A DNA stretch of 64,000 nucleotides. Source: an uncultured cyanobacterium (GTDB lineage Bacteria; Cyanobacteriota; Cyanobacteriia; Cyanobacteriales; CAWUOF01). Numbering within the stretch: the stretch's first letter is position 1; the number at the start of each line of letters is the position of its first letter. A program made the position numbers and the translations under genes. Location of the stretch: assembly GCA_963744145.1 (NCBI GenBank), contig CAVUSO010000001.1, positions 7,520,001 to 7,584,000 of the forward strand. Direction: 5' to 3'. Of this stretch, positions 1-64,000 are shown in pieces. The notes below the pieces were generated by a model. The model was given only the letters and a program-made list of their open reading frames with translations, was not told the origin of the DNA and did not search any database.

Positions 1-202
1 TCACTTATTAAATTGTGACAGAATTAACAAAAGTTAGTAAGCAATTACATCATTCCATCAAGATTAATTGCCACCTGAGTTAAACCTGAAGATGGATAAT
101 GTTCAGGTGCGATTATTTTAACTAAAACATTAAAGTAGCAAAATAAAATAGAACCAAAAGTCACAATTATGAGTATGACAAAAGTCATGTTGGAAATGGG
201 GG

Positions 203-1780
203 TTATAATTCTCCGATCGCTAACATTTGAATCAATCGCGGTATCCCTGGATCAAACCCTGCTAAATCCCAAGACAAGGGATCTGAGGGATCGACCAAAG
301 TAATCCGATCGGGTGCAAGAGTAATATACACCGCTTTAATATGACGATTTATTTGATCGCGGTATTTTTTCAATGCTTGACTAGGATGGGGATAACCTAC
401 CCAACTTTCACTATCAGTCCAAAAACAAATCACATCGGCTTTAAAATTATGATCAATCATCCATTCATAAGCAACACTAGCATTCGTACCACCAAAATTT
501 TGATTGCTCGCTTTAGTCATTGCTGAACTAAAAGAATCCTGGTGAGAAATTTTGAGATTGCGAAACTCAGTAGCAAAACCTCGGATCGCATAATGTTTTT
601 CAGCTTTTGCGGTTACTAAGGACATAACTGTGGCAATTTCACAACAACTAAGTCCGACGGAAGTCACCAAACTAGACATCGAGCCAGAAACATCGATCGC
701 GTGCATAAATACTTTTCCAGTTGGTTCGATAATTTCCAAGGACATCTCCACAGCTTTTTCTAGAATCTCCACAATTTTATCAACAGGATGCCAAGTTTTG
801 TGAGTGCGTCCTAACTTTCCTTGAGACTGGTAAGTTTTCAAAGCTTTCAACACACTAATTGGATGAATATATCCTTTTCGTAAATGATCTTTGTGATTTA
901 AAATAGCTTCAACTCGGGCTAAATTTTCTAATTCATTTGGTGCTAAAATACCAATTTCTGTTAAAGAACCCAAATTACGCAATAAAGCACCGATCGGCAT
1001 TTCTTGAAATAATAATTGCCATGCTTGTTTATCCATTATCCCAATCGGAGCAGCCATTTCATGGGTTAAATGACCTTGAGCGATCGCGAGATAAGTTTGT
1101 TCAGGATTACGTTTTAGCCATTCATACCACCAAATTTGGGCTAATTCTGGAGCGGGAATTTCTGCTGGTAAATCTTCCCAACCTTTGACTACCCAATTAA
1201 ACAATAGTTGATGAGAAATTGTCGGTGGCTTAACATGAAATAACCGTAACGCATCACGATTAGTAAACCCATGACGTTGCCGATACTTTAATAATTGATA
1301 AGCTAAACTTTTGACATCTGAATTAGTGAGCCAATTTTTCCCAACTGCGCGAATAATTGCCCCAAAACCGCGTAAAGACTTAGTATAACTTAACCATTCA
1401 TAAAAATGACTACCAGTGCGAACAACTTGTGGAAAAATTTCTTGAAACGCTTTTTTTGCTTGGCGTGATTCACCCATTGATAATAAGACTAAAGCAAAAA
1501 TTGGAGCGCTCTGATTAATCGCATTGCCATCACTAGCATAAAGAATTTCATCAGCTACTTGTCGGGGATCAGTCGCGATCGCTTGATTTAAAACTGCGAC
1601 AAAGTCTTCAGTTAATTCAGACTGACCAGCATAATAAGTGCTTTGAGCAGTACCAATTAACAAACAACGTCGCAGCAGTTTCCAAATTCCCGCATTAAAC
1701 ATAAATCCTCCTGAACGTCCACGGATCATCTCCGCTTCGCGTCCAGGAATCGGCTGAATTTGAGGTGTATTGGTCATCAT
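203..1780 (-). CDS. TROVE-domain Ro60-like RNA-binding protein (Rsr) with C-terminal vWA domain
   Basis: TROVE N-terminus (GGFMF...LRRCLLIGT, YRQRHGFTNRDALRLFH) and vWA MIDAS DVSGS...TDSE. Start moved to the ATG at 1780 because the ORF-track extension to 1834 reads through the upstream RNA's T-arm. Confidence 0.92.
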   Translation of the reverse strand: MMTNTPQIQPIPGREAEMIRGRSGGFMFNAGIWKLLRRCLLIGTAQSTYYAGQSELTEDFVAVLNQAIATDPRQVADEILYASDGNAINQSAPIFALVLLSMGESRQAKKAFQEIFPQVVRTGSHFYEWLSYTKSLRGFGAIIRAVGKNWLTNSDVKSLAYQLLKYRQRHGFTNRDALRLFHVKPPTISHQLLFNWVVKGWEDLPAEIPAPELAQIWWYEWLKRNPEQTYLAIAQGHLTHEMAAPIGIMDKQAWQLLFQEMPIGALLRNLGSLTEIGILAPNELENLARVEAILNHKDHLRKGYIHPISVLKALKTYQSQGKLGRTHKTWHPVDKIVEILEKAVEMSLEIIEPTGKVFMHAIDVSGSMSSLVTSVGLSCCEIATVMSLVTAKAEKHYAIRGFATEFRNLKISHQDSFSSAMTKASNQNFGGTNASVAYEWMIDHNFKADVICFWTDSESWVGYPHPSQALKKYRDQINRHIKAVYITLAPDRITLVDPSDPLSWDLAGFDPGIPRLIQMLAIGEL

Positions 1781-1784
1781 ATTA

Positions 1785-1927
1785 TGGGGTAGCGGGACGG
1801 GATTTGAACCCGTAACTTCCGGAAAATTAGTCAAGGATCAGTCTAAAAGTAGATTGTAATCAATAAACCTCGACTTTTCGGCCCATTGAGGCAAGGTTGG
1901 CACTCTACCAATTGAGTTATCCGCTAC
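1785..1927 (-). ncRNA. tRNA-like Y RNA candidate 1 (YrlA-like, permuted topology)
   Basis: Acceptor GTAGCGG/CCGCTAC plus C plus CCA; D-arm ACTC-AATTGGTA-GAGT; T-arm ACGGG-TTCAAAT-CCCGT; anticodon arm replaced by a long insert containing TTGCCT-CAAT-GGGCCGAA; adjacent to TROVE. Confidence 0.82.
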
Positions 1928-1954
1928 AAGAAATTAGGAAACGAGAGGATAGAA

Positions 1955-2083
1955 GGTGACGGAGCAGGATTTGAACCTGCGTCTCCTGCGGGGTAGGCAA
2001 TAACCCTCAATTATTCGGCCCTGACGGACAAGTTGTTAATCAAGGATGTTTTTGGTATCCTGAGCCTCTAGACGATCCGTCAC
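1955..2083 (-). ncRNA. tRNA-like Y RNA candidate 2 (YrlA-like, permuted topology)
   Basis: 8-bp acceptor GTGACGGA/TCCGTCAC; D-like arm GTCTAGAGGCTCAGGAT; T-arm GCAGG-TTCAAAT-CCTGC; insert with TTGTCC-GTCA-GGGCCGAA...GGTTATTGCC; no encoded CCA. Confidence 0.82.
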
Positions 2084-2092
2084 ATCATCAAT

Positions 2093-2098
2093 ATTATA
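2093..2098 (-). promoter_or_regulatory. Putative -10 box for the Y RNA-TROVE transcript
   Basis: Perfect TATAAT on the minus strand 9 nt upstream of the RNA 2 acceptor stem. Confidence 0.55.
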
Positions 2099-2296
2099 TT
2101 AGGTCTGGTGGTTTTGATGCTGCCACCCAAGCTAGACCATACATCACTAGCGTGAATATTCCAGGATTACATCGCGATCATCCCCAGACTAGATCGGGTT
2201 TAGTCTAAGTTTCGGTAATTTTACTGTAGACAACATCGATTTTCGATGTTCTACTTGTGTGATAAGGTGGTCAACGAATAGGATGAGAAAAATAAA

Positions 2297-2485
2297 ATGA
2301 ATAAAATAACTAACAACGAAGTTATTGGTGACAGCGAAGTTATTGGTGACAATGAATTTAGTGAACAGATCCGTGAACTAAGTAACGAGGAATTTGATCA
2401 CGAGGTGGTTAAGGAAAATACTGACACTTCTGATTGGAAATTCTCCGGACAAGATTACTTCTGGTTGGCTTTTGGGTGTCATTAA
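2297..2485 (+). CDS. Small acidic hypothetical protein (62 aa)
   Basis: ATG preceded by purine-rich AGGATGAG; internal EVIGD duplication; aromatic C-terminus; lies in an otherwise empty intergenic region. Confidence 0.5.
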   Translation: MNKITNNEVIGDSEVIGDNEFSEQIRELSNEEFDHEVVKENTDTSDWKFSGQDYFWLAFGCH

Positions 2486-2597
2486 TTTTTAACAATAATC
2501 AGCAAGCTTGAGCGGTATTTTTACCTTAGATATCAAAATATTTAAAATCATCTTCCAATGCTTTGATCAAGGTTTTGGAGGATATTTACTTAGTTTA

Positions 2598-3878
2598 CTA
2601 TGATTTTACTGGGAATGTAGCCAGAATTTTTTTAGCAAAGATGAAAGCTTGTTCAGTTGTGGAAATTTTACCTTCAATATGTGCTAACTGAATTTGAGTA
2701 AGTAACCAACCAACTTGGGGACCTGGAGGAATTTGTAAAGCTTGGATCAAATCCTTACCATTAAGCAAAGGAATCGGGTGAGCAACTAAATCATCAGGAT
2801 CAAGATAGCGCTGAATTAAAGGTGCGATCGCATCTAGGTCAGCTCCTACAGCTAAAGCTAAAACAACTATAGCCGGAAAACCTTTCTCTAAAGTCCGAAA
2901 GAAAAAAAACTGCTCAGGTAAAGAAAAATCAGCTGCTGTTTGGAGCGATCGCAACTTCGGTAAAAATTGCAGCAGGACATTAACCGCATGAATTTCTGCC
3001 CGACTAGATTTTAACTCCCGCATCAACAACGGATCAAGCTCAGTTTTGGCAATTCCCGGAGATAGTAAACTGGTTAACTTCGCGATCGCTAACCAACTCA
3101 AAGGATACATTCCTCGGACTTGAACCGATAAATCTAATACTAATTGCGGCCAATTTTCTGTTAAAATTACTACTGCACGATCAATTGCAGCTAATTGTAC
3201 TAAACTCTCAGCCGTAATATCTAATTGTAAAGCTGCTGATAATCCCCCATCTTCCCAAGCAAGAGTTAACCATCTTGTCCCCTGGGAATGATTAAGCAAA
3301 TAGCTAATTTCCATCAAAATTCGCTCTTTTGCTACTCTTACCAATAAATCAGCACAATTACGCATTGCTACTCTTGTATCTGTTGCGATCGTCAAACCTA
3401 ATTGAGCAGCTTGTCGATAACCTCGTAGGATTCGTAACGGATCATCCTCCAAATTAGCTTGGGAAATCATCCGAATGATTCTCCGTTCCAAATCAACCTG
3501 ACCTTGAAGTGGGTCAAAAAAAACTCTCTGGTGAGGACTATAGGCGATCGCATTAATGGTATAATCCCGTCGATGCAAGTCTTGCGTTAAAGTAGCACCT
3601 TCCTGTTGAGCAAAATCTGCTGTCCCATGAGCAAATACAACTCGCGCAATTTGTCGCTGGGGATCTAACAAGACAAAACCACCATCACACACTTGAGCAA
3701 TCTTCCGAGCTGTCTTAACCGCATTTACAGGTAAGACAAAATCCAAATCAAAATAATCGGACTTTCGTCCTAGCAAAGCATCTCGGACTGAACCACCAAC
3801 CAAATAAGCAGACTCTGGTAATAAACTTAAACTAAATGGCCAATGTTCAGGAGATAATGCTAGAAAATCACTGTCCAT
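2598..3878 (-). CDS. tRNA nucleotidyltransferase / poly(A) polymerase family (likely the cyanobacterial CC-adding type)
   Basis: Motifs YLVGGSVRDALLG, DLDF, DLHRRDYTINAIA, DDPLRILR; no DHH/CBS extension. Confidence 0.9.
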   Translation of the reverse strand: MDSDFLALSPEHWPFSLSLLPESAYLVGGSVRDALLGRKSDYFDLDFVLPVNAVKTARKIAQVCDGGFVLLDPQRQIARVVFAHGTADFAQQEGATLTQDLHRRDYTINAIAYSPHQRVFFDPLQGQVDLERRIIRMISQANLEDDPLRILRGYRQAAQLGLTIATDTRVAMRNCADLLVRVAKERILMEISYLLNHSQGTRWLTLAWEDGGLSAALQLDITAESLVQLAAIDRAVVILTENWPQLVLDLSVQVRGMYPLSWLAIAKLTSLLSPGIAKTELDPLLMRELKSSRAEIHAVNVLLQFLPKLRSLQTAADFSLPEQFFFFRTLEKGFPAIVVLALAVGADLDAIAPLIQRYLDPDDLVAHPIPLLNGKDLIQALQIPPGPQVGWLLTQIQLAHIEGKISTTEQAFIFAKKILATFPVKS

Positions 3879-4277
3879 GTCAAGGAAAAATTCATTTTAA
3901 TTCAATCCGGTTCAGTTAACCGTAGGGGCAAAGCATTTCGGCGCATCAATGATGGCTGAAGCGAAGAATAATATGACCGAAATGCTTTGCCCTCACCATC
4001 TATGCAGCCAACAGATCAACTATATATTAAAATACATTCAGTTAAGATTTTTTGGGAACTCACTATCCATGTCAAGGAAAAATTCATTTTAATTCAATCC
4101 GGTTCAGTTAACCGTAGGGGCAAAGCATTTCGGCGCATCAATGATGGCTGAAGCGTTTACCCTGAGCGTAGTCGAAGGGAAGAATAATATGACCGAAATG
4201 CTTTGCCCTCACCATCTATGCAGCCAACAGATCAACTATATATTAAAATACATTCAGTTAAGATTTTTTGGGAACTC
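3868..4277. repeat. Tandem direct duplication (192-bp period; second copy carries a 24-nt insert)
   Basis: TCACT(G/A)TCCATGTCAAGG...GGGAACTC occurs at 3868 and again at 4060. Confidence 0.9.
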
Positions 4278-4458
4278 TCGGCGAAGAAGGGCGAAGCATT
4301 CGGATCTAATATTACTGGCTTGATTGTTTAATTGTCGCCCGAATGCTTCGCCCCTACGGTTAACTGAACTTTATTGGGCGTTGCTGATTTACGGTATGAA
4401 TAAATAATTTGTAGGGGCGCAAGAGCCATACGCCCCTACGGTTAACTGAATTGTATTG
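4095..4458. mobile_element. Composite MITE with REP-like hairpins and 10-bp TSD
   Basis: Ends CAATCCGGTTCAGTTAAC / GTTAACTGAATTGTATTG; flanked by CATTTTAATT at 4085-4094 and 4459-4468; internal GTAGGGGC...GCCC hairpins. Confidence 0.75.
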
Positions 4459-4462
4459 CATT

Positions 4463-5146
4463 TTAATTTTGTTGATCTGGCACAGTTAAAGTAGGAAATG
4501 GAGCTTGATCTTTAACTTCAATTAAACCTGGACGTAAAGATAAATAAACTAAAGGTCCAAAGAGTGGAATTAATCTGACTCCCCAAAAAATCGGAGCATC
4601 TGACAATCCCCGTCGAGCTAAATCATCTCCTAATAAGCTAGGAAATAATAGAGTAAGTAGCGCAAAATCTAAACCCATGACATGAATAAATCGGTTAGTT
4701 TGCCATTGGTGAATAAAATCTCCCCCATCTCCCTTCACCCCATAAGCAACTAAACTAATTGCGATCGCTGTCAAAATAATTCCTGTCCAGCGAGAATCTA
4801 ATAACTTAATCAACCAATTTTTGGCACCGACAAATTCTGGGTTAGATTGACGTAAAGCTAAATAGGGTAAAACCATAAAAGCTCCTACCGCTAAAGACCC
4901 CAAAACAAAAGGCCAAGCTCTTACTTTTTGTCCTCTACCATCAATTAATAATACACAAGCATAAATCATCGGCCAAACACCCATGATGTTAAATAGGGCG
5001 ACAATTAGAGGATTGATATTTGCTACCTCGCCCATCGCCAAATTTTTAATTAAGGTAATATTATTAGGATCATCCGGAGGAGCCAATAGGAAAGCATATA
5101 GTAAAAAAGCACCCCATAATAACCAAAAACCAATCTTGGGATTCAT
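4463..5146 (-). CDS. Conserved cyanobacterial membrane protein (DUF2834-like)
   Basis: Multiple hydrophobic helices; FNIMGVWP and FIHVMGLDF motifs. Confidence 0.7.
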   Translation of the reverse strand: MNPKIGFWLLWGAFLLYAFLLAPPDDPNNITLIKNLAMGEVANINPLIVALFNIMGVWPMIYACVLLIDGRGQKVRAWPFVLGSLAVGAFMVLPYLALRQSNPEFVGAKNWLIKLLDSRWTGIILTAIAISLVAYGVKGDGGDFIHQWQTNRFIHVMGLDFALLTLLFPSLLGDDLARRGLSDAPIFWGVRLIPLFGPLVYLSLRPGLIEVKDQAPFPTLTVPDQQN

Positions 5147-5165
5147 AATTTTAGATTAATAATTG

Positions 5166-6257
5166 CTAACTAAGCGCTTCAGACAGATAATCAGCCGCAG
5201 CTTCGACCACTGCGATCGCATTTTCATAAACCATCCTTGTTGGTCCAAGTACACCCACACTACCCACGGGAACAGAACCTCGTCGATAAGTTGAAGAAAT
5301 AAAGCTACAATTGCGAATTGGTACTAAGGGATTCTCGGAACCAATCCACACATTTACCCGTTTACTGTCGGAAGTAGGTTGACCATCATCAGGACGATCA
5401 AAAAATAATGGTAATAATTGCTCTTGTTCTTCTTCCAACAAGTGCATAATCATCTGGAGCCGATTCAATTCAGAAAATTCTGGTTGTCGCAATACTTCAG
5501 CCACTCCACTAATAAAAATATAGGTAGAAGGGGGTGTTTGGGTGCGACGGTTTAAATCAGCTAATAGTAATTGTAAAGTATCAGCATAACATTCAAATTT
5601 CCGATCTAATTCCGTCCAATCTAGGGTCGCTAACTCAACCAGCGATCGCCCTCTTAACTGACTATTTAAAAAATTCGACAAAATTTGCAATTCCCGATCC
5701 ACCATTTCCAGATCTAGGGTGCCAGAATAGCTTTCTTTTGGTAATTCCATCAAAACCGACTGAGTTTCATAACTATCAGTCACCACAATCAACATTACTC
5801 TCCCAGGATCTATTTGCACCAATTGCACATGACGCAATTTAGTCGTGTTAGTTTGGGGCATAGTAATTAGGGTAATATAACCGCTAATCGTCGCCAGAAT
5901 TTGGGATGCACCACGGAGCAACACTTCCAAACTCTGTTCTTCCCAATTCAAGCGATCGCGCAGCACTCGATCGACTTCACGGGTTAAATTATTAGCTGGT
6001 GCAATTAACTGGTCAACATAAATCCGATAACCAGAATCCGAGGGAATCCGACCAGCAGAAGTATGGGGTTGATAGAGCAATCCAGCTTTTTCTAAAAATC
6101 CCATCGCATTGCGAATAGTTGCAGGACTAACACTCAGATTATATTCCTCTAGCAAAGCTTTAGATCCTACTGGTTCAGCAGTAGCAATATAATGGCGTAC
6201 TGTTGCCCAGAGGATATGTTGTTGTCGTTCTGTTAGATTAATTTTTTTAGACATCAT
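5166..6257 (-). CDS. hrcA: Heat-inducible transcription repressor HrcA
   Basis: [29 protein letters not shown] and GVLGPTRM motifs. Confidence 0.97.
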
Positions 6258-6284
6258 TGTAAACAGCCTTGGTGATTAACTCTA

Positions 6285-6647
6285 TTAATATCGAGCTACT
6301 TTCGGATCGACTAGGAGGGAATAAGCATCAATTCCACCAACCACATTTTTGACATTAGTGAAACCTTGATTCTGCAACCACTGACACATTTGAGCAGAAC
6401 GCACCCCATGATGACAAAGTACCAAGGTTTCTGTATGGGGATCAAAACGGGTCTTAATTTGGTCAGACCATTGGGCAAAAGCACTTAAAGACAAAGTTTC
6501 AAACCCTGGTAAAGACGCGATCGCGATTTCCTCTGGTTCCCTGACATCTAATAGCTGTAAACGATCAGCCGGATCTCTTTGTAAATAAGAGGCTAATTCT
6601 TTCACGGTAATTTGAGGAATGGATTGATCAGAAAATTGATTGGTCAT
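6285..6647 (-). CDS. Rhodanese-like domain protein
   Basis: LLDVREPEE, LCHHGVRS, GGIDAYS motifs. Confidence 0.92.
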   Translation of the reverse strand: MTNQFSDQSIPQITVKELASYLQRDPADRLQLLDVREPEEIAIASLPGFETLSLSAFAQWSDQIKTRFDPHTETLVLCHHGVRSAQMCQWLQNQGFTNVKNVVGGIDAYSLLVDPKVARY

Positions 6648-6700
6648 TGGTTAATATCTAGGTAATTCAATTTTAGGGGCAATAGTTAGACCAGATTTTT

Positions 6701-7813
6701 TTACTGTCCTACTGGAGTCTGTTGATGCACCGGACTATTTTCAGCTAAGGATGGTTGTTCTTGACCTATTTGATTTTCCTGTCGATAGCCAAACAATAGC
6801 CAACAAAAGGCTTGTCCAGCTTGGAGATTGTATGGTTTATCACCACGATGAAACAATTGAATCGCTATCTCCCTATCTTTCAATGCCAAAATTGGTACAG
6901 GAATACCATCATTTAATTCGACCATAGTAGCAGTTAAACCCGGATGAGACTGCAATTTTTTCACTAATTGCACTCGTGGTAATTGAGAAATACCACTAAT
7001 TTGAAAACCTAACTGACAGATAATTGTTTGACCAGGTGTTAAAGTGATCGCATCTAGACGTTTGAGTACCCAAGACATTTTGCCGCGATCGGGCCAGGCT
7101 AGGAAAAACTGGTTAGTCAGCCAGCAGGAGATGGCCATTGACTTCAATCCTTTAGTTGGTAGAGGAAGATGAGGATTAATGTCCTTAATTATTGGTAATC
7201 GGATCAAATGGGGCAAAGGAACCAAAGAAATTTCCTGGGTTGCTGGTACTTCTGCGATCGCATCATCTACAGATACCCCTAATTGTTTGGCTCGATAGGG
7301 CATATTTGCTAGATAATTCATCGCTGTTGGTTCTAGCTGATGATTAGTTGGGAGATCTAGGTTTTCCTCAGTTAGTAAATCTGGGGTGGAAAGCGCCGGT
7401 AAACTTGACTGAGTAGATGGAAACGACTCTTGCCATTCACTTTCGATAAATTCTGAAACTGCGGAAATATGTGCGCGAATCGCTGATGATTTTGCTGGTT
7501 CCGAGTTCTGTCTTAACGGAGAATAACTTAAGGGATGGGCATGATTAGAGACAACAAGATCTTGATCACCATTTTGCTGCTTTCTTCTTTGTTGGATATA
7601 TTGTTGCATCACATCCTGACGGATCTGCATATATTGGCCCCAAAAACCCGGGTGAATCTCATCCATGGTTTGGGTAATCGCCCACAGTTCCAAGGACATG
7701 AGATTATAAAAGGTATCATCGGCTTTTTGAAGAGCTTTGATCCAAGCTTCAATATCTGGGTTTAGCTGTCGCTCAAAATTTTCTTTTCCCTGATCATTTG
7801 GTAATCTGGTCAT
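6701..7813 (-). CDS. Hypothetical protein: N-terminal domain shared with its neighbour, low-complexity linker, C-terminal degenerate dUTPase-like domain
   Basis: Long ORF; N-terminal 55 aa about 50% identical to 8042-8338; C-terminal ITLTPGQT...EIAIQLFHRGDKPYNLQAGQAFCWLLF pattern. Confidence 0.7.
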   Translation of the reverse strand: MTRLPNDQGKENFERQLNPDIEAWIKALQKADDTFYNLMSLELWAITQTMDEIHPGFWGQYMQIRQDVMQQYIQQRRKQQNGDQDLVVSNHAHPLSYSPLRQNSEPAKSSAIRAHISAVSEFIESEWQESFPSTQSSLPALSTPDLLTEENLDLPTNHQLEPTAMNYLANMPYRAKQLGVSVDDAIAEVPATQEISLVPLPHLIRLPIIKDINPHLPLPTKGLKSMAISCWLTNQFFLAWPDRGKMSWVLKRLDAITLTPGQTIICQLGFQISGISQLPRVQLVKKLQSHPGLTATMVELNDGIPVPILALKDREIAIQLFHRGDKPYNLQAGQAFCWLLFGYRQENQIGQEQPSLAENSPVHQQTPVGQ

Positions 7814-8041
7814 TGGCAATGCCCCTTCCCATTAGTCTGCTTCTGACTACTTGTTTCATCAAAAATTTATTTAGTTGTTTGAGCTTGCCACTAATTTAAC
7901 TAAAACCTCAATCGGGGTAATACCCCTAACTAAATTTATTTAGGTATGAGCAAAATTGACCAGAGACCTATTGTTGTGCAGTGGATGATATTACTATTAT
8001 TTTAATCGTTCCCCAATTTTGGTTTTTTCATAACATGGCGT

Positions 8042-8338
8042 TTAGTTGGATGAATTGCCATCAGCATCATTATTAGGTGCATCTTCAGTGGTTGTCTTCT
8101 GCTGCATAAACTGCTTTAATGCTTCCCGTCTATTAGCCATGAAACGACTCCAAAAACCAGGAAATAATTGATCCATAGTTTTGGCGATCGACCAAACCTC
8201 AAGCGCCATCATATTATAAAACAAACGATCTGATCGTTGGAGGGCTTTAATCCACTGGTCGATATTCATCGCATTCGGTGGCCCTGGGGAATTGGAGGTT
8301 TTCGAGTAAGGTCGTTGATTTACTTCAGCTTTAGACAT
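8042..8338 (-). CDS. Hypothetical protein, paralog of the N-terminal domain of 6701-7813
   Basis: WIKALQ..D..FYN.M.LE.W.I..TMD...PGFW conserved in both proteins. Confidence 0.75.
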   Translation of the reverse strand: MSKAEVNQRPYSKTSNSPGPPNAMNIDQWIKALQRSDRLFYNMMALEVWSIAKTMDQLFPGFWSRFMANRREALKQFMQQKTTTEDAPNNDADGNSSN

Positions 8339-8516
8339 AAATATCGCCTATCATAAAAATCAAATCTATCTAGACCTGTGGTGCAGGGCAAACCCTGACA
8401 CAATTCAGTCAAACTTTATTACTAATTAGTCTGTGAGAGTCGGAAAGTAGTTTAGGTAATGGCATTATAGTATTTGTGATCGATTAATCCCCAAATAGTT
8501 TCTGGTGCTGAGGTTA

Positions 8517-10196
8517 ATGAAGCAACGCTCTTTTTTCTATTTTCTAGCAGCAATTATCATAGTGCTGCTTTTAGTGGGGATAGCCGGTTTTTATTGGTTA
8601 TTCACCAATAGTCCCCTGGGCTTGTCGCGGAGTGGGTCATCTAGTCCTCCTAGTGCTACGATCTTTGTGTCCAAACAAGCCCCAGCGATGGTCTCTTTAC
8701 TGATCGACCCAGAGCGATTGGTTGCATGGCAACAGGTGTTAGTTAGTCCAGAAAACCGAGAAAGATCACATATTCAATTAGATCAGCTAAAACAAAGTTT
8801 ACTAGCTAATACTAATTTAGACTATCAGCGAGATATCCAACCCTGGTTAGGTTCAGAAATTACCTTAGCGGTGACCAATCGTGATTTAGACCGTGACCCC
8901 GAAAATGGTTTCCAACCGGGCTATCTAGCAGTCGTCTCTACCCGTGATTCCTTACGGAGTCTCCAGTTTCTCGAATCTTTTTGGCAAACAAAAACTGTTT
9001 CCGGTCAAGAATTAGCATGGGAAACCTATCAAGGTGTTAAGTTAATTTATACTAAACCAGAATCGGCATTAGCTAGTGCTGTTGTTGGCGATCGCTTTAT
9101 TTTATTCGCTAATCATCCCAAGGTCTTACGTGATGCGATTAATAATGTCCAAGCTGGAGGGTTAAGCTTAAGTAGTGATCCGGCTTATCTCCAAGCCCTC
9201 AAAAACCTGAACCAAAGTAAAATTGGTTTAGTGTTTATTAATCTCTCTAATCTAGCGGATTGGATTGATCACCAGTCAGCTCCGATTACTTCGGATCTAG
9301 AAGCTCCCCAGTTATATGACAGTTTAGCGATCGCGCTGGAATTAGATCAACAGGGAATATTAGCAGAAACAGCTTTAATTGCAGCAGCTCACCACGAAAT
9401 TACCCCAACTTCCCCTGATTTATTAAAGCCAGTCCCAGCGTTACAATATCTACCAGCAAAAACGGCTTTTTCCATTGCTGGTAAAAATTTAGGTCAATTA
9501 TGGTCACAAATTTCCGGGGAAATCACGGCTGATCCTAGTCTAGCACGGTTAATCAATCCACCGCTCGTCACAGCTAAAAATAATTGGCACATTGATTTAC
9601 CCAAGGATATTTTTAACTGGGTCGGGGGAGAATATGTGGTGGGGTTATTACCACGGGTTTCAACCCCAGCGCAAATCCCCAGTTTCGACTGGATTTTTGT
9701 CACCCAAAAACCCGCTGATCTAGCACCAATTAACAGTTTAGATGCGATCGCGGTTGCGGATGGTTTTAGTGTTGGTCCTTTGACTTTGGGTAATCAAGAG
9801 ATTATCACTTGGACAAGACTAACTACAGTTTTTGATCAAGTCCAACAGGGGTTGACCGTGAAAGCTGAAGTTAAAGGTGTCCATACGACGATCGGAGATT
9901 ATGAAATCTTTACCACTTCAGTCCAAGCAATGGCTGATATTTTAGCTGCTCCAGGGACTTCTCTGTTAAATAGTCCCAAATTCCAAGAGACGATCGGTAA
10001 GTTACCTCAGCCCAATGATGGTTATGTTTATGTTGATTGGTCAGCAACTGAGCCAATTTTAGCACAACAATTTCCTGTCATCCGGCTGATTGAACTGGTT
10101 GCTAAACCTTTAATTAGTAACTGGGAATCCTTAAGTATTAGTTCCCAGGGAGCAGAATCTAGTATCCGTCATGCTAGTGCGTTTATTCATTTTTGA
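8517..10196 (+). CDS. DUF3352-domain membrane-anchored protein
   Basis: N-terminal TM helix; LDYQRDIQPWLGSEITLAV and FANHPKVLRDAINNVQ motifs typical of the family. Confidence 0.8.
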   Translation: MKQRSFFYFLAAIIIVLLLVGIAGFYWLFTNSPLGLSRSGSSSPPSATIFVSKQAPAMVSLLIDPERLVAWQQVLVSPENRERSHIQLDQLKQSLLANTNLDYQRDIQPWLGSEITLAVTNRDLDRDPENGFQPGYLAVVSTRDSLRSLQFLESFWQTKTVSGQELAWETYQGVKLIYTKPESALASAVVGDRFILFANHPKVLRDAINNVQAGGLSLSSDPAYLQALKNLNQSKIGLVFINLSNLADWIDHQSAPITSDLEAPQLYDSLAIALELDQQGILAETALIAAAHHEITPTSPDLLKPVPALQYLPAKTAFSIAGKNLGQLWSQISGEITADPSLARLINPPLVTAKNNWHIDLPKDIFNWVGGEYVVGLLPRVSTPAQIPSFDWIFVTQKPADLAPINSLDAIAVADGFSVGPLTLGNQEIITWTRLTTVFDQVQQGLTVKAEVKGVHTTIGDYEIFTTSVQAMADILAAPGTSLLNSPKFQETIGKLPQPNDGYVYVDWSATEPILAQQFPVIRLIELVAKPLISNWESLSISSQGAESSIRHASAFIHF

Positions 10197-10359
10197 AGTA
10201 GTGTCAGGTGTCAGAGAAAACCCAACTATTCTCACACCTGGCTCTCTGCTTTAAACGGAGAACTGTGGTTGGACGAAGTTAAGAATTTTTTGATGCAGTA
10301 GGAAATATTGATAATTATAGCTTAATCGTAATCAAAGCGATGTACCTAAAAAAGTGCGT

Positions 10360-10749
10360 TCATTTTCCATTTTCTGGTTGACCAAATAAATGTTCTAATA
10401 TGCGTTGGTTTTCTGTGCGAATCCCTCTAATTTCATTCATAATCACCTCAAAGTTGCGTTGATGTATTTCTACAACTTGCAACAATGAATTGACAGCAGC
10501 ACTCAGTTCAGCTTGGCTTACTTCCTGATTACGTTGATTGATTTCTACAACTTGCATCAATGAATCGATCCTAGTACCGAGTTCTGCAATTGTGGCTGAA
10601 TTGGTTTGAATTTGGGCTGAATTGGTTTGAATTTGAGCTGAATTGGCTTGAATTTGGGCTGAATTGGCTTGAATTTGGGCTGAATTGGCTTGAATTTGGG
10701 CTGAGGTTGCTTCGATCACAGCTTCTATTCTATCTAGTCTTTCTGTCAT
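10360..10749 (-). CDS. Coiled-coil hypothetical protein with heptad repeats
   Basis: ERLDRIEA start; SAQIQ(A/T)N x5; C-terminal IRGIRTENQRILEHLFG common in cyanobacteria. Confidence 0.75.
   Translation of the reverse strand: MTERLDRIEAVIEATSAQIQANSAQIQANSAQIQANSAQIQTNSAQIQTNSATIAELGTRIDSLMQVVEINQRNQEVSQAELSAAVNSLLQVVEIHQRNFEVIMNEIRGIRTENQRILEHLFGQPENGK
10594..10703. repeat. 21-bp coding tandem repeat (about 5 copies)
   Basis: Repeated unit GCTGAATTGG(C/T)TTGAATTTG(G/A). Confidence 0.85.
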
Positions 10750-10956
10750 CGGAAATATCCTTTTTTACTTATTTTCTTGCCGCTTGACTAATTGTAGCTG
10801 AAAATCCTGGCAGTGATCAGACTTTCCCTCAGCCATACATAAAAAAGAGCGATCGCTGATCTGAAATAAAAGCTGGAGTTGAAGCGATCGGGTTTTTCTC
10901 AACTATCCCAATATACTCAAAGCACAGTTTAACTAAGTTTAGCTAAGTATTTTGGG

Positions 10957-13719
10957 TCAGATATGTGGTTGTACTAAGTTTAAAATTTTTTCATCTTCAA
11001 AAGCTTCAGCTAACTCTAACAGATGATTAACAAAGGGAGTATATTTAGGATCAATTTGTCTTAATCGTTTAACTTCACTTTCGATTACAGAAATATCGCC
11101 AATTTTAGCTGCTGCATAAATTCCATTTAGTTCAAAACTCGGTGGTACAATTAAGGACGCATTAGCCGATGATTCTGAATTTTCTGATTGCTGATCTACA
11201 GCTTGTTCTTCGTAAACCCAATCAATTTTTAGATATTTTTGAATGACGATCAATAATTTTTCAATTTCAACTGGTTTTGGCAAAAAATCATCACATCCAG
11301 CTTCAATACTTTGAGCTTGATCTTCGGGTAAAACACTAGCACTAGACGCAATTACAATCAGATTTTTCCATTCTGGTATTTGTCGGAGTTGACGGGCAAA
11401 TTCAAAGCCATCTAAAATCGGCATTACCAAATCTGTAATAATTAAATTAGGCTGAAACTCTGGGATGATATTTAAAGCTTCTTCACCATGACTAGCTTCA
11501 GCAAAGATAAATCCTAAAGGAGAAAGAACTTGGACTACAACATCTCGATTAACTTCTTTATCATCTACCACTAAAATTTTGCATTGGTTGCCTTTATAAC
11601 CAATAATTCTGCGATTATCATTGATAATAGAGGATGTAGCCCATTCATCGGTATGAAGTAACTCCAGCTCAAACCAAAAGGTGCTACCTTTTCCTGGGGT
11701 ACTATTCACTTGAATCGTACTATTCATCATAGTGATAATTTTTTTAGTGATCGCTAATCCCAATCCCGTTCCTTCAGCTCGACGCAACTTATTACCCACT
11801 TGTTCAAAAGGGAGAAAAATCTTTTCAAGTTGCTCTAGTTTAATTCCCACTCCCGTATCTTTAACTTCAAATCTAACTTTGGATGTGGTGGGAGTTTGGC
11901 TGATTAAATCAATTGTAAAAGTAACGTTACCTCGATCGGTAAATTTGATACTATTACTTAATAGGTTAATCAGAACTTGACGTAAACGTTTATCATCAAT
12001 CCTCACACCCACAGGTAAACGAGAATCCATCAAGTAATAAAAATTAATATTTTTTTGTTCAGCCCGAACCCTGGATATTTCAATAATTGCTGATAAAAAA
12101 GAAGGGAAATGGAAATCTTTCGGATAAAGTTCCATTTTCTGAGCTTCGATTTTGGAAATATCCAGAATATCATTGATCAGATTCAATAAATGAGTACCAC
12201 ATTGGAAAATAGTGCTAATATTCTTGCGATGTACATTCAAGTCAGGAGCTCGTTGTAAAATTTGGGCATAACCCAGAATCCCATTTAGTGGTGTTCTCAA
12301 TTCATGACTCATATTAGCCAAAAATTCGCTTTTTGAATGATTGGCAACTTCAGCTGCTTCTTTAGCTAAATATAAGGATTCATCGGCTTTTTTGCGATCG
12401 CTAATATCTGTAATTACACCATAGAAAATTGTTTCCCCTTTGTCATTAATTACTGGAGTAGCATCACCTTGCCACCAAATTAGTTCTCCATTTAATTTGA
12501 GGATACGTCCTTCATAGTGCCAAGGTTTAAGATTTTCGATCGCCGACTGAAGTGACAGTAAATAGCTTTCTTGATCATCGGGATATAAAGTAGAAATAAA
12601 CTTATTCATGTCTTGGATAATTTCCGACGCACTAATCCCAGTTAGATCAATAATGCGATCGCTAATATAGTCAATTTTCCAAACACCATTTTGACTCGTA
12701 CCTTGATAAATCACACCAGGAATTTGTGCGGCGATCGCCCGAAATCTTTCTTCACTTTTCTGCAAAGATGCAGTCCGTTGTTCGATTTGTTGTTCTAACC
12801 CTTCATTAGCTTTTTTCAGATTAGCCTGAGCTTCTTGATTTTCATGAATAATCGCAGATAAAACTAAAGTGCTAACCGTAATCACCACTACAAAAGATTG
12901 CAATAGTAATAAAGATTCATTCAAATTCGATCGGACAAATGGTCCATATCCTTGAGCTGTACCAACCACAGAGACGATCGATACAAATACAATTAATAAT
13001 GTTACCAGTTGCTGTTCAAACCGAAAAGCTGCCCACATTAACAGCGGAATGAACACATATATAACTGGATACCCATCACCGAACACGATCCGACTGACAA
13101 AAATAGTTAGTGTCACTAATAGAGCGAGTTCAAGCAATTGGTGACGATGCAATTTCGACCAAACCTGATTACCAGCAAATAATAACGGTGTAAATACAAT
13201 AATCCCTGCCATATCTCCTGTCCACCAACTCCACCAAGTTATGGTATAATTATTAACAGCAGTTTCACCATTTAACCACAGAGTTGTTACACCAATAGTT
13301 GCAGATAATGATGGGCTAATCAAAGCACCTAATGCTACAAATTTAAAAAAATCCTGGGCTCTTTTGAGCCAATTAGCTTGACCAATAAACCGCTCAATCA
13401 GAACTGCTCCGAGCAGAGATTCTAAGGTATCAGCGACACCAACACTAGCAGCACTTAAGCAAGTAATCAGTCCGATTTGATCAGTATGAATTACTAGCTG
13501 TTCTAAAAAAGTGCCTAGCCAAATCCCAGGTGCAACACCATATCCTAATAACAAAATCGCTGCCAAATCAATTCCAGCTACGGGCCAAATTGCTGATGCT
13601 GAACCAGACAATGTAGCAACATACAAAGATATTTTACCAATCTGAAAATGAATCAGGGCAATTATGACTATTGCCATGATCTTCAACCGGTTAGAACTAA
13701 GGATAGTGGGATTGATCAT
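10957..13719 (-). CDS. Hybrid sensor histidine kinase (MASE1-PAS-HisKA-HATPase-REC)
   Basis: MASE1 (IWPVAG, WWTGD), H-box FLANMSHELRTPLNGILG, GTGLGL, C-terminal receiver. Confidence 0.93.
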   Translation of the reverse strand: MINPTILSSNRLKIMAIVIIALIHFQIGKISLYVATLSGSASAIWPVAGIDLAAILLLGYGVAPGIWLGTFLEQLVIHTDQIGLITCLSAASVGVADTLESLLGAVLIERFIGQANWLKRAQDFFKFVALGALISPSLSATIGVTTLWLNGETAVNNYTITWWSWWTGDMAGIIVFTPLLFAGNQVWSKLHRHQLLELALLVTLTIFVSRIVFGDGYPVIYVFIPLLMWAAFRFEQQLVTLLIVFVSIVSVVGTAQGYGPFVRSNLNESLLLLQSFVVVITVSTLVLSAIIHENQEAQANLKKANEGLEQQIEQRTASLQKSEERFRAIAAQIPGVIYQGTSQNGVWKIDYISDRIIDLTGISASEIIQDMNKFISTLYPDDQESYLLSLQSAIENLKPWHYEGRILKLNGELIWWQGDATPVINDKGETIFYGVITDISDRKKADESLYLAKEAAEVANHSKSEFLANMSHELRTPLNGILGYAQILQRAPDLNVHRKNISTIFQCGTHLLNLINDILDISKIEAQKMELYPKDFHFPSFLSAIIEISRVRAEQKNINFYYLMDSRLPVGVRIDDKRLRQVLINLLSNSIKFTDRGNVTFTIDLISQTPTTSKVRFEVKDTGVGIKLEQLEKIFLPFEQVGNKLRRAEGTGLGLAITKKIITMMNSTIQVNSTPGKGSTFWFELELLHTDEWATSSIINDNRRIIGYKGNQCKILVVDDKEVNRDVVVQVLSPLGFIFAEASHGEEALNIIPEFQPNLIITDLVMPILDGFEFARQLRQIPEWKNLIVIASSASVLPEDQAQSIEAGCDDFLPKPVEIEKLLIVIQKYLKIDWVYEEQAVDQQSENSESSANASLIVPPSFELNGIYAAAKIGDISVIESEVKRLRQIDPKYTPFVNHLLELAEAFEDEKILNLVQPHI

Positions 13720-13755
13720 CTCTAATTTCCTGGTGATTAAAGCCAATTTTATCGA

Positions 13756-14210
13756 TCATGATTCAGCTCCATATACTTCGAGCAAATTTAATATTTTTTC
13801 ATCCTCAAATTGTTGGGCTAAATTTAATATTTCATCGGCAAAATTAGGATATTTTTTTACCATCCTTAGTAATTGTGAATGGTTATTCTCGACCAGAATT
13901 GGCAATAGAAACGACCTTGATCTACTAAATCTCGCGGATTTAGTAATCCTGATTCGATCGCATTAGTGTTGATAGTAGCTAATTTTTTTGGAATTTCTAG
14001 GTAACTATCTAGGTGCTGATCTATGCGTGATTCTACTTCTTTTTGTAATCTTTTGATCAGATTATTAACGGCTTTCTGTCCGTTGCGAAATGACAGCCAA
14101 CCAACTAAACCCGTAGAGATGAAAACAGGAAAAATAAAGAGTAAAATTAGAATCGTGCGAAGCTGCAAATTTTTGAGGAACTTGTGCCACTGAAAAAGTT
14201 TTCTAATCAT
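13756..14210 (-). pseudogene. Internally deleted Cache-type hybrid histidine kinase remnant
   Basis: N-terminus (TM + SFRNGQKAVN, start of a Cache sensor) joined out of frame to KYPNFADEILNLAQQFEDEKILNLLEVYGAES*, which resembles the C-terminus of the downstream kinase. Confidence 0.75.
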
Positions 14211-14291
14211 AAATTTTTACGCTGAGTTAAACTGGATAAAGTTCATAGCTAGTGATGTATGATTAATTAGATTGAACATTTTTCAAGGCAA

Positions 14292-15593
14292 TTAAAAGGT
14301 AATAAAAAATTCTGTCCCTTGCCCGGGGATAGAATTACAACCAAGTTTACCACCATGATTATCTTGAATAATCTGACGGGAAATTGATAACCCTATTCCT
14401 GTTCCCTTACCTACTCCTTTAGTCGTAAATAAATAATCAAATATTTTTTCTTTCACTACTGGGTCAATCCCAATCCCATTATCTTGAATTCTCACAGTCG
14501 CTTTTTTTTCATCTGCTGCATACTCAGTGATAATGGTAATTTGATTGACAAAGCTGTCCGAATTACTCCGTTTCCCGTGAGATTCTTCTAGAGCATCGAT
14601 CGCATTGGCAATTAAATTCATAAATACCTGGTTAATTTGACCGGGATAACAATCTATTTCTGGGAGATTGCCATATTTTTTCACTACTTCGATCGCCGGA
14701 CGTTTGTCACTAGCTTTCAGTCGATGTTTCAGAATTAATAAGGTGCTATCGATTCCTTCATGGATATTAAATCGGACTTTACTACTCACATCTGCCCGAG
14801 AAAAAACTCGCATGGATTGGATAATTTCGGCAATCCGCTTTGTTCCTTCTTTCATAGAATCAATTAATTGCGGAAAATCTTCGATGATATAATTCAGTTC
14901 AATATTGTTAATTTCCTCACTAATTTCCGGAACTGGATCAGGATATTTATCTTGATAAAGTTGGACTAAATTGATCAAATCTTCTGCATATTGAGCCGTA
15001 TGTTGTAAATTGCCGGCCACAAAACCTACCGGATTATTAATTTCATGGGTAATTCCCGCTAAAAGTTGACCTAATGATGACATTTTTTCACTCAGAATGA
15101 GCTGAGATTGAGCTTTTTCTAGTTCAGCTGTTCGTTCTTGAACTTTCTCTTCTAAAGAATTATTTAATTGACTGAGTTCGCGATTTTTTTCGGCTAACTC
15201 TTTGGTTAAAGTCCTAATTTTCAAATGTAAATGAATTCGAGCTAATACTTCTTCCTGTTGAAAAGGTTTAGTAATATAGTCTACTGCCCCTAAAACTAGA
15301 CCTTTGACTTTATTATCTGTATCTGCTAGAGCGGTCATAAAAATAATTGGAATTTCGTGATTCTTAGGATCTTCCTTAATGCGACGACAAGTTTCAAATC
15401 CATCGATCCCGGGCATCATTACATCTAGCAAAATTAGATCAGGAGTAATTTCTGCGAGCTTAGTTAGGGCATTTTCCCCATCTTTGGCAACTAAAACCCT
15501 AAATCCCGATTCTTTGAGAAAATCAAACAGAACTTTTATATTGGTAGGAGTGTCATCGACGATCAGTAGTGTATGTTGTTCAGCGTTTATCAT
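14292..15593 (-). CDS. Response regulator-histidine kinase (REC-HisKA-HATPase)
   Basis: LIVDD/LLDVMMP receiver; EKMSSLGQLLAGITHEINNP H-box; GKGTGIGLS. Confidence 0.93.
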   Translation of the reverse strand: MINAEQHTLLIVDDTPTNIKVLFDFLKESGFRVLVAKDGENALTKLAEITPDLILLDVMMPGIDGFETCRRIKEDPKNHEIPIIFMTALADTDNKVKGLVLGAVDYITKPFQQEEVLARIHLHLKIRTLTKELAEKNRELSQLNNSLEEKVQERTAELEKAQSQLILSEKMSSLGQLLAGITHEINNPVGFVAGNLQHTAQYAEDLINLVQLYQDKYPDPVPEISEEINNIELNYIIEDFPQLIDSMKEGTKRIAEIIQSMRVFSRADVSSKVRFNIHEGIDSTLLILKHRLKASDKRPAIEVVKKYGNLPEIDCYPGQINQVFMNLIANAIDALEESHGKRSNSDSFVNQITIITEYAADEKKATVRIQDNGIGIDPVVKEKIFDYLFTTKGVGKGTGIGLSISRQIIQDNHGGKLGCNSIPGQGTEFFITF

Positions 15594-17470
15594 GGCTTTT
15601 TATTGATCATGGGGAAATATTTAGCTAAAAATTGAGTTGCGGCTTCGCTCGATAGGGGATGAGAAAATAAATATCCTTGACCAAATTCACATCCTAATTG
15701 TTTCAGCTTTTCTAGTTGTGCTTGAGTTTCTATTCCCTCCGCTACCGCATCCATTTGTAAATTTTTTGCCAGTGAAATAATGGTCGAAACAATAGGCACA
15801 CCCCCTACTGTAGAGTCTAACATACTAATAAAAGAACGGTCAACTTTTATAGTTTTTACCGGAAATGTGTGGAGACGACTTAAAGAAGAATATCCCGTGC
15901 CAAAGTCATCAATACAAAGTTGGATTCCCAGGGCTTGAATATCTTCTAAAATTTGCATAGTGGTTTTCCCTGTGTCTAAAAAAGCACTTTCAGTAATTTC
16001 TAACTTTAATAATGCCGGAGATAAATTCGTTTGGGAATAAATTAATTTTATTTGTTCGGCGGCATCTTGATGCTGGAGTTGTTGAGCTGAAAAATTAACA
16101 TTCATCACTAAGGGAAAATCAATTCTAAATTGTTTTGTCCATAATTCTAACTGTTGACAAGCTAATTTTAATGCGAATAAATCTATATATTGAATTAATT
16201 CAATCTCTTCAGCGATCGTAATAAATTTTCCTGGTAATAGAAAGCCTCGCTGGGGATGTTGCCAACGAATTAAAGCTTCAAAGCCAATCGGATGTTCAGT
16301 TTTTAGGGAGAAAATCGGTTGGTAATAAAGACAAAACTCTTCTTTTTCTAAACCTTGAATCAATTCAGTTTCTAATTGCATCCGCTCTAAAGCTTGAGAT
16401 TGGATTTCCGGAGTGAGGATAGCATAACAGCCTTTCCCAGCTTTTTTCGCTTGATACATGACTATGTCCGCATCCCTCAAAATTGTAGTTGGTTCTTCAT
16501 AGTCTGTAATCGATTTGATTACCCCAATACTGGCATTAACTACTAGTTGATAATTGCCAATTTTAAATGGTTGTTGCAACTGGGCTAAGATAAAATCAGC
16601 CATCATTTCAATGGTTGTAGTCTGTTGGTCTATTGCTAGTAAAATTAAAAATTCATCACCTCCTAATCGGGCGATTTTTCCTTGGGCACCTATGCAAATT
16701 TGCAGTCGCTCACTTACCCATCTCAGCAGTTGATCCCCGACTAAATGTCCCAAGCGATCGTTGATACTTTTAAATCCATCTAAATCCAAAAATAAAACTG
16801 TATGATTGCGCTCTGGATTATTTTTAGCTGTGCTTAAAATTTCGACTAAATACTCCATCAACCAGGCTCGATTAAATAAACCTGTAAGTAAATCGTGAGA
16901 AGCATCATAGCTCAGTTTTTCTTCTCGAATTTGTAACTCTCTCAACGCATTTTCTAGCTCTTGGGTTCGATAAATGACTCGTTTTTCTAGTTCCTGATTT
17001 AATTTGTGTAAATTAACTTCAGCCGCTTTCCTTGCCGTTATTTCTTGACTTAAATGCAGGTTCTTTTCTTGCAGAGTTACTGTCAAAGAACGTAATCTGA
17101 GGTGTAACCGCACCCGACTTAGTAATTCTTCTTGTTGAATTGGTTTGGTAATATAATCTACAGCTCCTAAAGCCAGACCTTGGACTTTATCTGCCACTTC
17201 TGAGAGAGCTGTCATAAAAATTACCGGAATTTCTTGAGTAGCTGGGTTGTTCTTCAAACGACGACAGACTTCAAATCCGTCAATCACTGGCATCATTATA
17301 TCTAAAAGAATTAAATCCGGAACAACTTTTTCTAACTTTCTCAAAGCATCTTGGCCGTTTGCTGCCACCAAAACTCGGAAATCTGATTCTTTTAAAAAGT
17401 TAAATATAACTCTGAGATTATTTCGATTATCGTCAACAATTAAAATTAGCGATGGGTGGTCGATTTCCAT
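15590..17470 (-). CDS. REC-GGDEF-EAL diguanylate cyclase/phosphodiesterase
   Basis: Receiver domain; intact GGDEF; EAL, DDFGTGYSS and VAEGIE motifs. Confidence 0.94.
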   Translation of the reverse strand: MEIDHPSLILIVDDNRNNLRVIFNFLKESDFRVLVAANGQDALRKLEKVVPDLILLDIMMPVIDGFEVCRRLKNNPATQEIPVIFMTALSEVADKVQGLALGAVDYITKPIQQEELLSRVRLHLRLRSLTVTLQEKNLHLSQEITARKAAEVNLHKLNQELEKRVIYRTQELENALRELQIREEKLSYDASHDLLTGLFNRAWLMEYLVEILSTAKNNPERNHTVLFLDLDGFKSINDRLGHLVGDQLLRWVSERLQICIGAQGKIARLGGDEFLILLAIDQQTTTIEMMADFILAQLQQPFKIGNYQLVVNASIGVIKSITDYEEPTTILRDADIVMYQAKKAGKGCYAILTPEIQSQALERMQLETELIQGLEKEEFCLYYQPIFSLKTEHPIGFEALIRWQHPQRGFLLPGKFITIAEEIELIQYIDLFALKLACQQLELWTKQFRIDFPLVMNVNFSAQQLQHQDAAEQIKLIYSQTNLSPALLKLEITESAFLDTGKTTMQILEDIQALGIQLCIDDFGTGYSSLSRLHTFPVKTIKVDRSFISMLDSTVGGVPIVSTIISLAKNLQMDAVAEGIETQAQLEKLKQLGCEFGQGYLFSHPLSSEAATQFLAKYFPMINKKP

Positions 17471-17795
17471 TAACTTCACGCTGAAATTTTGCGAAAACTT
17501 TTGGTTACATTTCTCGCCCCTTAACTAAAATCTTAGCTTTTTAAATAAGTTTTAGTTATGAAATTTGTCTGATCACATATATTTAGATAATAACAGTTGC
17601 TCGGCTTCATTGGGGTCATCTGACTAGAGAATTGGTTTTAAGTAATAGTTTAAACTTAACTCTAGCCTTGTCAAGTTAAGAAAAGGTCAAGAACCTAATT
17701 GGGACTAAAGGTTAAACATGGCTTAATTACTAAAGCTGTAATTTGACTAATAGTCAGGTAAATTTGAAAAGGCTAAATTTACCGACATCAAGCTT

Positions 17796-18119
17796 ATGAA
17801 TAGTGGGACAGAGTCGAGAGCAAACAACCTACAGGCTGAAATGAGCCAACTTACGGATCGGATTCGGACTTTAGCTGAAAATTGCCAAGGGAATTCTCTG
17901 GAGATTTTGGCATTGTTGCGACTTTTGGAACAGCAACATCGTCAAATTCGGGAAGGGATGTTTCAAAAATCTTTACCAAATAGTCGTCACCACCTTTATA
18001 CTTTGCTGCGCGATATTGAAGAGGAAGGAGGATGGCCTTATATTGAACGGATGAAGTTGCGATCGCTCCTAGAAAACTTCTTATCAGAATCAAATCATGT
18101 TTCCCATCCGGATGGGTGA
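17796..18119 (+). CDS. Conserved cyanobacterial hypothetical protein
   Basis: LLRLLEQQHRQIRE...LLRDIEEEGGWPYIERM; helical, coding-like. Confidence 0.75.
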   Translation: MNSGTESRANNLQAEMSQLTDRIRTLAENCQGNSLEILALLRLLEQQHRQIREGMFQKSLPNSRHHLYTLLRDIEEEGGWPYIERMKLRSLLENFLSESNHVSHPDG

Positions 18120-18301
18120 GCTTTGTGGGTCATAGTCTTGGTCAGGATCATCTCAACTTCCCGATCGGATTGGGATGATGCTGACGTCACTAATTTTCGG
18201 ATTATTTTGGGCGAGAATTTAATCGATAATTCTCCTGAGAATAAAATCCCTTCTCCTATTTTTAGCAACGCCAGTAAACCATTGGATCTTAGACATCATG
18301 G

Positions 18302-19144
18302 CTAAATCGATACAAAATCCTGCTGTTGAACCGCAGAAGTAGGAACATTTTTCAAAATTCCAATTACCCTACCAGTGCTAGTCAGGGTAATCACTGTATC
18401 TGTGGGATTTGCAGGATCATTGCTTGCCTGGATCGATAAACTACTAAAAGCTAGACCACCACTTAAACCGAGGAAATCCTCTGTATGGTTAAAATCAGTA
18501 ATTACCTGAACTGCACCTGGACGGGAATCAAGGACAAAGGTATCAGAACCAGCACCACCAGTCAGAGTATTTGTGCCTAAGTCACCAAAGAGCAGATCAT
18601 TGCCATTACCGCCATTGAGCATATCATCTCCTTGACCACCATGAAGGGTATCATTCCCATCACCACCTAACAAGGTGTCATTCCCTTTACCACCATAGAG
18701 CAAGTCATCCCCTAAATCGCCCGATAAGAGGTCACTACCAGCCCCTCCAAACAAAGTGTCATTACCTTGACCACCAAACAGGCTATTATTCCCTGGACCG
18801 CCGCTATAGAGGATGTCATTGCCTTGGTTACCATAGAGGATGTTATTGCCGGGTCCTCCGAACAAAGTATCATTACCTTGACCACCAAACAGGGTATTAT
18901 TCCCACCACCGCCATAGAGGATGTCATTCCCTTGGTTACCATAGAGGATGTTATCCCCTAAATCTCCGAACAGGATGTCATTACCTAGACCCCCAAACAG
19001 GATGTCATTCCCTTGACCACCATATATAGTGTCATTTCCATCTAACCCATATATGGTGTCATTGCCTTGAAAACCAAGGATTGAATCATCCTGAAGAGTA
19101 CCGTAAAGTAAGTTATTGTTATTATCTCCTAGTATGGTTGCCAT
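18302..19144 (-). CDS. RTX/hemolysin-type calcium-binding repeat protein
   Basis: Many GGxGNDxLx nonapeptides and a C-terminal ITDF module; AGGAG RBS. Confidence 0.9.
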   Translation of the reverse strand: MATILGDNNNNLLYGTLQDDSILGFQGNDTIYGLDGNDTIYGGQGNDILFGGLGNDILFGDLGDNILYGNQGNDILYGGGGNNTLFGGQGNDTLFGGPGNNILYGNQGNDILYSGGPGNNSLFGGQGNDTLFGGAGSDLLSGDLGDDLLYGGKGNDTLLGGDGNDTLHGGQGDDMLNGGNGNDLLFGDLGTNTLTGGAGSDTFVLDSRPGAVQVITDFNHTEDFLGLSGGLAFSSLSIQASNDPANPTDTVITLTSTGRVIGILKNVPTSAVQQQDFVSI

Positions 19145-19350
19145 TTGGGTTTAATTACTCCTTAAAAACAAAAAAATTACCATCATGTTGTTACACTCTA
19201 ATTGACCAAACTTAATCTTAGTCAGACATTGGTGAGTTTTTTCTCAAGTATATATACCTCTAATTTTCATAAAAAAGTCTAATCAATCCCAGCCTAGATC
19301 AAGATAAACTCTCAAACATTGGCTTTACCAATACAAACAAGGCAGATCTT

Positions 19351-20820
19351 ATGTCAGTTCAACTTTCTTTATCTGTGTCTAGTTCCCAGCCCATTAAATT
19401 TGGTACTGATGGCTGGAGAGGTGTAATTGCTGCTGATTTTACCTTTGAGCGCGTAGCTTTAGTAGCGCCTTTAGCTGCTCAGGTTTTAGCAGATATTTAT
19501 GGTAATAATACAAGCAATCGGTCGGTAATAGTTGGTTACGATCGCCGTTTTCTGGCAGAAGATTTTGCTCAGGTTGCAGCCCAATCTCTCAAAAGTGCCG
19601 GATTTAATGTGATTCTTGCCAATACCTATGCACCTACACCAGCTTTTAGTTTAGCTGCTTACCAACAAAAGGCTCTCGGGGCTATTGTCCTGACTGCGAG
19701 TCACAATCCTGCACCCTATTTAGGACTGAAGGTAAAAGGTGCTTTTGGTGGGTCAGTTGCGCCAGAAGTGACGAAACAAATTGAAGCATTACTGAATCAA
19801 CCCCAATCCCCCTCAAGCAATCCTGGTGAAATTACTACTTTTAATCCCTGGCCCAGTTATGCTGAAACACTTCGCGCTCAAGTAGATATATCGGCCATTC
19901 GAGCAGCAATTCTGAGCGGTCAACTTACCTTGTTTGCTGATGTGATGTATGGTGCCGCAGCAGGGGGGTTAGCAGCTATCCTCGGCCCAGATGTGACCGT
20001 ACAGGAAATTAATTATCGTCGCGATCCTCTATTTGGTGGTGTTGCTCCGGAACCTTTACCTCGTTATCTTTCCCATTTGTTTAGACTCATTCGCTCCCAT
20101 CAAATTAATCATCCCACCGGTTTAGCTGTGGGGTTTGTCTTTGATGGTGATAGCGATCGCATTGCTGCTGTCGATGGTCAGGGTAATTTTCTCAGTTCCC
20201 AAATCCTGATCCCGATTTTAATTGAACACCTAGCCAAACGACGGGGTTTGACCGGAGAAATAGTCAAAACTGTCAGTGGTTCCGATTTAATCTCCAAGTT
20301 GGCTCATTTATACCAACTACCCCTCTTTGAAACACCAATTGGTTACAAATATATTGCCGATCGGATGTTAGACACCCAAGTCTTAGTCGGAGGTGAAGAA
20401 TCTGGTGGAATTGGTTATGGAACCCATATTCCCGAACGCGATGCTCTCCTTTCTGCTCTCTATGTGTTAGAAGCTGTCGTCCAATCTGGTCAGGATTTGG
20501 GCAAACTTTATCAACAACTCCAAGCCCAAACAGGCTTTAGTTCTGTTTATGACCGCCTTGATCTACCCTTAGCTAGTATGGATGTACGCGATCGCTTACT
20601 TACCCAATTAAAACAATCACCTCTCACCACAATTATCGGTCAGCCAGTCGTAGATTGTAACCCGATGGATGGTTATAAATTCCGTTTAGCCGATGGGAGT
20701 TGGTTACTTATTCGTTTTAGTGGTACTGAACCAGTTTTACGTCTTTATGCTGAAGCTCCTACTCGCGCACAAGTTGATCTGACCTTAAACTGGGCTAAAG
20801 ATTGGGCAAATAGTTTTTAG
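19351..20820 (+). CDS. Phosphoglucomutase/phosphomannomutase
   Basis: FGTDGWRG, TASHNP, DGDSDR, GEESGG, RFSGTEP motifs. Confidence 0.95.
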   Translation: MSVQLSLSVSSSQPIKFGTDGWRGVIAADFTFERVALVAPLAAQVLADIYGNNTSNRSVIVGYDRRFLAEDFAQVAAQSLKSAGFNVILANTYAPTPAFSLAAYQQKALGAIVLTASHNPAPYLGLKVKGAFGGSVAPEVTKQIEALLNQPQSPSSNPGEITTFNPWPSYAETLRAQVDISAIRAAILSGQLTLFADVMYGAAAGGLAAILGPDVTVQEINYRRDPLFGGVAPEPLPRYLSHLFRLIRSHQINHPTGLAVGFVFDGDSDRIAAVDGQGNFLSSQILIPILIEHLAKRRGLTGEIVKTVSGSDLISKLAHLYQLPLFETPIGYKYIADRMLDTQVLVGGEESGGIGYGTHIPERDALLSALYVLEAVVQSGQDLGKLYQQLQAQTGFSSVYDRLDLPLASMDVRDRLLTQLKQSPLTTIIGQPVVDCNPMDGYKFRLADGSWLLIRFSGTEPVLRLYAEAPTRAQVDLTLNWAKDWANSF

Positions 20821-20837
20821 GATGCAAATAATTATTA

Positions 20838-21422
20838 ATGAGCAAGCAAAAATTGTTAGTTGTAGCGACGGGAAATCCCGGTAAAGTCCGGGAAATGCAG
20901 GATTATTTGACAGATTTAGGCTGGGAATTAATCTTAAAACCAGACCATTTAGATATTGCCGAAACCGGAGATACATTTGCAGCTAATGCTTGTCTCAAAG
21001 CTAGGGCGATCGCCCTAGCTACCAACAACTGGGCGATCGCTGATGATTCTGGGTTAGAAGTCGATGCTCTTGGTGGTGCCCCGGGAATTTACTCAGCCCG
21101 TTATGGTCAAACTGACTCAGAACGGATCAATCGCTTACTCCAGGAGTTAGGAAATACTACTAATCGTGGGGCTCAGTTTGTTTGTGTCATCGCGATCGCC
21201 CGTTCCAATGGGGAAATTGCTTGCCAAACCCAAGGTATTTGTCGGGGGGAAATCATCCATGCACCTCGTGGTCACAATGGCTTCGGGTACGATCCCATTT
21301 TTTATGTACCTAGTCAGGGTTTAACTTTTGCCGAAATGACCCCAGAATTAAAGCGATCGCTCAGCCACCGTGGCCAAGCGATCCAAGCATTGCTACCCCA
21401 GATCAGGGCTTTAGTTGAATAG
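20838..21422 (+). CDS. rdgB: Non-canonical purine NTP pyrophosphatase (RdgB/HAM1)
   Basis: ATGNPGK, ADDSGL, PGIYSAR, GFGYDPIF, SHRG motifs. Confidence 0.95.
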   Translation: MSKQKLLVVATGNPGKVREMQDYLTDLGWELILKPDHLDIAETGDTFAANACLKARAIALATNNWAIADDSGLEVDALGGAPGIYSARYGQTDSERINRLLQELGNTTNRGAQFVCVIAIARSNGEIACQTQGICRGEIIHAPRGHNGFGYDPIFYVPSQGLTFAEMTPELKRSLSHRGQAIQALLPQIRALVE

Positions 21423-21570
21423 AAACTCGGTAGATCGGAAATTTAACGATGGTTAACAGCAAATAGCATCAAGGAAACAGCGATTACTAACCTCAATTGA
21501 GCAGTAAAAACAGAGTTTTTTTCAACTTGGCTTTTCACCATCATTTGGGGTTCTTTTGCTATTGACCTGT

Positions 21571-21969
<399 letters not shown>

Positions 21970-21971
21970 TT

Positions 21972-22012
21972 ACTATAGCCGTCAATCTCCAGTATTTTGT
22001 AGCTTTTGATAC
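21972..22012 (-). promoter_or_regulatory. NtcA-activated promoter of glnB
   Basis: GTATCAAAAGCTAC (GTA-N8-TAC, 21999-22012) followed 21 nt later by TATAGT (21972-21977) on the minus strand. Confidence 0.8.
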
Positions 22013-22061
22013 TATTGTTGGCCTAACCGAGGATGGGAATTAACCCGTAGTAATTTGTACA

Positions 22062-22096
22062 AATTGACGATCACTCATCTGAGGTGATCGTCAATT
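22062..22096 (-). terminator. Stem-loop downstream of desB
   Basis: AATTGACGATCAC / GTGATCGTCAATT inverted repeat. Confidence 0.6.
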
Positions 22097-22140
22097 AGTC
22101 TGCTTGGTAGCTAGTTGTTGCCGTTGATGATCCAGCCTCA

Positions 22141-23214
22141 CTAATTAGCGCGAGCAGATTTGGCTTGATAATAAACTACATCACCGGTATCAGGAACAAA
22201 TTTACAACTATTACGGGAACGCCACAAAGAGTGCAGAATGGATCGGGATGATTTGTGGTAATAATTTCCTAAAATTGGTTTGACTGCTTCGTTAGCAGTT
22301 TGGAGATGATAATGGGGGATAGTGCTGAATATATGGTGAACTACATGGGTGCCAATGTTATGGTGAATATCATTGATCAAACCGTAGTCATGGTCAATGC
22401 TAGAAAGGGCACCTTTGAGAAAATACCAGTTGTCACCACGATACCAAGGAACATCAGGATCAGTGTGGTGTAGGTATGTGACCAAGTCTAGCCACACTAC
22501 AAATACTAGGTAAGGTCCGAGATAGAATTTGACAAAGAACATCCAACCATAGGAGTAGGTTAACCAGCACAAGACACCAACCATCAGTGTCCAGCAAGTG
22601 GTGCTAGTGATTACGTCCCATTTTTCTGTGGGTCGAAATAAAGAACTACTAGGGAGAAAGTGGGAACCTTTTTTGCCTGGGGAACGAACAAATAGATATA
22701 AAGGATAGGCAAGGAGAAATAAATTCTCGCTCAGAAGCTTCATATAACCAGGTGTATGGTTATAACTTGTTTCTGATTTTGGATACCAGCTTTCATCTGT
22801 ATCGATGTTTCCTGTATTCCCATGATGGGTTCTATGACTGATCCGCCAACCGTGGAAAGGAACGAGAATGGGTGAATGGCATAAATGACCAATCAGGTTA
22901 TTTAACCATTTGTGTCGGGAAAAAGAACCATGACCGCAATCATGACCGACCACAAAGAGTGCCCAAAACATTGTTCCCTGCATCAGCCAGAAAATTGGCC
23001 AAAAAAACCAGGAATCTAGATAAGATGCGATCGCATATAGCAAACTGATGATTGTCAGATCCCAAACAAAGTAAAACAGTGATTTCCAGCTAGAAGAGAC
23101 AAAGCAATGTGCGGGAATAGCTGCTTTCAATTCTGCCAGTGTGAAAGGTAGTTCTGAGCAACCAGTCGCTGCTTCTTGTTGAGGATTTTTGTGCGTAACA
23201 AGATTAGATTGCAC
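22141..23214 (-). CDS. desB: Omega-3 (delta-15) acyl-lipid desaturase
   Basis: His boxes HDCGH, HRTHH, HVVHH; QGTMFWALFVVGHDCGHGSF. Confidence 0.9.
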   Translation of the reverse strand: MQSNLVTHKNPQQEAATGCSELPFTLAELKAAIPAHCFVSSSWKSLFYFVWDLTIISLLYAIASYLDSWFFWPIFWLMQGTMFWALFVVGHDCGHGSFSRHKWLNNLIGHLCHSPILVPFHGWRISHRTHHGNTGNIDTDESWYPKSETSYNHTPGYMKLLSENLFLLAYPLYLFVRSPGKKGSHFLPSSSLFRPTEKWDVITSTTCWTLMVGVLCWLTYSYGWMFFVKFYLGPYLVFVVWLDLVTYLHHTDPDVPWYRGDNWYFLKGALSSIDHDYGLINDIHHNIGTHVVHHIFSTIPHYHLQTANEAVKPILGNYYHKSSRSILHSLWRSRNSCKFVPDTGDVVYYQAKSARAN

Positions 23215-23406
23215 GAGATTTCCAATTTACCCCTACTATATACAAGAGGAATTATTGTATAGTTAGGTATTTCTGGCAATAGTGAGTTAAAGGATTTATT
23301 AATCAACCGTCCAATCACTGGGATCGATGATCATAAAATCTCTGATTAAATACGGTTGCTTTTTCCAAGCTAATCTGTTAAAGAGGAAAAATATTGTTGG
23401 CTGATC

Positions 23407-25972
23407 TTAAGTAAATAATGCCCCACCCATTAACTTTTGATAACGTTGTTCTAAGGCAAATTTAAGACTGGGCCATTTGGCTAGAGTTTCATCTTTTTCC
23501 ATTACTTTTTCGGCTGCTTCTCTGGCTAATTCTAAAACAGCTTGATCCGCAACTAAACTAGCTAAAGCAAAATCAGCTAATCCCGATTGACGAGTACCTA
23601 ATACTGCACCAGGACCCCGTAAACGCAGATCCATTTCTGCAATAAAAAAACCATCTTGTGATCCTGCTAATACTTGTAATCTTTCCCGCGCATCTTCTGT
23701 AGATCGAGTATTACTCATTAATAAACAATAAGCGCGATCGCTACCACGACCGACTCTCCCCCGTAATTGGTGCAATTGCGATAAACCAAAACGTTCCGCA
23801 TTTTCAATTAACATGACGCTAGCATTAGGAACATCAACTCCCACTTCGACTACGGTAGTAGAAACTAAAATTTGAGTTTCGTTATCACGAAATTTATTAA
23901 TTGCTTCTTCTTTTTCTGCACTACTCATTCGACCATGCAGTAGACCGACTTTAAAATCATGAAAAACATTTTCTTGCAATTTGTGATATTCTTCAATTGC
24001 CGATCGCAAATCTAATTTTTCTGATTCTTCTACTAAAGGTAATACAATATAAGCTTGTCTGCCACTTGCTACTTCTCTCTGGATTAAGTCATAAGCATCA
24101 GGACGTTCTTTTGAGGATAAAACAGTGGTTTGAATTGCTTGTCTTCCCGGAGGTAATTCATCAAGCTGACTGACATCTAAATCTCCATGTAAGGTGAGTG
24201 CTAAAGTCCGAGGAATGGGAGTAGCTGTCATGGTCAGAACATGGGGAACTCCATTCATTCCTTTTTGTTGTAATTTAGCTCTCTGTGCTACTCCAAATCG
24301 ATGTTGTTCGTCAATTACTGCTAATCCTAATTGGTGAAATTTAACTGGATCTTGAATTAATGCGTGAGTTCCTACTAATACAGGTAATTCACCGGTAGCT
24401 AATTGAGAATTGATTTCTTTACGTTTAGAAGCTTTAGTAGAACCGGTGAGTAATTCGACTGGTAAATGTAATAAATTAAACCAAGAAACCAGTTTCCGAT
24501 AATGTTGTTCGGCTAAAACTTCGGTGGGAGCCATTAGTGCTGCTTGATAACCGCATTCAATTGTAGCTAACATCGCTACTACTGCAACTACTGTTTTTCC
24601 AGCACCGACATCTCCTTGGACTAAACGATTCATTGCTTCTGGTTTTTTTAAATCATTCAGAATATCATTAATTACTCGTTTTTGCGCTCCTGTTAATTCA
24701 AAGGGAAGTAATTGATAAAACTTTTTAATTAATTCACCTTGAGCGGCGATCGCAGCACTTGCTTGAATTTGACGCTGACTAAATTTCCGTTTGAGCATTC
24801 CTAATTGGAGATAAAAAAACTCATCAAAGACTAACCAACGTCTGGCAATACTTAGGGTTTGTTGATCGCTCGGAAAATGAATATTTGCGATCGCATCTTT
24901 TAACTCAACCAACCCATATAAATTTCGTAACCCTGATGGGAGTGGATCTTTAATTTTTTTAGTTGCTGGTAAACACTTAAATACTGCTCGTCGTAATAAA
25001 TTTGCACCTACTCCCTCGGTCAGTGGATATACTGGTGCTACTCGTCCAATAATCATCGAATCAACCTGATCATCTGGACTAGAAAGAACTTCTAATTCTA
25101 ATTTGTCTAAACTCACCCCATATTTACCTTTTTTGACTAACCCCGAAGCTGCTACCATTGCTCCTGGAGGATAAAGTCGTTTTTGCATTTCTTGCCCATC
25201 GAACTGAGTAATTACCCGGAAAAAATCGATTGAGTTTGATTTGTCCAGTGCGATCGCTTAAAACTAGCTCTAAAATATTTAATTTTTTATTTCGCGGACT
25301 ACTAAAACAGGTACAGCGTTTAACTGTACCAACAATTGTGACTGTTTCACCTGGATTTAAGTCACGAATATTGACCTGAGTTTGATGATCAATATGATCT
25401 CTTGGGTAGTAATAAAGTAAATCACCTACTGTATATAACCCTAACTTAGCTAACTGTTCCGCTGCTTTTTTTCCCAGACCAGAAATTTGGTCAATTGATT
25501 GATCCAAAGCATAATTACTGTTAGCTCCATTTTGAGGACTAGCTAGGGAAATTTCCACCTGATAATTTTGCTTTTCCTCCTGAAAATTTTCGATATCTTT
25601 ATAGTTCTGTAATTTTTGCTTTTGTTGTTCTTTTAATCGTTTAATATCTTGGTCTGAATTTTCTTGATCATGCGGTTGACCAATTTCCTTTTTTTTGCAG
25701 GATTGTTGCATCTGGAAAAGGAACCAACGAGTTTGAGCAATCAATTGTTCCCGTTGTTCACCAGTTAATTGGGGATACTCAGCAAACCGATTAGCCATTT
25801 CGTGCCATTGACGAATTTCCGCATTTGATAAACATTGTGGTGGTTGACTGAGACTGATTTGCAAAAACTGATTAAAGATATATTGTTTACCTACTAGGTT
25901 AGTAAACCCATGTTTTGTTTCTGCTAATAGAGCTTTTTCCAATCTCCCCCAGTCTGGTAATTCTTCTGACAC
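23407..25972 (-). CDS. recG: ATP-dependent DNA helicase RecG (frameshifted near 25196)
   Basis: LVQGDVGAGKT, DEQHRFG, TATPIPR, QLRGRVGR in the distal ORF and wedge domain in the proximal ORF. Removing one G restores RWQEMQKR. Confidence 0.92.
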
Positions 25973-26037
25973 TGTTGCTCTCTCTTGTTCAGGTAAAGAT
26001 AGATGACTAAAAAGTTAAATCTATCACCATTATAACC

Positions 26038-27000
26038 TTATTCATCAAACCAGGTAGCACGCCAAGCTGCTTCAGCTTTAGCGATCGCCAGTTCTTTTTC
26101 TTTTTTCTGATATTCCCGTCCGATGCGATGCAATTTGAGGGAAAGATTGCGAATTTGGCTACGCCAGGTAGCGACAGTTGGATCAGCAAACTCAATTTCC
26201 GATAAGCGTAAATGAATCGCCATAATATAAATCGTACCATTAGCAAAATTTGTTGACCCCATCATCTGATCAGGGTCTTCAATATTTTCTGCTTCAATGA
26301 TTAAATTTAACAAATTTGGCGGACCCGGCATTGCTTCTCCATTAGATTCAGCTTTAACCGCGGCTTCTAAAATTTGTCCTGGTAATTTTTTGGGTAAAAT
26401 CCCATTTTGTTGTAGCGCCCGATTAGTACGACGGGATGTAGTTTTAATAATTTGGTTAATCCCATTTTCCAAGTCTTCTTGCCACTGGGCCAAATCTACT
26501 GGTGAGCGCACTTCTGCTAATAAAATTTTCTTTTCCTGTTTGTTTAATAACAAATTCGCAATTTCTGATCCTGGTAAATTTAAAACTGGGGAGTCAGAAT
26601 TGTCTGATTTAATTGTCTCAACTACCTCCTGATTTTTCAATTTTTCTTCTAACTGTCCTAGTTCCCCAGTTTCATGGGTTTCATTACTTAACTCTTCTAG
26701 TTCATCAGTAGAACTTTTTAGCAGCTTCAGCAACTGATTTTCGGCTTGTCGAGCTAGCTGACGAATCGCTTTTTGCAATTCTTGTTTGCCACTAAAAGAT
26801 ATACTCAAAAAACGCTCAGGATAACCTTGAGTACATAAATGATAACTAGCTAAAACTAATTGTTGCCGTACCGCTTGCCCAAAAGCGGTTAAATATTGAA
26901 AGTAGGCTTGGTGAAATTCTTGGGCGATCGCTGTTACGGTATCTTCGAGCGTTTTTATTTCTTGTTCAATTCGTTCGACTATTCGTACCATTCCTTGCAA
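26038..27000 (-). CDS. Conserved cyanobacterial hypothetical coiled-coil protein
   Basis: QQLVLASYHLCTQGYPE and EAAWRATW motifs; 320-aa ORF. Confidence 0.8.
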   Translation of the reverse strand: MQGMVRIVERIEQEIKTLEDTVTAIAQEFHQAYFQYLTAFGQAVRQQLVLASYHLCTQGYPERFLSISFSGKQELQKAIRQLARQAENQLLKLLKSSTDELEELSNETHETGELGQLEEKLKNQEVVETIKSDNSDSPVLNLPGSEIANLLLNKQEKKILLAEVRSPVDLAQWQEDLENGINQIIKTTSRRTNRALQQNGILPKKLPGQILEAAVKAESNGEAMPGPPNLLNLIIEAENIEDPDQMMGSTNFANGTIYIMAIHLRLSEIEFADPTVATWRSQIRNLSLKLHRIGREYQKKEKELAIAKAEAAWRATWFDE

Positions 27001-27031
27001 TTTTTCTAATTACTGATTTAACTTATCTCTA

Positions 27032-27991
27032 CTAACGCCCAGCATAAGCTGACATTGGTTCTTTAATAAACCGAATATAAAGATGCTTAAAGGTAGAACG
27101 AAGCACTCGAGGTAACCCAAAATCTATGGGCATCAAATTTGTTGGTAATTTCCAATCTGATACTTGTAATTCTGTAGGTGACATTAAAGGAAATTCGATC
27201 GCTTCTAAATTGCTACATAAACCTAATTTTATCGCTGCTGCTACTGTCGGTACTACTTGGGGATCGACTTTAACTATTTCCACTACACTACGATCAAGAG
27301 CAAATACATCTGTAGCTGCGGCTAAAATTCCTAGTTCCCGAGGTTCACCCCCACTCGGACCATTACCTTCGTGACCAATAATCCCGTCGAGAATAGTTAA
27401 ATCTGGATTAATTGTCCGGGCTGTTTCTACTAACATTTGTCCAAATCTAGCTGCATCTTTACCTGCTTCTAAATGCCACCAAGCTTTCATTTTACCAGGT
27501 ACACAACCAAATAAGTTTTTTACTCCCATAGTTAAGGTTAGTTGCATATGGGATTTCAACTTAGGTAAATTAATTACTACATCAGCACCGATCGCTTCTT
27601 TACTTAGTAACAGGTGATTAAATTCCTGACTGACAGTTTGATAACGCTGTCCGTGAAACTCAATAATTGGTAAATTCAATTCTTCTAGTAGGGGTAGATA
27701 ACCATTAGCTGTAGCGACACCTTTGGCACTTCCAAAAGCTGGACTATCTCCCAGAAATGGTTTACCACCAGCATCTAATACCATTTTCGCTACACAGTAA
27801 ACTATTTCTTTCCGGGTGACACATTCTTTGGTCGGACGGGAACCTGTGAGTAAATTCGGTTTGAGTAAAACGCGATCGCCCGGTTTGACAAAATTGCTGA
27901 TCCCCCCTAATGGCTCGAGCAAATTTTCTAAGGATTCTCTTAAGGATTGTGGTTGATAAGATTGAGCGCGAATTAAACTAACACTAGACAT
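27032..27991 (-). CDS. DUF362 family protein
   Basis: VLLKPNLL, INLPKLKSH, TMGVKNLFG, GHEGNGPSGG motifs. Confidence 0.88.
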   Translation of the reverse strand: MSSVSLIRAQSYQPQSLRESLENLLEPLGGISNFVKPGDRVLLKPNLLTGSRPTKECVTRKEIVYCVAKMVLDAGGKPFLGDSPAFGSAKGVATANGYLPLLEELNLPIIEFHGQRYQTVSQEFNHLLLSKEAIGADVVINLPKLKSHMQLTLTMGVKNLFGCVPGKMKAWWHLEAGKDAARFGQMLVETARTINPDLTILDGIIGHEGNGPSGGEPRELGILAAATDVFALDRSVVEIVKVDPQVVPTVAAAIKLGLCSNLEAIEFPLMSPTELQVSDWKLPTNLMPIDFGLPRVLRSTFKHLYIRFIKEPMSAYAGR

Positions 27992-28048
27992 GATTTTTTC
28001 CCTTGAGTAATTAACTTTTTTGACCCTGGTGAAATTCTTAATTGGATT

Positions 28049-28321
28049 TTAACGTCCTTTCATTAAAGCTGTTACTCGCTGACAATTGGCAAATACTCCT
28101 ACTCCTACCATTTGGTTCATTGCTGGTTTTACCTCAACTTTAATAATTCTGGAAGTACAGATAAAAACTGTTTGGTCAAATAAATGAATGATTAACCAAG
28201 GTCTTTCTAACAACAACTGAATTTGCTGCTGAAATTCTTCTGGAGAAATGGGAATATTAAACCCTTCTGACTGACCATTGTCATAATAAAATATTACTTG
28301 GGTCACATGGTCTGGTTGCAT
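28049..28321 (-). CDS. Hypothetical protein (90 aa)
   Basis: ATG with AGGG RBS; globular composition; co-oriented with neighbours. Confidence 0.7.
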   Translation of the reverse strand: MQPDHVTQVIFYYDNGQSEGFNIPISPEEFQQQIQLLLERPWLIIHLFDQTVFICTSRIIKVEVKPAMNQMVGVGVFANCQRVTALMKGR

Positions 28322-28528
28322 AAATCAATCCCTGTATAAACCTTCAGATTTTAGTTTACTTGCTCAATGGTATCATAATTACCAAAACTATTTTACCAGA
28401 TTAATCGCTGATTGTTAATAATTATAGTTGCAATTACAATGGGAACATTCTCTAGTATGGCAAAAACCGATTTTTGGAGTGAACACGCCAAAAAAGAGAT
28501 GCTCCCATCGCAATTAGCGACCAATAAT

Positions 28529-29941
28529 TTAATGATTGGACATGTTACTCATTTTCTGCAAATCTAGAACTTTTGCTAATTCCTCAGCACTCATTAGCTG
28601 TTTGTCAAGGACAATTTGCCGTAAAGATTTACCTGTAGCCAAAGATTCTTTGGCCACAGCCGCAGCATTAAGATAACCAATATGGGTATTGAGAGCAGTA
28701 ACTAAAGCTAAACTACCCTCAGCGTATTCAAGACAGCGATCGCGATTAGCTGTAATCCCGACTAAACACTGTTTGGTCAACGCCCCTAAAGCATTACCCA
28801 ATAATTCAATACTATTGATCAGATTATAGGCAATCAGTGGCATCATCACATTTAACTCTAATTGTCCAGCTTGAGCGGCTAGGGCGATCGCTGTATCATA
28901 TCCCATCACCTGAAAACATACCATAGAGGTCATTTCCGCCATCACAGGGTTATATTTTCCGGGCATGATCGATGATCCAGGTTGAACTGGTGGGAGTTGA
29001 ATTTCTTTAAATCCAGTTTTCGGTCCTGAATCCATCAACCGGAGATCATGGGAAATTTTGACACAATCTTGAGCTAAGTTGCGGAGGGAACCAGAGACAT
29101 TGACAAAAAGGGCCATACTCTGCATGGCAGCCATCAAATGTGGGGCTGGTTGGAGGGATTGACCAATCAACTCCGAGAGAATTTCTGCTACTCTTTGGCT
29201 ATATTGGGGATGGGTATTTAATCCAGTTCCTACAGCACTACCTCCCAATCCTAGTAAAGTCAAATCTTGGGCTGCGGTTTGGATGCGGTGATCATGATCC
29301 CGCAAAATTTGCGCCCAAGCACGAAAGGTTTCCCCCAAACGCACAGGGACAGCATCTTGGAGATGGGTTCGACCAGATTTAACAAGATCTTGAAATTCCT
29401 CAGCTTTAGTTTCTAAAACAGCGATCGCCTGAGTTAAAGCTGGGTAAAGAGTATGTGCTAATGCTAATAGTCCACCAATCCGAATTGCTGTGGGAATTAC
29501 ATCATTGGTAGACTGACCATAATTAACATGGTCATTAGGACTAATCCGTTGGTAGTTCCCTTTCTGATCCCCCAAAATTTCTAAAGCCCGATTCGCTAGG
29601 ACTTCATTCACATTCATGTGATGGGAAGTACCCGCTCCCGCTTGATAAATATCGACCACAAATTGATCCCGCAGTTGACCAGCTAGGATTTCGTCGGTAG
29701 CAGTAATGATTGCTTGACTAATCTCCATCGGAATACAACCAAGTTCACCATTAGCGATCGCTGTCGCTTTCTTAATCAGCAAACAAGCATCGACATAAGT
29801 GGGCAAGGGTTTGAGTCCACTGATTGGGAAATTTTCTGTCGCTCTTAAGGTTTGAATGCCATAATAGAGATCTGCCGGGATTTGTCTTTCCCCCATCGAA
29901 TCCCGTTCAATCCGATCAGTCATATTGGGTGTTTCCATCAT
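28529..29941 (-). CDS. aspA: Aspartate ammonia-lyase / class II fumarase family
   Basis: QAGAGTSHHMNVNEV, GRTHLQDA and GSSIMPGKYNP signature. Confidence 0.85.
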   Translation of the reverse strand: MMETPNMTDRIERDSMGERQIPADLYYGIQTLRATENFPISGLKPLPTYVDACLLIKKATAIANGELGCIPMEISQAIITATDEILAGQLRDQFVVDIYQAGAGTSHHMNVNEVLANRALEILGDQKGNYQRISPNDHVNYGQSTNDVIPTAIRIGGLLALAHTLYPALTQAIAVLETKAEEFQDLVKSGRTHLQDAVPVRLGETFRAWAQILRDHDHRIQTAAQDLTLLGLGGSAVGTGLNTHPQYSQRVAEILSELIGQSLQPAPHLMAAMQSMALFVNVSGSLRNLAQDCVKISHDLRLMDSGPKTGFKEIQLPPVQPGSSIMPGKYNPVMAEMTSMVCFQVMGYDTAIALAAQAGQLELNVMMPLIAYNLINSIELLGNALGALTKQCLVGITANRDRCLEYAEGSLALVTALNTHIGYLNAAAVAKESLATGKSLRQIVLDKQLMSAEELAKVLDLQKMSNMSNH

Positions 29942-30058
29942 AATTGTTGTGGGGAATTGTCGGTTTAACCGATTTTACGTCAATTATTTACCTTGAGTAA
30001 TGGGTATACATCATAGACCATGACCGTTAGACACTTGCAACAATAAACCTAGTAACAG

Positions 30059-31576
30059 ATGACTATGAGCGAGCATTCCGATGTTCGTGCTTTGCACCAC
30101 GAGGGAAAAACCCTGCTGAAGTCCGGTAAATATGCTGAAGCAGTTGCTAAGTTTGATCTGGTTTTAGCCAAAGGACCAGATTGGTACGAAGCTTGGTATG
30201 AGCGAGGTAAAGCACTCAGGGCTTTAGGAAAACTCCATGAAGCGATCGCGAGTTATGATCAAGCTTTAGCCCTCCGACCTGATGATTATTGGGCTTGGTA
30301 TAAACGGGGCAATGTTTTTGATCAGTTAAAGTTATTACCAGAAGCGATCGCCAGCTATCAACAAGCACTAAAATTAAGACCAGATGACTATTGGGCTTGG
30401 TATCGTGGTGGAGAAGGGTTACGTCGTTTGGGTCAATATCAAAGTGCGATTGAATATTATGATAAAGCTTTAGAACTCAGACCAGATGATTATTGGGCTT
30501 GGTATCGACGTGGTGATGCTTTACTAGGGCTGGAATCCTATCAGGAAGCTGTGATCTGTTATGATCGATCTCTAAAAATTGAACCCCGTGATTATTGGGC
30601 TTGGTATCATCGTGGTCAAGCTTTATTAAAATTAGGTCAGTATGAAGACGCAGTTTTGAGCTATCAGCGAGCTGTGGATATTGAGCCAAAAGATTATTGG
30701 GCTTGGTATGGAAAAGGGGAAGCTTTATGGGGATTAGGTAAGTATCAACCAGCAGTTTCCTGTTGGAAAAAAGCCACAGAAATAGAACCATTAGCAGGTG
30801 CAGCTTGGTATAAAACTGGTCAAGCACTGAGTGAATTAGGCTGTGATCAAGAAGCAATTGATTGTTTGCAAAAAGCTACAGAAATTTGTCCTGAACTATA
30901 TGAAGCTTGGCATCTTTGTGGGATTACTTGGCGTAATTTGGGTGAGTATGAAAAAGCTTTAGCTAGTTTTGAGCGGGGATTGGAACTTAAACCAGATGAT
31001 GCTCTAGCTTGGTTTAATCGTGGGGAAACATTAGCTAATTTAGAACGCTATCGATTAGCGATCGCGAGTTATGAAAATGCTTTAAAGTTTTTACCTAGTT
31101 ATGCTGAAGCTTGGAACAATCACGGCATTGCGTTGGTAATGTTAGGTCATGAGGAAGCTAGTCTGGCTAGTTTTGAAAATGCGATTCAGTACCGACCAGA
31201 CTATGGTAGAGCTTGGCATAATCATGGGCAAATACTTGGTCAATTAGGATACTATGCAGCAGCGATCGCTAGTTTTGATCAGGCTTTAAAAATTCAGTCA
31301 GATTATCCCCCATCTTGGACTTGGTATCATCGCGCTCAAGCTCTCATGTCGTTAGGTCGTTTGACAGACGCGATCACGAGTTTTGACCAAGTATTAGCTA
31401 TTCATCCCGACGATGCAGCAACTTGGTATGATCAAGCTTGTTGTTATGCGAAACAAAGTAATTTTGAAGCAGCCAAAATTAGTTTACAACAAGCAATTAA
31501 ATTAGCACCAAATTTATATATAGAAAAAGCCAAGTTAGAACCAGATTTTGAGCAAATTCGCACAATAATTATTTGA
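30059..31576 (+). CDS. Tetratricopeptide repeat protein
   Basis: About 13 34-aa repeats of the form AWY.RG.AL..LG.Y..A...YD.AL...P. Confidence 0.92.
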   Translation: MTMSEHSDVRALHHEGKTLLKSGKYAEAVAKFDLVLAKGPDWYEAWYERGKALRALGKLHEAIASYDQALALRPDDYWAWYKRGNVFDQLKLLPEAIASYQQALKLRPDDYWAWYRGGEGLRRLGQYQSAIEYYDKALELRPDDYWAWYRRGDALLGLESYQEAVICYDRSLKIEPRDYWAWYHRGQALLKLGQYEDAVLSYQRAVDIEPKDYWAWYGKGEALWGLGKYQPAVSCWKKATEIEPLAGAAWYKTGQALSELGCDQEAIDCLQKATEICPELYEAWHLCGITWRNLGEYEKALASFERGLELKPDDALAWFNRGETLANLERYRLAIASYENALKFLPSYAEAWNNHGIALVMLGHEEASLASFENAIQYRPDYGRAWHNHGQILGQLGYYAAAIASFDQALKIQSDYPPSWTWYHRAQALMSLGRLTDAITSFDQVLAIHPDDAATWYDQACCYAKQSNFEAAKISLQQAIKLAPNLYIEKAKLEPDFEQIRTIII

Positions 31577-31670
31577 GAAAATCAATAATTTTTAGACTGA
31601 TCAGCTATAATCATATTAGCCAACCTATTTAGTCCCTAATTTTCTTGCTAGTTAGCTGATATTTTCGGCC

Positions 31671-32279
31671 ATGTCTGAAAGGGAAGGAGAGCGAGTCATG
31701 GCAAAACGCTTAACAGAATTTTTTGATCCACGAACTTTAGAGATTACTCTCTCTGATATTGCTCAAGGGATGAATCAACCCTTAGAAAAAATCTCTTTTC
31801 CCACCTCAGACTGGAAATGGACGAGTATATTTTTAGTGGTCATTGAAGGTCATGGTGGAGAATTTGTCAGTTATCGGATTTTACAGTCATGGCTAAATCA
31901 AGTAATTCAATTAATTACTAATAGTAATAATTGGCAAGAATTAGAGGAATTATTAGAAGTAACTCTCTTAGAAATCCAAGACTATCCTTATCCAGATAGT
32001 CATAAAACTCGTTTATATGAAGTAATTGAAACTGCCAAAATTAGGTTGGAAACTCTCAAAGAAAAAGGAGTTGGTTTACAAATTGCTTGGGGATGGGCAA
32101 AAGGATGGGAAGTGGTAATTAAATATTGCTTGAATTGGCGATCGCTTAATTTAGCAAATCAACTTTTTACTACCCAACAAGAGGAATTTTCTTCCTATCC
32201 GGAAGTGCTAGAATGGGTACGCGAAATCGAACAAATACAACGAAGCAATTTATCTAAAAATTCCTCTGAATCGGGTTAG
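31671..32279 (+). CDS. Hypothetical protein
   Basis: 202-aa ORF; GGAG-type RBS before the alternative ATG at 31698. Confidence 0.7.
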   Translation: MSEREGERVMAKRLTEFFDPRTLEITLSDIAQGMNQPLEKISFPTSDWKWTSIFLVVIEGHGGEFVSYRILQSWLNQVIQLITNSNNWQELEELLEVTLLEIQDYPYPDSHKTRLYEVIETAKIRLETLKEKGVGLQIAWGWAKGWEVVIKYCLNWRSLNLANQLFTTQQEEFSSYPEVLEWVREIEQIQRSNLSKNSSESG

Positions 32280-32335
32280 ATTGATCTATTAATAAACCTA
32301 TTCCTACCAATTTTAAGCTCAATTTGCGGATTTCC

Positions 32336-33229
32336 GTAGGGGCAAAGCATTTCGGCAAATAAATAATTGCTAACACGAAGAATAATATTACCGAAATGCT
32401 TTGCCCTCGCCATTCATGAAACCAACCGATCAACTATATGCTGCTCTTGGGTTGATCTAGTCAATCGATTTGCTGCATAATTGGCCGAGGGCAAAGCATT
32501 CCGGTCTGAATTTTCTCGATTTAACCGATCGCTGATCTGCCGGAATGCGAAAGCCCCTACAAATCCGGACCTCGCCATTCATGAAACTAACCGATCAACT
32601 ATATGCTGCTCTTGGGTTGATCTAGTCAATCGATTTGCTGCATAATTGGCCGAGGGCAAAGCATTCCGGTCTGAATTTTCTCGATTTAACCGATCGCTGA
32701 TCTGCCGGAATGCGAAAGCCCCTACAAATCCGGACCTCGCCATTCATGAAACTAACCGATCAACTATATGCTGCTCTTGGGTTGATCTAGTCAATCGATT
32801 TGCTGCATAATTGGCCGAGGGCAAAGCATTCCGGTCTGAATTTTCTCGATTTAACCGATCGCTGATCTGCCGGAATGCGAAAGCCCCTACAAATCCGGAC
32901 CTCGCCATTCATGAAACTAACCGATCAACTATATGCTGCTCTTGGGTTGATCTAGTCAATCGATTTGCTGCATAATTGGCCGAGGGCAAAGCATTCCGGT
33001 CTGAATTTTCTCGATTTAACCGATCGCTGATCTGCCGGAATGCGAAAGCCCCTACAAATCCGGACCTCGCCATTCATGAAACTAACCGATCAACTATATG
33101 CTGCTTTTGGGTTGATCTAGTCAATCGATTTGCTGCATAATTGGCCGAGGGCAAAGCATTCCGGTCTGAATTTTCTCGATTTAACCGATCGCTAATCTGC
33201 CGGAATGCTTTGCCCCTACAAATCCGGAC
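32336..33229. repeat. REP-like element followed by 5 x 165-bp tandem array (BIME-like)
   Basis: Units start at 32405, 32570, 32735, 32900 and 33065; each holds a GGGCAAAGCATTCCGG...CCGGAATGC...GCCCCTAC hairpin. Confidence 0.93.
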
Positions 33230-33412
33230 AAAATTCTGTTTATAGTCAATCGATTTGCTGCATAAGGCGAAATATTTTATCCCAAGAAATCCATTTAAAA
33301 GCTATTCAATTAGTCGATCGCATCCATCAACTATCAAGGAATAATGCGATATCGAGTTTCAGGGAAAACATCAGAGTGCTGAAGCGCAACTACATACCTC
33401 AACCGAGATATT

Positions 33413-34267
33413 TCAAGCCATTTCCCAACATTCTTCCCGAATCAGGCGAATTTGTGCTAAAGCAAATATAGTTGGAATAATGCGGACGTAATTAGTCGCG
33501 ATCGCTCTCCAACCCAAATCAGCTAAGAACCAGGTCCATAATATCGGTCCTAACACATTAATCATAGTCCGAACAGCGCCATATCGAGCAGCACTAACAG
33601 CCATTCCACGTTTAGCAGTTTGGACAGCTACATATTTTTGGAATTGAGTTGCTCCGACTACACTACCTTGTAACAAAGCTTCTCGAGCAATTTGATATTG
33701 AGCAAATTGGATTGCTACTCTCCGTGCCATTTCTTGGAGTAAGATCGGTTTAATCACTGAACTAAGTGCCAAAGCACTACCACCTTTTACCAATAAACTG
33801 ATCGGATCACGTAGGATCTCTAGGGGGATAGCATAATTAGATTGGGCTAGACTAGATTTTACTCTATGGTTTAATACTTCTTGGTCATTTTTTGGCAATT
33901 TTGTCCAAGCTTTCCCTAATAAATTTAAAAATACCTCTGCTTCTAAATCTGTGGTAGACAATCGGTGAGAGTAACAAATTTTCAGGTAACGACAAACCTG
34001 AATTAAAGCTTGTCTATAGGTAAATTCCCCAGTTTTTCCTCTTAATACCGTAATTCCATCTGCTGCTAAAAACCGAAATCTTTGTTCGAGAGCATCGATC
34101 CATGCTTGTCGATCGCGACTTTTCACATCAATCGGATGAGGTGTGTGTAAATAATCTAAGGGATTAAAGCGACGACTAAACAGAATATCAGTTAGTTGCT
34201 GCAATTCCTCTGGTGTGGCTAATTCCAATCCTGATCTTAACTCGTCCAACTTAGCTCCCTCCATCAT
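33413..34267 (-). CDS. YaaW-like (UPF0174) conserved protein
   Basis: LELAT.EEL, RFRFLAADG, WRAIATNY.RIIP.IF.LAQIRL motifs. Confidence 0.8.
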   Translation of the reverse strand: MMEGAKLDELRSGLELATPEELQQLTDILFSRRFNPLDYLHTPHPIDVKSRDRQAWIDALEQRFRFLAADGITVLRGKTGEFTYRQALIQVCRYLKICYSHRLSTTDLEAEVFLNLLGKAWTKLPKNDQEVLNHRVKSSLAQSNYAIPLEILRDPISLLVKGGSALALSSVIKPILLQEMARRVAIQFAQYQIAREALLQGSVVGATQFQKYVAVQTAKRGMAVSAARYGAVRTMINVLGPILWTWFLADLGWRAIATNYVRIIPTIFALAQIRLIREECWEMA

Positions 34268-34398
34268 TACCTGTTATTCTTGCTTGGATATTTTCTGGGG
34301 ATCGGGGGTTTTCTGGTTGCCAACTCGAGAACTTAGTTACCCAGATTATAATATGATTATTTCAACGGCATCCCATCGGTCAAACTATTGAAGTAAGC

Positions 34399-35520
34399 AT
34401 GGATCAAAGTCATCATATTTTTGATATTGTGGTAATTGGGGCTGGTATGGCTGGGTTAGTAGTAGCGCAACAACTCCACCATGCTGGTTATCAGGTGCTA
34501 GTGGTAGAAAAATCGCGCGGGTTAGGGGGAAGATTAGCCACACGTCGGTTTGATCATAGCTGTGCTGATCATGGTACACCTTTTTTAGAACCGATCAGCG
34601 ATTTATTGCAACCTTTAGTGCAGGTTTTAGTCGATCGCGGTCAAGTTGTCCCTTGGTCCGATCGGGTTTATAGTATTGGTGCTGATCACCAGCTCCAGGT
34701 TTCAACACAATGGTGTCCTTATTATATTGCACCAACCGGGATGAGTGCGATCGCGAAATTAATCGCGGTTGATTTAAACATTTGGCTCAACCATCGGGTC
34801 AATGGAATTAGCCTAACAGACGATCATCACTGGCATCTTACCTTAGAACAGACCGATGGTAGTAGCGAAAATTTGACGGAATTAACAGCAAAAGCAATTG
34901 TAGTCGCAATTCCTGCACCACAAGCTTTAATCCTCTTAGAACCTTTAACCTTAATGGGATTACCCCCAGAATTAATTGAGAATTTAAGGACAGTCAAGTT
35001 TGATCCTTGTATAAGTGCGATCGCGCGTTATCCCCAAGAACGACAACGGGATTTAGCATTACGAGAAACTGCTTGGAGAGCGGTAGTTTTTCCTGATGAT
35101 GATGATTTAGCTTGGATTGGTTGGGATAGTAGCAAACGGATCGACGCAAAAAAACCTGTCTTTGTCCTGCGTAGTAAACCTAGTTTTGCTGAAAATTATT
35201 TAGATGTCACTGATTTACAAAGTGCTGGAGAGCAATTATTAGCTCGTGCTGCACATTATTTAATTCCTTGGTTAAATGAACCAGAGTTGCTCCAAATCCA
35301 TAAATGGCGTTATGCTTTTCCTAGTCGTTCATGGACTCAAGCTTGTCTAGGTACGGACATCCCCTTACCCTTAGTTTGTTGTGGTGATTGGTGTGGGGAA
35401 AATTTAATCGAAAGTGCTGTTTCTTCTGGATTAGCTGCGGCTCACCAAGTTAATCTACATTTAGCACAAAAAAAACTAATTCCTTCAGCAGCTTTTTGGC
35501 AAGTTATCACTAAAATGTAG
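34399..35520 (+). CDS. FAD/NAD(P)-dependent oxidoreductase (renalase-like)
   Basis: IGAGMAGL, EKSRGLGGRLATRR, DHG, WRYA, CGDW motifs. Confidence 0.9.
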   Translation: MDQSHHIFDIVVIGAGMAGLVVAQQLHHAGYQVLVVEKSRGLGGRLATRRFDHSCADHGTPFLEPISDLLQPLVQVLVDRGQVVPWSDRVYSIGADHQLQVSTQWCPYYIAPTGMSAIAKLIAVDLNIWLNHRVNGISLTDDHHWHLTLEQTDGSSENLTELTAKAIVVAIPAPQALILLEPLTLMGLPPELIENLRTVKFDPCISAIARYPQERQRDLALRETAWRAVVFPDDDDLAWIGWDSSKRIDAKKPVFVLRSKPSFAENYLDVTDLQSAGEQLLARAAHYLIPWLNEPELLQIHKWRYAFPSRSWTQACLGTDIPLPLVCCGDWCGENLIESAVSSGLAAAHQVNLHLAQKKLIPSAAFWQVITKM

Positions 35521-35542
35521 TTAAACTGTGATAAATTTTTTT

Positions 35543-36325
35543 ATGAAGACTGAGCCTGTAGATCCTCAATCCCTCCTTAATTTCCCAGTAGAACAAAGCT
35601 CCGTCATTCCTAACTCAGTGATTGTGCGTTTAGAAAATATTGATAAGTTCTATGGTATTGGAGAAATAGAAGTTCGGGCACTAAATAATGTTAGTCTCAC
35701 GATCGAAGCAGGTGAGTATTGCTCAATTATGGGTGCTTCTGGTTCAGGAAAATCCACAGTCATGAATATTATTGGGTGTTTGGATCGTCCTACCAATGGT
35801 CACTACTATTTAGATCGGTTAGATGTATCTCAACTTCCAGAAAAAGATTTAGCTAAGATTCGCAATGTCAAGTTAGGGTTTGTGTTTCAACAATTTCATT
35901 TATTACCCCAGTTAACCGCATTGGAAAATGTCATGTTACCCATGGTTTATGCTGGTGTGAAAAATGATGAACGTCGGGAACGCGCAACCACAGCATTGAC
36001 CAAGGTAGGATTAGATCATCGCATGAATAATAAACCTTCCCAGTTGTCGGGAGGACAACAACAACGGGTCGCGATCGCTCGTGCTATTGTGAATCGTCCT
36101 GTTTTAATTCTCGCTGATGAACCTACTGGTGCTTTGGATTCCAAAACTACTCAAGAGGTAATTGATATTTTTTCGGAATTGAATGCTAGTGGGATTACTA
36201 TTGTGATGGTAACTCACGAACCTGATGTGGCTCGTTGTACTAATCGGATTGTTTGGTTTCGTGATGGTGAAATTATCCATTCCCATCTCACTCCTGATGA
36301 TCTCAGTCATGCTAATTCTTTTTAA
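35543..36325 (+). CDS. ABC transporter ATP-binding protein (LolD/MacB-like)
   Basis: [32 protein letters not shown] motifs. Confidence 0.93.
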
Positions 36326-36348
36326 TAGACAAGAAACCAAAAATAACT

Positions 36349-36439
36349 AGGACAGTCAAGATGACTGTCCCACAGTAGTCATTGGTTTTGGTGGGACAGA
36401 CATCTTGTCTGTCAGATCATAAGACTTTTGCAAGAAGTC
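36349..36439. repeat. REP-like doublet (GTGGGACAG family)
   Basis: GACAGTCAAGATGACTGTCCCAC and GTGGGACAGACATCTTGTCTGTC in inverted orientation; related copy near 40376-40398. Confidence 0.6.
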
Positions 36440-36500
36440 CAATGGCTATTTTTGTTGTATGCTGAAGAAAATTTCATCCTAATTAGGTAATTTAACCGGA

Positions 36501-36953
36501 ATGCAGATCCAATTTCGCGAATATGACCCTTTTGATCTCTGGATCTGGATCGAGTTTAGCACCGTTCCATCTGGGGGAGAAAAGCAATATGTAGAAGAAT
36601 TATTTAATTCCTGGTTTTTTTTAGGAAAATTAGGAGGGTTTAATGCGGAAAATCTACAAGTCCAGGATGAAGGATTAGAGATTAGTCAGATGGACTATGA
36701 TCTAGACATGGCGGAAAATAGTATGATGGCATTAATGCACAATATGGGAGAATTTGAATATCAAGGTAAATGGGGTCGTTGTTGGTTTGACTTAGGGACC
36801 AGCGATGCGATCGCTCTTGATGTTTTAATTAATGCTTGTAGACAACTCAGTCGAGAATTTGTCACCCTCGAAAAATTGATTATCGGTGGTGAAAATAAAA
36901 ATTGGACTGTAGATCGAAATAAGCGGTTGGAAAATTTTATTGGAGATAACTAA
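36501..36953 (+). CDS. DUF3531-like conserved cyanobacterial protein
   Basis: SWFFLGKLGGFNAENLQV, MHNMGEFEYQG, WFDLGTSD motifs. Confidence 0.8.
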   Translation: MQIQFREYDPFDLWIWIEFSTVPSGGEKQYVEELFNSWFFLGKLGGFNAENLQVQDEGLEISQMDYDLDMAENSMMALMHNMGEFEYQGKWGRCWFDLGTSDAIALDVLINACRQLSREFVTLEKLIIGGENKNWTVDRNKRLENFIGDN

Positions 36954-36960
36954 ACTAACT

Positions 36961-37395
36961 ATGTCTCACAAAACTGGGGAAATCAGGGTATTAGCTTTGG
37001 GGATAATTCGAGATCAGGATCGGATATTTATCTCGGAAGGATACGATCCCGCTAAACAAACCACCTTTTATCGAGTAATGGGGGGTGGAGTTGACTTCGG
37101 AGAAACCAGTTATGCTGCTTTACAACGAGAATTTCAAGAAGAAATTCAAGCTGAATTAACAAATATTAAATATTTGGGTTGCTTAGAAAATATCTTTGTC
37201 TTTAATGGTAAACCAGGACATGAATTAATTCAACTTTACCAAGGTGATTTTGTCGATCGCAAATTTTATCAATTAGAAGAAATCATATTCGCTGAAGGTG
37301 AAAGAAGAAAAAAAGCACTTTGGGTGGATATCCAGAAATTTGCATCAGGAGAATTAAGAATCGTTCCGGAAAATTTCCTCACTTATCTTCAATAA
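36961..37395 (+). CDS. NUDIX hydrolase
   Basis: Nudix box GGGVDFGETSYAALQREFQEEI. Confidence 0.9.
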   Translation: MSHKTGEIRVLALGIIRDQDRIFISEGYDPAKQTTFYRVMGGGVDFGETSYAALQREFQEEIQAELTNIKYLGCLENIFVFNGKPGHELIQLYQGDFVDRKFYQLEEIIFAEGERRKKALWVDIQKFASGELRIVPENFLTYLQ

Positions 37396-37401
37396 TGATC
37401 A

Positions 37402-38520
37402 TTATTTCAGAGCAGAGATATTGTTAAACCAACCACGTTTCCAGAAATAGTAAACCAAACAACTGGCGATCGCGAGCATTAACAATAAACAAATCGGATA
37501 ACCCCAATAAGCATTCAATTCTGGCATATTGAAGGGAGATTTATCAGTATTAAAATTCATCCCATAGACCCCAGCAATAAAAGTCAAGGGAATAAAAATG
37601 GTAGAAATAATGGTGAGTAATTTCATAATTTCATTCATTTTATTACTCACCGAAGACAAATAAACATCCATTAAACTAGCAGCAATTTCCCGATAACTTT
37701 CCACCATATCCATTACTTGAACTGCGTGATTATAAGAATCGCGTAAATAAATCCGAATCTCCGGACTAATCAGATCACTACCATCACGAATTAAAATATT
37801 AATCGCATCTCGTTGGGACCAAATTGCTCGACGCAGAGAAAGTAATCTACGTCGAATATGATAAATTTTTTCCAAAGTCTGGGAATTCGGATTATTGACT
37901 ACTTCCGTTTCTAAAAATTCAATTTGTTCACCATACTCTTCCAGGACAGGAAAAAAACCGTCAATAATCGCATCAATTAAAGCATAAGCTAAAAAATCAG
38001 CTCCCTGCTTCCGGATATTACCTTTATTATTAGTAATGCGATCGCGAACTGGATCAAAGCAATCATATTCTGGTTCTTCTTGGACTGTAAGTAAATAATC
38101 CTTCCCTAAAACGAGACTAACTTGCTCTTTGTGAAAACGATTTGATCCAGATTTTAATAGCACCATCCAAACAATAATCACTAGCTGATCATCATAATCC
38201 ACCACTTTCGGACGCTGAGGTACATTTACCACATCTTCTAGAGTAAGAGGATGCAAGTTAAATAGCTTTCCAAATTTATCCCAAGTATCCTCATTACCCA
38301 ATCCTTGCACATCTACCCAAGTAACAGATTCACTATCGACAAAATTGGCACATTCTTCGGGAGAGTTGACGTTGATGTGAGTAGCCGTAAATTCATTATA
38401 GTTAATTAAGACTAGATTCGGAGGTAGAGCATCTGCATCTAAATCAAGATATCCTGGCAATCGACCTGGTTGATCATAAAAGTAATCTAAATGGGAATCA
38501 TCTTCACGTTCATTGTTCAT
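37402..38520 (-). CDS. corA: Magnesium/cobalt transporter CorA
   Basis: LHPLTLED, QRPK, YGMNF, MPEL and two C-terminal TMs. Confidence 0.95.
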   Translation of the reverse strand: MNNEREDDSHLDYFYDQPGRLPGYLDLDADALPPNLVLINYNEFTATHINVNSPEECANFVDSESVTWVDVQGLGNEDTWDKFGKLFNLHPLTLEDVVNVPQRPKVVDYDDQLVIIVWMVLLKSGSNRFHKEQVSLVLGKDYLLTVQEEPEYDCFDPVRDRITNNKGNIRKQGADFLAYALIDAIIDGFFPVLEEYGEQIEFLETEVVNNPNSQTLEKIYHIRRRLLSLRRAIWSQRDAINILIRDGSDLISPEIRIYLRDSYNHAVQVMDMVESYREIAASLMDVYLSSVSNKMNEIMKLLTIISTIFIPLTFIAGVYGMNFNTDKSPFNMPELNAYWGYPICLLLMLAIASCLVYYFWKRGWFNNISALK

Positions 38521-38550
38521 GGTTAATTAGTTAGGGTAACTTTTCAGCGG

Positions 38551-38582
38551 AAAAAGCAGTTTGTTTTAACAAACTGCTTTTT
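38551..38582 (-). terminator. Intrinsic terminator of groEL
   Basis: Palindrome AAAAAGCAGTTTGTT-TT-AACAAACTGCTTTTT. Confidence 0.8.
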
Positions 38583-38606
38583 ACCTAGTATGCAGCTAGT
38601 AGGATA

Positions 38607-40286
<1,680 letters not shown>

Positions 40287-40301
40287 TTACTAATAGCTAA
40301 T

Positions 40302-40328
40302 TTAGCACTCTAACGGTCTGAGTGCTAA
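40302..40328. promoter_or_regulatory. CIRCE element (HrcA operator)
   Basis: Perfect TTAGCACTC-N9-GAGTGCTAA 33 bp upstream of groEL. Confidence 0.96.
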
Positions 40329-40453
40329 AAAATTTTCTCGTTGCTCAAGTTTTTTTTTGTGAAAAAAGATCAGATGTGGGACAGGCATCTTGCCTGTCCA
40401 TAAATTGGCCAATCAGGACTTTTGCTTTCTTGTCTAATACCTGGAACCGGATA

Positions 40454-40610
40454 CAATACGGTTCGTTTAAGGATATTTTGGGAGATATCGACGGAAGAAG
40501 GGCGAAGCATTCGGACATAATATTAACGGGTTTAAGCAATAAATTATCGCCCGAATGCTATGCCTCCGGCACGCTACGCGAACGCCCCTACACTTAACCG
40601 AACCGTATTG
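40454..40610. mobile_element. 157-bp MITE with 18-bp TIRs and 10-bp TSD
   Basis: TIRs CAATACGGTTCGTTTAAG / CTTAACCGAACCGTATTG; TSD GAACCGGATA at 40444-40453 and 40611-40620. Confidence 0.88.
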
Positions 40611-40662
40611 GAACCGGATAATTAATTTAGGTCTACCAGGATATTTTTACAGAGAATTAGTA

Positions 40663-40687
40663 TATATTGAGAATTAATATCAATATA
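40663..40687 (+). promoter_or_regulatory. Putative Fur box upstream of feoAB
   Basis: Palindrome TATATTGA-GAATTAATA-TCAATATA resembling ATTGAnAATnATTnTCAAT. Confidence 0.7.
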
Positions 40688-40704
40688 CTGAGAGTTTCTT
40701 GCAA

Positions 40705-40941
40705 ATGGCTACTACTAACCTCAATAGTCTTAAACCTGGTCAGTCGGCTAAAATTATCGGTTTACACCTAGATGCGAGCCTTAAACACCGTCTCTATGCT
40801 TTGGGTTTCCGTTATGGACAAGAAATTCATCTCCTGCGACAAGGCTGGATGTCTGGGCCATTACATCTCCGGATTTGCATGACAGAAGTAATGTTGCGTC
40901 GTTCTGATGCAGCTCAGGTTCAGGTTGCATCAATTAATTAG
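40705..40941 (+). CDS. feoA: Ferrous iron transport protein A
   Basis: RLYALGF..G..I, GPL, V.LRRSDA pattern; precedes feoB. Confidence 0.9.
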   Translation: MATTNLNSLKPGQSAKIIGLHLDASLKHRLYALGFRYGQEIHLLRQGWMSGPLHLRICMTEVMLRRSDAAQVQVASIN

Positions 40942-40949
40942 GTAAATAA

Positions 40950-42743
40950 ATGAAACGGATTGCAGTTTTGGGGATGCCTAATAGTGGAAAATCCACTTTT
41001 TTTAACCGTTTGACAGGTTCTCAAGCTCACATTGGCAATTGGCCCGGAATTACGATCGATCTAATGCTGGGCCAGGTGAAATTGAATGACGAACTGGTGG
41101 AAGTGGTGGATTTACCAGGAATTTATGATCTACGTGGGTTTTCTGAGGATGAAGGTGTAGTCAGACGCTTTCTTGACAATACACCTCTAGATTTAGTGCT
41201 AATAATTATCAATACAGCTCAGATCGATCGGCAAATCATCCTACCTATCCAAATTCAGGAATTGGGATTACCAGCAGTTGTGTTGTTGAATATGGTAGAT
41301 GAGGCTGCTCGGTTTGGAGTCAAGGTGGAATCAGCAGCTTTAGCCCAACGTTTGTTTATGCCCGTTTTGCCCATTAGTGCCAAATATGGGTCTGGATATG
41401 AGCAGGCGATCGCGACGATCTCAACAAGTATACATCAGCAAGATCAAGCGATGCAGGTAGAACATTTGCATGAGCGTTTATTACCTGATGACCAATTAAC
41501 TGAGCAAATTAGCAAGATCCTGGATGGAACTGTAGTCATTCCCCAAAGGCTTTCTGATCGATTAACCAGTCGTTTAGATCAGATATTACTGCATCCAGTT
41601 TTGGGATTACCAATTTTTTGGGGAGCAATGTATCTGGTTTTCCAAGCAATCTACGCAATTGGGACACCTTTGCAACAATGGCTAGGTAATGGTTTAGATT
41701 GGATCAAGGATACAGCCCTAGAACCAATACTGACTCCGCTCCCAGTTTTTCTCAAAGGATTACTCCTGGATGGATTATATGAAGGTGTGGGGACAGTAGC
41801 CGCGTTCTTACCAGTGATTTTTTTATTCTTTCTCTGTATGGCAGTAATAGAGGATAGTGGTTATCTATCCCGTTCAGCTTTTCTCATGGATGCACTGATG
41901 GAGCGATTAGGACTCGATGGTCGCTCTTTTGTCATGTCCTTAATGGGTTTTGGCTGTAATGTCCCAGCAATTTTAGGAACGAGAGTCATGCGATCGCCCG
42001 GATTGCGGATGCTATCGATGTTAGTAATTCCCTTTTCTCTTTGTTCAGCCCGACTGAATGTATTTATGTTTATTGCGACAGCAATGTTTGCACCTCAGAA
42101 CGCTCCAAAAGTAATATTTAGCCTATATTTGCTCAGTTTTGTAGCGGCAATTTTGACTGCGGCATTGTTCAAAGGAAATTTCTCAAGTCAAGAACATTTA
42201 GTATTAGAATTACCCCCCTATCGATTACCAACGCTGAAGCAGATGCTAGTCAGAGCATGGTGTGAAGTCAAACATTTTTGGATTTGGTCGCGACGGTTTA
42301 TTATTTTTGGAGTAGTAGCAATCTGGCTATTAAATAATCTCCCTACCAACGTACCAACAGCTAGCTCCCAAACTTTATCAGGTATACTTGGTCAATGGAT
42401 GCAACCCCTATTTGCTCCTCTGGGAATCAATGCTCAACTGACAGTGGCGCTCTTTTTTGGTTTCATTGCCAAAGAGATTGTTTTAGGTGGTCTAGCTGTA
42501 ATCTATGCTAAATCAGAGGGTAAAGATTTGGCTGATGCGATCGCCCAGCAAGTAGATTGGGTACAAGCTTATAGTTTTATGTTATTTACCTTGCTTTATG
42601 TACCCTGTCTATCAACAGTGGCTGTGTTGAAAAGTGAATCTAAGAGTATTAAGTTTACCTTATTTGCAATTAGTTGGTCGATGGGATTAGCATGGATAGC
42701 TAGTTTTGTGTTTTACCAAGGAACAAGGGCACTGGGATTTTGA
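40950..42743 (+). CDS. feoB: Ferrous iron transport protein B
   Basis: GMPNSGKST, NWPGIT, DLPG, GFGCNVPA, YVPC motifs. Confidence 0.95.
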   Translation: MKRIAVLGMPNSGKSTFFNRLTGSQAHIGNWPGITIDLMLGQVKLNDELVEVVDLPGIYDLRGFSEDEGVVRRFLDNTPLDLVLIIINTAQIDRQIILPIQIQELGLPAVVLLNMVDEAARFGVKVESAALAQRLFMPVLPISAKYGSGYEQAIATISTSIHQQDQAMQVEHLHERLLPDDQLTEQISKILDGTVVIPQRLSDRLTSRLDQILLHPVLGLPIFWGAMYLVFQAIYAIGTPLQQWLGNGLDWIKDTALEPILTPLPVFLKGLLLDGLYEGVGTVAAFLPVIFLFFLCMAVIEDSGYLSRSAFLMDALMERLGLDGRSFVMSLMGFGCNVPAILGTRVMRSPGLRMLSMLVIPFSLCSARLNVFMFIATAMFAPQNAPKVIFSLYLLSFVAAILTAALFKGNFSSQEHLVLELPPYRLPTLKQMLVRAWCEVKHFWIWSRRFIIFGVVAIWLLNNLPTNVPTASSQTLSGILGQWMQPLFAPLGINAQLTVALFFGFIAKEIVLGGLAVIYAKSEGKDLADAIAQQVDWVQAYSFMLFTLLYVPCLSTVAVLKSESKSIKFTLFAISWSMGLAWIASFVFYQGTRALGF

Positions 42744-42750
42744 TCAATAG

Positions 42751-43347
42751 TTAAAGTGCCTTAATAAAGGTTGACATTGCCTCCAGTTTCGATGACATTT
42801 GAATACATCTAACCAATAACTTAATATCTAAATCTGGTAAAATTTTACTAGAGTTAATTTTTTCATAATCTTCTCCTTCGAGATGATAAATTGATAATTC
42901 ATTCTTTTCCCAAAACCATACTTCTCTAATTTTAAATAGCTGATATTTTTCCAGTTTTTTCAGGTTTCCACTACTCAGAATTACTTCAATGGCTAAATCA
43001 GGATTATCTTTTTTTTCTCCAATATAATACGATTCGTCTGGTTCAAAAGATGCACCCTTTTCTTCTGCTTCACGGGTAGCACTACCAACGGGAATAAATT
43101 CAATCCGCTTATGTAAAAAAAACAGTTCAATTAAGCTCCCAATAATAGTTTTGAACATTTCATGTTCTTCACTAATAGTCATCAGTTCAATCTGTCCATC
43201 TAAATAAGATATTCTGACACCAGTCGATTTAATTGAGAACTGAATTGGTTTGAATTGTTGCCAAGTATAACGTCCTGGTAACAATAATCTTTGTTCTGAT
43301 TTTGACCAGTTATGATCTAAAGTTTTGGTGGTCATCTTTTTAGTCAC
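42751..43347 (-). CDS. Uma2 family PD-(D/E)xK putative endonuclease
   Basis: EPDESYY, PDLAIEV, KLEKY, EVWFW motifs. Confidence 0.9.
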   Translation of the reverse strand: MTKKMTTKTLDHNWSKSEQRLLLPGRYTWQQFKPIQFSIKSTGVRISYLDGQIELMTISEEHEMFKTIIGSLIELFFLHKRIEFIPVGSATREAEEKGASFEPDESYYIGEKKDNPDLAIEVILSSGNLKKLEKYQLFKIREVWFWEKNELSIYHLEGEDYEKINSSKILPDLDIKLLVRCIQMSSKLEAMSTFIKAL

Positions 43348-43396
43348 CTCCTAATTTATTATTGGGTTCAAGCATCAGAGCATGGTGGTTGATCGA

Positions 43397-44659
43397 TTAG
43401 GCAAAAATACCACCAAAAAAATCAACAGCTTCTTTTAATGCTTTAATAAAAACATCAATTTCTGCTCGCGTGTTATAGAAATATAAACTAGCGCGTGCGG
43501 TTGATTGTACTCCCAAGAATCGGTGTAATGGTTGTGTACAATGGTGTCCAGCTCGAATTGCTACCCCAGCTTGATCTAAAATAGTCGAAAGATCGTGAGG
43601 ATGAACATTTCCCATCGTAAAAGCAGCTAATGATGCTCTTCCATTACCAGTTTTTGTTGGTTGCGGTCCGTAGGTTTTAATTGCGGGAATCGATTGTAAC
43701 TGGTTGAATAAATAAGCAGTTAGTTCATGTTCATAAGCTGCAATATTCTCCATCCCAATACTGTTTAGATAATCGATCGCAGCACCTAATCCCACTGCTT
43801 CCGCGATCGCTGGTGTACCTGCTTCAAATTTATAGGGTAAATCAGCATAAGTAGCATGATCGAGAAAAACTTCTGCAATCATCTCTCCCCCACCTAAAAA
43901 AGGAGACATCGATCGCAATATTTTTGATTTACCATAGAGGAACCCAATCCCCGTCGGACCGCACATTTTATGACCAGATGCGACTAACCAATCACAATCG
44001 ATATCTTGAACATTTAATCGCGTATGGGGCGCACTTTGACAAGCATCAATTAAGACTTTTGCACCATAATGGTGAGCGATCGCAGTTATTTCTTTGATCG
44101 GGTTAATACAACCTAATGTATTAGAAATATGAACTACCGACACTAGCTTAGTTTGATTAGAAATCAATTTCTGGAACTGTTCTAGATCATATTCACCTGT
44201 TGCAGTTAATTCAACAAATTTTAATACTGCTCCAGTTTTTTGAGTAATTAATTGCCAAGGAATTAAATTACTATGATGTTCCATCACCGAAAGAATTATT
44301 TCATCTCCGGGTTGTAAATTAGTTAAACCCCAAGCATAAGCTACCAAATTAATAGCTTCAGTAGCATTACGGGTATAAATAATTTCCTGATGAGAATTTG
44401 CATTCACAAACCGAGCAATTTTTTCTCGCGCTCCTTCATACGCATCGGTAGCTCTTCCGCTTAAAGTATGAACTCCACGATGAACATTTGCGTTATCATG
44501 CTCATAATAATTTTTCAGAGCATCCAATACGACTAATGGTTTTTGGGAAGTAGCAGCATTATCTAAGTAAACTAAAGGATGTCCATTGATTTCTTGGTCT
44601 AAAATCGGAAAGTCAGGACGGACTTGATTAGCTAGGGTTTTTGTTTCAGTTAAAGTCAT
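43397..44659 (-). CDS. sufS: Cysteine desulfurase SufS
   Basis: [22 protein letters not shown] motifs. Confidence 0.96.
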
Positions 44660-44673
44660 AGGTTAACCATTAT

Positions 44674-46032
44674 TTAGCGACATATTTCTAAAATTTCTGT
44701 ATGACAAGCAACACATCGTGCTAGGACTTTTCGCAGCGATAATACGGGGATGAAGTTGATGACTTCCGCAGCAAAAGCATCCAGTAATAAGTTACTAGCA
44801 TCTACAGCACTTAAACCTCGACTTTGTAAGTAGAAAATCTCTTCCTCATCTAATTGACTGACTGTAGCACCGTGAGCGCATTTAACATTATCTGCGGTAA
44901 TTTCTAACTGGGGTTTGGTATCTACACGACCTTTTGGTGATAACAATAGGTTGTGATTTAGTTGTTTTGCGTCAGTTAGTTGGGCTGGTTTTGGTACTAA
45001 GATTTTACCATTAAATACAGCATGAGCGCGATCATTAACAATAGATTTATGCAGTTGATTAGTGATTCCGTGGGGATGATTTAGCGCGATCGTGCTGTGA
45101 GTATCCGCTAATTGATCATCACCAATAATTGTCAACCCATTCAGAATTGTTTCTGTTCCTGCACCAGTTTGAAATATTTCTAAGTTATGACGAGAAATTT
45201 TCCCTCCCAGACTAATCATATTACCAGTATAACGGCTCGAACTTGCTTGAGCGATCGCTGTTTTGCCAATATGAAAAGCTGTACTTGCATCCCGTTGAAT
45301 TCTGGTATGGTTAACTTGAGCGTTTGCTCCTACCCAAATTTCTGTCACCTGATTATTCAGATAAGAACCAGAAAATTTTGCATCTAAACAACCTTCTGCG
45401 ATCGCTGAATATTGTTCAATTAAGGTCACACTACTTCCCGCTTCTGCTACTACTAAACAACGGGGTTGATTAATAATCGGTGTTTGGTCTGTCCCAGTAA
45501 TAAATAACAAATGAATTGGTGTTTCAATTAAGCATTTTTTGGGTATCCAAACTACCGCAGCATCGGTTAAACCCGCAGTATTAAGAGCCGTAAATACTTC
45601 TTGATTTCCTGGTTGTTGTGCTAAATATTCCCTGATTTGGGGAAGATGATCACACCCTAATAAATTGCCAACAAAAATATCTGGTGGTAATCCCGATGTA
45701 GATGATAATCGAGGTGAGTAAATGCCATTTACAAATACTAAAAGACTATTTTTTGTTTCTGGCAAAATTAAATTATCAGCGCTGACATCTACTGATATTG
45801 CTGGAGCGAATTGAACCTGTAACAAAGGAGAAAGATCGGTAAAACGCCATTCTTCATCCCGTTGAGAGGGAATTGACATTTCCGTTACTAGATCCGCAGC
45901 GCGATCGCGGATTTTTTGGAGCCAATCGCGATCGCTAGCATTCTGACTAACGACCTCTAACCATGTGGTTAGATCAGTAACTCGATCTATAGAAACTGGT
46001 TTCACATCAGTGAAAGTACCCTGACTAATCAT
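44674..46032 (-). CDS. sufD: Fe-S cluster assembly protein SufD
   Basis: EEWRFTDL, KPQLEITADNVKCAHGAT, FYLQSRG motifs. Confidence 0.95.
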   Translation of the reverse strand: MISQGTFTDVKPVSIDRVTDLTTWLEVVSQNASDRDWLQKIRDRAADLVTEMSIPSQRDEEWRFTDLSPLLQVQFAPAISVDVSADNLILPETKNSLLVFVNGIYSPRLSSTSGLPPDIFVGNLLGCDHLPQIREYLAQQPGNQEVFTALNTAGLTDAAVVWIPKKCLIETPIHLLFITGTDQTPIINQPRCLVVAEAGSSVTLIEQYSAIAEGCLDAKFSGSYLNNQVTEIWVGANAQVNHTRIQRDASTAFHIGKTAIAQASSSRYTGNMISLGGKISRHNLEIFQTGAGTETILNGLTIIGDDQLADTHSTIALNHPHGITNQLHKSIVNDRAHAVFNGKILVPKPAQLTDAKQLNHNLLLSPKGRVDTKPQLEITADNVKCAHGATVSQLDEEEIFYLQSRGLSAVDASNLLLDAFAAEVINFIPVLSLRKVLARCVACHTEILEICR

Positions 46033-46821
46033 TAAACTCCCACTCCTGCTGTTTCCTGTTCAATTATCCCTTCATAACCCTCAGCTTCTAGTTCCAAAGC
46101 TAATTCCTTAGTACCGGTTTTAATAATTCGACCATTATCCATTACATGAACAAAATCCGGCACAATATAATCTAGCAAACGTTGATAGTGAGTAATCACC
46201 AGCATAGCATTTTCAGCATTAGATAACTGATTTACTCCATTAGCAACGATCTTGAGAGCATCAATATCCAAACCAGAATCAGTTTCATCTAAAATTGCCA
46301 GTTTTGGTTCGAGTAGAGCCATTTGCAAAATTTCATTGCGTTTTTTTTCTCCACCCGAAAAACCCTCATTCAGACTCCGACTTAAAAAAGCCGGGTCCAT
46401 CTTGACAATATCCAATTTTGTCTGAATTAACTCATCAAAATCAAACGCATCAAATTCACCTAATCCTTGATGTTTCCGTCGGGAATTATAAGCAATTCGT
46501 AAAAAATCCAGATTACTGACACCAGGAATTTCCAAAGGATATTGAAATGCTAGAAAAATCCCAGAATCTAGCACGTTCTTCTGGTTCTAATTCTTGGATA
46601 TTTTGTCCTTGAAAAAGTATCTCCCCACCAGTAACCGTATAAGCAGGATGACCAGCTAATACCTTAGAAAAGGTACTTTTTCCTGAACCATTTTGTCCCA
46701 TAATCGCATGAATTTCTCCAGCTTTCACTTCCAGATTCAAACCCTTCAAAATTTGGTTTTCATCGACTTCTGCTGTTAAATTCCGCACCGATAGAATCAC
46801 GTTACTGTTTTCAATAATCAT
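46032..46821 (-). CDS. sufC: Fe-S assembly ATPase SufC (frameshifted near 46565)
   Basis: GQNGSGKST in the first [13 protein letters not shown] and LDETDSGLD in the second. Removing one T restores [14 protein letters not shown]. Confidence 0.93.
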
Positions 46822-46857
46822 CTTGATGGTTGACTTTTGACTGATGGTGAAAAATGA

Positions 46858-46912
46858 CAGACTGGAAATAAGCAAATCTAGGGAAATTCAAGTAATCGTT
46901 ATTTCCAGTCTG
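46858..46912. other. Intergenic stem-loop between sufB and sufC
   Basis: 14-bp perfect inverted repeat CAGACTGGAAATAA / TTATTTCCAGTCTG. Confidence 0.6.
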
Positions 46913-46931
46913 AAGGGGGAATGGGTAAGAA

Positions 46932-48371
46932 TTAACCCACACTTCCTTCTAATTTCAAACTTAACAACCGATCGGCTTCGACCGCAAATTCCATCGGTAG
47001 TTTATTAAAAACATCCTTGCAAAATCCGCTAATCATCATAGAGACAGCATCTTCTGATGAGATCCCCCGTTGTTGAAAATAGAATAGTTGATCTTCACCA
47101 ATTTTCGAGGTTGAAGCTTCATGTTCTACTTTTGCGGTATGGTTTTGCACTTGGATGTAGGGGAATGTATTCGCTTGAGCATTATCACCAATTAACATTG
47201 AGTCACATTGGGAATAATTGCGTGCTCCTTGAGCTTTTGGTCCCATTTTCACTAAACCGCGATAACTATTTTGGGATTTACCTGTAGAAATTCCCTTAGA
47301 AATAATCGTACTACGAGTATTTTTGCCAATATGCACCATTTTGGTGCCTGTGTCAGCTTGTTGCTTATGATTAGTCAGAGCAACTGAGTAAAATTCACCG
47401 ATCGAATTATCTCCAACCAGGACACAACTAGGATATTTCCAAGTAATCGCTGATCCGGTTTCTACTTGAGTCCAGGAAATTTTGGAATTAATCCCTTGGC
47501 AAAGTCCTCGTTTGGTGACAAAGTTATAGATACCACCTTTACCATTTTCGTCTCCAGCATACCAGTTCTGGACAGTGGAGTATTTGATTTCTGCATGATC
47601 AAGTGCGATTAGTTCAACTACCGCAGCATGGAGTTGGTTAGTATCAAACATCGGAGCGGTACAACCTTCTAGATAGGTGACCGAACTACCTGCTTCTGCC
47701 ACAATCAGAGTACGTTCAAATTGTCCAGAATCACCATTATTAATCCGGAAATAGGTGGAAAGATCCATTGGACACTTAACACCTTTAGGAATATAAACAA
47801 AGGAGCCATCACTAAATACAGCTGAATTGAGAGCAGCAAAAAAATTGTCTCCGATCGGCACTACACTACCTAAATATTTTTCGATTAAATCGGGATGTTC
47901 TTGGAGTGCTTCGGAGATCGAACAAAAAATGATCCCTTCTTGAGCGAGTTTTTCTTTAAAAGTAGTAGCAACGGAAACACTATCAAAGATTGCATCTACG
48001 GCAACATTAGAAAGTCGTTTCTGTTCAGACAAAGGTATGCCCAGTTTCTCAAAGGTTTCTAGCAAAACTGGATCTACTTCTTCCAGACTGTTTAATTTCT
48101 TTTTAGCTTGCTTGGGTGCAGAGTAGTAAACAATATCTTGGTAATTAATTGGGGGATAGGAGACGCGGGGCCAAATCGGTTCCTTCATCTTCAACCACTG
48201 TCGATAGGCTTTGAGGCGAAATTTTAGCATGAACTCTGGTTCATTCTTTTTGCTAGAGATCAGCCGAATTACGTCCTCGTTCAGCCCACGAGGAATGGTA
48301 TCCGATTCAATATTAGTGACAAAACCATATTTGTAGGGCTGATTGACTAACGTCTGGACAGTAGGGCTCAT
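46932..48371 (-). CDS. sufB: Fe-S cluster assembly protein SufB
   Basis: [35 protein letters not shown] motifs. Confidence 0.97.
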
Positions 48372-48483
48372 AGAGTTTTCTCTCTTGTTCTCACTTGCTA
48401 GACAGATGGCAGGCTCGGTCAGGATTTCCCAATCAAACACAGGCTTAAGGTGACAGTTTACTCAACTGCGACTACAATTAAAA

Positions 48484-48538
48484 CAACTATTTTGTTGTTT
48501 AATCCGTATTTTACAATACTTTAACAACAAATGTGTTG
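48484..48538. promoter_or_regulatory. Two SufR operator sites
   Basis: CAAC-N6-GTTG at 48484-48497 and 48525-48538 between divergent sufB and sufR. Confidence 0.82.
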
Positions 48539-48584
48539 TCAAAGTCAAGAATTAGTTTTTTTTCAAAAAAACCCGGAGCAGACT

Positions 48585-49238
48585 ATGGTGACCACGACTC
48601 ATGCTTCCACCAAACAGGATATATTGCAACATTTGATGAAAGAGGGTCAAGCGATCGCACAAGAGTTAGCGGAAACTTTAGATATTAGTCCCCAAGCGAT
48701 TCGACGACATCTGAAGGATTTGGAATCGGAAGGGTTGATTGAACATAAATCAGTGCAAATGGGCATGGGTCGGCCCCAGCACGTTTATCAATTGAGTAAG
48801 GAGGGACGCGATCGGTTCCCCAATCATTATGGTGATTTTGCGGTGTCCTTGTTAGATGTGTTAGCAGAAACAGTTGGTCCGGATCAGGTAAGTTCCATTT
48901 TACGCAAACAATGGGAGCGGAAAGCATTAGAATATCGTCATTTGGTGGGTGATGGTTCCTTAGCAGAGCGGGTAACAAAGTTGGTAGAAATCCGCAAAAG
49001 TGAGGGTTATATGGCAGAATGCTATGTGCTAGAGGGGGATGAGGATAGGCAAAAATTGATGCTCACGGAACATAATTGTGCGATTTCCAATGTAGCTGAG
49101 TCTTTTCCGAGTATTTGTGGGCATGAGTTAGAAATGTTTGCTGCGATTTTACCAGATTGTCAAGTCAAGCGGACCGATTGGATGATTAATGGGGAGCATC
49201 GTTGTGGTTATCTGATTCAAATTGGGGATCAAGCTTAA
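48585..49238 (+). CDS. sufR: Fe-S biosynthesis repressor SufR
   Basis: HTH (QAIRRHLKDL, GRPQHVY) plus EHNCAI...C.HELE...HRCGY; divergent from sufB. Confidence 0.93.
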   Translation: MVTTTHASTKQDILQHLMKEGQAIAQELAETLDISPQAIRRHLKDLESEGLIEHKSVQMGMGRPQHVYQLSKEGRDRFPNHYGDFAVSLLDVLAETVGPDQVSSILRKQWERKALEYRHLVGDGSLAERVTKLVEIRKSEGYMAECYVLEGDEDRQKLMLTEHNCAISNVAESFPSICGHELEMFAAILPDCQVKRTDWMINGEHRCGYLIQIGDQA

Positions 49239-49266
49239 TTTCATACCTGATATATAAAGATTTACT

Positions 49267-49650
49267 ATGGCTGAAGATTTACAAGCATCACATGAGTTTT
49301 TGACCCGGGAAGAGTCAGCTATAGTTGATCGAGCGTTGTTATCTGCTCGTGATAAGTTCTCGACTCGATTAGCGATTTATGCTTTGCGATCGCTCAAACA
49401 AATCTCTGGACAAACTGGGTTAGCAGTTGAGGATATTAGTAAGGAACAAGTAGCGAATTGGATTGAAAATGATCAAGGGATTCAGGGTAATTTACAGGGA
49501 GATGCTAGTTTTAAGGATTTTTTTACGAATTTGGTAACTTCTTCTTTAAAACCGTTACAGCAAGTTGCGCTTGATCAAGCTGTCGCGATCGCTGATTTAA
49601 CTGTATCCCAGGTAGTAGCGTGGTTTGAACACGATCGACGGATGCGATAA
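49267..49650 (+). CDS. Conserved hypothetical protein
   Basis: ESAIVDRALLS.RDKFSTRLAIYALRSL; follows sufR. Confidence 0.75.
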   Translation: MAEDLQASHEFLTREESAIVDRALLSARDKFSTRLAIYALRSLKQISGQTGLAVEDISKEQVANWIENDQGIQGNLQGDASFKDFFTNLVTSSLKPLQQVALDQAVAIADLTVSQVVAWFEHDRRMR

Positions 49651-49670
49651 TCTGTTTTAGAAACCACTAA

Positions 49671-49811
49671 GACAAATTTTTTGCTACTCCCTTAGTTCAA
49701 GAACTGATCCAACAGAACACTATTTATCTAATTACCTACGATATTGCTCAGGAGAAAATTGCTCAATGGCTACCCTTACCCAATACCGTCAACACATCCA
49801 AAATCTACTAA
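49671..49811 (+). pseudogene. xisH: 3' remnant of xisH
   Basis: Start-less frame DKFFATPLVQELIQQNTIYLITYDIAQEKIAQW resembles the XisH C-terminus and overlaps the xisI start. Confidence 0.65.
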
Positions 49812-50098
49812 AAGAACACGCTAGTCTTGTGTGGGATAAACGCATTCAAGCTGAAATTATCTTTGATATTGAACGAGACCACTATCAACTGATTTATGTG
49901 GGTTGGAGAGACTCTAAACGCATCTATGGTGTTGTGCTACATCTCGATATTATTGATGGAAAAATTTGGATTCAACAGGATGGTACAGAAATTGGTATTG
50001 CCAATCAATTGGTAGAACTTGGTATCCCCAAAGAAGACATTGTTCTCGCATTTGATCCGCCTAACTTGCGAAAATATACCGATTTTGCCGTCAGTTAG
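49766..50098 (+). CDS. xisI: XisI family protein
   Basis: DHYQL..VGW, HLDIIDGKIWIQQDGTE.GIA..LVELGIPKEDIVLAF motifs. Confidence 0.93.
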   Translation: MATLTQYRQHIQNLLKEHASLVWDKRIQAEIIFDIERDHYQLIYVGWRDSKRIYGVVLHLDIIDGKIWIQQDGTEIGIANQLVELGIPKEDIVLAFDPPNLRKYTDFAVS

Positions 50099-50379
50099 CT
50101 ACCTTTTGCTAGCTGCACCACTAATAAGTTTAGGGATCTAGGTAACCTGATCAAGTAATTATTAAGTATGCGATTTTTGATTGTCAACGTTGTGAAAACT
50201 TTACCCATTGATTTGTCAGTAGTTGTGTACATGATAATTTATTCTCTCAGCTACTTTAGCTTAATTCTAGCAAATTTTCGAGAGATCATGCTCTTGATCG
50301 TAGCGATCGCGATTTATTCCCTAACTGTTCAGGTTTTCCATTGGGCGATCGCTAATTCACTCAGTCCTAATATATAATC

Positions 50380-51459
50380 CTAATGATTTATTTTCTCCAA
50401 TAAATGCTTACCCATCAGGTCTGCGGCTAATTTATTACCAGCAATATTCCAATGGGTATTATTAGGTTTATACAGATTTTTTTGCTGTTCTGCTTTGACA
50501 AAATCATCTAAGACATCGAGATAGTCTATATGATCTTTTTGGAATTCTGCTGCTAAGGCTTTTTCTGGTTGCGAAAAATCTAATCGATCGGGAGGAAACC
50601 CAAATTGTTTGCCAAGTTGATCAACTACCTTTGCTTGCAAAGCTTTATTAACTTGTACCTCATCCGGAAGAATCCCTACTACTAAAGCAATATGATTGTA
50701 ATCGCAAATTTCTTTAATTTTTCTTACATGAACTAATGCCTGATTAAAAGCATCTTCAAAAAATGGACTTTTGGTGACATAAATCTGACTCCGTTCTACT
50801 TCAATCTTTAAATAAGCATCATCCGTAAAACTAGGTTCATCATCTTTATAATTTGTATGACCTACTACAAAATTTCCTTTATTTTTTTGCAAAATAACAA
50901 TTATATATTTAATAAATGAAGCTAGATAAGAATAGGACTCTAAATTTCGTAGTTTTTGATTGGGTTGGACATAATTGTCCGTAAAGTCATTGCCAACAAA
51001 AAATGAGAGAAATACCATATCTGGTTTCAATGCTAAACCTTCATTCACAAAAACTGATAGATAATCTTTTGGTCCTAAATTGGGAATTCCCATGTTAATA
51101 ACTTCAACTTTTTTATGTTGTTGAGGTGGATTAAGTATGCTCTTTAACAGAGTTAAATAAGCATAGGGATAGGGAACGACAGCATAAGCAAAAGAATCAC
51201 CAATTCCGATCACTCGGTAGGTATTATCTGCCTTTTTTTCATTAAATTCTACATCTTTAAACCCTTTTGAATTCAAATGAAAATCGTAATCGGGGGCACC
51301 GCCTTTGCCCCGATAGCGATTGTAAGAGGTATCATAAAATATAAATGTCGGGTTAATGGCATTATAGATTCTAAAACTAATTTCTATTAACACCAAAGTT
51401 ATCAAAGTTATGATTACCGTTTGTTTCAAGCCACTGACGATTTTTTGGAAGTTAAACAT
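50380..51459 (-). CDS. Membrane-anchored SGNH/GDSL hydrolase family protein
   Basis: N-terminal TM; GDSF, INMG, GND, NTHWN..GN blocks. Confidence 0.85.
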   Translation of the reverse strand: MFNFQKIVSGLKQTVIITLITLVLIEISFRIYNAINPTFIFYDTSYNRYRGKGGAPDYDFHLNSKGFKDVEFNEKKADNTYRVIGIGDSFAYAVVPYPYAYLTLLKSILNPPQQHKKVEVINMGIPNLGPKDYLSVFVNEGLALKPDMVFLSFFVGNDFTDNYVQPNQKLRNLESYSYLASFIKYIIVILQKNKGNFVVGHTNYKDDEPSFTDDAYLKIEVERSQIYVTKSPFFEDAFNQALVHVRKIKEICDYNHIALVVGILPDEVQVNKALQAKVVDQLGKQFGFPPDRLDFSQPEKALAAEFQKDHIDYLDVLDDFVKAEQQKNLYKPNNTHWNIAGNKLAADLMGKHLLEKINH

Positions 51460-51671
51460 TAAGGTGCCTATTATGGATTAAAGAACAGAACTCATGGTGA
51501 TCCTGGCCAAGTAATTTTTAGTAAAAATCTGCTGGGCTTAGGAAAGAACTGAAGTCTAAGTTTAAATTAAAACTATTGCCTACGCAACTAAGGTCGGATT
51601 CACCCATCTGGATGATCCTGCTAAAATCAAGAAATTAATAGGGATACATAGACATACTTGTCAAAATCTCC

Positions 51672-52316
51672 CTAAATTCGCTCTCTAATTAAATAAGCAC
51701 AACACCGATCGCCATTCAATATATGTTCAACTCTTGTCACCGTAACTTCTTTACCTAGAATCGCTGTAAATAGCTCTAATTCTGATTCACAGAATTGCTG
51801 ACAAGTTCGAGCCGCAGCTAAAATTGGACAATGGTTTTCGACTAAAATTAACGCTCCATCATCTTGGGCGATCGCCTCAGTCATATACCCTTCCCCATCA
51901 CGAATCTGGGCTAATCCCGCTACCCGAGTCCGCCAATCCTGGTGATGCTCTTCGGCTAATAATTTTTTGGCATAAACATTTAGCTGTCGCTGAATCCGTT
52001 CTGCTAAGACTTTTTCGATTCCAGTTGCACCAAATACAGTTTCAATTCCACGCAACAAATCAACCATCAAGTCACCGTGACTATCTGGAAATAAATGGGT
52101 AGATTGGGCCGTCAGTTGCCAGAGTTTCACCGGTCTGCCCACTGGACGTCGATCCTCTTGATAAGTAACTAATCCCTCCGAGCGTAGTGCTTGGAGATGC
52201 TGACGAATGGCCATTGGTGAGACTTGCAACTGCTGGGCTAAATTGGTGGCAGTATGGACACCTTTAGTTTTCAGCAAGTAAAGGATTTGGTTTTTCGCTT
52301 TTTGTTTGTCTTCCAT
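51672..52316 (-). CDS. SufR-like HTH transcriptional regulator
   Basis: MAIRQHLQAL, GRP, EGYM, ENHCPI...C.SELE...RCCAY motifs. Confidence 0.88.
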   Translation of the reverse strand: MEDKQKAKNQILYLLKTKGVHTATNLAQQLQVSPMAIRQHLQALRSEGLVTYQEDRRPVGRPVKLWQLTAQSTHLFPDSHGDLMVDLLRGIETVFGATGIEKVLAERIQRQLNVYAKKLLAEEHHQDWRTRVAGLAQIRDGEGYMTEAIAQDDGALILVENHCPILAAARTCQQFCESELELFTAILGKEVTVTRVEHILNGDRCCAYLIRERI

Positions 52317-52369
52317 CGCCCGGACCAATTAACCATTCCTTAACTATAGCAACCCATCTGCTTCACTGC

Positions 52370-52735
52370 TCACTTTGACATGGCCATATAACTCAACAAC
52401 CAATTGGCCATAGTTGCTCGCCGCGTCTGTCTCGGGCCAAATTCACCAATTTTGTAGCCTTTAAACCCTAGTTGTTCTTTTAATAATTGCTTATTCTCCG
52501 CCGGAATAGAACGGGTCAACTTCACAGTAGCAGGTCGGCTATCAATAAAATTTGGAGGTTCTGGATATTCATCTCTCCATATTGCCGCCACACCCTTACT
52601 ATCCCATTGATTCGTGTCACGATCATAGCGATAACCAAGGTAGTACCAGACTAACTCGTTGACGATCGCGTCTTCGATTTCTTCATTGATAATTGCCCAA
52701 ATAGTTGTAGTTGTTAGTGGTGGTAAATCAGACAT
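52370..52735 (-). CDS. DUF1823-like conserved protein
   Basis: LVWYYLGYRY, RPATVKLTRSIP, RRATMANWLL motifs. Confidence 0.8.
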   Translation of the reverse strand: MSDLPPLTTTTIWAIINEEIEDAIVNELVWYYLGYRYDRDTNQWDSKGVAAIWRDEYPEPPNFIDSRPATVKLTRSIPAENKQLLKEQLGFKGYKIGEFGPRQTRRATMANWLLSYMAMSK

Positions 52736-52776
52736 AATCGTTTGATTAGGTTAATTGAGATCAGGAAAAGGACTAT

Positions 52777-53367
52777 TTAATTAATCGGCGGTTGATGTAG
52801 TTTTCGATATCCACCTAAGAAAAATATCCAAACTACTAAAGTTAGCCAATGAATCACAACTGGTGGCCAAATAGAACCACTATGTAGATATATAATTGTA
52901 CAGGCAATTCCTAAAAATCCAGCTAATAATAAAAATATCGGGTTCATAAAAGTTGGACGCCCCGCGGGATAAAAAGTCAGTGCATTTAAGGGATGATAAA
53001 CTAGAAAAACAGTTAAACTCAAAATCGCCCAAGCTAATTCTTCTACTCCGGTAGGATTTTCACTCAGATGTGGTAAAAGCATCACACGAAAAAATCCTTC
53101 CTCCGCGATCGCAGTTAGTAGTAAGGTAATCGCAATAATTGGCGCTATTTTTACCCAAGAGTCGGCAAAAATCTCTCTTTGCAAAAACTGTTTTTTAGAC
53201 CCGACTAATAAGGAAATGAACATTAAGATTAATAATAATCCTAAAGTCCACCACCAGTCGGTTATACTGGGAATAGTTGTTAAACTAGCACTTAGTCTAT
53301 TGAGCATTAGCAAAGGTTTCCTAGGTCTAGTAATAATGGCTCCCGATCGCAGTTTTATGTCTACCAT
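52777..53367 (-). CDS. CPBP/Abi family intramembrane glutamic protease
   Basis: EEGFFR, FLVYH and SIWPPVVIHW motifs; alternative start at 53307. Confidence 0.85.
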   Translation of the reverse strand: MVDIKLRSGAIITRPRKPLLMLNRLSASLTTIPSITDWWWTLGLLLILMFISLLVGSKKQFLQREIFADSWVKIAPIIAITLLLTAIAEEGFFRVMLLPHLSENPTGVEELAWAILSLTVFLVYHPLNALTFYPAGRPTFMNPIFLLLAGFLGIACTIIYLHSGSIWPPVVIHWLTLVVWIFFLGGYRKLHQPPIN

Positions 53368-53662
53368 AATTTAGATCTTACCTGCTAGATTAGCCAATGC
53401 CAAATCCATCTCTACCACCAGCACAAATTCGCGCCCATATTCTCATTTCTGGAATTGTCCAAGGAGTGGTGTCTTTTTTACCAAAAAAACTTTTTCAACC
53501 AGATTAAAAACTTAAACTTGCATTTATTTTATAACTTTGTATATAATCTAGCTTAGATGAAAAGACATGAGATTCTTTAGGTCTAGCTAAGTTTTAACTA
53601 AAGGCAAGCATAAGGTCGTTAATCATTCGTCAATGTGTAAAAAATTTTAAAATACTGGGAGT

Positions 53663-54202
53663 ATGAATATGTCAGACACAAGCAATCGTGGATTTGCATC
53701 TATGGACGATAATAAACAGCGGGAAATTGCCCAAAAGGGTGGCGAAACTGTTAGTAAAGATCGGGACCACATGGCTGAAATTGGTCGCAAGGGTGGCGAA
53801 AAAGTTAGCCAAAATCGCGAACATATGGCCGAAATTGGTCGCAAGGGTGGCGAAAAAGTTAGCCAAAATCGCGAACATATGGCCGAAATTGGTCGCAAAG
53901 GTGGCGAAAAAGTTAGCCAAAATCGCGAACATATGGCCGAAATTGGTCGCAAAGGTGGCGAAAAAGTTAGCCAAAATCGCGAACATATGGCCGAAATTGG
54001 TCGCAAAGGTGGCGAGAAAGTTAGCCAAAATCGCGACCACATGGCTCAAATCGGTCGCAAAGGTGGCGAAACTGTGAGTGAAGATCGCGACCACATGGCT
54101 CAAATCGGTCGCAAAGGTGGCGAAACTGTGAGTGAAGATCGCGACCACATGGCCGAGATTGGTCGCAAAGGTGGCAAAAAAAGTAGTAAAAAAGAGCAAT
54201 AA
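53663..54202 (+). CDS. KGG-repeat general stress/desiccation protein (GsiB/YciG-like)
   Basis: RGFASMD...REIAQKGG followed by eight HMA(E/Q)IGRKGG repeats with 18-aa (54-bp) period; GGGAG RBS. Confidence 0.9.
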   Translation: MNMSDTSNRGFASMDDNKQREIAQKGGETVSKDRDHMAEIGRKGGEKVSQNREHMAEIGRKGGEKVSQNREHMAEIGRKGGEKVSQNREHMAEIGRKGGEKVSQNREHMAEIGRKGGEKVSQNRDHMAQIGRKGGETVSEDRDHMAQIGRKGGETVSEDRDHMAEIGRKGGKKSSKKEQ

Positions 54203-54251
54203 TTGGGCTGAGGGGCAATTAAGGCCATGCCCCTCGGTAACTAGATGCTAA

Positions 54252-55415
54252 TTAAATTTTAGCTACAAAATCCTGCAAATGTCCCATGCCTTTTTCGATC
54301 GTCCCTAAATCCGTCGCGTAGGATAACCGGATATGATCATCTGCACCAAAAGCAATCCCAGGAATAGCTGCTACTTGATAGGATTCTAGTAAATTACTAC
54401 AGAACTCTAGAGAAGTTAAACCAGTTTTACTAATGTTGACAAATAGATAAAAAGCACCGTCTGGTTTAGCACAAGTTAATCCAGGGATAGCTTGCAGATA
54501 TTCGAGCATTACTTGACGTCTTTTGGCAAAAGCTTGGCGCATTTCCTCAACGCAATATTGGGATGCGGTTAAAGCCGCGATCGCTCCATATTGAGCAAAA
54601 GTACAAACATTTGAGGTACTATGACCTTGGATGGTACTAGCGGCATCAATAATTTCTTTTGGTCCAGCTAAGTAACCCACCCGCCAGCCAGTCATCGAAT
54701 AAGCTTTGGCAAAGCCACTACTAATAATGGTACGTTGGAAAATTTCCTGACCGAACGAACCAATACTAATGTGTTGGCAACCGTCGTAGACAATCTTCTC
54801 ATAAATTTCGTCAGAAACAACCAAAATGTCTTTTTCGATAATTACTTTGGCTAATTCTGCTAATTCGGTAGCATTATAGACAACTCCGGTCGGATTAGAA
54901 GGTGAGTTAAGTACAAATAGACGTGTTTTGGGAGTACAAGCAGCAAGTAGTTGTTCGGCTGAGATTTTATAATTACTAGATGCGTCGGTCGGAATAATTA
55001 CTGGGACTCCTGCTGCTAGTTTGACCATTTCCGGATAGCTTAACCAGTACGGAGCAGGAATAATTACCTCATCACCTGGATCTAGCAGAGCTAGCATCAG
55101 GTTAAATAAGGAATGTTTACCACCATTGGTCACAATCACTTGTTCCGGATTGTAATCAAGCTGGTTATCCGTTTTTAACTTCTGCGCGATCGCCGATCGT
55201 AAGCCCGGTTCCCCAGCCGCTGGTCCATATCTGGTTTTACCTGTTTCTAGTGCTTTTTCCGCTGCGACTATGATATGTGTTGGAGTCGGAAAATCCGGTT
55301 CACCCGCGCTAAAACTGCAAACATTAATCCCTTCTGCTTTCATTTTTTTAGCTTTAGTATCGATCGCTAAGGTCAGCGATGGCGATACCTGACTAAGTCT
55401 TGATGCCAGTTTCAT
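54252..55415 (-). CDS. PLP-dependent class I/II aminotransferase (aspartate aminotransferase-like)
   Basis: [30 protein letters not shown] motifs. Confidence 0.93.
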
Positions 55416-55604
55416 GCCCACTTGTTCGAGAATATCCTAAATTTATTGCTGGTCTATTGATTATCCTACTCTAACGCTTCTAGCCAAAATGCTTATTTAA
55501 TCACCTTACATGGAAAAATCTCTGGGGCAGGATCATGGTCACGGTTTTGTCAAAATCGCTTAACATGATTAAAAAGTATTAAGTTTTATTCAGGATCAAA
55601 ACTT

Positions 55605-56528
55605 ATGAAAGTTGCCATTACTGGTGCAACCGGATTTATTGGTAGTCGTTTAGTACAAAGGTTACATACCGAAGGCGATCGCATTTTAGTCTTCACCCGT
55701 AACCAAGAAAAAGCACGCAAGTTTTTTCCCCAGCTCGCATTTCCCCACCTGGAAATCGTGGTTTATACCCCTAAACAATCGGGGGAATGGCAAAAACATC
55801 TTTCTGGTTGTGATGGAGTAGTAAATTTAGCTGGATGTCCAATTGCTGATGAACGCTGGACTCCATCACGTAAACAAGAAATTTTAACCAGTCGTCAACT
55901 AGGTACAGAAAAAATTGTGGAAGCAATTCACCTAGCTCATCCCCAACCATCAGTGTTAGTTAATGCTTCAGCGATCGGCTATTACGGTAGTAGCGAAACC
56001 CTAACTTTTGATGAAAATAGTCCTCCAGGAACTGATTTTTTAGCTGAAGTTTGTCAAACTTGGGAAAATGCAGCAGCACAGGTAAAAAATCATGGTACTA
56101 GATTAGTCATATTACGCACTGGGATCGTCTTAGGAATGGGGGGTGCGATCGCCAAAATGCTGATCCCTTTCCAACTTTTTCTGGGCGGTCCTTTCGGTAC
56201 AGGTAATCAATGGTTTAGTTGGATACACCGCGAAGATTTAGTCAATTTAATTATCTCTGCTTTGCGTGACTCCCATCTGGAAGGAGTTTTCAACGCTACC
56301 GCTCCCCACCCAATCCGGATGAGAGAATTTACTCACACATTGGGGGAAGTTTTACATCGTCCGGTTTGGTTGCCTGTGCCAGAATTTGCCCTAGAATTAT
56401 TATTGGGAGATGCAGCGCAAGTAGTTTTAGAAGGTCAGGAAGTTTTACCAAAACGCACGTTAGATTCTGGCTTTCAATATCAATATCCAACAATTAAGCC
56501 AGCCTTAACACAAATTTTGTCGGCTTAA
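55605..56528 (+). CDS. TIGR01777/YfcH-family NAD-dependent epimerase
   Basis: ITGATGFIG, VNLAG, SAIGYYG, FSWIH, FNATAP motifs. Confidence 0.9.
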   Translation: MKVAITGATGFIGSRLVQRLHTEGDRILVFTRNQEKARKFFPQLAFPHLEIVVYTPKQSGEWQKHLSGCDGVVNLAGCPIADERWTPSRKQEILTSRQLGTEKIVEAIHLAHPQPSVLVNASAIGYYGSSETLTFDENSPPGTDFLAEVCQTWENAAAQVKNHGTRLVILRTGIVLGMGGAIAKMLIPFQLFLGGPFGTGNQWFSWIHREDLVNLIISALRDSHLEGVFNATAPHPIRMREFTHTLGEVLHRPVWLPVPEFALELLLGDAAQVVLEGQEVLPKRTLDSGFQYQYPTIKPALTQILSA

Positions 56529-56541
56529 CTAAATATTCCCC

Positions 56542-56580
56542 AAAAAAAAAACCAGGCTGTACCTGAAAGTAGGACAGCCG
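56542..56580 (-). terminator. Intrinsic terminator for the small minus-strand gene
   Basis: Minus strand GGCTGTCCT...AGGTACAGCC followed by a long T tract. Confidence 0.7.
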
Positions 56581-56634
56581 ATTTAAAACTTTATCCACCA
56601 GTTAATTACACTGGGATTTGTCAAAAACCTTACT

Positions 56635-56811
56635 CTATTCATTAGTGACTTCCAAATCATCAGGGTCTACATAATGACATACTGCGTCATCCATGCAGAT
56701 CAAAGCCCATCCTGAATTATCAATCCCCATTAATTTGTAAGCAGCTTCTTGGACGAAAAAGCCTTTGTGATTACGGGTATCTGGTTTGATGTTGACTTGA
56801 TCGGTAGACAT
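56635..56811 (-). CDS. Small protein (58 aa) absent from the ORF track
   Basis: MSTDQVNIKPDTRNHKGFFVQEAAYKLMGIDNSGWALICMDDAVCHYVDPDDLEVTNE; AGGGAAGG RBS; downstream terminator. Confidence 0.72.
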   Translation of the reverse strand: MSTDQVNIKPDTRNHKGFFVQEAAYKLMGIDNSGWALICMDDAVCHYVDPDDLEVTNE

Positions 56812-57010
56812 AATGGTAACCTTCCCTGTTTACTAAGTTAGTCAATAAACTCATTAGAATTTTTTATTCCTGAGTTCATTACATCTTATCATTAGCTAGA
56901 TAAATTTAGCATTAAGTTACTTAATGAATTATTACTATTTGTTAATGATTGAAAACTTTGGTGAACAAAGGGGAGAGGTAGAGCTGTTTTATGCTATAAT
57001 AGATACCTAA

Positions 57011-57121
57011 ACCCCTTTCCTAGGAGAGAAGGGAGAGTAATTAAGATGAAAGTTTATTGAAGATTTGCTCGAAGTCATCCTGCTCCCCTCTCCTGGTAGG
57101 AGAGGGGTTGGGGGAGAGGTC
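57011..57121. repeat. CCCCTCTCC...GGAGAGGGG palindromic dispersed repeat pair
   Basis: CCCCTTTTCCTAGGAGAGAAGGG and CCCCTCTCCTGGTAGGAGAGGGGTTGGGGGAGAGG hairpins. Confidence 0.55.
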
Positions 57122-57150
57122 AAACAATTATGAAACCAACTTAATCAACT

Positions 57151-57573
57151 TCAGATTTCAAATAACCATTTTTTCACCCGTTTTAAACTATCCCAATCAG
57201 GATTGCGATCTAAACCTTCATCAATATTGTGTTTAACTTCATCTCTTAATTCCGAAGAAGCAATAATCAGTTGGATCGCTACATCAATATGAGGACGTAC
57301 TCCTTTTTGATTACATTCCAACATCGCTGCGACTAAGTTAACTCGAGCTCGGGGATCATGAGGATTTAATTTCACCGCTTTTTGCCCAGCTTTATAAGCT
57401 AAATTAGGTTGATGACTGAGGAGATAAAGCCAAGTTAGACAAGTCCAAGCACTACTATTTTTGGGAGTCCGATCGCAAATTCCCTTAAATACAGGAATCA
57501 AAGTGTCTGGTCCTTCACCAGCTTGATAGCGAGCAATACCTTCATCAAACAAAGTTTCAGCTTGTTGAGTCAT
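57151..57573 (-). CDS. TPR-like conserved protein
   Basis: AWTCLTWLYLL...AQ-type TPR pattern KAVKLNPHDPRARVNL. Confidence 0.8.
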   Translation of the reverse strand: MTQQAETLFDEGIARYQAGEGPDTLIPVFKGICDRTPKNSSAWTCLTWLYLLSHQPNLAYKAGQKAVKLNPHDPRARVNLVAAMLECNQKGVRPHIDVAIQLIIASSELRDEVKHNIDEGLDRNPDWDSLKRVKKWLFEI

Positions 57574-57674
57574 TTATTTATTGAGGAGTAAAGTGGAGAT
57601 GGAAATGGGTCATGGGTCAGAGCTGATGACCCATAGACCCATAAATACTAAGAATCAATCTTCAGGAGAAAAAA

Positions 57675-58031
57675 TTAGGCAGAAAAGGATTTACCACAGC
57701 CACAAGTTTGAGTAGCATTGGGATTAGTAAATTGGAAACCACCACCAATCATGGCGTGGCTGTAGTCCAATACCAAACCATAAAGATACAGCATACTACG
57801 GCGATCGCAAACTACTTGAAAGCCGTCATAATCAAAGACTTCATCATGTTCAGTGATATTTTTGCGATCTTCAAAATCCATCATATAGGACATTCCAGAA
57901 CAGCCACCTTGACGGACTCCGACCCGCATACAGAGGTCTTTGTCCTGACTTTTCCGCAGAAATAAAACTTGCTGTAAAGCAGATTCAGTCATCTGAATAC
58001 CGCGTTGTTGAGACTGGATTGTTTGTGTCAT
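57675..58031 (-). CDS. iscA: A-type Fe-S carrier (IscA/HesB family)
   Basis: GGCSGMSY and [14 protein letters not shown] motifs. Confidence 0.9.
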
Positions 58032-58392
58032 TGCCTTGTTGCTCTCTATGGTGCTAAATCAACTTGAGTATATTTGTCCATTTTAACGGGATCATCAAGT
58101 AATCGGCACAAATGTCCATTCCTCATTTAGGATGTTAGTCCTAAAAGTGTTGATCTGAATAGATGGGGGAGTGAGCAGCTACTGACGATCCGTAATATAT
58201 TCTAGCCACCAATAAAAACTGTTTGTTTGTGTAAGGATCAAAAAGCTGACTACATTTGTCTTCTATTTCCTGATCCTAAATTAATCTGATTTGAGAAAAT
58301 GACAGAAAGTCTTTAATGTTTAAGTATGTAGGGAGTGCGAATCCGTAAGCTCCTGTGTTTTTTTCTTCACTCAATTGCAATTGGCTTGGTCT

Positions 58393-60030
58393 ATGACAGT
58401 TTTCAATCGGGCTACCCGTCGTCGCTTACAACAACTCCAACAAATTCCTAGTGTCTGGGAAGGTGATCGCCGGGCCCTTGCCCCTAAGGTTATACCTAAT
58501 CCCGAAATGGACCCTGAAGCAGGGGGTGAATGTATTCTTTGGGTAGATGGATCGGAAGGTATTGTGCGAGCGATGGATATGGTGACTCCAGAAGCTGGAC
58601 CAAATGCGATCGTGCGGACTTTACTTCGGGCTATGGAGCATCCCCATAGTCCAGCTAAACCCGCTCGACCCCAAAAAATTGTCGTTCGCGATCGCGAAAT
58701 TCAATTCTTTCTGCGTGGTGTGCTTCAGGAACTAGGGATTGGAATTGATTATGTCCCAGAACTACCACTAATTGACGAAATTTTCCGAGGTTTCCAAGAA
58801 GTAGTCAATACTCGTCCTCCCCAGTTACCCCCAGCTTATGCAGACTTATTAACTGAAAATGCCTATAATATCTGGCGTGATGCTCCCTGGGAATTTCTGG
58901 ACGAACACCAAATTTTAGCGATCGAATTAAACCAGTGGGATATAGATACGATCTATGTTTCGATCATGGGAAAATTAGGGATGGAATATGGCATATTGCT
59001 TTATCGTTCCTTAGACTCCCTCAAACGCTTTCGAGCTTCAGTTTTAGCTCATGAAACTCCCCAACGGATGGAAGAAGCATTTTTACGTCAAGATTGTTTA
59101 TTTGTGACCTTTGAATCTGATAGCGATGATGATGATGATGATGATGATATTGACTTAAGTGAATTACCTCTTTCCCACATTCAACCCACTTTTGGTAATT
59201 TACATCCTTTAGAAGGACTGCGTTCTTTTCTTTATGATGAAGAAGCCATGGCAGTTCTGGTCGCACTTGATGCTTTACATCGTTTCTTTCGGACTAATTT
59301 AAAGAAACTCGCTGGCGAAAATTTTCCTAGTCTCACTAATCGTTATCGCATTTCTCTACCCCAAAATGATGAGATAGATCAGCCAGTTGCTGTGAAAATT
59401 TCTACTTTACCTGAAGTAGCTCAAGAACTGTTAGATATGATTCCGATCGATGAGGATGATGATGAGGATTATGATGAGGATGATGTACCCTTATTACGAG
59501 ATGATTTAATTCCTAAAGATTCCTTCTTTAGTTTAGGGGCAATGCCTTGGGAAAATTTAGAAATTCTCCGCACTGGAGTTGACTATCATCAACCAGTTGA
59601 TGGTGAAATACCCTGTCAAGGAGATGGTTTTCCGATTATCCTGATTCAAACATCTTTACCAAAAGCGAAAACTCTAATTCAGGAACTTCAAGAAGCTGGA
59701 GGACTTAAAGCTATTTGTTTTAATCCAGGAGAAGACCCAATTGAAGGGGAAGAATATGACCTAGGTATTTTACAAGCAGGTAATGATCAACTGTTTCTGT
59801 TTGGAGAGTTTATGGAAGATGACTCAGTTCATATTCAAGCTCGGAAAAAATGGGATCAAAGATGCAAAAAGAATAAAGGTTATTGTGGTTTAATTATTGC
59901 TAGAGGTCTTAAAGGTTCTTCTCGTGGTAATCCCCAATTACGAGATATGATGGCATTGTTTGAAACTCGTTCTATTTCCTCGAAGGAATTGGGTTTAGGA
60001 ACATTGCAATTAGTACCTACCCCACTTTGA
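58393..60030 (+). CDS. Conserved cyanobacterial hypothetical protein with acidic tracts
   Basis: VWEGDRR, CILWVDGSEG, ARPQKIVVRDRE motifs; poly-Asp stretches. Confidence 0.8.
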   Translation: MTVFNRATRRRLQQLQQIPSVWEGDRRALAPKVIPNPEMDPEAGGECILWVDGSEGIVRAMDMVTPEAGPNAIVRTLLRAMEHPHSPAKPARPQKIVVRDREIQFFLRGVLQELGIGIDYVPELPLIDEIFRGFQEVVNTRPPQLPPAYADLLTENAYNIWRDAPWEFLDEHQILAIELNQWDIDTIYVSIMGKLGMEYGILLYRSLDSLKRFRASVLAHETPQRMEEAFLRQDCLFVTFESDSDDDDDDDDIDLSELPLSHIQPTFGNLHPLEGLRSFLYDEEAMAVLVALDALHRFFRTNLKKLAGENFPSLTNRYRISLPQNDEIDQPVAVKISTLPEVAQELLDMIPIDEDDDEDYDEDDVPLLRDDLIPKDSFFSLGAMPWENLEILRTGVDYHQPVDGEIPCQGDGFPIILIQTSLPKAKTLIQELQEAGGLKAICFNPGEDPIEGEEYDLGILQAGNDQLFLFGEFMEDDSVHIQARKKWDQRCKKNKGYCGLIIARGLKGSSRGNPQLRDMMALFETRSISSKELGLGTLQLVPTPL

Positions 60031-60162
60031 TTGACTGTTGATAGTTCACTTTGGCTTTAGGGATAAAATTACCCCTGAGCAGTCAAAGTGTTGGGAAAAT
60101 GTACTGGCAATTATTTTTTGTAATCCTCATTAATTACCAATTCAGATCAATGGGCGAAATTT

Positions 60163-60732
60163 GTGAAAATCAAACTGGGGAAATATCTAACTTTAGCAGA
60201 TTTCTGTACTTGTACAAATACCTATCGTCAGTACATAGATAAAATTAACCCTTTTCCAGAAAATTTGCCAGAAACTATCCCAGCACTACTAGATTTAAAC
60301 AAATTTATAGTTGATCCAGTGATTGATTATTTTGGGATGAATAGATTTCAATTAACCTATGGGTTTTGTTCGCGGGATTTAAAGAAGTATTTAGAAAAAA
60401 AAGATCCAATTACTGGAATTAAAAATGGCAGAATTGCTCCAGCGATCGATCAGCATCTAGCATTAGAAATTAATCAAAATGGTAAATATTACTGTAACCG
60501 CTTAGGTGCTGCTTGTGACTTTTTAATCACTAATCTATCTAGTGCGGAGTTAGTTGATTGGATCATTGACGAAAAATTACCTTTTGATTCTTTATATTTT
60601 TATAGTGCCGATCGCCCGATTCATATTAGTTATGGTCAACAGCATAAACAAGATATCTGGACATTTACTCCGACTAAACTACCAACTAAAAAAGGAATTG
60701 AACGTTGGGTTGATTTAGTTAAAAAAAATTAA
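60163..60732 (+). CDS. Peptidase M15/DD-peptidase-fold-like protein
   Basis: LTYGFCS, DQH, GAACDF and PIHISY give an H...D...HxS Zn-ligand pattern. Confidence 0.65.
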   Translation: MKIKLGKYLTLADFCTCTNTYRQYIDKINPFPENLPETIPALLDLNKFIVDPVIDYFGMNRFQLTYGFCSRDLKKYLEKKDPITGIKNGRIAPAIDQHLALEINQNGKYYCNRLGAACDFLITNLSSAELVDWIIDEKLPFDSLYFYSADRPIHISYGQQHKQDIWTFTPTKLPTKKGIERWVDLVKKN

Positions 60733-60809
60733 ACTTGCCAGAGATAGATGTTTATTTTATGATAGTTATATCTAACCTGAACAAAAATAAATAACTGTTT
60801 GTTAATCAA

Positions 60810-61449
60810 ATGAATAATTCTGTCGATCGCAATTCCGTTTTATTGATTCATGGTCTCGACGATACCACGGCAATTTTTAAAAAAATGACTGCTTACTTAG
60901 TCGGATTAGGGTGGGATGTACATAGCATCAATCTCATCCCCAATAATGGTGATCAAAAACTCGATGTATTAGCAAAACAAATAGAAGATTATGCTGAACA
61001 AGTATTGGGGTCAAAACCCTATTTCGATTTAGTCGGTTTTAGTATGGGAGGTTTGGTCAGTCGTTACTATGTCCAGCGTCTCGGAGGAATTAATCGTGTC
61101 CAACGCTTGATTACGATCGCATCTCCTCACCAAGGAACTTTAGCAGCTTATCTGACTGAGCGTCCTGGTTGTGTTCAAATGCGTCCCCATAGCAATTTTC
61201 TTCAAGAATCTCAATCAAGATGTAGTCAGTATCCTAAACCAAATAAACGTTACTTCCATCTGGACACCCTTCGATCTGATGATTTTACCTGCTAATAGTT
61301 CCCATTTACCCGTCGGAAAAGAAGTCACAATTCCAGTCCCTTTTCATCCTTGGATGGTAACTGATATCAGAAGTCTAAAAGCAATTGTTGCTGCTCTGGA
61401 AGCTCCCCTACAAAAAGAATTGAGTAAAATTCATCATCAGAAAATATGA
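60810..61449 (+). CDS. Alpha/beta hydrolase (lipase/esterase), frameshifted near 61207
   Basis: LLIHG and GFSMGG motifs. Removing one A restores FLQDLNQD, matching the paralog's FLQDLNED. Confidence 0.85.
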
Positions 61450-62054
61450 CCCGCAATCCAGTTTTGTTGATTCATGGAATCTTTAGAAAATCGGGTGTTT
61501 TTCAGGTTTTGTCTGCATACTTATCTGCATTGGGATGGTCTGTTTATGCTCCTGATCTTACCCCCAATTTGGGGGAGATTGGAATTGATGAATTAGCTCA
61601 ACAACTTGCAGATTATATCGATCAAACTTTTGCTCAAGATCAAAAATTGAATCTAGTTGGTTTGAGTATGGGAGGATTGGTAAGTCGTTACTATATTCAG
61701 CGTTTGGGTGGGATTGATCGGGTTGAGCGTTTAATTACCATATCATCCCCTCATCAGGGGACAATTATGGCTTATTTACTGAGTGGGATTGGTTATGTGC
61801 AGATGCGTCCTGGTAGTAGTTTTCTGCAAGACTTAAATGAGGATGTGACGATCCTGACACAAATCGATTTTACCTCAATCTGGACAACTTGGGATTTTAT
61901 TATTGTCCCAGCTAATAGCTCCCAAATTGCCCAAGGTAAAGATCTACAAGTAGAAGTTTTTGCTCATGCTTGTATGGTTAACCATCCCCAAAGCTTACAA
62001 GCGATCGCATCTGTACTATCCACACCGATTAGAGTTTATCCCCAACCTGAGTAA
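61446..62054 (+). CDS. Alpha/beta hydrolase (lipase/esterase), tandem paralog
   Basis: PVLLIHG, GLSMGG, SPHQGT motifs. Confidence 0.9.
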   Translation: MTRNPVLLIHGIFRKSGVFQVLSAYLSALGWSVYAPDLTPNLGEIGIDELAQQLADYIDQTFAQDQKLNLVGLSMGGLVSRYYIQRLGGIDRVERLITISSPHQGTIMAYLLSGIGYVQMRPGSSFLQDLNEDVTILTQIDFTSIWTTWDFIIVPANSSQIAQGKDLQVEVFAHACMVNHPQSLQAIASVLSTPIRVYPQPE

Positions 62055-62460
62055 ATTCCCGATCGCCAAAAATTGCCTGGGGATGACAGTAATATTTAAA
62101 CTCTAGTAAATTAGAAAAAGGATCTTCTAAAAAGAAGGTGCGATGTTCACTAATTTGACCTTCAAACCGACGGTAAGCTGGTAATCGAAAGGATAATTGG
62201 TGTTGTTGGGATCTAGCTAGAATTGCTTCCCAATCAGCTTCGGAGGTAAAGATTAAACCAAAGTGTCGGGGATAGATAGTTTTTTGGGGTGTCAAGGGCT
62301 CGTCCGTGAGATGAGCGACGATTTGATGTCCGTAAAGGTTCAAAATTACGGAAGTAGGAGATTCTCGACCAATTTCACATCCTAAAGCATCCCCATAAAA
62401 TGCTTTAGTTTGGGCAATATTGGTAACAGGGAAGGCAAGATGGAATAAGACTTGGCTCAT
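62029..62460 (-). CDS. VOC/glyoxalase family protein
   Basis: FHLAFPV, GHQIVAH, RHFG, DPFSNLLEFK motifs. Confidence 0.9.
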   Translation of the reverse strand: MSQVLFHLAFPVTNIAQTKAFYGDALGCEIGRESPTSVILNLYGHQIVAHLTDEPLTPQKTIYPRHFGLIFTSEADWEAILARSQQHQLSFRLPAYRRFEGQISEHRTFFLEDPFSNLLEFKYYCHPQAIFGDREFTQVGDKL

Positions 62461-62485
62461 AATTAAGATTAAGGTAGTAATAAAA

Positions 62486-63262
62486 ATGGAAAGATCCGAA
62501 TTTCTTGATTATTCATGGTTGTTTAACCCCTGGGTTGTCGCGATCGCGCTCCATAGCATTTTGGGGACGATCTCCTATTTTGCCCCACTCAAATTACTCA
62601 CTCCGATGGGTTTACTTCATGCTTGTGGATTGGGTGTAATTATTTGGGGTACTTTAGGCTGGTCTGGTTATACAATTGTCATGTTTTATTTTCTGGTTGG
62701 TTCAGGTGTAACTCGGATCAGAATGGACCAAAAACAAGCTGAGGGTATAGCTGAAAAACGTTCTGGTGCTAGAGGTCCAGAAAATGTTTGGGGTTCGGCG
62801 CTCATCGGTACTATTTGTGCTTTACTGACGTTAATTCCTGCTATCGATCATATCATCCCCCAGTCTTGGTTATTAGTAGCTTATGTAGCTAGTTTTAGCA
62901 CTAAGTTGGCTGATACTTGCGCGAGTGAGTTTGGTAAAGCTTATGGAAAGCGGACATTTTTAATTACTACCTTACAACCAGTCCCGCGAGGAACAGAAGG
63001 AGCGGTAAGTCTAGAAGGTACTTTAGCTGGAATCCTGGGTTCAATCGCGATCGCTTTGGTCGGGTTAGGAGTGGGAATGATTAACTTGCAGGGTGGGTTA
63101 TTTTCTGTAGTTGCAGCTTTTATTGCAACTAATATAGAAAGTGTGATTGGTGCTACACTTCAAGCCAAATTTAGTTGGCTAACTAATGAAGTAGTAAATA
63201 TGATCAATACTTTCATTGGAGCGATCGCCGCGATTACTTTTGCTTGGATTTGGCATTATTAA
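62486..63262 (+). CDS. DUF92/TIGR00297 membrane protein (VTE6-like phytyl-phosphate kinase family)
   Basis: RGPENVWGS, KLADTCASEFG, GTEGAVSLEGT motifs. Confidence 0.87.
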   Translation: MERSEFLDYSWLFNPWVVAIALHSILGTISYFAPLKLLTPMGLLHACGLGVIIWGTLGWSGYTIVMFYFLVGSGVTRIRMDQKQAEGIAEKRSGARGPENVWGSALIGTICALLTLIPAIDHIIPQSWLLVAYVASFSTKLADTCASEFGKAYGKRTFLITTLQPVPRGTEGAVSLEGTLAGILGSIAIALVGLGVGMINLQGGLFSVVAAFIATNIESVIGATLQAKFSWLTNEVVNMINTFIGAIAAITFAWIWHY

Positions 63263-63270
63263 TCTCCACA

Positions 63271-64000
63271 ATGAAAATTTTAACTAAATTTATCACTTCT
63301 TCAGTCTTAGTGATAGTCGGAATTAGCTGTCTAATCTGGGGAGAGGAAATTGTGATTAAACAATTAGATCGCTCGCTCCAGGTAAATTCTGAGCGCAATT
63401 CTCAGGAGTTGGAAACTATTTTTAAGGCTCAATTATATTTAAAAGACGAACTTCGGGCACTGAAAGATTTACTAATTTTTAATCGACTATCTATATATAT
63501 TACTCAATATGAAAAAGCCAGGTCTGATTTTTTATCAAGTTTGGCTAAATTAGCAAGTTTATTACCCCAAAATTCGGTTTTACAGAGTATTCGCGATCGG
63601 CACCAACTTCTCAATAACTTCGCCAAATCTATTCAGAAGAATAATTCTCATTTACCATCTCAAGCAAGTTTTCAAAAAATTAATTCTTTTCGAGATAATA
63701 TATTTAGGGATTTTCAAAATTTAGAAACCCAAATTAAAGCCAAAGAAAATTTAGAACATCAAGAAGATGTCAAGCTGAAACAAAAAATAGATTGGATTAG
63801 AAGAAGTATTATAATTACTATTATTTTGATGTTTATCGGTCAATTATTGTTAATTATCTTGCCCCTGATTAATTCCATTGAAAAACTCAAACAAGGAATA
63901 TTAATATTAGGTGCGGGAAATCTTGACTATCAGATTAAAGTTGAAACTGGGGATGAAATTGAAAAACTAGCTAAAGAATTTAATCAAATGGCAATGAGAT
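63271..64000 (+). CDS. HAMP-domain membrane sensor protein (partial; runs off the window)
   Basis: MKILTKFITSSVLVIVGISCLIW TM, periplasmic region, second TM, then HAMP GNLDYQIKVETGDEIEKLAKEFNQMA. Confidence 0.85.
   Translation, partial: MKILTKFITSSVLVIVGISCLIWGEEIVIKQLDRSLQVNSERNSQELETIFKAQLYLKDELRALKDLLIFNRLSIYITQYEKARSDFLSSLAKLASLLPQNSVLQSIRDRHQLLNNFAKSIQKNNSHLPSQASFQKINSFRDNIFRDFQNLETQIKAKENLEHQEDVKLKQKIDWIRRSIIITIILMFIGQLLLIILPLINSIEKLKQGILILGAGNLDYQIKVETGDEIEKLAKEFNQMAMR

Follow-up and report, generated by a model that had tools for sequence, protein, structure and literature searches.

According to current descriptions, bacterial Y RNAs mimic tRNAs in circularly permuted form and lack a free CCA end, and the cyanobacterial examples have been drawn as permuted by homology, without mapped ends. 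The locus analysed here, part of a cyanobacterial stretch of 64,000 nucleotides (the window), raises the question of whether the RNAs encoded beside a Ro60 gene follow this permuted order or the order of an ordinary tRNA. The sequence is readable in two registers, because the Rfam tRNA model fits the unit next to Ro60 (RNA 1), while the Rfam YrlA model spans the T arm of the unit further upstream (RNA 2) and the D arm of RNA 1. YrlA is defined by termini that lie in the Ro-binding stem, a T arm that precedes the D arm and a loop-closed 'acceptor stem' (Chen et al. 2014, PMC4201824). A preliminary description of the window had given this architecture, with ends in the Ro stem and a loop-closed acceptor, correctly so according to Chen et al. 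2014 and Wang et al. 2018 (bioRxiv 10.1101/312249).

Two tRNA-shaped units lie directly upstream of a Ro60 gene

The genes and units of the locus are given below, together with their scores in R1, the covariance model built from homologous units in relatives.

203..1780, minus strand: Ro60 (rsr) open reading frame, 525 aa (Pfam vWA_Ro60 1.1e-35, TROVE 1.9e-14)
1785..1927, minus strand: RNA 1, class B unit, 143 nt (read from the sequence; Rfam tRNA 34.8 bits, R1 73.4 bits)
1928..1954, minus strand: spacer between RNA 2 and RNA 1, 27 nt
1955..2083, minus strand: RNA 2, class A unit, 129 nt (read from the sequence; R1 102.7 bits)
2598..3878, minus strand: PolyA_pol/CCA-adding-family gene, upstream of RNA 2
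between the PolyA_pol/CCA-adding-family gene and HrcA, minus strand: open reading frame of 227 aa without a Pfam family
5166..6257, minus strand: HrcA, first in the gene order toward Ro60

The Pfam matches confirmed that the downstream open reading frame is Ro60/TROVE, as had been proposed. Of the 401 genomes of the phylum that were sampled, 53 encode a Ro60 homolog, and the alignment with these begins at residue 3. The gap between the PolyA_pol/CCA-adding-family gene and RNA 2 measures 515 nt. A functional link between this gene and the units by conserved synteny was considered and rejected, because the ortholog lies megabases from Ro60 in 5 of the 5 relatives checked.

RNA 2 belongs to class A, in which a long irregular hairpin (in RNA 2 composed of H1, H2, an internal loop and the Ro helix) takes the place of the anticodon arm. 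Its elements, 5′ to 3′, are as follows.

2083-2076 / 1963-1956, minus strand: acceptor stem, GUGACGGA/UCCGUCAC, 8 of 8 pairs
2073-2057, minus strand: D arm, GUCU AGAGGCUCA GGAU, with UC before and A after
2055-2054 / 1986-1985, minus strand: C27C28 paired with GG
2047-2042 / 2008-2003, minus strand: insert helix H1, placed by alignment to the R1 consensus structure
2040-2037 / 2013-2010, minus strand: insert helix H2, AUUA/UAAU ((A/G)UUC/GAAU in relatives)
2031-2026 / 2021-2015, minus strand: Ro helix, UUGUCC-GUCA-GGG(C)CGA, with the loop GUCA at 2025-2022
1980-1964, minus strand: T arm, GCAGG-UUCAAAU-CCUGC

The D stem of RNA 2 contains two G-U pairs, and its Ro helix has one bulged C, at 2017 or 2018, and is separated from H2 by the internal loop. 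The variable loop, AGAC, stands between the GG and the T arm, and the 3′ end consists of the unpaired C 1955, without an encoded CCA. This structure is based on the alignment of RNA 2 to the R1 consensus, on the RNAalifold consensus and on pair counts. RNA 1 shares the general plan and differs in the insert.

1927-1920 / 1796-1789, minus strand: acceptor stem, GUAGCGGA/CCCGCUAC, 7 of 8 pairs, with A:C at the eighth
1917-1902, minus strand: D arm, ACUC AAUUGGUA GAGU, with UA before and G after
1900-1899 / 1820-1819, minus strand: CC paired with GG
1894-1878, minus strand: Ro hairpin, UUGCCU-CAAU-GGG(C)CGA, with the loop CAAU at 1888-1885
1875-1868 / 1836-1829, minus strand: second local hairpin, AGUCGAGG/CCUUGACU
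1813-1797, minus strand: T arm, ACGGG UUCAAAU CCCGU
1788-1785, minus strand: unpaired C 1788, followed by the encoded CCA 1787-1785

The bulged C of the RNA 1 hairpin is 1880 or 1881, and the variable loop, AAGUU, again stands between the GG and the T arm. As a class B unit, RNA 1 has no 5′ strand for H1/H2, and the partner of its conserved GAGG strand is a CCUU strand further downstream. The consensus fold of 22 class B units confirmed this local hairpin, one pair of which is CG in 12 units, UA in 7 and UG in 3. The two window units belong to different conserved classes, A (RNA 2) and B (RNA 1). The class B unit of the window adjoins Ro60; its counterparts in relatives usually occupy the most distal position.

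Both units carry G18G19, the UUCAAAU loop and GGGCCGAA, which contains the Ro60-binding strand motif (GNCGAA...), and in both of them an insert of 76-88 nt stands where the anticodon arm would be, so that a decodable anticodon stem-loop is absent. The minimum free energy fold of RNA 1 holds the acceptor, the T arm and the local hairpin, and the single-sequence folds of both units miss the D arm and the Ro hairpin (z about -2.2). The preliminary description had claimed two tRNA-shaped units upstream of Ro60, at 2083-1955 and 1927-1785, with an acceptor extended to 8 positions and a discriminator plus CCA at the end of RNA 1. All of this was borne out by arms that could be read directly. The shared 34-nt core (1998-2031 and 1861-1894) aligned as claimed, and the proposed UUGYCY/GGG(C)CGA pairing with its bulged C was found in both hairpins.

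Matches to standard RNA models

ARAGORN called no tRNA at RNA 1 or RNA 2. The Rfam tRNA model (RF00005) matched RNA 1 at 34.8 bits, above its gathering score of 29, with 78 nt inserted at the anticodon, and gave no match to RNA 2 at E<=1. The Rfam YrlA model (RF02553) stayed below its own gathering score of 69: its 23.8-bit match was partial (model positions 28-81, window 1983-1902) and bridged the T arm of RNA 2 and the D arm of RNA 1. In relatives, matches of the tRNA model lay in the tRNA register and above its gathering score (33.8-47.7 bits overall), and the YrlA model matched at full length in the other register with 28-38 bits, in every case below 69. These matches place the 5′ Ro strand of the YrlA consensus on AAGGCCGACGAAUUGAGGAUUAU of unit n and its 3′ Ro strand on UCCUUGUUCACCCCUUGCCUG of unit n+1. 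Because the consensus fits across the unit boundary in this way, every YrlA module is present. With the Rfam tmRNA model (RF00023), the window gave only a 10.5-bit T-arm match, without a tag reading frame or pseudoknots; weak local matches to this model fall on the T arm and the acceptor end, and the real tmRNA of the genome lies elsewhere (129.3 bits).

R1 had two matches only in the 64-kb window, RNA 2 at 102.7 bits (E 2e-22) and RNA 1 at 73.4 bits (E 2e-15), and one further full-length match in the whole 7.7-Mb genome, at 67.4 bits, upstream of a second Ro60 paralog. The ordinary tRNAs of the genome scored at most 51.6 bits, and all three copies above 60 bits thus lie at Ro60 genes. This distribution bears on the idea that the units are decayed or intron-bearing tRNA genes, or tRNA-derived repeats, without any role in Ro60 biology. 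The tRNA match of RNA 1 above the gathering score speaks for such an origin, as do the tRNA gene arrays that flank Ro60 in distant lineages. Yet the units have no anticodon loop and are not called by ARAGORN, the insert is their most conserved part and fits the Ro-binding strands of YrlA, and the only three copies in the genome are all at Ro60 genes; neither the very small size of the inserts nor their sequence conservation would fit group I introns. We regard an origin as decayed tRNA genes without a Ro60 role as extremely unlikely.

The units belong to a conserved Ro60-associated family

Relatives were examined in the 30 best Ro60 loci (from the 53 of 401 genomes with a homolog), with 1.5-kb flanks, where a motif parse found tandem units upstream of Ro60. 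From these, 55 distinct units that passed a filter (7 or 8 of the 8 acceptor pairs formed, insert length 55-95 nt) were taken as the seed alignment. Without any structural hint, RNAalifold recovered from the 55 units the 8-bp acceptor, the D stem, the hairpin UGCCU/AGG(C)CG with its bulge and the T stem, and 18 of these 22 pairs showed compensatory change. Four helices were added by eye: 27-28:42-43, H1 (AUCCUU/GAGGGU), H2 ((A/G)UUC/GAAU) and a small hairpin before the variable loop. In the resulting 38-pair structure, 95.0% of the cells were paired across the 55 units and 24 pairs had double changes, and sliding the 3′ partners by 1-3 columns lowered pairing to 41-52%. None of 500 shuffles was as good, a statistic that overstates the case because the sequences are related.

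R1, the covariance model built from these 55 homologous units, gave 115 matches over 31 Ro60 loci, 112 of them full length. The upstream arrays comprised 0-6 units, with a mode of 4, and a further match lay just downstream of Ro60 in 20 of 30 loci. The acceptor paired in cis at 8 of 8 positions in 83 of the 112 units and at 7 of 8 in 24. The four-base loop of the Ro helix was GNRA in 69 units and UUCG in 11 (80/112 together), the bulged base was C in 93/112, and U preceded G1 in 73/112. RNA 2 and RNA 1 are best read as two members of a conserved Ro60-associated Y RNA family, with homology to YrlA in each module. As far as sequence comparison can establish it, this is a conserved family of RNAs in tRNA order that is linked to Ro60 and has an intact Ro-type helix.

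Covariation favours the tRNA register over the YrlA register

The same locus can be drawn in the canonical YrlA register, as one Y RNA that runs from GGGCCGAA of RNA 2 (~2021) to UUGCCU of RNA 1 (~1889). Its path would lead through the T arm of RNA 2, the spacer and the D arm of RNA 1, the termini would form the Ro stem, the spacer would close the 'acceptor stem', and what remains outside, the D arm (2083-2057) and the T arm (1813-1785), would belong to other RNAs or be left over. The Rfam YrlA model takes this register in the window and, at full length, in relatives, although each of its scores is below the gathering score. Published annotation also follows it: Chen et al. 2014 (PMC4201824) placed Calothrix, Stanieria and Gloeocapsa in a second covariance model in the YrlA register (Supplementary text 2) and entered Nostoc, Calothrix, Cyanothece and other loci as YrlA (Table S1). 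The cyanobacterial rows of that alignment read AGGCCGA..., T arm, N-CCA, an A/T-rich stretch, GTGGCAGG, D arm, ...TTGTCT. By the authors' own statement, however, the ends of the cyanobacterial RNAs, which are said to have 'a longer acceptor stem', 'have not been experimentally determined' (Chen et al. 2014); Wang et al. 2018 likewise described the cyanobacterial stem as 'predicted to be much longer'. In the window the acceptor strands pair in trans at 7 of 8 positions, and the window by itself therefore cannot decide between the registers.

We compared the registers across 63 adjacent unit pairs from the relatives with a symmetric test, in which positions canonical in cis and broken in trans were counted against the converse. 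The acceptor gave 80 of 500 cis-supporting against 0 of 288 trans-supporting positions. The pairs 27-28:42-43 gave 22/107 in cis against 0/58 in trans, H2 gave 9/136 against 0/124, the Ro helix 4/378 against 1/216 and H1 1/214 against 0/185. The alignment behind these large counts had been fitted by R1 to the cis structure; a model-free parse returned 32 cis-only cases against 1 trans-only case. Since the acceptor strands of neighbouring units are alike, 399 of 504 acceptor positions were canonical both ways. An apparent preference of the insert helices for trans pairing in an asymmetric test (35 vs 14) was rejected, as it came from single mismatches in one unit that were not compensatory.

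The arrangement of the units points in the same direction. Standalone units, found upstream of the second Ro60 paralog, at the loci L023 and L025 and as the single matches downstream of Ro60 (20/30 loci), carry the D arm before the T arm; being alone and in this order, they cannot form a YrlA-register RNA. Within arrays, the YrlA register would leave orphan half-units at both ends, which are nevertheless perfectly cis-paired with each other's partners, and it would set GNRA and UUCG loops exactly at the supposed termini, although such a loop is the signature of a structural cap and not of RNA ends. The supposed internal loop would be the least conserved part of the RNA and would contain the CCA: the spacers vary from 13 to 139 nt, consist of simple repeats and show 48% identity against 86% for the units. 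Of 92 upstream units, 44 have the acceptor followed by an encoded CCA, namely 40 of the 63 inner units and 4 of the 29 proximal to Ro60 (25/29 of the latter lack it); a loose test found it in 8 of 63 ordinary tRNA genes of the genome. In a distant lineage of the phylum (L046), where Ro60 lies within an array of genuine tRNA genes, both architectures occur at the one locus and can therefore be distinguished: one RNA is a compact YrlA whose short acceptor stem is closed by a loop (Rfam 55.4 bits), the other a separate unit in the tRNA register whose Ro helix is closed by a loop (R1 72 bits).

Points against the tRNA order are the absence of an Rfam tRNA match for RNA 2 and the two G-U pairs in its D stem, the single-sequence folds that miss the D arm and the Ro hairpin, the lack of an encoded CCA in RNA 2 and in most Ro60-proximal units, and the published annotation in the other register. 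The 8-bp acceptor is also atypical for RNase P substrates.

All in all, the covariation across relatives speaks more for the tRNA register than for the published YrlA register, and we consider it probable that the tRNA-order unit is the functional RNA. That a single RNA in the YrlA register is made here instead seems unlikely. The preliminary description had proposed YrlA modules in tRNA order with an open acceptor and a loop-closed Ro helix, an apparent circular permutation of YrlA, and its proposal gains support from the cis covariation of the acceptor, of 27-28:42-43 and of the insert helices, and further from the stable tetraloops, the isolated single units and the poorly conserved spacers. 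The covariation alignment of cyanobacterial Ro60 upstream regions that it had suggested came out in favour of cis pairing, and the rival span that it had named, from GGGCCGAA of RNA 2 to TTGCCT of RNA 1, proved the weaker fit.

The units as free RNAs or as a leader of rsr

Close apposition to the gene suggests another use of the same sequences, in which the units are chiefly a cis-acting leader of the rsr mRNA, for example Ro60 autoregulatory operators or 5′-end processing signals. The Ro60 ATG lies 4 nt past the CCA of RNA 1, and the sequence between RNA 1 and this ATG contains no Shine-Dalgarno. All units are on the rsr strand, and a promoter and terminator scan of positions 100-2700 found no terminator between the units and rsr and no terminator-like site between the units (its 8 promoter-like sites, against 7.9 expected, are uninformative). 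In 14 of 14 relatives examined, the trailer from the proximal unit to the rsr start matches the units in conservation (87%) and includes another Ro-helix-like hairpin, which overlaps GGGAG. Against a chiefly cis-acting role, units stand as far as ~1 kb upstream, as many as 6 to an array, and also downstream of rsr, and a leader would need neither the encoded CCA nor the full complement of nucleotides for tRNA tertiary interactions. Moreover, in three species the homologs of YrlA exist as stable RNAs bound to Ro60 (Chen et al. 2014). A chiefly cis-acting leader is in our estimate quite improbable; a leader role and a free-RNA role are not mutually exclusive.

Predicted maturation and possible charging

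As free RNAs in tRNA order, the units would run from the 5′ acceptor strand through the D arm, a 2-bp remnant of the anticodon stem, the Ro60-helix insert, the variable loop and the T arm to the 3′ acceptor strand, and would end in one unpaired nucleotide, followed by CCA in RNA 1. The array would be co-transcribed with rsr. RNase P would cut 5′ of G1, the unpaired N73-CCA setting the 8-bp stem; RNase Z or exonucleases would generate the 3′ end, with CCA either encoded or added; and the spacer 1928-1954 is predicted to be removed. The resulting RNA of ~130-140 nt could fold into an L-shape whose 'anticodon arm' is the docking site for Ro60, and its tRNA-like elbow and open acceptor end may bring Ro60 to a partner that binds tRNA, or else gate Ro60 as Yrn1 and YrlA do. 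Transcription, processing sites, Ro60 binding and function of the units are all predicted here from sequence.

The acceptor end raises the further possibility of aminoacylation. G3-U70 and A73 form the alanine identity set of tRNA-Ala and tmRNA. G3-U70 was found in 23 of the 112 units, and 22 of these 23 also had an unpaired A73 and an encoded CCA; among the 67 units without CCA, only one had G-U at 3-70. Positions 5-8 of the acceptor covary while the G3-U70/A73-CCA set is kept, although the association of CCA with G3-U70 may partly reflect shared descent. The genome's own tRNA-Ala has G3-U70 and A73 without an encoded CCA, and the unit at its second Ro60 locus carries G3-U70. The two window units lack it, with G3-C70 and A3-U70 instead. 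In another subclass, a G is paired to the C right before the CCA, as in tRNA-His. We give little probability to the broadest reading, in which some Ro60-tethering RNAs would be substrates of the tRNA machinery up to aminoacylation and the arrays would be the unpermuted ancestors of YrlA.

The consequences would differ with the reading. If the tRNA order holds, a whole clade would possess one-piece, open-ended RNAs that are competent for RNase P and CCA addition and use the anticodon arm as a dock for Ro60; different enzymes could then act on Ro60-bound RNA, the proposed origin of YrlA from tandem tRNA transcripts would have a concrete intermediate, and the charging of Y RNAs would become testable with defined candidates. 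If the charging reading is true, the arrays would be charged or chargeable tRNA mimics that tie Ro60 surveillance to synthetases, elongation factors or the sensing of tRNA-end damage. If the ancestor reading is true, YrlA would have arisen by a register shift in a tandem transcript, in line with the model, cited by Wang et al. 2018, that YrlA derives from dimeric tRNA transcripts.

Comparison with YrlA and other known systems

The RNA class and its link to Ro60 are already known, because such loci were entered as YrlA in 2014. Within the literature searched, four features appear to be new: the register in tRNA order, the Ro helix closed by a tetraloop, the division of the arrays into classes and the correlation of CCA with G3-U70. 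No description of unpermuted Y RNAs was found in that literature, and a search of it for cyanobacterial Ro60 locus tags returned nothing.

Among tRNA-like RNAs, the tRNA-like domain of tmRNA resembles the units in being non-decoding and in having an acceptor stem, a T arm and a CCA end. The G3-U70 and A73 of tmRNA recur in a subclass of units and are absent from the two in the window, and, unlike tmRNA, the units have no mRNA-like reading frame or pseudoknots. Animal Y RNAs contain a GGUCCGA/UUGACC helix with a bulged C, comparable to UUGCCU/AGG-C-CGA here. The b7a-tRNA of Burroughs and Aravind 2016, compared here through its description in Wang et al. 2018, is reported to be a predicted tRNA-shaped non-coding RNA of RNA-repair neighbourhoods, occasionally beside Rsr; that description calls it strongly tRNA-like and mentions no Ro-binding hairpin, and some overlap with the present units is possible.

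In M. smegmatis, too, YrlA derives from a precursor whose gene lies upstream of rsr; RNase P cleaves it at a 7-bp acceptor, and CCA is added in vivo (Chen et al. 2014), so that real tRNA-type ends are already on record for one Ro60-bound RNA. That RNA comes from a permuted transcript and consists of two pieces (82 and 65 nt) base-paired together, whereas one continuous chain is predicted for the units described here. YrlA as known from Salmonella Typhimurium and relatives (RF02553) resembles them most closely: it too lies beside Ro60, often in several copies, and has conserved T and D arms and Ro-binding strands. In YrlA, however, the T arm comes before the D arm, the acceptor is loop-closed without a free CCA end and the termini lie in the Ro stem, whereas in the units, which score below the YrlA gathering threshold (69 bits), the predicted order is D arm before T arm, the acceptor is open and often followed by an encoded CCA, and a tetraloop caps the Ro helix. 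As predicted, the units thus differ from YrlA in connectivity alone, with the termini of YrlA joined by a tetraloop and its acceptor loop opened.

Ro-helix-like hairpins before the Ro60 start codon

Reading of the sequence at the junction between RNA 1 and the Ro60 gene, rsr (window 1777-1788, minus strand), placed the Ro60 start codon (ATGATG) 4 nt past the CCA of RNA 1, with no Shine-Dalgarno sequence visible before the ATG in this interval. If RNA 1 were processed, the rsr mRNA would be left nearly leaderless. The trailer that runs from the Ro60-proximal unit to the rsr start was 87% conserved in all 14 relatives displayed (loci L002-L019, oriented positions ~1434-1500). In these relatives it contains an additional Ro-helix-like hairpin, UUGCCC-GNAA-GGGCYGGGAG, which overlaps the likely ribosome-binding site of rsr and is a candidate autoregulatory operator. 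This trailer hairpin is not present at the window's Ro60 locus.

The window's genome carries a second Ro60 paralog with 68% identity (L031, G000:C1:5212500-5219500, minus strand). One class B unit, of the RNA 1 type, lies upstream of it, with acceptor strands GUGGUGGG/UCCACUAC, A73, CCA and a G3-U70 pair. Directly before the start codon, UUGUCC-UGAC-GGG(C)UGA forms a short hairpin that resembles the Ro helix. Farther upstream at this locus, an opposite-strand ORF is found between two copies of a ~110-nt repeat.

Units downstream of Ro60

An extra unit of ~113 nt matching R1, the covariance model built from homologous units, was detected ~50-250 nt past the Ro60 stop in 20 of 30 loci (42-60 bits). 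These downstream units have a 7-bp acceptor, GGCGGGU/ACCCGCC, and are devoid of CCA; one example is:

L014:3120-3231, R1-matching unit after the Ro60 stop

No R1-type unit was found downstream of the window's Ro60.

Surroundings of the RNA units in the window

The features on the 5′ side of RNA 2 were the following:

2100-2140, minus strand, hairpin GGUCU..GGUGG-loop-CCACC-AGACC followed by UAAUAUAAU (sequence read)
2598-3878, minus strand, PolyA_pol/tRNA-nucleotidyltransferase-family gene, 426 aa
4281-4359, perfect 15-bp inverted repeat, GGGCGAAGCAUUCGG ... CCGAAUGCUUCGCCC, with a 35-nt loop

The hairpin and UAAUAUAAU, ~10-50 nt 5′ of the RNA 2 5′ end, may mark either a promoter region or the place where the upstream transcript ends; the promoter scan of 100-2700 stayed at background level, with 8 promoter-like sites where 7.9 were expected. 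The nucleotidyltransferase-family gene shares its strand with the tRNA-shaped RNAs and lies immediately 5′ of them, and its family has one further member in this genome, an 861-aa frame. Its adjacency to the RNAs looks specific to the window, since the ortholog was away from Ro60 in 5/5 relatives examined. The inverted repeat occupies the gap separating a 227-aa ORF from this gene; its Rfam matches were weak, at chance level.

Ro60 loci in distant lineages

Four loci from distant lineages of the phylum (L045, L046, L048 and L051) encode Ro60 proteins of 32-35% identity, each amid an array made up of 10-20 genuine tRNA genes. Compact canonical YrlA-like RNAs are interspersed in the arrays, and Ro-hairpin units in the tRNA register, with the D arm before the T arm, occur within those of L046 and L045 as well.
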